Origin: Octopus vulgaris
Taxonomy: Eukaryota
Length of the DNA stretch: 64,000 nt
Direction: 5' to 3'
Assembly (NCBI GenBank): GCA_951406725.2
Contig: OX597828.1
Coordinates: 52,576,001-52,640,000 of the forward strand
Of the stretch, positions 1 through 64,000 are shown one piece after another. Each line of letters opens with the position of its first letter. The first letter of the stretch is position 1. The notes beneath the pieces were generated by a model. The model did no database searches. It worked only from the letters and a program-made list of their open reading frames with translations, and had not been told where the DNA came from. The position numbers were made by a program, and so were the translations under genes.

Positions 1-61
1 TGCTCCAGCATGGCCGCAGTCAAATGACTGAAACAAGCAAAAGAGTAAAAGAGTAAAGAGT
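1..61 (+). mobile_element. 3' end of tRNA-derived SINE family A (cut by window edge)
   Basis: tgctccagcatggccgcagtcaaatgactgaaacaag plus (aaaagagt)n tail, matching the 3' end of the copy at 45287-45672. Confidence 0.85.
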
Positions 62-680
62 ATATATATATACATATATGTGTGTGTGTATGTATGTTTA
101 TGTGTGTATATATATATATATAAACATACTCGCACTCACACATATATATGTATATATATGTGTGTGTGCGCGTGTGTGTGTGTGTGCATGTGTGTGTGTG
201 TGTGTGCGCGCGCATCTATGTGATATTGGAGAAAGTTGCATATTAATTAGTATGTTACTATAAGAAAGCAATTATTAAACGCTTCGCCGTCTCAGAATTT
301 TTTTCATGAATTCATGTTCCAAGAAATTTCCCGTAATTTCGATACCTCAAGTTCATTGAATATTTGAACTACAAGTTTTTCACAAATTTAAATATTCGTT
401 GCATTCATCGTGGAGTAGATTTTAATGTTTAATAAACAATATTCGTTACTAGCGGAATTTTCCGTTTTCATTTGCAACAGTTTATCACCTCTATTTTCAT
501 TAATGGTAATTTGATATATATTCATTTCAAATAGCTGTATAACTTTGAGACTTATGATAATATCGATTTCCAGAGTTTGTTCAATTTAATATTTTTGATA
601 AAATGAAAATTTCGTAATATACCGATATAATTTCTTTCTTTTTTTTTTTTTGTTATGAAGAGGTTTTTTTGTAGGTCTGC

Positions 681-731
681 TTGTTTTGATGAAGGCTGGA
701 GGGTATATCAGACGAAACGTTGTGTTAACAA
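681..731 (+). ncRNA. Degenerate minimal type I hammerhead ribozyme motif (Penelope-like relic)
   Basis: TTGTT-TTGATGA-A-GGCTG...CAGAC-GAAAC-GTTGT-GTT-AACAA; stem I TTGTT/AACAA; first core C replaced by T. Confidence 0.5.
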
Positions 732-994
732 CAAACAAGATGAGGACAAATATCCGTCAAATGTAAATAATGTAAGTAACCCTAAGATTGTGTCGTATGT
801 ACGGATTATAAATCTCTGTATTGACCTGAATGGGAACTGCTTGTGGATTTAACATTAGCAAAGTTTTAAATTCACCGTAACACTTTTTATGTATTCCCTT
901 GGATTTCAGGTTGATGTAGAGGTTTTTTTCTATCAAACTCAAAAGAAATTCCTGTGACGTCTTGTGTCATGATATACTTACTGACTTTTTTCAC

Positions 995-1271
995 CTGTTT
1001 TTTTTTTTTTGTTCCTTCTCGAACCATGCCTGGCTCATAAGGGCCGGTTTCCCCGGTTTCTTGGCGTATAGGTTCCCCACCTTGACGGGACGCCGGTCCG
1101 TCGCAGGTGAGCTGCAAGATGCAGGAGGAAAGAGTGAGAGAAAGAGTCAGCAGAAGTTTCGCCATTACCTTCTACCGGAGCAGCGTGGAGCTTAGGTGTT
1201 TCGCTCATAAACACACACATCGTCCGGTCTGAGAGTCCGCTGCTCTAACCACTAGGCCATGTGCCTCCACC
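995..1271 (-). mobile_element. tRNA-derived SINE (family C head, distinct body, oligo-A tail) with 11-bp TSD
   Basis: Minus strand starts ggaggcacatggcctagtggttagagcagcggact (A box), continues gagcgaaacacctaagctccacg as in family C, ends in an A tract; ACTTTTTTCAC at 984-994 and 1272-1282. Confidence 0.8.
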
Positions 1272-1991
1272 ACTTTTTTCACTAAAACCAACCGACGCCG
1301 CTGATAGGATTTCCGGAGTTTTTTTCTCTGTTGTAGTCTCCCTCACTGGAGATTAACGTTTTTCTCTGCACTTCCATTTTGCATTTCCGCGCACGTTACT
1401 CTGCACACAAACACCATTGCACCACGTTTCACGCCACTGCACTTGACCGGCACTTACTCAATGCTTGCTGCATTATCAGCCATGAGAAACCACACACATA
1501 CCTCTGCACCTTCTGTTCCACCATATGCACACTTGTCCAACTCGATGGCGCACGGAAACTATTTTTCCATTTATAACCATCGTTATTTTCCTCTTCACAT
1601 TGACGAAGATACTGAAACTTGAAGCAAAAAAAAAACTTCTTTCCTTGCAGCGTAATACACCGACTTACCACTTCATTCGATCTTGTTTTTTGACACAATA
1701 TCCTACACACACACACACATATGGGAGACAGAAAGGCTGAGTCGTAGAAGAATCATGGTGATTATATATACGTGTGGATATAAATGAGAGTATGTAGAAA
1801 GTAGGTGATCAAATAAGTAAATGAGAGATTAATTGAGATAAGAGGGAAATGGTGTGGGTGAAGGCGTGGTAAGAGAGATAGATCGATAAATAGATAAATA
1901 GATAGAGAGATAGAGAGAGGTAGAAAGAGAGAGAGAACAAGTTGCGACAGCGAAAGCAAGAGAAAAAATATATAGGCAGAGCAATGAAAAA

Positions 1992-2035
<44 letters not shown>

Positions 2036-2325
2036 GAGAAAGAAAGAAAGAAAGAAAGAAAAGGGAAACAATTGAATGTAAGAACAAAATGTGGAAATAA
2101 ATAGCAGAAGGTAGCGAGTTCATTTCATTGATAGAAGCTGTGATTTGATTGGTTGTTGATGATTGTGACCCCATAAACGAATCCTTAATGTAAACACGGC
2201 AGGGGGTGGCTTTTGGAGATGGTTGGGATCTGAAAGCACATGGGATATTGTCATAAAAGAGAAGAAAAAAAATTAAAGGAGAGAAAACAAGGTGTTTGGT
2301 GATTCAGAAAACGAAAAAGGAAAAC

Positions 2326-2411
<86 letters not shown>

Positions 2412-2871
2412 ATGCATGCACAGAAGAAATAAGAAAATATAAAAATCGTTTTGAAAAACTGAGAGAAAGGAAGAAGGGGAGGATATTATCGTAGTAAGAT
2501 GACTTTTGTCAAGCAGATTTAATAACATTAATTTTTTTTCCTTCCCCTTTCAATACATTTACGATTTGTTTTTTGAATTTTTACTCCGATTTCTCTCTCA
2601 GTCAAGATTAAGTTAGGTTTCTGTGTTAACAAATTTAATTAAATAACTGCAAATAATTATGAGCTAGCTGTTGGAAGAGAGTATTAGTAAAGGAATAATA
2701 TGACCTCAACGGTCTCTTCCAGCTGGCAGGGAAGACAATTTTTGACAAGTTTCTGTCATATAAAGATTTTCAAATATTTTAGGTTGTCACTACGTTTGCC
2801 AAAGTTGCGATGAGGGAAATGCTATTTACGTTTACCCACGTGTACACACGCGCGGGCGCACGTAATAATGT

Positions 2872-3088
2872 TTTCTACTCTAGGCACAAGGTCCGAAATT
2901 TTGGGGGAGGGGGCTAGTCGGTTAGATCGACTCCAGTGCGCAACTGGTACTTAATTTATCGACCCCGAAAGGATGACAGGCAAAGTCAACACCTCGGCGA
3001 AAATAAACGCAGACCGGTAAAGACAGACGAAATACCTATTTCCTCGGTGGAATTTGAACTCAAAACATTAGCGACAGACGAAATACTG
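2872..3088 (-). mobile_element. SINE family B fragments (tandem, truncated)
   Basis: Reverse complement of gagttcaaattcc..gactttgcc..tcatcctttcggggtcgataaattaagtaccag seen in the other family B clusters. Confidence 0.75.
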
Positions 3089-3169
3089 CACATACATTTA
3101 TACATACAGATACACACACACATATATATATATACATGTGTGTGTGTGTGTGCGTGTAATTACAACCGG

Positions 3170-3309
3170 CTACCAAATACATTCTCAAGGCTTTGGTCGG
3201 CCCGAGGCTATAGTAGAAGACACTTGCCCAAGGCGTCACTCAGTGGAACTGAACCCGGAACCATGTGGTTGGTAAGCAAGATACTTACCACACAGCCACT
3301 CCTGCGCCT
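3170..3309 (-). mobile_element. SINE family A, 5' part
   Basis: Reverse complement of ggcgcaggagtggctgtgtggtaag...ggttccgggttcagt (pol III A/B boxes)...cttgggcaagtgtctt. Confidence 0.85.
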
Positions 3310-3316
3310 ATGAATA

Positions 3317-3495
<179 letters not shown>

Positions 3496-3498
3496 CAC

Positions 3499-3539
3499 AG
3501 CAATAATAATTCTCTAAATGAGATATAGACCTATGAATA

Positions 3540-3578
<39 letters not shown>

Positions 3579-3943
3579 TATATATATATAAATATATATA
3601 TATATAATATATATATATAATAAATATAAAAAAAAAAATATATAATATATAATACATATATATATATATAATAAATATAAAATAAAATAATATTCTCTAA
3701 ATGAGATATAGACAGTGACTGCTCCGTAATATAAGGGATATTAGCCAACTGAATCTGGCTAGGGACAGGGCAGGGTGGTGGGGGGTGTCACTGTTGCATT
3801 TAGCCCCAGGCGAACATCAACGTCACCAGATAGGCCTGACGCCATCACGGCGTCCTTTATCTTGCAAAGGGAGATCACTCACCAAGAAGCCGATACCACA
3901 CACGGACCTAGGTTTCAAGGTGTGTTGCCTATTATCAACGTGT

Positions 3944-3945
<2 letters not shown>
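3499..3945. repeat. Interspersed repeat embedded in (TA)n, with reiterated terminus; same family as 33558-33825
   Basis: ttctctaaatgagatatagac occurs at ~3510 and ~3693; tagccaactgaatctggctag...tagccccagg is similar to 33700-33760. Confidence 0.6.
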
Positions 3946-4017
<72 letters not shown>

Positions 4018-4032
4018 GAGAGACAGATAGAG

Positions 4033-4134
<102 letters not shown>

Positions 4135-4762
4135 GCATGAATTTATGTATATATGCGTTTACAAGTATGCTGTGCAGTGGACAGCGAATGCTGCTTGTTG
4201 GAGATGTGTGGTGTCGAGTATTTGTGGCCAGACGCTCAGTTTTCTGGTTTCTACTTGGTAGCGAACTTAGAAAGTCCGGTACAGCTGTGATTCTTGAAAT
4301 GGAGATGGAAGCAAGAAATATTACATTATTGGTGTAAGAAATGTTCGGTAGAAACACCGTGGCTCTTTCCATGTACAAAGTCTTTGACCAGCAGAAATGG
4401 ATATAACTTTCTCTATGGTTGAGGATTATGTAACCGCTTCCCACCAGCTTGTTGTTGTGAGAGTACGTTAAGGCTACGTGGAGCTCAGTGTTAGTAGACA
4501 TCCTACACTCTTGATGTAAGTAAATATGTTATAGCTAGAGTCTCTCTTGAATGATCAATATAGCTCGGCTTCATTGGAAGGATAAGCCAAATATTATTGT
4601 GGTAGACAGGCCAGAAGTGAAGGAGGGAAATACAAGCTCTATGCATATTAATGAATCTAGCGCAAATGTAAGGCGTGAAACGGTTAATAACGAGAATTGA
4701 TTTCAGTACTTGACTGGTACTTTATTTTATCTACGTTGGAAAGAAGAAATGCAATGTAGGTC

Positions 4763-5330
4763 CACCACCATCACCCCTACAATCACCAAAATCGCGGCCG
4801 CCGCAATCACCATCACCACCACTACCACAATCACATAGCAGCCGCCACCGCCACAACCAACAACGAAAACATCAAACCCAGTACCGGCACCACCACCGCC
4901 ACCACCACCACCACTACCACCACCACCACCACCACCACTACCATCACCACAATCACCACTATAGCCGCCGCCGCCACTAACAACAACAAAAACATCAAAA
5001 CCAATACCGTCACTATCACTGTCCAACATCACCACCGCTACCATCACAATTATATCTCCCACCGTCACCACCACCACCACAGCCACCTCCTCCACGATCA
5101 TCACCACCATGACCCGCACCAATACCCCCAGCATCATCACCACTAGTACCACCATCGCCACCACTATCATCGTCCCTATCTCGCCACAACTATCGCAATC
5201 TCCATCACCACCGCGATAACCACCAACACAACCACTGTCGCTACCACCACCACCACCACCACCACTACCACCATTACATCATCACCGTCACTACCACCAC
5301 ACTACCAGCACAATCAGTGACAGCATCACC
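4763..5330. repeat. Degenerate (CAC/CAT)n low-complexity tract
   Basis: Direct reading; explains the Gly/Val-rich minus-strand ORFs. Confidence 0.9.
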
Positions 5331-5332
5331 AG

Positions 5333-5600
5333 CAGACTCGCGGTCGGAGGATCGCGGTTTCGATTCCCAGACCGGGCGTTGTGTGTGTTTAATGAGCGAA
5401 AACACCTAAAAGCTCCACGAGGCTCCGGCAGGTGGTGCTCTTTCGCTCCAACTTTCTCTGACTCTTTCTTCCTCTTTCTTGTCCCCGACTTCCTACGCAA
5501 CTGCTGAGCCTGAATGCGCATTCATCCATCCATCGATGCTCCCGGTATCGGGGGTTGACCTGCTTTCTCTTCTGCGGGTCTTGCGAATAGCAAAGGACCA
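5333..5600 (+). mobile_element. SINE family C head (5'-truncated) with a different body
   Basis: gactcgcggtcggaggatcgcggtttcgattcccagaccgggcgttgtg...gagcgaaaacacctaaaagctccacgaggctccggcagg matches 26258-26355; downstream sequence diverges. Confidence 0.75.
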
Positions 5601-6084
5601 CGTTTCGGACTTCTCTCAACAAACAAACAGCATCATCAAGGTAGGGTATAATCTGATGAATATTTTCCTGTTATTTCCAGCAGGCTAAACGGCTACGTAG
5701 AGGAGCAGTGACTATTACTACTACTATTAATATCGGTTATTAATGGCAGCCATTACCGGTGTCTCGAAAGAGGAAACTCTGCGATGGATTTCCTTATTTA
5801 CTTCACTAATTATTCCCCTCTTCATCTCAACAGAAGCTTTTAAAGATCGATAGAAAGAGCAGGGCGTTACCGTTTGGTTTCGTATCTTTTTTTTACACCT
5901 TTAATAGAATGGCGTAGTTGCACGTTTAATTAGACTGATTAATTAACGCTAAAAGCAACGATGGCAGGCGTCAGCAATGACATACATATCAACATGCACC
6001 GATATCTATATACGTGTATATTGACTCATACACACATGCATATATATATATAAACACATACATACATACATACATATACATACA

Positions 6085-6370
6085 TACATACATACATATA
6101 TATTTACGTTTCTGTTCTGTGCTTATGTATGTCTGTCTACATATATATATATGTATATATATGTATATATATATGTATACATATATAAATGTATGTATAC
6201 GTATATATATATTTATATACATATATATATATATATATATGTACATATATATATACATATATATACATATATAAATGTATATATATGTATATATATATGT
6301 ACACATATATATATAGACAGACATACATAAGCACAGAACAGAAACGTAAATATATATGTATGTATGTATG
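6085..6370. repeat. Fold-back inverted duplication around a TA-rich spacer
   Basis: tatttacgtttctgttctgtgcttatgtatgtctgtcta (6101-6139) is the exact reverse complement of 6314-6352. Confidence 0.9.
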
Positions 6371-6875
6371 CATGTATGCTTAAACATGGATATACGCATG
6401 TACAATGAGACATAAACACATATATTTATATATATGCACAGACAACTACGGTAACAATAGAATCTGTCACACACATTTATGCATACACACACACACACAT
6501 ATATTTATACACGCACACAGCAAAAACAACAACAACAAAAACTTTTTATTTTTATTTCTTGCATATCTCCCTGTTTTTCATTGTATACATATGTATGCAT
6601 ATACGTCTATAACATATACATACATGTATACACACATATACAGATTTCTAGACAGTTTCCATTGACGAAATTTACTCACTCAAGCATTTGTCGACCCGAC
6701 CCAAAGCTATAGTAGAAAATACTCCCTCGCGTTGCCGCGCAGTGGTTTGAACCCGGAAACACGAATCAGAAAAGTGAATTATTTTACCTGATATAATGTC
6801 TACAATTTTCTAAGCAACTTTTCTTATACGTACTCGGAATAACATAACGCACAAACATTAGACATTCTAAAATAT

Positions 6876-7260
6876 TCTTTTACTTCTTTCGGTCATTTGA
6901 CTGCGGCCATGCTGGAGCACCGCTTTTAGTCGAGCAAATCGACCCCGGGACTTCTTCTTTGTTTACCCCAGTACTTATTCTATCGGTCTCTTTTGCCGAA
7001 CCGCTAAGTGACGGGGACGTAAACACACCAGCATCGGTTGTCAAGCAATGCTAGGGGGACAAACACAGACACACAAGCATATACACACACACACACATAT
7101 ATATACATATATACGACAGGCTTCTTTCAGTTTCCGTCTACTAAATCCACTCACAAGGCATTGGTCGGCCCGGGGCTATAGCAGAAGACACTTGCCCAAG
7201 ATGCCACGCAGTGGGACTGAACCCGGAACCATGTGGTTGGTAAGCAAGCTACTTACCACA
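6876..7260 (-). mobile_element. SINE family A, near full length
   Basis: Colinear with 16869-17285 and 60671-61079; internal (CA)/(TA) microsatellite. Confidence 0.9.
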
Positions 7261-7267
7261 CGACCTA

Positions 7268-7495
7268 ATATTTCACGTTGCTCCAATTCACTCAGCTAGC
7301 AAAAATGAGTAGTAACTGTATTTCAAAGGGCCATCCTTTTCACACACTATGTCTAGCTGAATTTCCTCTGAGAACTTCGTTAAGGGTACAAGGTGTCTGT
7401 AGAGTGCTCAGTCACTTCCACGTTAATTTCTCGAGTAAGCTGTTCCGTTGATCGGATAAACAGTAGCTCTCTTCGTCGTAACCGACGGAGTGCCA
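7268..7495 (+). mobile_element. SINE fragment: family D central domain plus family C 3' tail
   Basis: tatttcacgttgctccaattcactcagct as at ~28004; gagaacttcgttaagggtac...cgtcgtaaccgacggagtgc as at 26480-26603. Confidence 0.75.
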
Positions 7496-7965
7496 ATGCG
7501 ATACTGGATCACCGTTAATACAGGGCAAAACTACTATCTAATGTGACACCCGTGTGACACCCGTGTGACATCCGTGTAACATCCGAGTGTTGACAATCTA
7601 AAACTCACCAACGCTCCTCACTGCTTATTTCTACACTTACCAAATATACAACTCTGTGATAACAGTTTCACAACTGTCCCCGTTACCGCCATACCTCACT
7701 CCTCGGACACCGTTATCTATATATGTATAGGGACGAAGCTGGCTGAACAAATTAGATTCATACCCGTATGACACCCGACTAACACACGCCTGTTAACATG
7801 GGCAACGTCCCACTGGCGCCTGCCTTAATACAACGCTTATCAACCAGATATCGTCAAGGTAAACAAGAAGAAAAGATTCGCAGCGATCACTCGGACTATG
7901 GCACTGATCAACTTCAGCTCTCGGATGCTAGTATGCAAATATTCACGCGCGCACACACACGCGCG

Positions 7966-8018
<53 letters not shown>

Positions 8019-8226
8019 GCGCGCACACACACACACACTCACTACATGCACAAATTTATTATACGTATATATGTATATCTAATAAGGATTATTATGAAGT
8101 AGCATAGCATTACATATATATATATATATATATATATATAACCCATCTTTCTATATCAACAAGACCGCACTTGCCAAAACACACAAACACAAACACACAC
8201 ACACACACACACATAAATGTGTATGT

Positions 8227-8292
<66 letters not shown>

Positions 8293-8986
8293 ATACATAA
8301 CAACTTATATGAGTATATATAAACATGCATATATACATGTAGGTATATGTATGTGAGTATGAGTATGTGTATGTTTGTTTGTGTGTATAAGTGTGAATGG
8401 AAAAGAAGGTCTAGATATGTTAATCAACTGCATTTTGCATTTAATTTATCTCGCATATCACTGTGTATATAAACGTACACATTCGATATGAAGAAGCCGA
8501 CACGTATTGAGACGTGCTACAAGAGACAGTAGCCAAATGAACCTCAATTCACTGATCTGTAACAGATGAAGACAAGGAGTAATGTGGTGGTAAGAATGAG
8601 ATGAAACAGCTACAGATAGATTGCTTTTAATGAAACATCTATATTATCAAGAACCTCCTGCGGTTAAACAAGAACACAATCTGACTGTATATAGGTTAGG
8701 AAGAGGTTGTAAATTAATGCTTTTTCTCTCGTGGGCCGCAAGGAAGATTTACATCGAAGGATTTTAGGTCTTTTTGAGAGTTTCTCTGTGTAAAAATATT
8801 GCAGTTAGTGTTAATTTACATTTATATATACATTATACCATATGCACGTTATTCTAATCTGTTTCAAGGGTTCAAATTAATATAATTCTAGCTAGGTCCG
8901 CGTTCACAGAAATCAGTGGATATTGTTTACTGATTTCTATATGGAAAGGAATATTTTCCAGTTTAGCTCAAAATCTTAGATGATAT

Positions 8987-9036
8987 TCGTCATTGAAGAG
9001 ACCGAAACAGTCCGAAACTTTGTGTGTGCTGGACGA
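8987..9036 (+). ncRNA. Degenerate hammerhead-like motif
   Basis: TCGTC-A-TTGAAGA-GAC..GTC-C-GAAAC...GACGA; core and cleavage site imperfect. Confidence 0.3.
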
Positions 9037-9256
9037 CAGAAACCCTGTAATCTTTGGGATGCACGTCTCTTTGAGTAGTTTCTCTGAGACAATATATTAC
9101 AGCTAGCAGTGCTTTACACTTGTACACAATTCACAAAAGTGTGTGTACACATCATTATAATTCAAGAAAATCAATGCCAAAACTGGAATACTTGAAAACT
9201 GTATCATTAGTGACTCGGTGAATGCAACTGAAATAATGATATATAATATCACCGTA

Positions 9257-10102
9257 TCATCATCATCATCATCATCATCATCATTTAACGTCCACTTTCC
9301 ATGCTAGCATGGGTTGGACGGTTCAACTGGGGTCTGGGGAGCCCGAAGGCTGCACCAGGCCAGTCAGATCTGGCAGTGTTTCTACAGCTGGATGCCCTTC
9401 CTAACGCCAACCACTCCGAGAGTGTAGTGGGTGATTTTATGTGCCACCGACACAGGTGCCAGACGAGGCTGGCGAACGGCCACGCTCGAATGGTGTTTGT
9501 TATGTGCCACCGACACAGGTGCCAGACGAGGCTGGCAGACGGCCACGCTCGGATGGTGTTTTTATGTGCCATCGACACAGGTGCCATATGAGGCTGGCGA
9601 ACGGCCACGAACGGATGGTGTTTGTAATGTGCCCACAGCACGGAGGCCAGTCGCTGTGGTACTGGCTACGGCCACGTTCGGATGGTTTTCTTGTGTGCCA
9701 CCGGCACTGGTACCACAAAGATACAAATTCCATTGATGTTCATCTATTTTGATTTGTTTTGATTTGATTTTCTCTTGCCTCAACAGGTCTTCACAAGTGT
9801 CACAAGAAGGAAGGTATGCACAGGTGGACTGACTACGTCCCAGGTAGGGGCCACGGGTTATGGCCTGACTAGTCTTGCCGGGTCTTCGGATGGTGGTTTT
9901 ATGTGCCACCGACACAGGTGCCAGATGAGGCTGGCGAACGGCCACGATCGGATGGTGTTTGTTATGTGCCCACAGCACGGAGGCCAGTCGATGCGGTACT
10001 GGCTACGGCCACGTTCGGATGGTTTTCTTGTGTGCCACCGGCACTGGTACCACAAAGATACAAATTCCATTGATGTTCATCTATTTTGATTTGTTTTGAT
10101 TT
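9257..10102 (-). mobile_element. GC-rich retroposon (SINE-like, (ATG)n tail) with internal ~63-bp tandem units and a 337-bp-offset duplication
   Basis: (CAT)n tract at the left end; minus-strand motif ggttggcgttaggaagggcatccagctgtagaaa; unit starts (atgtgcc) at 9439, 9502, 9564, 9627; 9564-9765 repeated at 9901-10102. Confidence 0.7.
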
Positions 10103-10561
10103 ACTACATGTATATTCACGGGTGAAGGGCATGATGGTATGGTTATTGTCTCAGAGAAAATCTCTTCATAGCCTTATTTTTTTAACACGATAGCAGCGAA
10201 TATATTTTTATTCTGTTTTCTATATACCGAAACACGAAGTTCGTTTAAGAAAGTGACAAGAGAATGCACGGCATTCGCACGCGCCAAGTAGGTTGAAATG
10301 TGTCTGTCGTCCTCAGGAGTCGATGCTGCAACGATGGTCTCCTCGCTCCAATATGTGTCGTGTTTTTAACACAACATATCAATGAAGAGATCTTATCTCA
10401 GCCAACAGCAATAGCAGCACATCTCTCGGCGGTGTAAATACCATTAGTACGATACGCAAATTACCATCTTACTAAACAAATTTTATCAAATGCTATTCCA
10501 GCAAATAATACATGGTAAACAATAGTTTTCGATACTCTAACATTAAAAAATTCAAATATAT

Positions 10562-10941
10562 GGGCGCACGCGTGGGTGTGAGGTAACAAGTTTGCCTCCC
10601 AATCACACGGTTCCGGGTTCAGTCCTATTGCGTGACGCCTTGGGTAAGTGTCTTTTGCAATAGCCTCGGTCCGACAAAGCCTTGTGAGTGGATTTTTAGT
10701 AGACGGAAACTGAAAAACTGAAAGAAATCCGTCCTGGGTTCGATTCTTGTTAGCTCATCATTTTTCGGTCATTTGTTTATATTTAAAAATTATCGCTTTA
10801 AAATCGGAGATTAAATATCATTATGATATATATGATATACAGTTATTGTACAGTTATTATACTATGAGCCTTCCATAGTAGCTTTCTCTCCGTAACTCGC
10901 AAAGCCTTTCGGGTTTGTTTATAAAAATATCATTTATGTAG

Positions 10942-11028
<87 letters not shown>

Positions 11029-11230
11029 AGGAGGTGTGTGTTTTTATCCCCGCTCACCGGCTGACAACCAGTACAGGTGTATTTACGGCGATGTACAACC
11101 AGCGGTTCAGCAAATCACACCGATAGAATAAGTACCAGGATTAAAACTATTGGGATCGACTCTTTCGACTAAAATTCTTCAACTCGGTTCCCAAGCTTTG
11201 CCGCAGTCTGATGATTGAAACAAGTAACAT
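10562..11230 (+). mobile_element. Diverged SINE family A copy interrupted by another repeat (10732-~10950)
   Basis: Head gggcgcacgcgtgggtgtgaggtaa...ggttccgggttcagtcc at 10562-10731; 3' part (gatagaataagtacc...ccgcagtctgatgattgaaacaagta) at 11030-11230. Confidence 0.7.
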
Positions 11231-12348
11231 ATAACAAAAAGGAAAGTAAACGATATAGGTTCTGTAAATTTCAATACAAACAAAACATGCAATTTTGAAG
11301 GCCAGCAGTACTTTTTACTTGCTCTGCACTGCACATCCACATCAACAAAATATTGGCAAAAATATAATAAATAACTGAAGAAATTGAGAACCACTTTGTA
11401 TAATGACTCGATGTGTATATGTACGTAGGCTTGTGTATTAGTGCGTGTTGCTTCTTTTAAATTTAGCTTTTTAAAAATCAATCTGAATGATCCTCTTTGT
11501 TAAACGATTTACGACGTAGGTCTATCGAACACTAGCACTTTCACATATGAAACCGCAACACCATTCTTATTTAGAATACCAATTAAGCCTTGTACCCAGC
11601 CAACAATTGATCAAAGCTGATGGAGTTGTCTGGCACTGAATAAATAAGAAAGCTGTTTATTCGTATTGTGTAATGTTGTATTAACAATAGCTAACACAAT
11701 TAACTATTGATATTCCACTTAGCACTACCGACCTCCAGCTGTTTTTATTTGGCGGTCCATCCACTCAAAGACAATAATAGGATTAGCATAAAAATAGCAG
11801 GATCAACCATTTCACTTTTCTTTTTCTTTTTTTTTAATATAACACAGTAAAATTGATATTGTGTGTTGTAATGTAGTTGTAATTTAGATGTAAATTTTCA
11901 TGTAGCTTCTAATTTCAAATCTTAGCGAACTCAAATTTTCTTTTTTTTTTTTTTATCATTGTGGGGTTCGATAAAGAAAGTACTAGCCGAAGTACTTAGA
12001 ACGATATGATCGGTTGTAAGCGCATGCAAAATTGCAAAGTTTGGGTCATGAGCCAAAAATAGAAATCAATAATATGAAATTGAATTATATATATCGTGGG
12101 ATGTATATATACATATATAAATACATACGCACTTGTATATACAGAAGTCTTTCATTTAAGTATATATGGGTATGTCTAGATATGCAAATATATGCATGAA
12201 AAGACATACAAAAACAAAACATACAAATCTGCAATATACACATACACTGTTGTTGGTGTTGAAATTCCAATGAAGGAGCCTTCTTGGATCTAGGTTAGAA
12301 ACCAGCTCTTTCTCTATTGGCAAGTAAACTTGAAATAAAACTGAATAA

Positions 12349-12398
<50 letters not shown>

Positions 12399-12544
12399 CA
12401 AGGTATATACATACATACACACATACATATACAAACGGACTTAAATACATATATATGTATGTATGTATGTATGTATATGTATGCATGTATGTATGTATAT
12501 ATGTATGTATGCATATGTATATCTGGTTAAAAAGTATTATATTA

Positions 12545-12890
12545 TGGTCAGAGTTTAAATGTTGCCGTAGCCCTTAGCTTTTCCTCCCTTCTAGGTCATT
12601 AAAATAGAGTACCAGTGGAATACAGGAGCAGAGTGTAACGACTTGTATTCCCGCCCCACAGAAAAATTGCTGCCTTCTTGGCTAAATTAATAACAATGAA
12701 GATAGCGAACTATTAAAATCATTATGAATTCCAGGTCTTTACATTCTCAGTTCAAATTCAAATGCAGTCAAGTTTGACTTCTATCCTTTCTAGATAGATG
12801 AAATAAAATTCCAGTCAAGTGCCCGGTCTTTATAATCGAATTGCCCCTCGTTTGATAATTGCTGGCCTTGTGTTAACATTAGAAATAATT
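12545..12890 (+). mobile_element. Two degraded tandem SINE family B copies
   Basis: gagtttaaat...aaaatagagtaccagt...aaaattgctgcctt and ttacattctcagttcaaatt...ctatcctttc...gctggccttgtg. Confidence 0.55.
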
Positions 12891-13949
12891 TTACTTGTTG
12901 TTGTGTTCGTTAGATTCTTCAATAAAGAAATGAAAAATATTTTGTAAATTCTGATAAAAGTAATAAACTATAAAACCAAAATATTTTTTAGTTATTTCCA
13001 GTTTATTTGTCATCAACCCTATAGCAATCACTTGACACATACGTCTGTATAATTAAAGAAATACTAATTTTCAAATTGTAAAAGGAAGAAGAAAGGGATC
13101 TTGATCCGTTCAGAACCATATCGGATTTTTCCCATCTGATATTATCTATGTCAGAAGTTGTAAAAGGATCTTGTAAACTACAAAGATTTGTCAGTAAAAA
13201 AAAATCTTGCAATCTAAACTTGATCAGGAGACCAAACTCCTAGCCAAACAGACGTTTAAGTGGAAAAAAAAATTCCAAAAATTCTTTCACTACAAAATCT
13301 CCTATGTATTAGAAGTTCTTTTAATTAAATTTTAGATTTTTGTTTTCTTAGCTATCATTTTCAAAAGCAACAGCCACTGCAACATTAACAAGTTGTTCCT
13401 ACCCAGTTTCCTCTTCATAATCGTAATTTATTATTATTTTTTTTTTGTTCTTTGCCATTCCAGATATAAGACTGCATTCGATTTGTGTATTTCTGTAGAA
13501 GAGCTCTTATATGTTTATTTATCATAAAAGACGTGCAGCTATCAATACATTTATTCCACATACATGCATTAACAACATATCTGCACACTGATTAAAATCT
13601 ATACTAACACGTAATGTATACAATCAGACCCCTACACATACGCACACATGCACACACATACACGCATACACTGAGTCTTGGTTTTTTTATACAACCCAGT
13701 ATATCTATTAACATTATAACGATATGCTGTCCTTCTTAGGTGGTCGCTACAGATTTTTTTCAATTTCAATTACTTTGCACACACACATACACACATATGC
13801 ATATATATGTGTAGGTGTGTATATACGCATATAGTATTCTTTATTCATACAATTTCTTATTGTATTTATATTTAAAATTCGCTGTATATACATTCTTATG
13901 TATTCTTTCTTATGATATTTATTTCAGTCTTAAATCTAAATAACATATT

Positions 13950-14007
<58 letters not shown>

Positions 14008-14009
<2 letters not shown>

Positions 14010-14074
14010 ATACAATGAAATAATATAAAGGAAGTGTAAGTAAATAATATAGATATATGTTATAAATAAAAGAC

Positions 14075-14107
<33 letters not shown>

Positions 14108-14222
14108 AGATATATGTTATAAATAAAAGACATATATACATATATATATATATATGTCTTTTATTTATAACATATATCTATATTATTTACTTACGTTTCC
14201 TTTCTATTATTTCATTGTATTT
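14008..14222. repeat. Fold-back inverted duplication around (TA)n with an extra internal direct copy
   Basis: aaatacaatgaaataat...taagtaaataatatagatatatgttataaataaaagacata is mirrored at 14153-14222; a partial direct copy lies at 14106-14135. Confidence 0.85.
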
Positions 14223-14892
14223 ATATTATTTTTATAACATTTAGCAATAGTTTTTATGTTAATACTAATACGTATATGTTTAATAATTTTATGAATGTTA
14301 TATATATTTGCATTAAACATTTTAATAAGATTTTATATATACAAACGTACGAACAGTCATACACACACATTTTGCATTATATTATTTATATCGCGTATAT
14401 ATGTGCATTTCTGTGTATTTATATGCGTTTTACATACATCCCTGCCGAGTTGTGTGGTAAATGAAAACTAAAACCTAGGCCTATATATAAAGGTATACGC
14501 ACAAACGTGAGGTTACATGCTTGTATATGATGTCACACAGAACCAAAGTGTACACATGCATACACTCATAAAGACACTTATACATACACATACAAATACA
14601 CATAAAATGTGTATGTTTATGTTTTCATGGTGGAGATGAAATGATACTCTAAAACTGGGAAAGTGTTCGCTGTATGATAAAGTGTGCCGGTTTATTCACT
14701 GTATATGAAAATCTATGATTTTAGCTAATCTTATCTGGTTTTCTCTCCACCGTTTCTTTTATATCTATCTCTTTTTGTCTTTCCCTCTCCATCTCTCTTT
14801 TTGTCTTTCCCTCTCTCTCTCTTTTAATCTCACATTCGTTTTTTTCGTAGAACAGTATTTCTATAATCACACTGACACAAATTATACAATAC

Positions 14893-15045
14893 GTGTGTGT
14901 GTGTGCACATGTGTGTGTGTGTGCACATGTGTGTGTGTGTGCACATGTGTGTGTGTGTGCACATGTGTGTGTGTGTGCACATGTGTGTGTGTGTGCACAT
15001 GTGTGTGTGTGTGCACATGTGTGTGTGTGTGCACATGTGTGTGTG
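14893..15045. repeat. 18-bp minisatellite (GTGTGTGTGTGTGCACAT)n
   Basis: About 8 copies read directly. Confidence 0.9.
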
Positions 15046-15553
15046 TGAGTGTGTATGTCTAGCTACAAGACGCAGATAATCATCAGAAAGCATAGGTCAA
15101 AATGTCTAATCAGAAAATTTATTCATGGCTCTTTGTAGTTCAATTAACAAGTTCATTACTAGCGATTATTACCAATGTCTTCGGGAAATGGCTGACATAA
15201 AGAAGGAATCCCGATTACACACATAAACATATAAGCTTGTTTTTAATCTCACGCGAATTCCCGTGTATGTTAATGTTTCAGTTACTGCTAGATTCTTCAG
15301 CCGGTGTAGCAAGACTTTAGGATCTAGCAAGCTTTGAAATAATAGAAGTAAGTCCACAATAAAATGTATGTAAAGTGAATGGAATACACAAGCTGAAAGA
15401 AGTGAATGTGCTTGTACACATCCAAAAAATCACCCCGTAATGAGGTAGTAACAACGTATGGGTCCAAAACTACATTTCAACCTGATGATTAGTTATATGA
15501 AACTAACGGCAAGACTTTAGGATCTGAGCATCAATGAAACACACACACTCTCT

Positions 15554-15618
<65 letters not shown>

Positions 15619-15651
15619 AATCTATCTATCTCTCTATCTATCTATCTCTAT

Positions 15652-15689
<38 letters not shown>

Positions 15690-16034
15690 CTATCTATCTA
15701 TCTATCTATCTATCTGTGATACACGATCCCTATTGATCGTTTTCTTTTCCTCTTCCCCTTTTTTTCCTCTTTTTTCTTCTTTTTTCATTTTTCTTTTCCT
15801 TTGTTCCTTTTCCCTTTTTTCTTTTTTCTTTTCTTTTTTTTTGTTCTTTTTTCCCTTTTACGATCCCTTTTGATCGAAAACCTACGCCACCTTTTTTTTT
15901 TATTCTTTTTTTTTGTTTTTTGTTTTTTTTTTTCATCCCCCAAAAGAAAAGCTCTACCTTGTAACTTGTCCCATCTGTGTGCAGCCCTGTGTGGCCAATA
16001 AAGAAACTTATCTATCTATCTTTCTTTCTTTCAG

Positions 16035-16101
<67 letters not shown>

Positions 16102-16868
16102 GTCTATCTGTCTCTCTAACTTCCAATCTATCTATCTTCATAAGCACGCAAACGCGCACACATACACACTCACAAACACACATATTTACATATATAAGCA
16201 AAGGGACATAACCACATGGAAAGTTGCGCAAGACTTAATAACGTTACTAATTTATTTGTTTGTTTGTATACTCTACTTAGGTCTACATTTTTCTTTCTGT
16301 TCTGCTTAGATACCCGTTCCACAAAATTGTTCTTATAAGTAAGCGCTACATGTTATGGACGAAGGAATTCGAGTTTAAATTGCGGATCTTTCTTTAGCAT
16401 TCTACAACTCATTCTGTCTTCAGGTAAGCTACGATTCCTATTAGTAAGAGACGAGACTTACTCGAATAAAATAGATATTTTTAATCGATACTTTGATCTC
16501 CAGTAATAATGTCTTTGCCAATCAGCACTAAATGTGTGTTTTTGTGAAATATATGTGTATGTGTGTGCATGTGTGTACGTGTGTACGTGTGTGCGTGTGC
16601 GCATGCGCGTATATGTAGATTGTTTGAAATGACGTATAGATTTAATGTATTAAAAAAAGTATGTGGTTAGAATTTTGGATAATTATTAATTTTGGATAAT
16701 TCTTTAGCTTTCTTCCAATTGACAGTGACTCTTCGGATAACTTTTACAGAAAATTTCTTTGTCTTTTATACAAATGGAAAAGAGGATGCAGTTTTGTTTA
16801 GAAAAAGGAGAAAGAGAAAATAAGAAGGAAAGGAGGAGAGGAAGAAAGATAGGAAGACACAGTATATA

Positions 16869-17285
16869 CTCTTTTACTCCTTTACTCTTTTACTTGTTTC
16901 AGTCATTTGACAGCGGCCATGCTGGAGCACCGCCTTTAGTCGAGCAAATCGACGCCGGGACTTATTCTTTGTAAGCCCAGTACTTATTGTATCGGTCTCT
17001 TTTGCCGAACTGTTAAGTGACGGGGACGTAAACACACCAGCATCGGTTGTCAAGCAATTCTAGGGGGACAAACACAGACACACAAACATATACACACACA
17101 CTTATATATATATATATACATATATACGACAGGCTTCTTTCAGTTTCCGTCTACCAAATCCACTCACAAGGCATTGGTCGGCCCGGGGCTATAGCAGAAG
17201 ACACTTGCCCAAGATGCCACGCAGTGGGACTGAACCCGGAACCATGTAGTTGGTTAGCAAGCTACTTACCACACAGCCACTCCTG
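16869..17285 (-). mobile_element. SINE family A, full length
   Basis: tRNA-like head, CORE-like cttgggcaagtg, internal microsatellite, (agtaaaag)n tail. Confidence 0.92.
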
Positions 17286-17697
17286 TATACATATATTTAC
17301 AACTATGTTAATATGACAATTAGAGAAGGAGAAAAAGAGAGAGATAGAGAGACAGAAGAAGGCTGTGAGATATTTTGGGTGTAGTGCGTGTGTGTATGTG
17401 TGTGTGTAGCTGTATGTAGGTGTATATTTACACACACGTTAATATGTATATAATAAGAGAAATGGAGAGAGGAAGAGAGGAAGAAAGAGAAAAATGCTTT
17501 CCAAAGCAATGACCAAGTCAAAATTGATAATCTGAATTGTAATTAGACTCTAACAAGCTGGCCATATCGACGCAACACAATTCGGAAAACAAAGTCCCTT
17601 TCTGTCTTTCTGATATTTTCTAATTTTTCTTCTTCTTTTCTTTCTCTTTTCCTTCCTTTCTTGTCCCTCCTTTCTTTCTCCTATTAATTACAGCCCA

Positions 17698-17832
17698 TTC
17701 AAATTCCGCCAAGGTCGACTTTGCTTTCATCATTTCGGGGACGAAAACACAAGTACCAGTTGAAAACTGGGGTCAATGTAATCGACTCATACCCTCCCCA
17801 AAATTGCTGCCCTTGAGGCAAAATTTGAAACC
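17698..17832 (+). mobile_element. SINE family B fragment
   Basis: ttcaaattccgccaaggtcgactttgcttttcatc...aagtaccagttg...ctggggtcaatgtaatcgact. Confidence 0.75.
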
Positions 17833-18114
17833 TTTAATTACAGACCATCCCCAAATATATTATCTCTCCATTAAGAATAAAAGAACACACACATATATAC
17901 ATATATATATATATACACACACATATATGTATATATATACATACTCGTAAATATATATATGTATATATATATATATATATACATATATATATACATATAC
18001 ACATACATATATATATACATATATGTATATACCTATGTGTACGTAAACTTATCCATATATACGGAAGGAAGAATATACGTATATATGTATATATTTATAT
18101 ATATGTATGTGTAA

Positions 18115-18153
<39 letters not shown>

Positions 18154-19100
18154 TATATATACATATATGTATATATCTATGTGTACGTAAACTTATCCAT
18201 ATATACGGAAGGAAGAATATATGTATATATCTATATATTTATGTAAATGTGTGTATATATATATATATATATACATATGTACATGCATATACGCATGTCC
18301 ATACATACAAACATAGGTATATATACATGGAATGAAAGAGAGAGAAAAAGATTGCCTGGAATAGATACGAAGATAGACATACAGACAGTTGTTTCGTTAA
18401 ACAAATAGCTAAAACGCTGAAATACATCTTCAGTACACAAAAACACATCGAACACCTCCTTAAAAAACTGACACCAGTTGTCACCAAGTTGCAGAACGAG
18501 ATTGTATTAAGCTGAAATAAATAAGGAATAAAAATTAAATAAAAACCAAACCCATAGATGGCGCCACTATACTAACAAAGCCAACAACATAGGGATGTGA
18601 GACGGAACAGAACGTGAAATGAAACAGATATGGTAGCCTAATAAAACGTGTGAGGTACTCAATGACAGACTAAGAGAAGTTGCTTCATATGTGTGTGTAT
18701 GTATGTATGTGTGTGTGTGTGTGCGTGTGTGTGTGCGTGTGTGTGTGTGTGTGTGTTGCAACTATATCAGCTTACACCGAAAAACCGGACTGTATGTATC
18801 ACTGGCACAGACATAGGAAGACAGATAGACACACACACACACGCAGATACATACACAAACGCATACACACACACACAAGCACGCACGAACACAAACAAGC
18901 AAACACTCAGTTGTACATGTATGTGGTTTTATGTAGTTGTATATATATATATAAAGAGAGAGACGAAGAGGGGAGAGAGAAGGAGGAGAGAAGAGAAAGA
19001 GGGAGTAAGAGAGATAGATAGATAGATTGATTTTTATTTCGATATTATTTATATGTATGTATATTTATATATCATATATGTGTATGTATGTCTATATATC

Positions 19101-19141
<41 letters not shown>

Positions 19142-19719
19142 TAACTTTAAATATATATATACATATATATGTATATGTATATATGTGTGTGTATGTATAT
19201 ATATACATGTATGTATGCATGAATATATTTATGTATATATATATATATATGTATTTATATAGGTATTGTGATGGAAACAAGAAGAATAAGTGCCAACGCA
19301 CGAAATATACGAACGCAAACACATTTCTTCAGTACTCTTAATGTACGGGAAAATATTTGGAGTTGTTTACGTAATCCAATACGGTGATATTCTAATTTAT
19401 GACTACTATATGTTTCAGTTCGTTATTCATTTATTTATTTACATATTTTTTCTTGAGACACGAAAGCAGGTAAGTTTTCTCTGATGAGAAACCAAAGCTA
19501 TGAAATTATTTGTACTTGTGCATGTTACCATTATAGAGAAATACTCTTTCTTTACGCTGTCAGTGAAATTGTCGACACTCTCTCGGCAGTACAAAATGAA
19601 CATGTAATATAATAACGGCGTTAGATCCCCAGTGCGCATGCTCAGTAAATATGTATATATTTTAGGTACTGTTTGCCGTAATCCGATAAAATTCTTATAT
19701 AGTATTATTATTATTATCA

Positions 19720-20161
19720 TTCAGTAGTTTTATTTTTATAGCGTGCTTTCACTTCACTACCGAGCGCAGCTCTGTGTGCCTTGGGTATGTGCTGTGATTT
19801 GTTGTGATGCTCTGATGGTTATTGTATGGAAAGTGCTCTGCGTAGGATGTGTGCAGTGCCTAGTAGTGCAATTTTCTGTATGTTATATGTGTTTGTAAGT
19901 CCTGGTGTTTTTGTTATGTATTTGTCTGAATATTTTTTTATCATGCCTAATGCACCTACTATGATAGGAATTGTTTCTGTTTTTAGATTCCACATTCTGG
20001 TTACCTCTATTTCCAGGTCTTTGTATTTTGAAAGTTTCTCCATTTCTTTTAGAGACACGTTGTCATCTGCCGGTATTGATACATCAATTAGAAAGCATTT
20101 TTTTTCTTCATGATCTCTGACAACTATATCTGGTCTGTTGGCCTTAATTTCTCTATCTGTG
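19720..20161 (-). mobile_element. 5'-truncated non-LTR retrotransposon (Dong/R4-like): restriction-like endonuclease C-terminus plus 3' UTR
   Basis: Open frame TDREIKANRPDIVVRDHEEKKCFLIDVSIP...EKLSKYKDL...IPIIVGALG...QKIALLGTAHILRRAL* has the PD..D RLE signature; (TAA)n on both sides on the minus strand. Confidence 0.9.
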
Positions 20162-20206
20162 ATTATTATTATTATTATTAGTAGTAGTAGTAGTAGTAGT
20201 AGTAGC

Positions 20207-20239
<33 letters not shown>

Positions 20240-20258
20240 CGTAGTAGTAGTCGTAGTC

Positions 20259-20317
<59 letters not shown>

Positions 20318-20330
20318 TGCTGTTGTTGTT
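20162..20330. repeat. (ATT)n/(AGT)n microsatellite
   Basis: Direct reading. Confidence 0.9.
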
Positions 20331-20894
20331 TAGGACCGCGTATACATATATTTATAGACACGCATACTTACATCCAAACACATTCACACGCACACACACG
20401 CACACAAATACACACACACACATATATTGAACAGCAGACTTAATGGAGCATCCAGTTTAACACCATCACCAAGAACACCTCCACTACCACCATCTCCATC
20501 ACAACCACCACCACTCCACCACTACCATCACAACTGCGACCACCACTACCACTACCACTACCTGGACCTTGGTCTCTTTCACGAAAGGGTCAACCCTTAT
20601 TGCAAGCATTTGAGTCAGGTCATATTTTTAAGAATGCATTTCACTCTCCCTACTACAGTCCTGCAGGGGCTGTGATGAGGATTTGATCCTACTCATCACT
20701 TCTGTACAAGTCATAAAGAAGAACTTCCAACCATGACAATCTCGTGTTTTTAGGACTAAGTTAATCCGAACTAATGTGTCATTTGCTCATTAGCTTAGTT
20801 TCGGTTGGATGTTCAACTGTTAATTCTAGCAGATCAAACGATCAAGCTCAATCATCCTAGTTAGCTAGTTTACCTTGTTATTGTCGTAGGCGCG

Positions 20895-20895
<1 letters not shown>

Positions 20896-20944
<49 letters not shown>

Positions 20945-21169
20945 ATTTGGCTCAAAAGCAAATAGCAAGGCCATGTAGGGGGACATGGAGTTAAGTACAG
21001 GGTGGTGTTCATGTAAAGAGTTCAGGCCACTTAAGGTCCAGGGAGGCTTTGAACAAAGCGGTCGTCGGCATCTTCACCATCTCGTCTGGCAGCTTGTTCC
21101 ACGGATCCGCAACCCGGACGGAGAAAGCTCCTCTCCTTCGATTGAGATGAAATCGTCGCAGGTAGAGCT
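20896..21169 (-). mobile_element. CR1/L2-type LINE 3' end with (CTAA)n tail
   Basis: Minus strand translates LYLRRFHLNRRRGAFSVRVADPWNKLPDEMVKMPTTALFKASLDLKWPELFT*, matching the FSxRV..WNxLP...FK..LD ORF2 C-terminal motif; short 3' UTR then a 4-bp tandem tail. Confidence 0.85.
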
Positions 21170-21174
21170 AGTAT

Positions 21175-21463
21175 TGGGCTTATGATCGTAAGGTTGTGAG
21201 TTCGATTCGCGGTGACGTGTTGCATTCTTGAGCAACAAGACCCATTATTTCACATTGCTTCAGCCCCACTCTGTTAGCAAAATGCCTGTATTTCAAAGGA
21301 CCAGCCTTGTCACATTCAGTTCACGCCAAATCTCCCTGAGAACTACGTTAAGAGTACGCTTGCCTGTGGGGTACTCAGCCACTTGTGCGTTAATTTCACG
21401 AACGGGCTGTTGCATTGATAGGATCAGCTGGAACCATCGTCGTCTTAAACTGACGGAACGCCA
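21175..21463 (+). mobile_element. Chimeric SINE: family D head plus family C tail
   Basis: gcttatgatcgtaaggttgtgagttcgatt matches 27933-27961; cctgtatttcaaagg...gagaactacgttaag...catcgtcgt matches 26426-26590. Confidence 0.75.
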
Positions 21464-21928
21464 TCTAGGTATTCTCATTGCTGGTGATTTCCGCAGAACC
21501 TTTCTGACTGAGCAACCAAAATTTTTTAAAATATTCCCGAAGTCACAATAACATTTCCTTATACGTTTGTCACCATTATTTATAATATGCCGTGATGCTA
21601 TTTGTAGTAATAATCTAAGATAGATGTATTATTTCTAGCAGATGTTGAGACCACGAGGAGCAATTCAATACCAACACCCACGTCTGTTCCTTCGTCGTAT
21701 GTTTCTCGAAGCAACTATTTCAACAGATAAGATCGGAAATGTCTGTTGACGGTTTATATAAAGATGTTTCCTCCGTTGTTTAACTGAGAATAGGAGATAT
21801 ACGACATCGAAAAACAAACGTTAGTTGGCTATGAATATACCTTCGTATATATTTAGGAGTGTACAAGAATGTGTTGTGCATTGGTGCATGTATGTGTGCT
21901 GCTACGTTCTTTATACATACACACATAC

Positions 21929-21973
<45 letters not shown>

Positions 21974-22101
21974 CGTATATATTTGTGTGTGTCTATATAT
22001 ATATACACACATATATACATATATTTATATAGACATACACAAATATATGTACATATGTGTATGTATATTGATGTTTATATATGATGTATATATATGATGT
22101 A

Positions 22102-22142
<41 letters not shown>

Positions 22143-22184
22143 CATATATATATGTATATATATATATATATAGACGTACATGCT

Positions 22185-22231
<47 letters not shown>

Positions 22232-23110
22232 GTATGTGTGTTTGTGTGTGTGAGTGTTTGCGTGCGTAAATGTATGCATATATATGTACACACAGATTTA
22301 CTGGTCTATGTTTACGCGTTTGTTGTTTTTTTTGTTTTTATCTTGTAATGTAAATATTTGTTGATAAACAACACTACTGCTGAGAGGATAGTATTTGTAC
22401 GAAACGGTGGTTAAGAGACGGTATGTTAGTATAAATTTCTTTGTATTACACACACACACACACACAGACTCACTCACACACGCACACCAACACACCAACA
22501 CACTGCTATATACTTCGACACAAACATATATATATATATAATAAACATACAATTACAAGCATGTTTATAAATTTAAACATACACACCTCTCTTTCTTTCT
22601 TTCTCTCTCTCTCTCTTTCTCTCTCTCTCACACACACACACTCACACACACACACATGTATATACAAGCTGCCTGTAAGTATTAGGAGACAGTGACTGTG
22701 TGTGAGACGAAGCGTTACATTACACTCATTCAGAGATAAAAACTCGCAGAGTTTCAGTTGTTTTCGAAACTGAGAAACGCAAACACCATACCCTAAGACT
22801 GTCAGTGAAGTCCTTTCTGTGAGATTTTCTTTTTCTTTGGTCTTCCTCTCATTATCAATGAGGAGACTATAGGCTAGGGAAAATGACCTGCAGAGGGTGC
22901 GAACGCTCTCCTCCCACTAAAATTTGGGAGTGGACAATGAAAACGCTTTGAACATCTTCCTGAATATCTTTACCGTCGAAACGAACGAGCCTGGATATAT
23001 TTTTGGACTGATTTGAAACATTATCTTTCTATTACTGGATCTATATGATTGGATAGCTGTATAAATATAATAATAATAGCAATAATTATTATACTTGAGC
23101 TTTTTTATTT

Positions 23111-23615
23111 TCAAATTCCGCCGAGGTAGACTTTGCCTTTCATTCTTCCAGGGTTGATAAAATAAAGTAGGAGTTGAGCACTGGGGTCGATGTAATCGAC
23201 TTATTCACTCCCCAGAAATTGCGGGCCTTGTGTCAACATTTCAAACCAGTATTATACATGCGTTTAAGGCGTCGAGCTGGCAGAATCGTTAGCTCGCCGG
23301 GCGAAATGCTTAGCGGTATTTCGTCTGTCGCTACGTTCTGAGTTCAAATTCCGCCGAGGTCGACTTTGCCTTTCATCCTTTCGGGGTCGATTAAATAAGT
23401 ACCAGTTACGCACCAGTTACCGTTTGTCTGTCCTTGTTTGTCCTCTCTGTGTTTAGCCCCTTGTGGGTAGTAAAGAAATAGGTATTTCATATGTTGACGC
23501 GCTCTGAGTTCAAATGCCACCGGAGTCGACTTTGCCTCACGCACTAGGCTCGTTGTAATCGACTGGTCCTCACACCGCCAAATTTCAAGGCTTGTGCCTA
23601 TAACAGAAAGGATTA
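23111..23615 (+). mobile_element. Tandem cluster of three SINE family B copies
   Basis: Repeated ttcaaattccgccgaggtcgactttgcc; complete head ggcgtcgagctggcagaatcgttagc at 23268. Confidence 0.85.
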
Positions 23616-23974
23616 TTATACCTGTGTTTGTTTTGGTATTAAGATTGAAAACATCGACTTTGTTTCTTTAAATATTTGAACTTGAACTTGCACTTTCTAA
23701 ATAAATTTCATTTCTGTACTCACGGAGAAGGCCAAACATATTTCAAGTATGTGTTCATTGCTATAAAATATAAAAATTTTTTAAACTATTCGAAGTCTCA
23801 TTTGTCATCGAAGTCTCATTTGTTGTTCGAAGTTTTATTTAATTGTGTTTCACTGACTTGGTGTTGCTGGACAATTTTAAAAGCATAAGTCATTAAGATT
23901 TCATTAAATTCTATGAAATAAGCTAATTGATCTGTGCCTTTTTCAATTCTTGCAGGCTCATATCCATACAGAGT

Positions 23975-24108
23975 ACAACAGGGGTCGCCACCACCCCCTG
24001 CCGAATCTTCGTGGAACTTTTAGATGTTTTGGCTCAATAAACATACACAACGCCCGGTCTGGGATTCGAAACAGCGATCCTCCGGCCAGGAGTCCGCGGC
24101 CCTAACCA

Positions 24109-24109
<1 letters not shown>
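23975..24109 (-). mobile_element. Diverged SINE family C head
   Basis: Reverse complement ggtggttagggccgcggactcctggccggaggatcgctgtttcgaatcccagaccgggcgttgtg. Confidence 0.7.
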
Positions 24110-24190
<81 letters not shown>

Positions 24191-24236
24191 TGTATGTATG
24201 TATGTATGTATATATATATATATACATATATATATG

Positions 24237-24314
<78 letters not shown>

Positions 24315-24808
24315 AATGCATAAAACGGTAAGGAGGTATGTTTACACTGAATCGATTATAAAATACACAGAAAGAAAAACAACAAAAAAGGTCCAGGAAT
24401 AGTAAACAAGGTATCAACAAAAGTAAATTTTGTTTGTTCTTTTGGTATTGTGAAGTATTCGATACTTGAGCACGTTTCTCTACTCCAGTTTGTGTGACTA
24501 CATTTTCTATCCGTTCTTTCTAGCGAGCACATCTTAACACCATTCTTCTACTACAGCTCGTGTTTTACAGCATCCATTCAACAATAATATAGAGGAGCCT
24601 TTTCTTAGCACTTAACGTATTATTGACGTGAAATCTCTATCAATGGACTCGGTATTGTTTTGTTTGTGAAAATGTTACATGCGTATTCATTGCTACAACT
24701 GTACACTACAAAAACATGTAAGCATACACAAACACACACACACATATCCACGCATACACGCACACACATATGCACACACAAATGCACACATAAATATATA
24801 CTTATACA

Positions 24809-24859
<51 letters not shown>

Positions 24860-25659
24860 TATATAAATACATATATATACATATATATATATGCATATAG
24901 ATAGATAGATGCATATATATATACACACGTACATATATGTATGTATATATGTATATATTTATATACAAACATATATATACATGTATGTATATATATATAT
25001 GCATCTATCTATATGCATATATGCATATATATATATATATATATATATACAACATGCATACTTACATGTACATATATGCATTAACATGTATGTATGTATG
25101 TATGTATGTATGTATGTATGTATGTATGTGTGTATGTATGTATATATTCACACATTGTTTAACTAATTTTAATCCATCACATGTAGAAAGCGTACTTGGC
25201 TATATGTTCAAATTTTTGCGCACACACAAACACACACACACACATACACACACATACACACATATATACGTATATATCTTACGACAACACACCCGCATAT
25301 GCACACATATACGTTACATGCACACACCGTATCACCCATACTCACACACACACACACACACACACACATACTTGCTCACATGCTAACATGAGAATTTCAA
25401 GAACGTAGAAGTGGGTAGGCTGAAGTATAAGAACAAATACAAATACTACACAGAACTATGCACTTTCGCACTTACACACACTCACACACTCACACACTCA
25501 CACACACAAACAGAATATGGTGAACATTGTATTGTGTAATTCTCAATCAAAAATGGTCAAGTGCATCTTAGAGTAAAATTCAGAACATCGCTTGCGGATT
25601 TACATTAATACGAATGATAAACGCTGTTGGGCCCTCCCGCCCCCGTCTCCCAGTTATCA

Positions 25660-25800
25660 CTGTCGTCGTCGTCATCATTATCATCATCCTCATCATCCTC
25701 ATCATCCTCATCTTCCTCATAATCGGTCAGCAGCAGGACAACCACCACCACCACCACCACCACCACTACCTCCACCACTACCATCATGATCATGATGATG

Positions 25801-25842
<42 letters not shown>

Positions 25843-25979
25843 GATCATTATCATGATCAAGATCACCGTAATCAACAGCAACAGCAGGACCATCACCACC
25901 ATCACCGCCACTGCCACCATCACCACCATTACCACCACCACCACCACTACCACCACCACCACCACCACCACTACCACCA

Positions 25980-26018
<39 letters not shown>

Positions 26019-26036
26019 TCGTCGTCGTCGTCGTCG
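25660..26036. repeat. (CAT/CAC/CGT)n trinucleotide low-complexity tract
   Basis: Direct reading; source of poly-His/Asp/Val ORFs. Confidence 0.9.
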
Positions 26037-26084
26037 CAGAGGTAGAGTGATATGCTTTATTAAAAAGCAGCAGAAATATCACAA

Positions 26085-26128
26085 AAACTGTTACTCAGTG
26101 TTTCACGTTCCAGTTCGTCGCACAGTTT
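26085..26128 (-). ncRNA. Degenerate minimal hammerhead motif (same family as 50579-50616)
   Basis: Minus: AAACTGT-GCGACGA-ACTGGAACGT-GAAA-CACTGAG-TA-ACAGTTT; 7-bp stem I, GUA triplet, CUGA mutated. Confidence 0.55.
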
Positions 26129-26225
26129 CGTTAGAATGAAACACAAATGACGATATAATCAAACAAAAACTAGTTTAAAGGACACACCTTTGAAAATGGT
26201 TTTGTTTCCTTGGTCAACTAACGGT

Positions 26226-26614
26226 CGAGGCGCAATGGCCCAGTGGTTAGGGCAGCGGACTCGCGGTCGTAGGATCGTGGTTTCGATTCCCAGACCGGGC
26301 GTTGTGAGTGTTTATTGAGCGAAAACACCTAAAGCTCAACGAGGCTCCGGCAGGGGATGGTGGTGATCCCTGCTGTACTCTTTCACCACAACTTTCTCTC
26401 ACTCTTATTTCCTGTTTCTGTTGTACCTGTATTTCAAGGGGCCGGCCTTGTCACTCTCTGTGTCACGCTGAATATCCCCGAGAACTACGTTAAGGGTGCA
26501 CGTGTCTGTGGAGTGCTCAGCCACTTACACGTTAATTTCACGAGTAGGCTGTTCCGTTGATTCGGATCAACCGGAACCCTCGTCGTCGTAACCGACGGAG
26601 TGCTTCCCCTCCCT
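26226..26614 (+). mobile_element. SINE family C, full length, with 10-bp TSD
   Basis: tRNA-like head (tggcccagtggttag A box; ggtttcgattccc B box); AACTAACGGT at 26216-26225 and 26615-26624. Confidence 0.92.
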
Positions 26615-27186
26615 AACTAACGGTAATTAACAAAATAAATCCAGTATAAATTCATCTTATTGTAAAATCGAAGAAAACCTTAAATCGATGGACAGATTCT
26701 AAACTCGCATGGTAAGTAATTATATACGAACTATAAATCAATTAATACATTAAAATTAAAATTTATAATTTTCACGCTGTGTTACATAACTATATTTTCA
26801 GCAGCATATTATACATACTGAACCATCTATAATGTACATATATACACCAAAATTTACAGATGCATGTACATAGTTATATGCGTATATAGACATATATATT
26901 TGAGACATAAATATATACACAAATACACATATACATATATGTACGCATATATACACGCGCACAAACTCTCTTTTCGAATTCATTAGAAAAATTAGATTCC
27001 GTATTTCAGCAATTAAATACAGAGAGATATGAAGGAGAAAAAAATTAGAGAAATTAAGAAGTCGAATAAGATCTTCGTGATCTCTGATAAGACAAAAAAA
27101 CTTATAGGCGGTTGATAAGTACGTTTATAAGCGTCTAATTTGTGACTCGAAGGTGAACTTCGAACTTTCTAGATGCAATCCGATTT

Positions 27187-27284
27187 TCAGCGTAATCTGT
27201 CGCTTACAAAACACAATCTTCAGAACTAGATACAAAACGCTTAATCGAAATAGAGTGTGTTTTGTAAGCGACAGACTACGCTGA
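27187..27284. repeat. 29-bp inverted repeat with ~40-bp spacer (hairpin / MITE remnant)
   Basis: tcagcgtaatctgtcgcttacaaaacaca versus tgtgttttgtaagcgacagactacgctga, one mismatch. Confidence 0.85.
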
Positions 27285-27510
27285 TGATCTTGCAAATATT
27301 TACGTAATTACATACGTAATTTTACATTTTGGCGTTTTACTGAGATTCTTTTGAGAACACACTCTTCGTGATAATGGCGATTTGACGTCTATGTTTAGCA
27401 TAATGTCCACTTTAGTGGTCATACCTGTTAATTTTGTATGTAACATAATTTTTAATCTTCGGATTTTCTAAATATGCTAAGCCATTGGTTTTAATTGATT
27501 AGTATCAATT

Positions 27511-27567
<57 letters not shown>

Positions 27568-27897
27568 AAAGGTGAGATCCAAGGACCATGGTGTAGTAAG
27601 GTTTAAAAAACAAATTTCAGGAACAAAAATGATTTTATGGCGCAGAAGGTTGCGAATCTTTCCCGTATCGAAGTACGATATGCTGAAAAAAGTAAATTTC
27701 ATAGTTCACGGTTAGTAACAGGGGTCGTTGTATATGCGAATAAACATTTAAAGATTAAGGAATAGAGAAAATGAAGTCCAGCCTATGTATCATAGCTGGC
27801 GGAACCTCAGGAGTGGAAAATTTATCCAAACGAGGCGTAGATCGCAAGCTACTCTTCAGACGAAGGCTACCTTGATTTTATGAAGTTTACATTACCG

Positions 27898-28247
27898 GTG
27901 AAGGCGCATGACTCAGTGGTTAGAGCGTAGAGCTTATGATCGTTAGGTTGTGAGTTCGATTCCCGGACCGCGCTGTGTGTTGTGTTCTTGAGCAAGACAC
28001 TTTATTTCACGTTGCTCCAGTTAATTCAGCTGTAGAAATGAGTTGCGACATCACTGGTGCGGTGCCAAGCTGTATCGGCCCCTTTGCCTTTCCCTTGGAT
28101 AACATCGGTGGTGTAGAGAGGGGAGGCTGTTATGCATGGGCGACTGCTGGCCTTCCACAAACAATCTTGCCCTGACTTGTGCCTCGGAGGGTAACTTTCT
28201 AGGTGCAGTCCCATGGTCATTCATGACCGAAGGGGGTCACCTCTAGA
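27898..28247 (+). mobile_element. SINE family D, full length
   Basis: Head gcgcatgactcagtggttagagcg...gagttcgattccc, CORE-like cttgagcaagacactt; colinear with 46068-46385; possible ATTACCG TSD. Confidence 0.85.
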
Positions 28248-28612
28248 TTACCGTTTAGAGATCCCTGTGAACCCGTTACGGATTCATACATATATCCATG
28301 CATGAAAGTGTACATGCTTCATACTTACTTACATGAAAGCATGCCAGAATACATGTGTCCATGCATACATATATGCATGCATGCACAAATTCATTCATAC
28401 ATACATACATTCAAGCATTACATATATGCACTATGCAGACATACATACATTGATACATCAGACAAATATTCATACATACATACATACATACATACATACA
28501 TACATACATGTATATATGCATGCATACAATCATACATACATTCGTAGATGTATATGCACATGCACACAAACACATATGTACGCTTACATAGTATATATAT
28601 ATATATATATAA

Positions 28613-28651
<39 letters not shown>

Positions 28652-29619
28652 CATGCACCGTGGACACACCTGATGATGTGACATGATGCTCATTGTTGTT
28701 GGTGTTGATGATGATGATGATGAGGAGGAGGAGGAGGATGATGTTGCTGTCATTGTCATCGTTGTCGTTGTTATTGTTGTTGTTGTTGAGATAAATGATT
28801 GTTTAGATTATCTGAGTGAAAAATCTGGTCGTTGTCAACGTCATGTTGGAAACAAACACGCGCGAGTTGTGCTTCCGCTTTGCCAGCGCTTGGTTGATTA
28901 GTTCACGATTAGTTCACAGTGATGAGAGAGAGAGATGGGGGGTGGGCTGGAAGGGGGTAATGGAAAGAGAGGGACTTTAGGGGCAGAGAGGGTGCATTGT
29001 GATATATAGAGAGGGAGTACGTGAGAGTGAGATAATGGAAAGATAATGGAAAGACTTGTGTAAATTAGAGATATGAAAGGACAGAGAGAGAGAGATTGTG
29101 TGTTCAAGTAGGCTTGAAAGATGAGTGATATAGAGAGAGCGCGGGAGGGTGCCTGAGAAAGAGAGAAAGAGAAGCACCGAGAAAGAGAGGGATGGGGTGA
29201 GGAAGGTCAGAGAGAAAATAATAAAGGTAGAGTGAGAGTGGGAGTGTAATTCAGAAAATTAAGCGACTGAGGAATATATGAAAGTGGGGGGGGGATTATA
29301 AGAGAACGAGAGAAACGGTGTATATGTCAGAGTAAATGTGTGTATGAGAAAGAAAGAAAGAACGAAAGAAAGAAAGAAAGAAAGAGAAACAGACAGAGAG
29401 AGACAGACAGGCAACGAGGGGGAGGATGTGCGAGAGTGTGAGTGATAGTAGGAGTGTTATGTTATTTATTGACTGGAAAAATGGACGAAGAATGGCTGAG
29501 TATTATGTGGATTAGTAGAACTGTACTGATTCGATTGTCTTTCACACACACGTACACACACACACATACACACACACACACACAAACACACATACACCCA
29601 CGCATGCAACGACGGTGGA

Positions 29620-29772
29620 CTTCTTTCATTTTCCGTCTACCAAATCCACTTGCAAATCTTTGGTCGGCCCGAGGTTGTAGAAGAGAATTATCGAAGGTGC
29701 CATGCAGTGGGACTGAACACGGAACCACGTTGTTAGGAACCAAGCTTCTTACTAAACTGCCATCCCTGCGCT
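29620..29772 (-). mobile_element. Diverged SINE family A 5' part
   Basis: ttccgtctaccaaatccac...tggtcggcccgagg...gcagtgggactgaac. Confidence 0.75.
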
Positions 29773-29784
29773 TATGAGGTGATT

Positions 29785-29827
<43 letters not shown>

Positions 29828-31020
29828 CATATTCCCCAGGGGTGACAAATGCAAGGGCAATACAAAGTCGGGGTTTAACCTAGAAAGAAATGATTAGCAA
29901 AATAAAATCAATCGTAGAAAGAAAGTAAAAAAGTGTACACAATAAAAACAAAGGAAAGAAGAGCACAGTGCACATGAAAATGGTGACAGTGATGGGATCC
30001 TCCTTCATACAAGAGGAACTCTAAGGACAAATGAGGAACCCTCGATCTAAGATCTGCTTGAGTACTAATAGCAAGTGCCATTTCTGGTTTCAGTTTTCCG
30101 AGTGACAGTTCTTCTACACTTAGAACGGTGCTATTCACTCTTTCCATTTTTTGCAACTTTCATTCACCTTCCAATAAATTCGAAGACAGTACCTTCTTCT
30201 TCACTTTCACTTTCCATTTCAATCGAAATTTGAAGAAGTCGATGAGGAATCTACCAATGAGAACTCTCTGTGTCCTCATACATTTCAGCATCTACAAGAC
30301 GATCTCTTTAGCAATAGTCCTCAATAACAATAGTCCTCAATCAAACTGCTTCTCTGCCCAGTAAGAGTGGGGTGACGGGCGATCATTCCTATCGATAGAA
30401 TTTTCCTTCTGACATGCGTTAGCACCTCTTCGACAAAAATTCACATGTCAGCGATGCCCGAACACTCAACGAGTGTGTGCAGAGCGGTTTCGTCACTCTG
30501 CACACATCTCAGACCAGACCATTTGACGGCACATCAGTGTCTGTATAGTTTATCATCACCGATGGAAGACTCGTAGTATAATAATATATAACATTATGTA
30601 ATAATATATAATCTTCCGACTCTGGTTAGACTTAGTTCATCATTTGTTTGTATTTAAAAAATTGTTGCTTCAAATCGGAGAATATATATCATTATGCTAT
30701 ATTATTATACAGTTTTATATATATATATATCCGTAATAATGAAGGGTGAAATTAATTAATTTGGAATAATTATCAATTACACCAAGTAGTCTTCGGCATG
30801 TAAAAGCCTCATTCGAGGAAAATTTAAGTAATACTAAGCAATAAAGGGTTTAGCAACGAATTGCCTTACCACATACCGAATTTAGAAATAGCAGTCAAAG
30901 AGTTATAGCTATTTCTTCTACTAAAAGGAGATCTCAGTAAAAAACACAGCAATTGGAAGGCAGACACAAACAGGTAAGAGAGAATGAATTGACGGCAATC
31001 TATCATACAATTTTAAGTTA

Positions 31021-31120
31021 TCTACGGACGCACGTTTCGAAATCAAGTTTTTAGGAAAGCATGAGAATTAAATATTAAATAATTCTACGTTACCCAAACT
31101 TCTTTTCTCTTCAGCGTAGA
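31021..31120 (-). ncRNA. Type I hammerhead ribozyme motif, copy 1
   Basis: Reverse complement of 32638-32737; core intact. Confidence 0.85.
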
Positions 31121-31616
31121 ATACTATAATCATAAGTGATTATATATTGAATTTTGAGATACTAGAAGGCACCAACTCAACTCAGTATCAGAGCGAGCTA
31201 GAATCCGCAACTAGTATCACCAAACTCAACGTGTGAATGAAAGGATTGTGTCACCAGCCCCTTCCCACCCGCGTGTAGCCAAAACAAGATGCTATGGTCA
31301 TCTACTGAGATAAAATATGGTTATCCGTAATAATGAAGGGTGAAATTAATTAATTTGGAATAATTATCAATTACACCAAGTAGTCTTCGGCATGTAAAAG
31401 CCTCATTCGAGGAAAATTTAAGTAATACTAAGCAATAAAGGGTTTAGCAACGAATTGCCTTACCACATACCAAATTTAGAAATAGCAGTCAAAGAGTTAT
31501 AGCTATTTCTTCTACTAAAAAGGGAGATCTCAGTAAAAAACACAGCAATTGGAAGGCAGACACAAACAGGTAAGAGAGAATGAATTGACGGCAATCTATT
31601 ATACAATTTTAAGTTA

Positions 31617-31716
31617 TCTACGGACGCACGTTTCGAAATCAAGTTTTTAGGAAAGCATGAGAATTAAATATTAAATAATTCTACGTTACCCAAACTTCTT
31701 TTCTCTTCAGCGTAGA
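31617..31716 (-). ncRNA. Type I hammerhead ribozyme motif, copy 2
   Basis: Reverse complement of 32638-32737; core intact. Confidence 0.85.
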
Positions 31717-32211
31717 ATACTATAATCATAAGTGATTATATATTGAATTTTGAGATACTAGAAGGCACCAACTCAACTCAGTATCAGAGCGAGCTAGAAT
31801 CCGCAACTAGTATCACCAAACTCAACGTGTGAATGAAAGGATTGTGTCACCAGCCCCTTCCCACCCGCGTGTAGCCAAAACAAGATGCTATGGTCATCTA
31901 CTGAGATAAAATATGGTTATCCGTAATAATGAAGGGTGAAATTAATTAATTTGGAATAATTATCAATTACACCAAGTAGTCTTCGGCATGTAAAAGCCTC
32001 ATTCGAGGAAAATTTAAGTAATACTAAGCAATAAAGGGTTTAGCAACGAATTGCCTTACCACATACCGAATTTAGAAATAGCAGTCAAAGAGTTATAGCT
32101 ATTTCTTCTACTAAAAAGGGAGATCTCAGTAAAAAACACAGCAATTGGAAGGCAGACACAAACAGGTAGAGAGAATGAATTGACGGCAATCTATCATACA
32201 ATTTTAAGTTA

Positions 32212-32311
32212 TCTACGGACGCACGTTTCGAAATCAAGTTTTTAGGAAAGCATGAGAATTAAATATTAAATAATTCTACGTTACCCAAACTTCTTTTCTC
32301 TTCAGCGTAGA
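32212..32311 (-). ncRNA. Type I hammerhead ribozyme motif, copy 3
   Basis: Reverse complement of 32638-32737; core intact. Confidence 0.85.
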
Positions 32312-32637
32312 ATACTATAATCATAAGTGATTATATATTGAATTTTGAGATACTAGAAGGCACCAACTCAACTCAGTATCAGAGCGAGCTAGAATCCGCA
32401 ACTAGTATCACCAAACTCAACGTGTGAATGAAAGGATTGTGTCACCAGCCCCTTCGATGACCATAGCATCTTGTTTTGGCTACACGCGGGTGGGAAGGGG
32501 CTGGTGACACAATCCTTTCATTCACACGTTGAGTTTGGTGATACTAGTTGCGGATTCTAGCTCGCTCTGATACTGAGTTGAGTTGGTGCCTTCTAGTATC
32601 TCAAAATTCAATATATAATCACTTATGATTATAGTAT

Positions 32638-32737
32638 TCTACGCTGAAGAGAAAAGAAGTTTGGGTAACGTAGAATTATTTAATATTTAATTCTCATGCT
32701 TTCCTAAAAACTTGATTTCGAAACGTGCGTCCGTAGA
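32638..32737 (+). ncRNA. Type I hammerhead ribozyme motif, copy 4
   Basis: TCTACG (stem I)-CTGAAGA (core)-32651..32719 stem II (GAAA/TTTC, AAGTTT/AAACTT, AGAATTA/TAATTCT)-GAAA-CGTGC-GTC (cleavage predicted after C32731)-CGTAGA (stem I'). Confidence 0.88.
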
Positions 32738-33232
32738 TAACTTAAAATTGTATGATAGATTGCCGTCAATTCATTCTCTCTTACCTGTTTGTGTCTGCCT
32801 TCCAATTGCTGTGTTTTTTACTGAGATCTCCCTTTTTAGTAGAAGAAATAGCTATAACTCTTTGACTGCTATTTCTAAATTCGGTATGTGGTAAGGCAAT
32901 TCGTTGCTAAACCCTTTATTGCTTAGTATTACTTAAATTTTCCTCGAATGAGGCTTTTACATGCCGAAACTACTTGGTGTAATTGATAATTATTCCAAAT
33001 TAATTAATTTCACCCTTCATTATTACGGATAACCATATTTTATCTCAGTAGATGACCATAGCATCTTGTTTTGGCTACACGCGGGTGGGAAGGGGCTGGT
33101 GACACAATCCTTTCATTCACACGTTGAGTTTGGTGATACTAGTTGCGGATTCTAGCTCGCTCTGATACTGAGTTGAGTTGGTGCCTTCTAGTATCTCAAA
33201 ATTCAATATATAATCACTTATGATTATAGTAT

Positions 33233-33332
33233 TCTACGCTGAAGAGAAAAGAAGTTTGGGTAACGTAGAATTATTTAATATTTAATTCTCATGCTTTCCT
33301 AAAAACTTGATTTCGAAACGTGCGTCCGTAGA
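33233..33332 (+). ncRNA. Type I hammerhead ribozyme motif, copy 5
   Basis: Same sequence as 32638-32737. Confidence 0.85.
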
Positions 33333-33518
33333 TAACTTAAAATTGTATGATAGATTGCCGTCAATTCATTCTCTCTTACCTGTTTGTGTCTGCCTTCCAA
33401 TTGCTGTGTTTTTTACTGAGATCTCCCTTTTAGTAGAAGAAATAGCTATAACTCTTTGACTGCTATTTCTAAATTCGGTATGTGGTAAGGCAATTCGTTG
33501 CTAAACCCTTTATTGCTT

Positions 33519-33558
<40 letters not shown>

Positions 33559-33589
33559 CATTATTAAATCTCAGAATGAGATATATAAT

Positions 33590-33641
<52 letters not shown>

Positions 33642-33688
33642 CATTAATAAATCTCCGAACGAGATGTAAACAGTAACCGCTCGACAAC

Positions 33689-33825
33689 GTAAAGTGTACT
33701 AGCCATCTGAATGTGGCTAGCCACTGGGGGTGGGTGTTACTGAAGCTTATAGCCCCAGGAGATAAGCTTCAGTAACAACCCACCCCCCAGTGGCTAGCCA
33801 CATTCAGATGGCTGATACACTTTAC
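33689..33825. repeat. Near-perfect fold-back palindrome (~62-bp arms, 11-nt loop)
   Basis: agccatctgaatgtggctagccactgggggtgggtgttactgaagcttat / loop agccccaggag / ataagcttcagtaacaacccaccccccagtggctagccacattcagatggct. Confidence 0.92.
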
Positions 33826-33859
<34 letters not shown>

Positions 33860-33960
33860 TAGTAATATTATGACAACAAAAGAATGAATGAGACCTCGAT
33901 ATTATGTAAACAGAGGAATTTATCTGTAAAATAATATGTGACAATTGTTCGGTTGCCATA

Positions 33961-34019
33961 ATAAAACTCCGAGTTTCAGATGTCGGGGCGGAAATCTGCT
34001 CCGGCATCTCGTCAGTTAT
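33961..34019 (-). ncRNA. Type I hammerhead motif of an unrelated family
   Basis: Minus: ATAA-CTGACGA-GATGCCGG...CCGACATC-T-GAAA-CTC-G-GAG-TT-TTAT; CUGANGA and GAAA intact, one extra nt after stem II. Confidence 0.65.
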
Positions 34020-34746
34020 AAAGACAAACAAAAATGCTATGAAAATGACCGTTAAACAAAGGGAAATTACTATGAAGATGACCGTTATTAAGACAAACAA
34101 AAGAGTTATTAGAATGACCGTTAAATAAAGGGATAAACCCGAAAGGGGAGAAAGTAAAAACCGCTCAGAATTCGCATGTACATACATACACATGTGCACA
34201 CGCACACCCACGGACATGTGCATATAAACATATGTTCGCTCACACTCGTGTGCAACACATAAATGCACACCCCCACACACACACATGTATGTATACATAT
34301 CTATATATATGAGTTAGTTTTATGATGTTTATATTCGTGCATATATATGTGTGTGTATCTATAAACACACACGCACACGAAGTGGGTGTGAGGAATATGG
34401 GGTAGACGGTGACACATGCGCACACGACCCGAACCTACGTGTTCTTATGTACTGCAGGTTTCAGACGTAGGTCGCTCCTCTAAGCGGGAGATTCAGTCCT
34501 TCGGAGTGCTCAACAACAAAACTGATAACTGGTCCTATGATGTTTGTCTCTTTAAATTAAAGCATGATGAATGCAACTCAAATATACCACATCAAATGTG
34601 GCATATTTTCCGCAGATTACGCCAGTGTATGCGTGTCAGTGTGTGTATGTGTGTGTGCGTGTGTGCGTGCGTTTGTGTGTATGTGTGCGTGTGTGTTTGG
34701 GTATCTATATATACACACACATACATGCGCACACATATATATATAC

Positions 34747-34907
<161 letters not shown>

Positions 34908-34964
34908 GAGTGTATTTTTACCATATATATATATATATAATATATATATATATATATAATATAT

Positions 34965-35037
<73 letters not shown>

Positions 35038-35254
35038 TAAATAGATTGTTACCTTGTTAGAATTAACACGGAAAAATAAATAAATAGTTACCAGGGCAGC
35101 AAAAATCTCACAAGTAAAGGTGTTGTAAAGCAATAATTTATACCATTTATTCTTTTGAATAGTATCAGTGGAATTTTCGAAACATGTGTCGAAAGTAAAA
35201 ATATTTGATTACACCTGCGTTAACTCCATTTTTTTATTTATATATATATATTAT

Positions 35255-35444
35255 AGAAGTCGCGCACTGGTTTTTTGAAAGAATGCATCCTTACTGATTT
35301 CAACAACACTTTATTGAAATTAATCGTAACAAATGCTCGAATTGAGCACTCTCTACAATAAAACATGCAGAAAAAATATAATAAAATAAAATGCTTTAAT
35401 TATTTTTAATGAAAACCAGAATGGTGTGCGACTTCTGGGAGACC

Positions 35445-35447
<3 letters not shown>
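35255..35447. mobile_element. Tc1/mariner-type non-autonomous element (left TIR truncated)
   Basis: Right end tgcgacttctgggagaccctg|TA is the reverse complement of TA|CAGGGTCTCCCAGAAGTCGCA; left end retains agaagtcgc. Confidence 0.6.
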
Positions 35448-35511
<64 letters not shown>

Positions 35512-35971
35512 CATATATATATATGTATGCGTATACTTGCTATCTACATGTATGTGATATGTATAATTAGTAAAGCCAGTATTGATTTAGAGGGCAGAAC
35601 AACTACAGCGACAACAACCACTTCTACCACCACAGCTATCACCAACACCACCACTACCACAACAACAACAATAACAACAACAGCAACTACTACTACTGCT
35701 ACCACTGAAGCGCGACACAAACAGGAGCAACAACAACAGCGACAACAGCAACAACTACTACTACTGCTGTTGTTGTTGCTGCTGCTGCTGCTACTACTAC
35801 TACAACAACTAAATCACTAGCGACAAAAGATTAATAATTCCTTTATAAAATAAAGTAAGAATAATATCTACAGCCTCATCAACATCTGCGATATATACCA
35901 TAGCATCAATACGAATTCTCTCACAACTGTTGTTGCTGCTGCGGCCGCTGCTGCTGCTGCTACTACTACTA

Positions 35972-36018
<47 letters not shown>

Positions 36019-36272
36019 TCAGCTGTTGCCGCCACCGCTGCTGTGCTGCATGTACTTGAGGACGAATCGATGTTCGATCGGTTTCCATCTTGACCGGCCA
36101 ACAGCGTTCGTTTGTTTGTCATGTGAAATCCAACAATGACCACACCCAAACAATAGCGTTCACCTACTCGGAAGTGTGTCGTCACACCGGAAGTAAGAGC
36201 GCCGCTGTTTGGCTATACAGTATACATCCAGACATAGTGATGGATGATCAGGAAAACAGAGGTAGTAGTAGT

Positions 36273-36308
<36 letters not shown>

Positions 36309-36404
36309 TGCAGCAGCAGCAGTAGTAGTAGTAGTAGTAGTAATGGAAGTAGCGTTGCTGATGGATGTGATGGTGGCGATTGTTGCCATCGGTGATACTG
36401 GTAG

Positions 36405-39400
36405 TGATGGTTGTGATGGTTTGTGATGGTTTGTGGTGGTTTGTGATGGTTTGTGGTGGTTTGTGATGGTTTGTGGTGGTTTGTGATGGTTTGTGATGGT
36501 TTGTGTTGGTTTGTGATGGTTGTGATGGTTTGTGATGGTTTGTGATGGTTTGTGATGGTTTGTGGTGGTGTGTGATGGTTGTGTTGGTTTGTGATGGTTT
36601 GTGATGGTTTGTGATGGTTTGTGGTGGTTTGTGATGGTTTGTGGTGGTTTGTGATGGTTTGTGATGGTTTGTGTTGGTTTGTGATGGTTGTGATGGTTTG
36701 TGATGGTTTGTGATGGTTTGTGATGGTTTGTGATGGTTGTGGTGGTGTGTGATGGTTTGTGGTGGTTTGTGATGGTTTGTGGTGGTTTGTGATGGTTTGT
36801 GATGGTTTGTGTTGGTTTGTGATGGTTGTGATGGTTTGTGATGGTTTGTGATGGTTTGTGATGGTTTGTGTTGGTGTGTGATGGTTGTGTTGGTTTGTGA
36901 TGGTTTGTGATGGTTTGTGATGGTTTGTGGTGGTTTGTGATGGTTTGTGGTGGTTTGTGATGGTTTGTGATGGTTTGTGTTGGTTTGTGATGGTTTGTGA
37001 TGGTTTGTGATGGTTTGTGATGGTTTGTGATGGTTTGTGATGGTTTGTGGTGGTGTGTGATGGTTGTGTTGGTTTGTGATGGTTTGTGATGGTTTGTGAT
37101 GGTTTGTGGTGGTTTGTGATGGTTTGTGGTGGTTTGTGATGGTTTGTGATGGTTTGTGTTGGTTTGTGGTGGTTTGTGATGGTTTGTGATGGTTTGTGAT
37201 GGTTTGTGGTGGTTTGTGATGGTTTGTGATGGTTGTGTTGGTTTGTGATGGTTTGTGATGGTTTGTGATGGTTTGTGGTGGTTTGTGATGGTTTGTGGTG
37301 GTTTGTGATGGTTTGTGATGGTTTGTGTTGGTTTGTGATGGTTGTGATGGTTTGTGATGGTTTGTGATGGTTTGTGATGGTTTGTGATGGTTTGTGGTGG
37401 TGTGTGATGGTTGTGTTGGTTTGTGATGGTTTGTGATGGTTTGTGATGGTTTGTGGTGGTTTGTGATGGTTTGTGGTGGTTTGTGATGGTTTGTGATGGT
37501 TTGTGATGGTTTGTGATGGTTGTGATGGTTTGTGATGGTTTGTGATGGTTTGTGATGGTTTGTGATGGTTTGTGGTGGTTGTGATGGTTTGTGATGGTTT
37601 GTGGTGGTTTGTGATGGTTGTGTTGGTTTGTGATGGTTTGTGATGGTTTGTGATGGTTTGTGGTGGTTTGTGATGGTTTGTGGTGGTTTGTGATGGTTGT
37701 GTTGGTTTGTGATGGTTTGTGATGGTTTGTGATGGTTTGTGGTGGTTTGTGATGATTTGTGATGGTTTGTGATGGTTGTGTTGGTTTGTGATGGTTTGTG
37801 ATGGTTTGTGATGGTTTGTGGTGGTTTGTGATGGTTCTGTTGGTTTGTGATGGTTTGTTTTGGTTTGTGATGGTTTGTGATGGTTGTGATGGTTTGTGAT
37901 TGTTGTGATGGTTTGTGATGGTTTGTGATGGTTTGTGGTGGTTTGTGATGGTTGTGTTGGTTTGGAATGGTTTGTGATGGTTAGTGATGGTTTGTGATGG
38001 TTTGTGGTGGTTTGTGATGGTTGTGATGGTTTGTGGTGGTTTGTGATGGTTGTGTTGGTTTGTGATGGTTTGTGATGGTTTGTGATGGTTTGTGGTGGTT
38101 TGTGATGGTTGTGATGGTTTGTGATGGTTTGTGATGGTTTGTGATGGTTTGTGATGGTTTGTGATGGTTTGTGGTGGTTTGTGATGGTTGTGTTGGTTTG
38201 TGATGGTTTGTGATGGTTTGTGATGGTTTGTGATGGTTTGTGATGGTTTGTGATGGTTGTGATGGTTTGTGATGGTTTGTGATGGTTTGTGATGGTTTGT
38301 GATGGTTTGTGGTGGTTTGTGATGGTTTGTGATGGTTGTGTTGGTTTGTGATGGTTTGTGATGGTTTGTGATGGTTTGTGGTGGTTTGTGATGGTTGTGT
38401 TGGTTTGTGATGGTTTGTGATGGTTTGTGATGGTTTGTGATGGTTTGTGATGGTTTGTGATGGTTTGTGATGGTTGTGATGGTTTGTGGTGGTTTGTGAT
38501 GGTTGTGTTGGTTTGTGATGGTTTGTGATGGTTTGTGATGGTTGTGATGGTTTGTGATGGTTTGTGATGGTTTGTGATAGTTTGTGATGGTTAGTGGTGT
38601 TTGTGATGGTTGTGTTGGTTTGTGATGGTTTGTGATGGTTTGTGGTGGTTTGTGGTGGTTTGTGATGGTTGTGTTGGTTTGTGATGGTTTATGATGGTTT
38701 GTGATGGTTTGTGATGGTTTGTGGTGGTTTGTGATGGTTGTGTTGGTTTGTGATGGTTTGTGATGTTTTGTGATGGTTTGTGATGGTTTGTGATGGTTTG
38801 TGATGGTTGTGATGGTTTGTGATGGTTGTGATGGTTTCTGATGGTTTGTGGTGGTTGTAATGGTTTGTGATAGTTTGTGATGGTTTGTGATGGTTTGTGA
38901 TGGTTGTGATGGTTTGTGATGGTTGTGATGGTTTGTGATGGTTTGTGATGGTTGTGATGGTTTGTGATGGTTTGTGATGGTTTGTGATGGTTTGTGATGG
39001 TTGTGATGGTTTGTGGTGGTTTGTGATGGTTGTGTTGGTTTGTGATGGTTTGTGATGGTTTGTGATGGTTTGTGATGGTTGTGATGGTTTGTGATGGTTT
39101 GTGATGGTTGTGATGGTTTGTGATGGTTTGTAATGGTTTGTGATGGTTTGTGATGGTTTGTGGTGGTTTGTGATGGTTGTGTTGGTTTGTGATGGTTTGT
39201 GATGTTTTGTGATGGTTTGTGATGGTTTGTGGTGTTTTGTGATGGTTGTGTCGGTTTGCGATGGTTTGTGATGGTTTGTGGTGGTTTGTGATGGTTGTGT
39301 TGGTTTGTGACGGTTTGTGATGGTTTGTGATGGTTTGTGGTGGTGTGTGATGGTTGTGTTGGTTTGTGATGGTTTGTGATGGTTTGTGATGGTTTGTGAT

Positions 39401-40732
39401 GGTTGTGATGGTTTGTGATGGTTTGTGATGGGTTGTGATGGTTTGTGGTGGTTTGTGATGGTTGTGTTCGTTTGTGATGGTTTGTGATGGTTTGTGATGG
39501 TTGTGATGGTTTGTGATGGTTTGTGATGGTTTGTGATAGTTTGTGATGGTTAGTGGTGTTTGTGATGGTTGTGTTGGTTTGTGATGGTTTGTGATGGTTT
39601 GTGGTGGTTTGTGGTGGTTTGTGATGGTTGTGTTGGTTTGTGATGGTTTGTGATGGTTTGTGATGGTTTGTGGTGGTTTGTGATGGTTTGTGGTGGTTTG
39701 TGATGGTTGTGTTGGTTTGTGATGGTTTGTGATGGTTTGTGATGGTTTGTGTTGGTTTGTGATGATTGTGATGGTTTGTGATGGTTGTGATGGTTTCTGA
39801 TGGTTTGTGGTGGTTTGTGATGGTTGTGTTGGTTTGTGATGGTTTGTGATGGTTTGTGATGGTTTGTGATGGTTTGTGATGGCTTGTGGTGGTTTGTGAT
39901 GGTTGTGTTGGTTTGTGATGGTTTGTGATGGTTTGTGGTGGTTTGTGATGGTTGTGTTGGTTTGTGATGGTTTGTGAATGGTTTGTGATGGTTTGTGGTG
40001 GTTTGTGATGGTTGTGTTGGTTTGTGATGGTTTGTGATGGTTTGTGATGGTTTGTGATGGTTTGTGGTGGTTTGTGATGGTTGTGTTGGTTTGTGATGGT
40101 TTTTGATGGTTTGTGATGGTTGTGATGGTTTGTGGTGGTTTGTGATGGTGGTGTTGGTTTGTGATTGTTTGTGATGGTTTGTGATGGTTTGTCGTGGTTT
40201 GTGATGGTTGTGTTGGTGTGTGATGGTTTGTGATGGTTGTGATGGTTTGTGATGGTTTGTGATGGTTTGTGATGGTTTGTGATGGTTGTGATGGTTTGTG
40301 ATGGTTGTGATGGTTTGTGTTGGTTTGTGATGGTTTGTGATGGTTTGTGATGGTTTGTGGTGGTTTGTGATGGTTGTGTTGGTTTGTGATGGTTTGTGAT
40401 GGTTTGTGATGGTTTGTGGTGGTTTGTGATGGTTGTGTTGGTTTGTGATGGTTTATGATGGTTTGTGATGGTTTGTTGTGGTTTGTGATGGTTGTGATGG
40501 TTTGTGATGGTTTGTGATGGTTTGTGATGGTTTGTGGTGGTTTGTGATGGTTGTGTTGGTTTGTGATGGTTTGTGATGGTTTGTGATGGTTTGTGATGGT
40601 TGTGATGGTTTGTGATGGTTTGTGATGGTTGTGATGGTTTGTGATGGTTGTGATGGTTTGTGATGGTTGTGATGGTTTGTGATGGTTTGTGATTGTTTGT
40701 GATGGTTTGTGATGGTTTGTGATGGTTGTGAT
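36405..40732. repeat. ~4.3-kb satellite of 10-bp unit GGTTTGTGAT (variants GGTTGTGAT, GGTTTGTGGT, GGTTGTGTT)
   Basis: Direct reading; over 400 units; plus strand almost C-free. Confidence 0.97.
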
Positions 40733-40888
40733 GCTGCTGGAGTAAGTTGATGCTTGTTATGTTATTGCAGACTCGATACCAATTGATTAACCCCGAATTC
40801 GGTTTTGTAAGGTCTTTGTGATACGCGCCTGATCAGTCACTCGTCTGGTAATAACTAGAATCCTTTTTTGGTACCTGTTCCAGCTGTT

Positions 40889-41745
40889 TACGTTCCGAGT
40901 TCAAATCCCGCTGAAAATAACCTTGCCTTTTATCATTTCAAGATCGATATAATAAATTTGTAGTCACGTATTGGTGCCCAAATGATCGACTAACACCTTC
41001 TTCACTATTTCAGGTTATGTCTTTATGATACAAACAAATATTATCATCATCGTTATTCTTAAGGCGGCGAGTGGGAAGAATCGTTAGGGTGCAGGACGAA
41101 ATGCTTAGCGGTATTTCACCCGACGTTACGTTCTGAGTTCAAATTCCTTCAAGGTCGACTTTATCTTTCACTCTGTCGCAGTCGATAAAATAAGTACCAG
41201 TTGAATACTGGGGTAGATGTTATCCACTCATCCCCTCTCCTGAACTTGCTAGTCTTGTGTCAAAATTCGAAACCATTATTATTAAGGCAGCGAGCTGGCA
41301 GAATCGTTATCACGCCGCGCAAAATGTTTAGCGGAATTTTGTTCATCTTTACGTTCGTAGTTCAAATTCTACCGAGGTTGACTCTACCTTTTTATCCTTT
41401 TGGGGTAGATAAAATAAGTACCAGTCGAACACTAGGGTCGATGAGACCGATTCATATCCTTCTCTGAAATTCATGGCCTTGTGTCAAAATTTGAAATCGT
41501 CTGCCGTTACGTTCTGAGTTCAAATTCCGCCGAGGTCAACTTTGCCTTTCTTCCTTTCGGGGTCGATTAAATAAGTACCAGTTACGCACTGGGGTCGATA
41601 AAATGCACGTAATCCGTTTGTCTGCTCTTGTTTGTCCCCTCTGTGTGTAGACCCCTTTGGGGGGCAGTAAAGAAATAAAATAACTCGGTTCTCCAGCATG
41701 GCCGCAGTTACATGACTGAAGCAAGTAAGAGGATAAAAGAATGAA
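40889..41745 (+). mobile_element. Tandem cluster of four SINE family B copies followed by a family A 3' end
   Basis: ttacgttc..agttcaaat at ~40889, 41127, 41349, 41507; heads aaggcggcgag/aaggcagcgagctggcagaatcgtta at 41061 and 41284. Confidence 0.85.
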
Positions 41746-42941
41746 AGAATATATACATATACATTAGCACACACACACACACACAGACACACACAACATC
41801 ATCATCATCATTACCGTCATCAACAAGAACAACTACAACAACAAGGAAAACTCCTTCAGTACCGACGCTGACAGTGACGGTGGCCGTCGTTGTGGCTCTC
41901 ACCAAATATCAGCAACATGGCTTCAGTAAATTGCATAGCGAGAAGAGATTTTGACGAGACTTGAGTGAAAATAACACTTGAGGTGATGAGATTACGTGGC
42001 CTCGTTTCGGGATGTCAGTGAAGTGGTTTATTGTATTATTGTGAGACAGACTAGCGGTGATGGTGATGGTGGTGGTGGTGGTGGTGGGGAAGAGATGTTT
42101 AGGGGAGATTTTTGTGGGGTGGGGAACAGGAAAAATAACAACTACAACTATAAGTACGGTAACGAAGATCCTACCATGAATGATATCAGAGCTAAAGTAC
42201 TCTGTTATAAGGTATGTTGTAATCTAGAAAAGAAAAACGGTTATTTAGGAGAAGAATGGGAGATGGGGGTAGAGAGGGTGATACAGGTAAAAGGTGAGAG
42301 GGAGAGAGAATTGTAGACGGAAAGGACGAAGAGGAGGAGGAGGAGGAGGAGGAAATGAGATGCAGAAATATTGAAGGGAAAGCGAGAGGGGAGAGAGAGT
42401 GAGGAGAGAGAGGGGGAGAGAAAGATGGAGAGTTAGAGAAAAAGGTAATAGGGAACGGAATAGAGAATTCTAGATGGAAAAGGAGAAGGGTCAGAAAGGG
42501 TCAGAAATATAGAGAGGGAGAGAAAGGGAGAGGACTCTGTCCTCTAATCTCTGTCTCAACCTGCTTTCCATTGCCTCTCTCTCTCTCTCTCTCTCTATGT
42601 ATAATTTTATAGTTTTATCCCTAATATTCTTTCCCTTCTCTCTCTCTCTTTCTCCTCTCTCTCTCTCACTATATATATATATATATATATACATGTATAT
42701 ATATGTTTGTGTATATAAATATATTAAATATATATATATGTATATATATGTATCTATATATTTATATATATATGTGTGTGTGTGTATATATATGTATGTA
42801 TATATATATATACAGAATGAGAGAGACGCAGTGGAAAACAGGATGGGATAGTGATTAACGGGGGATAAGTGAGAGTTCGAAATAGAAATATTGAGGATGA
42901 GTGAAGAAAGAAGTTAAGTGAAAGGAATACAATGAAAGAAA

Positions 42942-42977
<36 letters not shown>

Positions 42978-43246
42978 CAGTGACAGAGAGAACGTCAAGA
43001 ATGAAACCAAAATATTGAGGAATATTTTCAAGAAATTGAAAAAGAAAAAAAAAACAAAACAGAAAACAACAGAACAGAGAAAAAAAAATAGAGATATGGT
43101 TTGGAGAGAGAGGAAATTTGAATGACGGAAACCGACGTTTCATCGTTGGGATTAATGAGTGACGTACAAGAGGAATGATCTGGACAAGTGTGAAGGAGAT
43201 GAAACCTACAACACGAACGGATTTAGAAGGATTTATATGTATGTGT

Positions 43247-43324
<78 letters not shown>

Positions 43325-43524
43325 ACGCAGATATGTATACACGTACATATGTACGTGTAAGTTATGGAAAATTATATATGTATATATGCTTGTGTATATG
43401 TTGTATAGCTGTGTGGAAATATGTCTGTTTATCTGTATGTAAGAATGCATGCGTGTGTGTATGTATGTAATGATGTTTGTACGTGTGTCTGTATATATAA
43501 AAATGTATATATGTGTATGCGTGT

Positions 43525-43570
43525 GTGTGTGTGTGCGCATGCTCATGAATTTATATGTGTGTGTTTCTGG

Positions 43571-43603
<33 letters not shown>

Positions 43604-43975
43604 TGTGTGTGTGCGCATGCTCATGAATTTATATGTGTGTGTTTCTGGGTGTGTGTGTGCGTGCGCATGCTCATGAAGTTATATGTGTGTGTTTCTGTGT
43701 GTGTGTGTGTGTGTGTGTGCGCATGCTCATGAATTTATATGTGTGTGTTTCTGGGTGTGTGTGTGTGTGCGCATGCTCATGAATTTATATGTGTGTGTTT
43801 CTGGGTGTGTGTGTGTGTGCGCATGCTCATGAAGTTATATGTGTGTGTTTCTGTGTGTGTGTGTGTGTGTGTGTGTGCGCATGCTCATGAATTTATATGT
43901 GTGTGTTTCTGGGTGTGTGTGTGTGTGCGCATGCTCATGAAGTTATATGTGTGTGTTTCTGGGTGTGTGTGTGTA
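43525..43975. repeat. Compound minisatellite: fixed core GCGCATGCTCATGAA(T/G)TTATATGTGTGTGTTTCTG plus variable (GT)n
   Basis: Eight cores between 43534 and 43960. Confidence 0.9.
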
Positions 43976-44299
43976 TGTATGTAAGAATGTATGTACGACA
44001 GTGAACGAGAAAAAGTATATATATATATATTTATGCATATATTAACGCGTATGTGTTCAGATACGGGTATATATATATATATATTTATCAATAAACATGC
44101 TTCTCAATGTGATTCTGCGTATGTGAACATAGGCGTCTGTAGCTGGACAAAGCCTTAATTTACTGTGACAAGAAGCCATTATTTCCTATTTATCACATAA
44201 AGTACTACTCCGAGTGTTCTACTTTTAATATATATATATATATCCATTTTTACACACCTATTTTCTAAACACACAGATACAGACGCATATACTATATGC

Positions 44300-44406
<107 letters not shown>

Positions 44407-44427
44407 TGTATATATATATATATATTC

Positions 44428-44472
<45 letters not shown>

Positions 44473-44617
44473 AATATATATATATGCATATATATATTCA
44501 TATATATATATATGAATATATATATATATATATGAATATATATATATGAATATATATATATATATATACGTATATATACATACATATACATGCATATATA
44601 TAGGTATATATAAATGC

Positions 44618-44668
<51 letters not shown>

Positions 44669-44726
44669 TTTGTATTCACCTAAGTATTAACTTCAGGCCT
44701 CCCACCCTTGATCCAACAAAACAGTT

Positions 44727-44784
<58 letters not shown>

Positions 44785-45055
44785 GTGTGTGTGCGCGTGC
44801 GTCCGTGTGTATGTGTGTGTGTGTTAGTGTGTGTGCGCGTGAGTTTAATGGAGAGTAAAATATAATCATAATAAGGAAACAAAGAAAGACTTTAGCACAT
44901 CTTTAACGAGAAGCTAGAATTGTTCGCCAACCATATTCTGTCCATAACGCCATTGAGGACTAAATCGAAATGTAGAGTATTCTTTAACACATTACAACTG
45001 AAAGGCTCTGATCTCCAGTACACAGGATTACTCATTTCCGATCATCATCAGCTGA

Positions 45056-45214
45056 AAACCGAGCCTGGCTTTCGTTTCTAATATCCACTGTCGGAATATG
45101 CTTTGAAATATGAAATGAAAGTACGAAGTAAACTCTTATACTTCTATGTTGTTCTGAATTGACAAACCTTGTCAACGTCTCTTGGATTCTTGGAATGAAA
45201 ACCAGGCTCGGTTT
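45056..45214. repeat. 32-bp imperfect inverted repeat with ~95-bp spacer (MITE-like)
   Basis: aaaccgagcctggctttcgtttctaatatcca versus tggattcttggaatgaaaaccaggctcggttt. Confidence 0.7.
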
Positions 45215-45286
45215 ACTAGTTAAAGATCGGGAGCGAGTAACACCGAGTCCTACAAATTGGTGCCTTCTCATTATTATATATTCACA

Positions 45287-45672
45287 GGCGCAGGAGTGGC
45301 TGTGTGGTAAGTAGTTTGCTTAACAACCACATGGTTCCGGGTTCAGTCGCACTGCGTGGCACCTTGAGCAAGTGTCTTCTACTATAGCCTCGGGCCGACC
45401 AAAGCCTTGTGAGTGGATTTGGTAGACGGAAACTGAAAGAAGCCCGTCGTATATATGTATGTATATGTGTGTGTGTGTGTCTGTGTTTGTCCCCCCAACA
45501 TCGCTTGACCACTGATGCTGGTGTGTTTATTCTGTCGGCAAAAGAGACCGATAGAATATGTACTAGGCTTACAAAGAATAAGTCCCGGGGTCGATTTGCT
45601 CGACTAAAGGCGGTGCTCCAGCATGGCCGCAGTCAAAATGACTGAAACAAGTAAAAGAGTAAAAAGAGTAAA
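45287..45672 (+). mobile_element. SINE family A, full length with a small internal deletion
   Basis: Complete head and (gtaaaaga)n tail; TATTCACA at 45279-45286 and 45693-45700 is a probable TSD. Confidence 0.92.
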
Positions 45673-45908
45673 GAGAGAGAGAGAGTAACATGTATTCACA
45701 CACATACTTATATTAATTGAATTATTAGACAAAGGTAGAATAAATATATGAAACTAAAATTATTCTCGTTTTTAAAATGCCTCACCGTGAAATGTAAATA
45801 AAATATTGATGAAAACACAAATATTCCTGTTTGTAGACAGAAATTCACGTATTTTTGCCTAGATACAGAATTTGTTTCCACGTTATTAACGCTTATTTCT
45901 CTAATACT

Positions 45909-46068
45909 TCGTATAGTATTCACAGTAACCTAGTTGTATGGGAATACTCGTATAGTATTCACAGTAGCCTAGTTGTATGGGAATACTCGTATAGTATTCA
46001 CAGTAGCCTAGTTGTATGGGAATACTCGTATAGTATTCACAGTAGCCTAGTTGTATGGCAATACTCGT
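45909..46068. repeat. 39-bp tandem repeat x4
   Basis: TCGTATAGTATTCACAGTAGCCTAGTTGTATGGGAATAC repeated with no spacers. Confidence 0.92.
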
Positions 46069-46385
46069 GATTTAATGGTTAGAGCGTCAGGCTCAAAATC
46101 AAGTGATCAGTTCGATTCCCGGGCCGGGCTGTGTGTTGTGTTTATGAGCAAGACACTTTATTTCATGTTGCCCCAGTTTACTCAGCCGTAGCTATGAGTT
46201 GCGACGTCACTGATGCCAAGCTGTATAAGTTTTTGCCTTTCCCTCAAATAACATCAGTGACGTAGAAAGGGGAGGCTGGCATGCATGGGCGTTTCCTGGT
46301 CTTCCATAAACAACCGGCTTGTGCCTCAGAGGGGAAATTTCTAGGGGCAAACCTATGGTCATTCATGACCGAAAGGGCGTCTTTA
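46068..46385 (+). mobile_element. SINE family D copy
   Basis: Colinear with 27898-28247 (ggttagagcg...gagcaagacactttatttca...atggtcattcatgaccgaa). Confidence 0.82.
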
Positions 46386-47109
46386 CACTTTACTTTGCAC
46401 TAGAAGTTAGGCTATTTAGCTCACAATCTTAAGATCGTGGGTTCAGTTCTTGGACCGAGTGGAGAGTTGAGTCCTTGAGCAAGATATTTCATTTCAATTA
46501 AGCTTAGTCTATTCAGCTGTAAGTAATTTGCAGCTGAGTGTTAGTGCAAACATCTTTGCTTGTGGCTCCCACATTCTTGGTATTCTGTGAAGCCTACGAT
46601 GGTACGGCCTAGTCAGGATCTAGGTCAAGGTGAACTTGCGACTTTAGAAGCATCTCTGAATATAGGGCGACGGCATGGCACATGACATCAAATCATAATT
46701 GCTTACGAATGGCAGTCATAATTTTACTCATGCACAATCACACACGCACGCATCCCCACACACATACACGTACACGTATACAGGCACACATATACACGTA
46801 CACACATATATATGCACCATCACCATCATCATCATCATAGTCGTCGTCGTCGTCATCGTCATCACAGTTGATGTTTTTCTTTAAAGTCGCAAAAAGCGAA
46901 GCTCACGTTCGTGTAGAGCACACACACACACACACACTCAAACACAAAAAGCGATTAAAACCTGAAAAGCAATTCAACCCATTAGCATAGCACCCTCGTT
47001 GTCATCATCATTATCCTCATTACCTTAATTATTTTTATTATTGTTCTTGTTATTCCTCTTGTTCTCCTTGCTACTGCTGTTGTTGTTGTTGTTATGAATT
47101 TTTAGTCGC

Positions 47110-47152
<43 letters not shown>

Positions 47153-47604
47153 ATAGACATACATTGTGTGTGTACTTATATATGTATGTATATACAAATA
47201 TATGTATATATATATTAAAAGCAAATACACAACAAAGATTTTTCCCATGAAACACTGGTTAAATATCTAAAAGCCCTTTTCCTGAAAGTGCAGTGACATT
47301 AGGGAGTTGTAAGGTTTGATGCAATCTTAATTGAATTTCACCGAAAATTAACGCCAATTATTAAATGGGTTTTTACTCCTCTAATCACACACACACACAG
47401 ACACACACGCGCGCGCGCGCACACACATACACACATAGACACACAAAACATACATGATGTGCATACACTTAATTATACATACAGATATACATATGTGTAC
47501 AAATATATGCATTTTGTATACAAATATTTGTGTATGTCTGTGTACTTTTTATATTTATGCATATACGAACATACGTAAATAATCATATAAGAACTCATAT
47601 ACAT

Positions 47605-47649
<45 letters not shown>

Positions 47650-47807
47650 AGTGTGTGTGTAAGTGTGTATCTGTGTGTGTATATCGATTGAATATATATT
47701 TGTATATAAATATATATACATGCATATAATATATATTCATATATATGAATGCACGTGATCTACCTAACGTATCTCTCAATACATACATATGTATGTATGT
47801 GTGTGTG

Positions 47808-47841
<34 letters not shown>

Positions 47842-47919
47842 CGTGTGCGTTGTGTATATACATTTACATATAAATATATATTCAAAATATATGCGTGTCT
47901 GTATATATATTTTTATTAA

Positions 47920-48125
47920 TTTTTTTATTTTACTTGTTTCAGTCATTTGACTGCGGCTATGCTGGAGTACCGCATTTAATCGAGCAACTTGACCCCGGGA
48001 CTTATTCTTTTGTAAGCCCAGTACTTATTCTATCGGTCTCTTTTGCCAAACCGCTAAGTGGCGGGGACATAAACACACCAGTATCAGTTGTCAAGCGATG
48101 TTGGGGAGACAAATATATACGACGG
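47920..48125 (-). mobile_element. SINE family A 3' half
   Basis: tacttgtttcagtcatttgactgcggc...cccagtacttattctatcggtctc. Confidence 0.85.
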
Positions 48126-48141
48126 TATATACATGTATATA

Positions 48142-48183
<42 letters not shown>

Positions 48184-48282
48184 CTCTGTCTACTCTCTCT
48201 TTCTCTCTTAATATATATATAAATAATATGTATATATATATATATGCATACATACATAGATACATGTATATATATATGCATG

Positions 48283-48330
<48 letters not shown>

Positions 48331-48406
48331 CATACATAGATACATACATATATATATGTATGTATGTATAGATACATACATATATATATATGTATGTATG
48401 TATGCA

Positions 48407-48447
<41 letters not shown>

Positions 48448-48922
48448 CGTGGATGAGTATATAATTTTTTGCTATTTCAAACTGCTGTCTTTTTCTAATT
48501 AGATCGGAGCTATTATGTACAGCTTTACTTTCATAAATTAAGGGAACAGACACTAATGTACTTATACGAAATCCTATGAATCCGATAGTTTCCTTTAAAA
48601 AAGCAAAGAATGAAACAATAACTTCGCTTGTAAATAAATATAATAAAAAGACAAAATGATAAAAAAAAATAGTAAATAAATCAAATTTGTTTTGGAGGAT
48701 TCCAACTCGTGTCTACAACCTTGTGCAATTTTCAAGTCTTGCAATATTGATTGGAGAATATTTTCTTCTGGCAAGAGACTGTACTGAGGGACAAGATCCG
48801 CCATTGAAGTAAACAGAGAAACCCTTATGCACGCACTATAAGGGAACATATAAGGGGACACTATGAATTATAAGTCGCATGAAACTGAATCAAACTGTTT
48901 TATAATTACAAACTTGTATAAT

Positions 48923-49224
48923 TACAAACTTGTTACCAGTTAAATATGCTGAAGACATGTTGGAACCTCAGAGAAAGATATTCACTGTATGTTTCCAGAT
49001 GAAAATTCTTTGCTGTAGACAAATAGGTGTAAATACACACCAAGTCAGATCGCAGCAATCCCTAACTACACTGTTGGATGCGTACTTTCATTTCGGAGTG
49101 GTTATTTCCTCTTCAGCAGCAGAGACCGGAACGACAGATGCTGCTGACCGAAAGGAGAGACAGGTTTTCTTTCATGCCGGTTCGAATATTACTCAGCCAT
49201 ATTTGAACTGGTAACAAGTTTGTA
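48923..49224. mobile_element. MITE-like element with ~28-bp TIRs, possible TA TSD
   Basis: TA|caaacttgttaccagttaaatatgctga ... tcagccatatttgaactggtaacaagtttg|TA. Confidence 0.7.
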
Positions 49225-50411
49225 AAGTTGTATATAATTATATATGTATACTTGAGTGGTTAAGGCCAACAATCTTTATTGTTACTTACTGCGTACCATA
49301 TCTAATTTATTATTCGTAAGTATATGCATTAATTTTGAAACAAATGATTAAGATTCTGACTTATTATATTTGATGAATGCTTAATGTTGTAAGTTCTGGG
49401 AGCAGAAAACAATGCACCACCTCGACACCTTATATTTGAATGTTTCGTGAACAAGGAAACAGCTTTCTTACCAAGGTCCCTAATTCATGGGGTCTGTGTG
49501 TAGGTCTATAGTTGTCTAAGTGTTCAAAACTTAGTGACTAATGGCAGATTCTAACGTTCTTACAACATCAACAACTGCTGCTCCTATTACTACTACTGCC
49601 ACTTCTGCTCTTATTACTACTACTTCTACTACGGCCACCGCCACCACAACCGTCACCATCACCACCTCCACACAACAGTACGCCCACCACCAACACCTCC
49701 ACACCCACCACTATTACAAATTAGTATTCCCTTATATTTGTATCATAAGCCAACATTTTGGTCAAGATAGCTTAAAGCAACGAACCTTATGGTTTCAATT
49801 GTCAAAATTTTATTATCAGAATGGTTGCTTGCGTCTATGAATGGTTTACTTTTAAGAATGCTGCCATTTTTCTAAATCAATTATAAGCACTTCTATACAA
49901 TACAAACTTAATATATTTGTACACAATACCAAAGTGTAGATGCTTTTATAGAAACCCAAATATACACTTGTATACAAGACTAAAATTTATATCCGTGTGC
50001 ATTAACTTAGTATAATATACTAAAGTTTATACTTAAATAAAATCCTAAAGAATATATTAGTATATATAGGCGAACTATACAATTCTGTACAATAACATAA
50101 GTATTTGTACACATTATGAAACTCTATAGCTCTATACATTTGTATACACAAAATACATTTGTATGTATTACAAAAGTATATAGCTTTATACAATAGCGAA
50201 GAGGATGTATTTGTATTACTATAACAGAGTATATAGATCTTTTGGTGAGTAGAACCAATTTATGGTAACGTAAATTACTATAAGTAATATCTTTCACAAT
50301 CGAATAAAACTGTATATACATGTATGTATGTCTATGTATATGTGTATGTGTATGCATGGATATATTTACATGTGTATATGCATACATACATATTCACACA
50401 CACACACACGT

Positions 50412-50471
<60 letters not shown>

Positions 50472-50578
50472 GAGTAAGCACATAAATGTGAAACAAGGTG
50501 GAAAGAAGAGTACTCAAATACCAGAGGTAGAGTAATATGCTTTATTTAAAAGCAGCAGAAATCTAACAAAAACAAAAG

Positions 50579-50616
50579 CTGTTACTCAGAGTTTCACGTT
50601 CCCGCTCGTCGGACAG
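50579..50616 (-). ncRNA. Degenerate minimal hammerhead motif next to a fold-back end (Penelope-like relic 50468-50638)
   Basis: Minus: CTGT-CCGACGA-GCGGGAACGT-GAAA-CTCTGAG-TA-ACAG; flanking sequence matches 26037-26128; tcggacagtttt/aaaactgtccga inverted at 50609-50638. Confidence 0.55.
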
Positions 50617-50721
50617 TTTTTTTAACAAAACTGTCCGAATGCACGGCCGCATTCAAATGACTGAAACAAGTGAAATAATGAAAGAATGAAAGAATGAATG
50701 AATGAAAGAATATATGTATCA

Positions 50722-50995
50722 AGGATCCTCCCATCGTTATTTTGCTGAACAACTACACAGGTGATCTGTTCACTGTGATCAAATGCTTGTGTTCGCATAA
50801 GTTTGTTCTATCCATCAAATCGACGCTACCTGTTCAGGTACACGACGTGCCACATGTCACATGATGAAATGGTCGCTGAGCAACGTGAAATGCAGTGCTA
50901 TTGCTAAAGAACACAACAGAGCGCCCAGTGTGGGAATCGAAACCACGATCTCGCAAACGTGAGTGCAACATCCTTACCACTAAGTCATGCGCATT
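50722..50995 (-). mobile_element. Diverged tRNA-derived SINE (additional subfamily)
   Basis: Minus: gcgcatgacttagtggtaagg...tggtttcgattccc (A/B boxes), tgttgtgttctttagcaa...atttcacgttgctc as in family D. Confidence 0.65.
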
Positions 50996-51013
50996 CACAC
51001 ACACAAAAACATA

Positions 51014-51137
<124 letters not shown>

Positions 51138-51257
51138 TTGTGTGTGTATATACATATATGCGTGTGTTTCTGTATGTGTGTGTGTGCGTGTGTAATCATG
51201 TGTCTCGGCGCGCCTTGTATACATATGTACGCACCCACTCTTTCTTTATTTATTCCT

Positions 51258-51295
<38 letters not shown>

Positions 51296-51404
51296 CACGC
51301 ACACACACAAACACACGCATACGCACACACTTACACGCACTCACATGGTTTGAAAATGCGCTAAAGGACCTCTGTTCTTTAGAATACATTAGCAGATACT
51401 GATA

Positions 51405-51467
<63 letters not shown>

Positions 51468-51666
51468 CACCACCACAAATCCTCATCCTCATCATCGTCA
51501 TCATCATAACCACCAACGTAAACAAGAACTTCATCATGGACATCAACCATAACAACAACACTAGCACGATGAAGAGCGATAGCAGGAGACTGTAACCATA
51601 TATTGGAAGAAACTAAAAGGCAGTAAGTAAAAAGAGAAAGGAAGAAAGAAAGAAGACAGGTTTGTG

Positions 51667-51731
<65 letters not shown>

Positions 51732-53219
51732 TTGTAGAGAGAGAGAGAGTATGAAATAAGAAAAAGAAAGGAAAAATGAAGGCAAAAAAAAAACAGAGAG
51801 AGAACGAGAGAGACAGACAGAAATAAAGAAGGACCGAAAGAAAAGGATTGAAAACCAAAATGCAATTGAAGAAAGGCAAATGATGCCCGAAGGGAATAAG
51901 ATTTAATTTCTTGATGGGTAACTGATTAAATTAAATGGTAACCATCTGAATTTGTACAAATGGCGTCATCAATTTGATAATGTTTAACATCTTGCTTGGC
52001 CACCATATTTCACGACACGTCGCCTTTTTGTTTTTTTGGCTAGTTTATTCTTTTCGTTTCATTTGTTTGTGTTTTAGTGTTTGGGTGTTGTTGTTGTTCT
52101 TTTTCTTGTTTGTTTTTGTTGGACTTTTTTGTTGTCTTCTTCTGTGTCTGTTATATTCTAATGGATGTACTTATATCTTCTTCTTCAAAAAAAAAATAAT
52201 GAACAAGAACGGAAATACAAAGTGAAACAAAGTAGGAGAGAAATTATTTAAAGTTTAACTTTCGTTTCGTTCGTTAACAAAGTGACAGTATTCCCTTATT
52301 TGATATAAATAGAATGGTAAAGAGTAATTTACGTCGATAATTTTTTTCATAAAAAAAAATACATATTATAAGAGATAAGAAAATATGGCTGCACTAGTTT
52401 ATCGTTTGCTAACAAGGCTTTTAAGGTGAATTTCTGTGAAGGCGATTTCATAAATTTAAGTATATGGACACACGAGCGAACAGAAAACCCACCTATGTAA
52501 CTATTCTCTTATTCCTGTAGATGTATTCTTTTATTTTTATATTTAAGTTTCATTCATTGGACTGCGAACATGAGTTGGGTTTTGGTCTTAGTCTGCTATT
52601 ATATTTCCGTGCACATCTGTAATGATTTTTAGGAATATGAAACGGAACTTCAATAGTCGATTGGTGTATAATTTTAACGAGCTAAAAGAGAAGGGAATGA
52701 AAAACAAAGTTCGTGACGTGATTTGAACTGAAAATATAAAGGACCGTATTTAAACACAGTTGCACAAAGGGTTCTGCCAATGTTTTTCATACATCACGTA
52801 CCTGGACAAATCATCAGGTATGTTATAAGGGTTATTGAGTATTTCATTAATCAACGACCCTCACCTGAGCAATCCAGCCAGGGTTGATGAAGTCCCAACT
52901 TGTGTCTAGATAGTACAATTTCTCCCAGGGTTTACAGCTTCTTATCAACCGATACTTCAAAACAACCACTGCTGTACTGAGAAACAACTTGGCGGCCTTC
53001 GTCTGTTGGTCCCTGTGAAGCCCAGTATGGAGTAGGCTCTGCAGCTAGACTAGTTTAAAAACTTTCTTCATCCTACCTGAATGGAATCGCACCTTTCTTG
53101 CCATTCATCCTTTCTGAAAAACTCTATCAGCTTAGATTCATTCTCTTTTTCTCATTTTACCTCTTCAATGCGGTCTTTCAAACAAATTTGTGACTCGCTT
53201 GCTCATGGAATATCAAAAG

Positions 53220-53551
53220 CAATCACGAATTGAATGAGTGTCGTGAAATGACCAAAAAAAGAAAAACAGATGGAAGTTGATCTGGACCTTTTTTCAAAAG
53301 TTATCTCAGGTGATGAAAGCTGCTGCTAAAGGAACTTGTAGATGTAGAAGAGGTGAATAAAAAAAAACGGTGAAGGTGTTAAAAGGCATTATTTCACAAG
53401 AGTTCAAGGATTGCTTCGAAAAGTGAAAAACGCGTCTGGACCGATGCATTGCTTCAAATGGAGAATGCTTTGAAGGCGATTAATGTGTAAACATATAAAA
53501 CTAAGTGAAATAACGTTGCAAAATTCCGGTTTACGCTTGGGTGCCTCCTTG
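53220..53551 (+). mobile_element. Internally deleted mariner transposase relic with right TIR
   Basis: DLFSKVISGDESCC resembles the first catalytic Asp motif (ITGDE); CFEK*KTRLDRCIASNGECFEGD* resembles the mariner C-terminus; end ...ctccttg|TA. Confidence 0.8.
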
Positions 53552-53582
53552 TAAGTCACCATCGTATATATATTTTTTTTTG

Positions 53583-53808
53583 TTTCTTTAAAACCCACAA
53601 GGGGCTAAACATAGAGGGGACAAACAAGGACAGACAAACGGATTAAGTCGATTACATAGACCCCTGTGCGTAACTAGTACTTAATTTATCGACCCCGAAA
53701 GGATGAAAGGCAAAGTCGACCTCGGCGGAATTTGAACTCAGAACGTAGTGGCGGACGAAATACGGCTACGCATTTCGCCCGGCGTGCTAACGTTTCTGCC
53801 AGCTCGCC
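53583..53808 (-). mobile_element. SINE family B, full length
   Basis: Minus: ggcgagctggcagaaacgttagcacgccgggcgaaatgc...gagttcaaattccgccgaggtcgactttgcctttcatcctttcggggtcg...agccccttgtggg. Confidence 0.9.
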
Positions 53809-53898
53809 GTATAACATACATACATGTGTATGTATGTGCGTGAGTGTATGTGAGAGAGAGAGAGAGAGAGAGAGAGTGTGTGTGTGTATGTGTGTGTG

Positions 53899-53933
<35 letters not shown>

Positions 53934-54003
53934 GCGTGCGTGCGTGCGTGATAGATCGTTAGCCACTGCACACATTTTTTCTCTCCGTGTTTATTCTCTG
54001 TCC

Positions 54004-54039
54004 CTTTTTGTAGAAGAGCGTAGGCTCGAAACGTAAAAG
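54004..54039 (+). ncRNA. Hammerhead-like motif with variant core in a short interspersed repeat (~53950-54130)
   Basis: CTTT-TTGTAGA-A-GAGC-GTAG-GCTC-GAAAC-GTA-AAAG; stems I and II and the palindromic ACGT stem III fit; CUGANGA degenerate. Confidence 0.4.
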
Positions 54040-54530
54040 ATTTTTTCCTATTCCTGAGCGTTATACTAATACATCTGTTTGTTTTGTACACCACCTGTCT
54101 TCGTCTTTTGTTTTTTTCGTAAACTCTCCCTACATGTATATATGCATGCATTTATATGATTTTGTGTTTGTCCTTATCACTGCTTGACAGCTGGTGTTGG
54201 CTTCTTTACGCCTATGTGACTTAGCGGTTCAGAGTAAGAGTAAGATATAATAAGTACCAGGCTTCAAACAATGTACTGGGATTGATTTGTTAGATTAAAA
54301 CTCTGTCCCAGTATGACCTCAGTCCAATGATGCTTCTAATGACATAGTGTGCCTCAATGGATCTTGCAGCGACAACACACGGGCTTCATACATGTAACCC
54401 TAGTCGTTGGGCCTTCCTTTCGTTTCTCTACGAACGCCGCAAGTAGATGTGACAGGTGTAATAGTTAGACTTTCTTATGATATCTGATGCGAGCTAGCTG
54501 ATGTAGTTTTTACTCTCTTGTGGTTTATTC

Positions 54531-54946
54531 TTTTCTACTCTAGGCACAAGGCCCGAAATTTTGGGGGAGATGGCCAGTCGATTACATCAACCCCAGTACG
54601 CAACTGGTACTTAATTTACCGACCCCGAAATGATGAAAGGCAAAGTCGACTTCTGTGGAATTTGAATTCAGAACGTAAAGACAGCCGAAATACTGCGAAA
54701 CATTTCGCCCGTTTCTTATTTCTATACTGCCCACAAGGGGCTATACACAGAGGAGACAGACAAGGACAGACACAGGGATTAAGTCAATTACATCGACCCC
54801 AGTGCGTAACTGGTACTTAATTTACCGACCCCGAAAGGATGAAAGGCAAAGTTAACCTCGGCGGAATTTGAACTCAGAACATAAAGACAGGCGAAATAGC
54901 GCGAAGCATTACGCAAGGCGTGCTCACGATTCTGCCACTTCGCCGC
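54531..54946 (-). mobile_element. Two tandem SINE family B copies with different 3' ends
   Basis: Two copies of actggtacttaatttaccgaccccgaaa..atgaaaggcaaagt; tails ggggcagtatagaaata-like and gggccttgtgcctagagtagaaaag. Confidence 0.85.
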
Positions 54947-55250
54947 CTTCTCTTGCAGTTTATTGCAGGAATGGATTGGAGGCCAGAGCAAAGCTGATAC
55001 GATTATTATCCTATGCATTATTTCATTATTTCATTACCAATTTTCTTGCGTATTTTAGCGGAAGCATTGAATAAAGGAAAAAATTTTACAGAGTTCTTAA
55101 AATACGTTGCGGTAGCCTTTGAAAAGTCGTGTGGTAAGTTAAGTTAGTGGAACTGGCGTGTTTGCTTTTCATCCAAATTCGATCTTGTGGTCATTCGACT
55201 TGGAAGTATATTTCCAAATACCCTTAAAACAAAAAGAATCATAGCTCCGC

Positions 55251-55385
55251 ATGCTTACGAACCGCATGGTTCCGGGTTCAGTCCCACTGTGTGGCACCTT
55301 GGTTAAGTGACTTTCTACTATAGCCTCGGGGCCGACCAAAGCCTTGTGAATGGATTTGGTAGACGAAAACTGAAAAATGCCCGTC

Positions 55386-55455
<70 letters not shown>

Positions 55456-55494
55456 ATATGTTTGTGTGTCTGTGTTTGTTCCCCCAACATCGTC
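55251..55494 (+). mobile_element. SINE family A, 5' half
   Basis: catggttccgggttcagtcccactgtgtggcaccttgg...tgtgtttgttcccccaacatcg. Confidence 0.85.
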
Positions 55495-55551
55495 GTCGTG
55501 GTCGTGGTCGTGGTCGTCGTGGTGGTCGTGGTCGTGGTCGTGGTCGTGGTG

Positions 55552-55616
<65 letters not shown>

Positions 55617-56039
55617 AAAACAAGAAATTGTTTGATACGTTGCATTCACTCGGTGGTTGTTGTCTTACGCACGATTTATTTTAGACTTCGATATCACCAC
55701 AATACCATCGATATTACCACAGCTATCACAGCACTATCACCGCTTATAACACTACCAGGATTGCCACCACAGACAATAACACACGCCAACGCCGACACCA
55801 TTTTATACCACAATATCATAAACTTCCTCTCCCTCTCACTCTTCTCGCCACTCCTTTATTATCACCTTATCTCCCCCTCTCTCTATTACTCTCTTTTATC
55901 ACTAAAACTTTTCACAATTAACACACACACACACACTCTCTCTCTCTAACTCTCTGCTGTCTTTCCTTTCTTTCCTTCTTTTCCTCCTTCTTTCTTACCC
56001 TCTTTCTATCTTTCTTTCTTTCTTTCTTTCTTACTCTCG

Positions 56040-56078
<39 letters not shown>

Positions 56079-56416
56079 TCTCTCGCTCTCTAACTCTGCT
56101 ACTACCTTATTTCTTTCTCAATCCTTTTCCATCTCTATTTTCCCCTGCCTCTCTCCTTCGATCTTTCCTTCTGTCTTTCGTCTGAATCTCGCTGACTACG
56201 GTACTACTCTTTACCCTTTCAACCATCATCTTCCAACTCCTTCTCTTCCTCATCTCACTCTCTCCATTCCCACATAGACACTCACACACACACATACACA
56301 CAAACATACAGACACACACACATACACACAGACGCACACACACAGAGAAAGAGAGAGATAGCTTTGTAGTTAAAGAGAGATAAGTCTAAATCTGAATATT
56401 CATGTGTGTATGTATG

Positions 56417-56478
<62 letters not shown>

Positions 56479-57037
56479 TATATGTGTACGACAATGTTTA
56501 TTTATATATATGCATTAATGTATCTCAGCTACCAACTCCATTTCTCTCTTCTCATTATCGATTTACTTATAGTAATTTTTCCGCATTTTTTATGGGTAGT
56601 TTTTCCCCCCTTTTTTTTTCCTAATTTCTACACTCACCCCCAACCATCAACCCCGTTATAATGTGTTTTAAATTCTGCCCTGGAATGTCTACGAAGCTTT
56701 AGGGACTATGATGAAATCCTTTTTAAAAGGAGAACTTATAAAAAGATGGCGTCTCTTAAGTATATTTGGTTCTTAAGGCAAGATATTTCAGCAAACCGTA
56801 CATCAAATGTTTTGTAGGAAAATACTAATGTTTCTCTAAATGGAATCTCTTCTACAATTTATGTTGGTGTTGTTATTTTGTTATGCACCGCACAACACAT
56901 ACACACACACACACACATACATACATACGCGCACAGACACACACATATACATGCATACACACGCATACATATACTCACACAAAGTCGCGCGTACATATAT
57001 ACAAACACAGTTATATATGTAAATCTGTATGTCTATA

Positions 57038-57095
<58 letters not shown>

Positions 57096-57319
57096 TATAT
57101 ATATTTATATATATATATGCGTGTATGTATATGTGTGTATGTGTGTGCGCGTCATTTCGTGTGCATATGTGTGATTATTTGAGTTTTATTCAAGTCAGTG
57201 ATGTATGCGTGTAAAAAGATATAGCGATGGTCTTCCATTTTGTGTTTTCCCAATCTAGCTGTACACATGTGTATGTATATGCATACATACAGGCACACAC
57301 ATACACACACATACACAGC

Positions 57320-57351
<32 letters not shown>

Positions 57352-57354
57352 CAC

Positions 57355-57395
<41 letters not shown>

Positions 57396-57499
57396 TAAAC
57401 ACATTTATATACGATAAAATGTGCACTTCCATATACGTTTGTATAATTACATGTATATCGACATATTAGTATAAGTTTACGCGTACACACACACATATG

Positions 57500-57532
<33 letters not shown>

Positions 57533-58099
57533 GTGTGTGTGTACACGTATATGTATCTATGTATGCATTTAGGTATTTATACACACACACATGTATATAT
57601 CCTATTATGTATCTGCGTAAGATTGTATATGTAATTTTCTTTTTGTATAACTAGATGTATATCTGCGTGGTGCCGTTAGTGTGCACTATATGTAATGTAC
57701 TCTACATAATGATCTCGCCTTATATCTCATTGGTTTATTGTGCAATATACGCGACGTGTGGGACTGCTTGTCTTTTATGCATTCGGATGAATGTGTACAT
57801 GTGTGTGTGTATTTATGTGTATTTATGTGTATATATGTAAGAGTCACTCTCCGTGTATCCAACCTATAAAAAGTCATGGGCCAAAGTTTGTGAAAGTGAA
57901 GCGAAGGATTAGATTATTGCCTACCACAAATATATGGGTGAAACAGCGCGCGCATAAACATCCGTGTCTATCGTTTTTATTTATTTCCTGTATTTAAGTG
58001 TGTGTGTGTGCGTGTGTTTTTATGTGTGTGTACTGAGTATATATACGTATGCATATATATATATATATATATATATGTATATTTATGTATATATATATG

Positions 58100-58131
<32 letters not shown>

Positions 58132-58544
58132 TGTATATAAGTATATATATATATATATAGGTATATACATGTATATTTATATATATGTATGTGTGTGTGA
58201 CCACAGGTATGTATGTATATGTGTCTACGCATATGTACATAAAGAGGAACGCACACCCACACACGCGCGCGCGCACGCGTACACAGCTGAATCTCACATA
58301 TTAAATAACCTGAGTAAAAATCTTCGATTTACTGAGATTATCCACCTAGAAAGATTCCTCCGAGGTAATTTCCTGTGATAATAACTGATATTCATTATCA
58401 TTACACTATATTCTTTTCGTTTTATTATGTATATACACCTCACATACATACATACATACATACATACATACATACATACATACATACATACATACATACA
58501 TACATACGTACGTACGTACATACATACATACATACATACATACA

Positions 58545-58575
<31 letters not shown>

Positions 58576-58645
58576 GCATATGCATATAGATACTTACGTA
58601 AGTACATGTATACAAATATACATACATTTGTATATTCATGGAAGT

Positions 58646-58708
58646 GAAAAAAAGCCCCTTAGAAATCCCTTGTATGAAACGAGATATATTTTCTAGATTT
58701 ATTTTTCG

Positions 58709-58748
<40 letters not shown>

Positions 58749-58813
58749 CGGAAACTATGATTCCTGAGAAGTATATCTCGTTTCCCACGAGGGATTTCTA
58801 AGCGGCTTTTTTC
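58646..58813. repeat. Imperfect ~50-bp inverted repeat around (TA)n
   Basis: gaaaaaaagccccttagaaatcccttgtatgaaacgagatata versus tatatctcgtttcccacgagggatttctaagcggcttttttc. Confidence 0.85.
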
Positions 58814-58880
58814 CCTGTTCTCGTTCAGGCGAGTATACTGGCGTTGATGTAGCCACATTTGAAATATCGTCAAGGTAAAT

Positions 58881-58950
58881 CTTGCTGATGAAGACTAATC
58901 AATTTTACGTTGGACAAATGTATTTGAAGAGTCCGAAACCTAGGCACTGC
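58881..58950 (+). ncRNA. Degenerate hammerhead motif
   Basis: CTGATGA-A-GACT...AGTC-C-GAAA-CCTAGG; palindromic stem III; NUH triplet and stem I' decayed. Confidence 0.45.
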
Positions 58951-59127
58951 ATTATCCGATTCTGCGTTGTCCATTTATCTAATGTTCATCCTACAGGTAA
59001 GAGAAACTTTTTCATGTTTGCTGCACTCTCACGTTTTTTTGCCAGTATACACGCCGTGAAGCTTTACTATAGCATCGCAAATGTATCGACTGCTATTTCC
59101 AGTAAATATTGGTGACTTGTACGACTA

Positions 59128-59184
<57 letters not shown>

Positions 59185-59207
59185 GATAGATAGATAGATA
59201 AATAGAT

Positions 59208-59449
<242 letters not shown>

Positions 59450-60176
59450 ATGAATTGGTACGAAACAGTGGTTAAGAACATACAGTTTTCGACATCCAGC
59501 TGTTTCTGCTTCGAAAAATTTTACGAGCTCAGTGGCTATGTGCATCCGACATAGCTTCATCAGAGCTTTAACAGGAATGTATGTATGTATATATGTATGT
59601 ATATCAGTCTCTCTCTTTCTCTGTCTATCTATCTATGTGTATCTAACTGTCTGTCTGTCTGTCTGTCTATTTGTCTCTGTACATATCCATTACGTACATA
59701 CACTTGGCCTGCGGTAGTAATCGCAGCTCTGTGCAATTCACGTTTATTCAACTGTGATTTACATATGCGTATATTCTATAAGTAAATTAGCAGACGAATT
59801 CGGTGCAATGGCAATGATATATCTGTTTCTATACTATGCGTTTCGGGGTTCAAGACTTGCCTACTATCACCGGAAAATTACAGGGCATTCCGAACTCGTT
59901 AAAACTGCTGACGGGTTTGAAATAGTCCTCAGCAAGCCTCACATTTGTCACTTCTACCAAATCAGTTGGAGCGAACTTTGTAGCCCACTGGACTGACATG
60001 ACCATGTACTGACATGTATGTGTGAGAGAGAGAGAGAATGAATGAGAGAGGGGGAGAAGAGGGAGAAAGGGGGAGAAAGAGAGAGATAGAGAAAGAAAGG
60101 GCAAGAATGAGAGAACGGGAGAAGAGAAAGAGAGAGAAGAGAAAAACAGAGAGTGAGAGAGAGTGAACGTGTGTAG

Positions 60177-60381
60177 TTTTTAGATTTGCTTCAGTCATTG
60201 GACGACGGCCACGAATTCGTGAGCTCAATCGATAAAACTGATCCCAGCAGTTATATTTTAGACCTGGTACTTATTCTGTCGGTCTCTTTGACCGAATTGC
60301 TATGTCGTGGGTGGAAACAAAACCAATGCAACTATCAAGCGGTTGCAGTGGGATTAGCAAAATCCCCCACACACAGACACA

Positions 60382-60456
<75 letters not shown>

Positions 60457-60660
60457 GTATGTATTTATGTATGTATGTATGTATGTATGTATGTATGTAT
60501 GTATGTATGTATGTATGTGTTTGTGTGTGTGTTTCACCCCCTTGACTTTAGTCGGCCGAGAGTAGAGCAGAGAATACTTACCCAAGGTGCTGCACAGCGG
60601 GACTGAAACCGAACCATATGGCTGCAAGGCAAGCTTCTTAACCACATATACTTTCCTGCC
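60177..60660 (-). mobile_element. Old, diverged SINE family A copy
   Basis: ttcagtcattggac...gtacttattctgtcggtctcttt...cccaaggtgctgcacagcgggactgaa. Confidence 0.65.
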
Positions 60661-60670
60661 CCAATATATA

Positions 60671-61079
60671 TTCTTTTATTCTTTTACTTGTTTCAGTCAT
60701 TTGACTGCGGCCATGCTGGAGCACCGCCTTTAATCGAGCAACTCGACCCTGGGACTTATTCTTTTGTAAGCCCAGTACTTATTCTATCGGTCTCTTTTTG
60801 CCGAACCGCTAAGTGACGGGGACATAAACACACCAGCATCGGTTGTCAAGCAATGCTAGGGGGACAGACACAGACACACAAACACACATACATATACATA
60901 TATATATATATACATATATATGACGGGCTTCTTTCAGTTTCCGTCTACCAGATCCACTCACAAGGCATTGGTCGGCCCGAGGCTATAGCAGAAGACACTT
61001 GCTCAAGATGCCACACAGTGGGACTGAACCCGGAACCATGTGGTTGTTAAGCAAGCTGCTTACCACACAGCCACTCCTG
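60671..61079 (-). mobile_element. SINE family A, full length
   Basis: Colinear with 16869-17285. Confidence 0.92.
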
Positions 61080-61103
61080 TATACAAATAATAGGAATGGG
61101 GCG

Positions 61104-61198
<95 letters not shown>

Positions 61199-61431
61199 GT
61201 GTGCGCATGTGTGTGCGTGTATGTGTGCATATGTATGTGTGTATAGACAGATAAATACATAGATAGACAGATAGAGAGGATGGGAGAAAAGTAACGTATG
61301 GTATATATATGTACATATATAAACATAATCTATAAGTTGACACACACATATGCATGTGTGTCTGAGTGTTGTTGTACATGTGGATATATATATTCACATA
61401 TATACATACATATATATATATGTGTGTGTAA

Positions 61432-61470
<39 letters not shown>

Positions 61471-61481
61471 GATATATATAC

Positions 61482-61530
<49 letters not shown>

Positions 61531-61655
61531 CATATGTATATCTAAATAGAATATATATATACACATATATAAATATATAAATATATATATATAAATATAT
61601 AGGGACATAATTGAATGTGTTTTGAGTGTGTGAGTATTTGTGTGCGCGTGTGTGT

Positions 61656-61741
<86 letters not shown>

Positions 61742-62054
61742 ATCTTTGATATAACATACATGCTTCTCTATTTATTGCAGGAGGAATGGAAGCCAAACCT
61801 CGTGTCTCCTTGTTCCCGTATTTAGTCTTAATTTTTCCTTAATTGGGAAATATTTTTCTTCGAGTGTTCATTAGTGAAAAACCGCAATTACTGAAAGCTT
61901 TTAAATTTTGCCTCTCACCTCGACACCAGATAAAAGCTTTTAACTGTTGTTTCTCTTTTTCTTTCTTTTTTTTTTTTCTTTTTACAGATTTTGTATTTTG
62001 TTTATCAATCACGTATGACACAACAGCCTAGTAATTTCCACGTAAGAAATCATC

Positions 62055-62070
62055 ATTATTATTATTATTA

Positions 62071-62114
<44 letters not shown>

Positions 62115-62115
62115 G

Positions 62116-62182
<67 letters not shown>

Positions 62183-62183
62183 T
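62055..62183. repeat. (ATT)n microsatellite
   Basis: Direct reading. Confidence 0.92.
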
Positions 62184-62351
62184 GTATTTAATAGGTTCAT
62201 TTTTATTACATTCTTTCACAGTACTGCTACATGTTTGTCTGCCTTGGGTATTATGTAATATTTTCTTTTGTTATGCGTTTTCCGTTCCATTATAAAGAAT
62301 CTTCGTAATATATTTGCAGTACCCAGAATGCTGTTTTCTATGATATGTATA

Positions 62352-63205
62352 CAGGATGTTTCGGGCTAAATTTGACGATTTTTTTTTTGGTCTACATTTA
62401 TATTTTTCAGGAGGACTTTGATGTAGTTGAACAGTCAGCGGCGTTGGAGAGCATAGTAATTATAGCTGTAGTTGAGAAAACGTTAGCTGACATAGAGGAC
62501 TTGAAGCCGTCTGAATATTGGAAAAGTAATACGAGTATCATGATGATTTGCACCGGGTATCAAAGTGCCAAGGTTTTCCCTGTTGTTAACTCGATGTCCT
62601 GTGCACATTGTAAAGGAGGTAGGACAGGAAATGCACAGCTGCAATGGAGACTACGGAATCTTGTCCAGCAGGAAGGGACACAGCAGGCATTCTGAGTGCA
62701 TCTACACACTGGAATTAATCCAACAACTGATTAACAGGGCTTTAGGCTGAATTCAGAAGTCTATGTGAAACTGCTGGGGACTGGTCAAACCCTGACTGTA
62801 GAGGATTGCTGCTAGAAGGATTCGGTTCTTTGCCATTCCTGCAGGAGTTAGATGTGGTTCTCGGAGAATTTTTACGAGTTCATCAGCCCCAATTTCTGGC
62901 TTTCTTCTTACTCTAATTGTAATCTTATGGACTACTATGTGTGGGGTGCCGTTGAGAAAGACGCCAATTGCTCGACCTGTAACATCAAAGCCAAGCTGAT
63001 GGCCAAAACCAAGGTATTGTTCGAAGATATTCTTAAGGACATCGAAAGGATCGCAAGGACATCGAGAGGATCGCATGCGCCCGGAGGCGTCGGGAAGCTG
63101 TGGTGGAGGCTGAGGGTAGTTCATTTTTTAGTGAACTCTTATCTCTCAGCGATAATCTACCCGATATTTTTTATAGTTTTATTTTTGGATGAGATATGCT
63201 TTTAG
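62352..63205 (+). mobile_element. Degraded Tc1/mariner-superfamily transposon (transposase pseudogene)
   Basis: Left end TA|CAGGATGTTTC resembles CAGGGTG termini; WFSENFYEFISPNFWLSSYSNCNLMDYYVWGAVEK resembles the WPxxSPDxNPxDYxVWG motif; upstream frames are broken. Confidence 0.8.
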
Positions 63206-64000
63206 TAGCGAAGATACGACCTTTTAGAAACATGTAAGGTAGGTAGTATTCAGAATAGCGGAAAGTACCTCAGGTAACTAACCTGGTGCGAGTGTTTCTT
63301 ATAGTGTAGACTCTACTAATTTCCCAAAGACCAAGTGAGGTGTTTCCAATGCGGTTTCCACAATTAGCTCCAAAGGAATAACATATTTTGTTAAACCGAA
63401 CGGTTTCCACTAAAGACCCCTAAGGACAAGGCTGTGGTTCGAAATTTAGGTACGGTTTCAGTCTACTGTCCCATGAATCATTTACCTGTCACTAAACAAT
63501 ACAAATATTTCCAGTCTTCAAATTATGTATGAAACAGTATTTACAACACACTAACTAGAATGAACTGCTGGTAGCAACTTATTTCTGCGAACTCCTTCAT
63601 TAATATTGTCTATGAAATAGAATAAATTTTATAAAATACCATGTTCTTGCGGTTAATTTTGTTTTCATTGTTTATCATTATATCAGTCCTGATCGAAGAG
63701 CAAAGATGTTCTAACATTGACCATACCATTAATTATATATATATACCTATGACGGGGTCTTTACCCTTTTACTTACGACTATATTGCCCTAAGAGTGAAT
63801 TCGATATTTTTTCACGACAGTATACTATTATTTGTAGGAGATTTGGAGGTTATTTCTAGCAAATCGAAGAATGTCATAAAGGTGTCACCGTTCGTGCGGC
63901 TTAAATCATTATATATTTTATTGTTTTAATTATTTACTAATTTATCGTAAATAAATTATGTAAAACACGTCAGTGCTGCGTTGGCAAATGGCGGAAAAGC

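Follow-up and report, generated by a model that had tools for sequence, protein, structure and literature searches.

An inverted, two-armed insertion of a young non-LTR retrozyme family in the Octopus vulgaris genome

Introduction

How does a unit of about 595 nt that carries a ribozyme and no ORF come to stand five times in succession between two runs of (AT)n? The array lies within a stretch of 64,000 nucleotides of the Octopus vulgaris genome, called the window here. A first-pass annotation made from the letters had described it as a young, head-to-tail hammerhead array of the retrozyme class, possibly mobilised in trans by the reverse transcriptase (RT) of a Penelope-like element (PLE). 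We find that the array represents a single insertion from a family that is young, dispersed and without ORFs, and that this family is a non-LTR retrozyme, an already known kind of element for which a Penelope origin had previously been proposed. The family keeps an unusually clear record of its mode of insertion.

Results

Layout of the locus

The array consists of three minus-strand units and two plus-strand units placed back to back (Table 1), so the head-to-tail order in the first-pass annotation is wrong, with the strand switching at 32455/32456. Other parts of that description hold: the five units are near-identical (99.2–100% to unit 2), (AT)n lies on both flanks, and the unit is ORF-less, with stop-free frames of at most 67 aa and neither an RT nor a GIY-YIG ORF. 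Numbering positions in the ribozyme sense (S), units 3 (S61–596), 4 (S23–596) and 5 (S1–493) are incomplete. The left arm has its 3' end at 30731, at the distal end site D, with an ATA microhomology to 30728, while the 3' end of the right arm, 33520, falls on the proximal end site P, so that this arm has no ~100-nt tail. At the inversion junction there are no inserted bases and no microhomology. TRF did not report the array because its period limit was 500.

A fold-back read could also leave a long, near-perfect inverted repeat in an assembly, and the copies do differ by homopolymer indels. The chance that the inversion is such a chimera is nevertheless negligible, as the same architecture, with fixed and differing arm ends, is present at dozens of loci in five families, and the arms are asymmetric about the junction (S61 versus S23).

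Table 1 Features of the array in the window
Feature	Position	Strand	Details
(AT)n target, left flank	30716..30730
Left arm	30731..32455	-	2.9 units, reading leftward: S61–596, S1–596, S1–596
Inversion junction	32455..32456		5'-truncated ends S61 and S23 joined
Right arm	32456..33520	+	1.8 units, reading rightward: S23–596, S1–493
(AT)n target, right flank	33521..33557
Type I hammerhead	31021..31120	-	motif starts at 31119; predicted cut after 31027
Type I hammerhead	31617..31716	-	motif starts at 31715; predicted cut after 31623
Type I hammerhead	32212..32311	-	motif starts at 32310; predicted cut after 32218
Type I hammerhead	32638..32737	+	motif starts at 32639; predicted cut after C32731
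Type I hammerhead	33233..33332	+	motif starts at 33234; predicted cut after C33326
Complete cut-to-cut monomer	32732..33326	+	595 nt, 35.5% GC
Conserved 3' module (S378–596 + S1–21)	32811..33049	+	predicted multibranch domain with long-range closing stem
Tail	32930..33028	+	~100 nt, from end site P (S496) to D (S591–601)

The monomer is predicted to be highly paired, with a circular fold of -158.7 kcal/mol compared to -121.2 ± 6.8 kcal/mol for 25 shuffles. Both end sites sit in unpaired, AU-rich stretches of the predicted fold of the 3' module, which we infer to be an RT docking site; its hairpins include S449–533 and S540–580. Covariation within the module is modest: both sides have changed in 5 of its 56 pairs, all in the closing stem, and the covariation term is about 0. 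A transcript across the strand junction would be expected to fold into a hairpin of ~1.07 kb. Because the arms are not head-to-tail, the read-through transcription first proposed should release no more than two ~595-nt monomers when it covers the minus arm, and a single one when it covers the plus arm.

A dispersed family with a conserved hammerhead

One 25-mer of the unit has 481 exact matches genome-wide (control, 0), the family occupies ~280 loci, and full units are 97–100% identical (40 scored places of 2207 candidates), consistent with the youth claimed for the array. Four sister families were found, with units of 554–601 nt where measured, and all five families (A–E) are ORF-less wherever examined. 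Among family A loci, 65 of 93 are multi-unit, with an internal divergence of about 0.2%. Extrapolated, our sample accounts for the total of 481, so that few copies of that 25-mer would be left over for a large assembled master array. A search of the literature found no description of the family, and the octopus repeat-annotation paper (PMC13282606) mentions neither hammerhead nor ribozyme in the text and supplement consulted.

All five window units carry a type I hammerhead that is predicted, from its sequence, to cut itself. The motif reads UCUACG-CUGAAGA-stem II-GAAA-CGUGCG-UC/CGUAGA (slash, predicted cut, after C298 in S numbering) and comprises a 6-bp stem I, CUGAAGA, a stem II that is a 69-nt hairpin in family A, GAAA and the palindrome ACGUGCGU. 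The window copies have the type I core (CUGANGA, GAAA and an NUH cut triplet), an open stem I of ~6 bp and a closed stem II. A descriptor search returned 7 matches in the window compared to 1 in 10 shuffled windows, placing the motif above chance. An Rfam search, suggested as a check in the first-pass annotation, gave no match in the window at the gathering score, and the 26 matches at E<=10 included no hammerhead model, likely as a result of the long stem II.

Of the stem architecture first described, the 6-bp stem I stands, but the palindromic stem III cannot close inside a single copy, where it has a 2-nt loop. The stem III palindromes recorded, ACGUGCGU, ACGUACGU and ACGCGCGU, are short and permit a double hammerhead, and the unconstrained two-strand MFE structure is exactly that double hammerhead (-49.8 versus 2 x -20.2 kcal/mol). 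The lone hammerhead folds with z = -1.11, and its MFE structure differs from the active fold. The folding models predict that the dimer is the only active form and that the monomer ribozyme is inactive.

Conservation among genomic paralogues was also named as a check: of 148 family A units (65 loci), 144 have an intact core and 146 an indel-free cut-site junction. Stem I is fully paired (6/6) in all five families, each with a different sequence; stem III is palindromic throughout, and the closing pairs of stem II co-vary in family B. The family C hammerhead has a U3–A8 core swap, and families C and E have an unpaired base preceding stem II. Compensatory changes of this kind have preserved the ribozyme in the sister families.

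Fixed ends, paired arms and an (AT)n target

For an unbiased sample we took the first 100 of the 481 25-mer matches, which gave 59 loci, 58 of them usable (L158 had no HSP >= 90% and was left out of the counts); loci duplicating one place were entered once in the end-rule and private-variant counts. In these 58 loci, the 3' end falls at S476–505 (53 arms) or S591–596 (31 arms) in 84 of 86 arms, whereas the 5' ends scatter. About half of the insertions have the inverted two-armed form, and 26 of 27 two-armed loci pair a P end with a D end (even at p = 0.5, P = 2e-7). Over five families the rule holds in 73 of 77 two-armed loci, a count biased by the use of tail-containing queries to find families B, D and E. 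Flanking (AT) runs, no more than 40 nt away, are present to left and right of 51 of the 58 loci, and every one of the 58 has such a run on one side or more, compared to 289 of 2900 control windows (10%). Any target-site duplication is hidden within the (AT)n.

Arms cross zero to four cut sites (46, 26, 8, 5 and 1 arms, respectively), a smooth decay with arbitrary stop phase. Under uniform scoring of the five families, 7 of 68 5' stops fall 0–8 nt from a cut site, where about 5 are expected; a first count, made before uniform scoring, had been 4 of 20 (P = 0.03). Arms ending at or just after a cut site include those at L139 (a 4.3-unit arm stopping 5 nt from the site), L149, L363, L090, L093 and L374, and one cut-site junction, at L169, is broken.

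The fixed P and D sites, the tail, the inversion and the microsatellite target together form the signature of a PLE insertion; the PLE-type hallmarks present are fixed 3' ends, variable 5' truncation, an inverted truncated copy, a tail at one end and a microsatellite bias. Given the end sites, the one-P-one-D rule and the (AT)n target, the first-pass suggestion of a Penelope-like RT acting in trans is probably right. We consider it probable overall that the array is a non-LTR retrozyme insertion of two back-to-back arms in (AT)n, likely copied in trans by a PLE RT/GIY-YIG protein.

Search for an autonomous partner

With every insertion hallmark being PLE-like, the genome might instead hold an autonomous PLE whose pLTR is this unit, the arrays being truncated copies of that element. 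Our GIY-YIG search for a partner covered part of the candidates: with 150 of 6136 candidates listed and ~60 places fetched, no autonomous PLE with a matching 3' module was found, nor was one found at 30 loci of a second endonuclease family. The unit has no pLTR match among the PLE loci sampled, and its 3' end resembles no autonomous PLE family among those sampled, a small part of the 6136 candidates. Queries with four diverged 3' modules returned further ORF-less families only. The genome does hold PLE ORFs, among them an intact, Neptune-like one of 781 aa (L061, 2245–4587). We regard the pLTR alternative as improbable, as the units continue into one another across the whole 595 nt, at none of the 58 unbiased loci do they lead on into a PLE ORF or the sequence of another element, and the five diverged families are ORF-less wherever examined. 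The unit itself was rejected as an autonomous PLE, there being no RT plus GIY-YIG ORF within it or contiguous with it at the 58 unbiased loci, and the linkage to such ORFs that the first-pass annotation proposed to look for is absent at these loci. Apparent contacts with other elements occur at L075, L038, L057, L285, L224 and L088; those examined, at the first four of these loci, were rejected as linkage, being separate insertions that share one (AT)n.

Variants within insertions

Within one subfamily, units of the same locus differ by 1.95 substitutions per kb and units of different loci by 6.16, and units on opposite arms are as similar as units on the same arm (2.5 versus 2.2 substitutions per kb). 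Subfamily variants are present in every unit of an insertion. In 65 multi-unit loci, 15 locus-private variants are common to all units of their own insertion, 9 of them on both arms, and two double variants occur genome-wide solely in the three units of their own locus. Private variants common to both arms point to a template of a single unit, possibly a circle.

Private variants common to all units would also result from local amplification of the DNA by unequal crossing-over after the insertion of one unit or of a detached pLTR, an origin put forward in a preprint (bioRxiv 10.64898/2026.07.22.740005). This origin is highly improbable here, as most family A loci are already multi-unit at their low internal divergence, arm lengths decay smoothly with arbitrary stop phase, and inverted arms are often both multi-unit with common variants.

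Two-site priming by a PLE protein on a linear multimer, uncleaved or partly cleaved, would do without a circle and leave the ribozyme to trim 5' ends or ride as a passenger. Mosaic (intermediate) variant patterns, ten in family A and four in family E, are unlike the product of one pure circle, and the few arms that end at or just after a cut site would suit a partly cleaved linear multimer; additionally, hammerhead cleavage is dispensable for an anole PLE in vitro (PMC11167929). We nonetheless judge a linear template unlikely. Such arrays would lose length to 5' truncation with each generation, but arms that pass as many as four cut sites are found; subfamily and private variants in all units require that the lineage went through a one-unit bottleneck at some point; for the two double variants no parent was found; and just 19 of 79 unit-specific variants recur at other loci, where no common order was observed.

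Among family A private variants, A>G changes make up 6 of 15 all-unit cases compared to 6 of 108 unit-private cases (post hoc P = 7e-4); in family E none of 9 all-unit variants is A>G. Unit-private T>C changes outnumber A>G changes by 21 to 6 in family A (P = 0.05) and by 9 to 5 in family E. A tentative reading, to which we give somewhat less than an even chance, is that each array was reverse-transcribed directly, in rolling-circle fashion, from a single circular ribozyme RNA, that a Neptune-type protein primed this twice, at two fixed sites in a conserved RNA docking structure with no sequence in common with the helper element, and that A-to-I edits of the template sometimes appear in every unit.

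Discussion

The anatomy of the insertions, their end sites, the one-P-one-D rule, the target, the conserved motif and the common private variants are observed, and from them we infer an enzyme, a cleavage, a dimer fold and a circle that would act as follows. A tandem array would be transcribed, and pairing between the stem III palindromes of two adjacent hammerheads would lead to the excision of 595-nt monomers, probably circularised by a host ligase. The 3' module, conserved and structured, would then be bound by a PLE protein that makes a nick in each strand of an (AT)n target. Primed by these nicks, one on each strand, reverse transcription would begin at the fixed internal sites P and D, which are ~100 nt apart and lie downstream of the cut site by 200 and 300 nt. 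Each cDNA would extend for a random length, passing the cut site up to four times, and joining of the two 5'-truncated cDNAs would give inverted arms with the tail on one arm alone.

The origin of tandem and inverted PLE insertions, with hammerhead circles as templates, has been a matter of proposal since 2014 (PMC4209133), and questions about PLE insertion and circles are called unresolved in passages of bioRxiv 10.64898/2026.07.22.740005, PMC11167929 and PMC8557442. Hundreds of young, short, readable insertions bear on both the insertion mode and the circular template, and if the rolling-circle reading is true they would be genomic proof that circles serve as retrotransposition templates and would explain the tandem and inverted forms of PLEs. 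The RNA, being small and structured and having its start sites mapped, also offers a defined substrate for work in vitro. Furthermore, hammerheads with a long stem II are missed by Rfam, and each two-armed copy, if transcribed, would give long double-stranded RNA.

The octopus family resembles the metazoan non-LTR retrozymes of Cervera and de la Peña (PMC7229834) in its ORF-less, low-GC, tandem units with a type I hammerhead and high predicted self-pairing, which supports the class first assigned to the array, and its ribozyme is predicted to depend on dimers, as in axolotl retrozymes. PLEs are described there as the likely mobilisers and circles as the likely templates. The octopus units are larger (554–601 nt with a 69-nt stem II, compared to units of about 170–400 nt), about half of the insertions have inverted arms with fixed ends, whereas the word 'inverted' is absent from the main text of that paper, and expression and circles were demonstrated for those retrozymes whereas the octopus family is known here from its sequence. 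Contrary to the impression in the first-pass annotation, the unit is not unusually long for a retrozyme, since bioRxiv 10.64898/2026.07.22.740005 gives consensus lengths of 51–972 bp. That preprint agrees with us overall that retrozymes are non-autonomous PLE sequences, on evidence of co-occurrence and pLTR similarity in Xenopus, where ours is insertion anatomy and variants within arrays; one of nine Xenopus retrozyme dimers cleaved in vitro. Its main text includes no mollusc, leaves tails and priming unmentioned and favours local tandem amplification.

Chlamys elements such as MRC1 (PMC8557442) are likewise non-autonomous, moved by PLEs and frequently present as several copies arranged head-to-tail; they resemble autonomous families at their 3' end, whereas no 3' match was found for the octopus family among the PLE families sampled, and most are without canonical hammerheads, whereas the octopus hammerheads are conserved. 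The minimal hammerheads of PLEs (PMC4209133) share with those described here a palindromic stem III, a dimer fold, the U3–A8 swap and the unpaired base before stem II, and their circles were proposed as templates for reverse transcription of more than one unit; the octopus hammerheads differ in their ORF-less multi-unit arrays and far longer stem II. Neptune and Naiad PLEs (PMC8557442) show the same anatomy of 5' truncation, partial tandems, an inverted 5'-truncated copy, a tail at one end and a (TA)n bias. In vitro, the protein of the anole PLE Poseidon makes nicks in the two strands of AT-rich DNA and begins synthesis at a pair of internal RNA sites that bound the tail, with cleavage unnecessary and uncleaved RNA the main substrate (PMC11167929). 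Compared to PLEs, the octopus family has no ORF, a tail of ~100 nt rather than the 30–40 nt reported, and, set against those accounts (PMC8557442, PMC11167929), a strict one-P-one-D rule measured here. It is like anole Poseidon (PMC11167929) in having two internal starts downstream of the hammerhead, with both target strands apparently nicked.

Organization of the array

The first-pass annotation described the array at 30731-33520 as five head-to-tail hammerhead units. The five units and their hammerheads are present, but they do not share a single orientation, as the strand switches within the array. We number positions (S) along a 596-nt unit in ribozyme sense, defined from the minus strand of 31325-31920. 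From the order and orientation of the two arms (runs of same-strand units), it follows that the ribozyme strand has its 3′ ends on the outside of both arms, with the 5′-truncated ends meeting centrally. As had also been noted, (AT)n lies left of the left arm and right of the right arm, and the array is without an ORF, its longest frame being 67 aa. A descriptor scan of the window returned the five array copies and two unrelated motifs, with 1 match in 10 shuffled windows; the Rfam hammerhead search suggested in the first-pass annotation gave zero hammerhead matches. The small inverted insertion nearby appears to be a further insertion of Penelope-like element (PLE) type into the array's (AT)n tract, and its hairpin accounts for sub-threshold miRNA matches in the Rfam search.

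Features of the window and of fetched genomic loci (L-numbers)
Feature	Position	Strand	Description
Left arm	up to 32455, after (AT)n	minus	leftwards S596-1, S596-1, S596-61
Right arm	from 32456, then (AT)n	plus	rightwards S23-596, S1-493
Inversion junction	32455/32456		clean
Second, unrelated type I hammerhead	33857-34060	minus	core at 34015 CUGACGA, 31-nt stem II, GAAACUCGGAGUU; 3′ end of element enters (AT)n at ~33857; relatives in L272 and L065 flanks
Small inverted two-armed insertion	33558-33828		arms 33640-33755 and 33760-33828, ends ~47 nt different; 35-nt end stub at 33558
Possible U3-A8 hammerhead	near 3938	minus	single copy, CACACG UUGAUAA ... GAAACCUAGGUC CGUGUG
10-bp repeat array	36404-40733		4.3 kb, unit GTGATGGTTT, ~440 copies, extreme strand skew
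Further hammerhead family	L038:37-125, L246 flank		CUGAUGA, long stem II, GAAACACAUGUC; ends in (AT)n ~60 nt past cut site
Young Neptune-like family	L061:906-4587, L062-L071		see text

A conserved hammerhead in five families

A unit search of the 2.8-Gb assembly gave 2207 candidate places, and in the 40 scored, full units were 97-100% identical. A 25-mer from the 3′ module, the conserved structured part of the unit, has 481 exact matches genome-wide (control, 0); the first 100 of these led to an unbiased sample of 59 fetched loci, 58 with a copy at ≥90%. Four sister families, B to E, were recovered using diverged modules noticed in flanks as queries. The array's own family, A, is 80% identical to B throughout, and aligns with C and E only across ~200 nt of the 3′ module (74-75% identity).

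Units and stem I of the five families
Family	Arrangement	Unit (nt)	Stem I
A		596	UCUACG/CGUAGA
B	tandem	601	CCUACG/CGUAGG
C	tandem	554-556	AUUAUG/CAUAAU
D			CCCAUG/CAUGGG
E	tandem	563-565	UUUGAG/CUCAAA

The ribozyme call had been made to depend on conservation of the core among genomic paralogues, and the core is intact in 144/148 family A units. The second pair of stem II alternates between A-U and G-C inside family B, stem III is palindromic in every family, and the family C core is U3-A8, a swap also reported for PLE hammerheads (PMC4209133). The predicted fold of a single copy is not the active shape; two copies, folded without constraint, give exactly the double hammerhead. On this model the ribozyme would cut multimers yet spare monomer circles, an established idea for double-hammerhead types (PMC4209133). 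In a recent test of frog dimers, 1/9 was cleaved (bioRxiv 10.64898/2026.07.22.740005).

Arms end at two fixed sites

In the unbiased sample, 53/86 arms end at S476-505 (proximal site P), 30 of them at S496, and 31/86 at S591-596 or a few bases past (distal site D), leaving 2/86 elsewhere; 5′ ends are scattered. One P arm is paired with one D arm in 26/27 two-armed loci (P = 2e-7), and single-armed loci comprise 25 P and 6 D. Families B to E again use P and D, with the same spacing from a conserved hairpin as in A, and over five families the pairing holds in 73/77 two-armed loci, with sister samples biased by their queries. An AT run is touched by 58/58 loci, on both sides in 51, compared with 10% of control windows.

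P and D each fall in an AU-rich stretch that is predicted to be unpaired, immediately 3′ of a hairpin; these hairpins are enclosed in a predicted domain with a long-range closing stem. Of 56 pairs, 5 change on both sides between families, all of them in this stem, and most pairs of the inner hairpins are unchanged or altered on one side; whole monomers of A and C have predicted folds >5 SD better than shuffles. Both arms stop ≤12 nt apart in 5/26 loci versus 1.15 expected (P = 0.002), which hints that the two arm syntheses are coupled.

The template

Cut sites are crossed 0, 1, 2, 3 or 4 times by 46, 26, 8, 5 and 1 arms, respectively, and the junction there is free of indels in 146/148 units. 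Within a single insertion, units are separated by 1.95 substitutions/kb, compared with 6.16 when loci belonging to one subfamily are set against each other; opposite arms and neighbouring units are equally alike. Private variants in family A (93 loci, 65 multi-unit) fall into three classes: 15 are shared by all units of the insertion that carries them (9 of the 15 on both arms), 108 are confined to one unit and 10 are intermediate; the corresponding classes in family E number 9, 83 and 4. Two double variants occur genome-wide only in the three units of their own locus.

A variant present in every unit requires a one-unit step or gene conversion. Given these variants, and since truncation would otherwise erode arrays, we lean towards one unit read repeatedly as the template; a circle, put forward in 2014 (PMC4209133) and 2020 (PMC7229834), would be its simplest form. 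This reading is weakened by mosaic variant patterns, some of which may be polishing errors or conversion, by the few arms stopping at the cut site, whose excess is not significant, and by the anole PLE, for which uncleaved RNA suffices as template (PMC11167929). In one family A copy (L169) the sequence is interrupted precisely at the predicted cut site, where six foreign bases stand and the 3′ half of the ribozyme is gone; this may be the trace of a template jump that started from a cleaved 5′ end.

Sense-strand A>G changes make up 6/15 all-unit variants in family A versus 6/108 unit-private ones (P = 7e-4, post hoc), an enrichment absent in family E. With three looser cases included (n = 9), 7 sites are predicted paired and 4/9 have UAG context, compared with 13/161 adenosines. 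A-to-I editing prefers this context, and editing of a single template would fit the A>G excess.

A candidate helper

Several families in the genome have a C-terminal GIY-YIG and a CxxxxCxxC linker, and are Neptune-like as that group is described in PMC8557442. A young one among them retains many intact 781-aa frames for RT plus GIY-YIG endonuclease; ahead of these lies a separate 359-aa frame for which Pfam gave no match. This family has a 1-kb 3′ UTR with repeated ATTGG/TGACGTC blocks, a U3-A8 hammerhead-like motif ~70 nt from the end, and a terminus in (AT)n. The 3′ module was not found in any family sampled, in a search that covered about 60 fetched places out of 6136 GIY-YIG candidates and 30 loci of a second endonuclease family, and did not target Naiads. 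From target and hammerhead use, a Neptune-type protein is the likeliest helper.

Two other PLE families were seen. A second Neptune-like family (3′ UTRs of L073, L074, L271, L274 and L275) carries a motif resembling a hammerhead, and its 3′ ends fall at two points ~35 nt apart, a spacing typical of PLE tails; an old, abundant family with a different C-terminal endonuclease (L308-L337; L332) has 5725 candidates, mostly broken.

Relation to retrozymes and PLEs

Judged by sequence, the array family classes as a non-LTR retrozyme and not as an autonomous PLE, and it inserts in the PLE manner. The class is not new, since a PLE origin of animal retrozymes has been published from phylogeny (bioRxiv 10.64898/2026.07.22.740005). 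Our literature search, Repbase and Dfam aside, found no description of this family, nor any account of a 100-nt tail (the stretch between P and D) or of retrozymes inserted as inverted arms with two end sites. With this family, two questions can be put directly to the test: whether circles serve as templates, and whether priming takes place at two sites. Its insertions match PLE anatomy as described in PMC8557442. In vitro, a PLE protein nicks both strands of AT-rich DNA and initiates at two positions inside the RNA, which mark the limits of the tail (PMC11167929), a result that the two fixed end sites and AT target fit. The tail is ~100 nt here, whereas in PLEs it is 30-40 nt.
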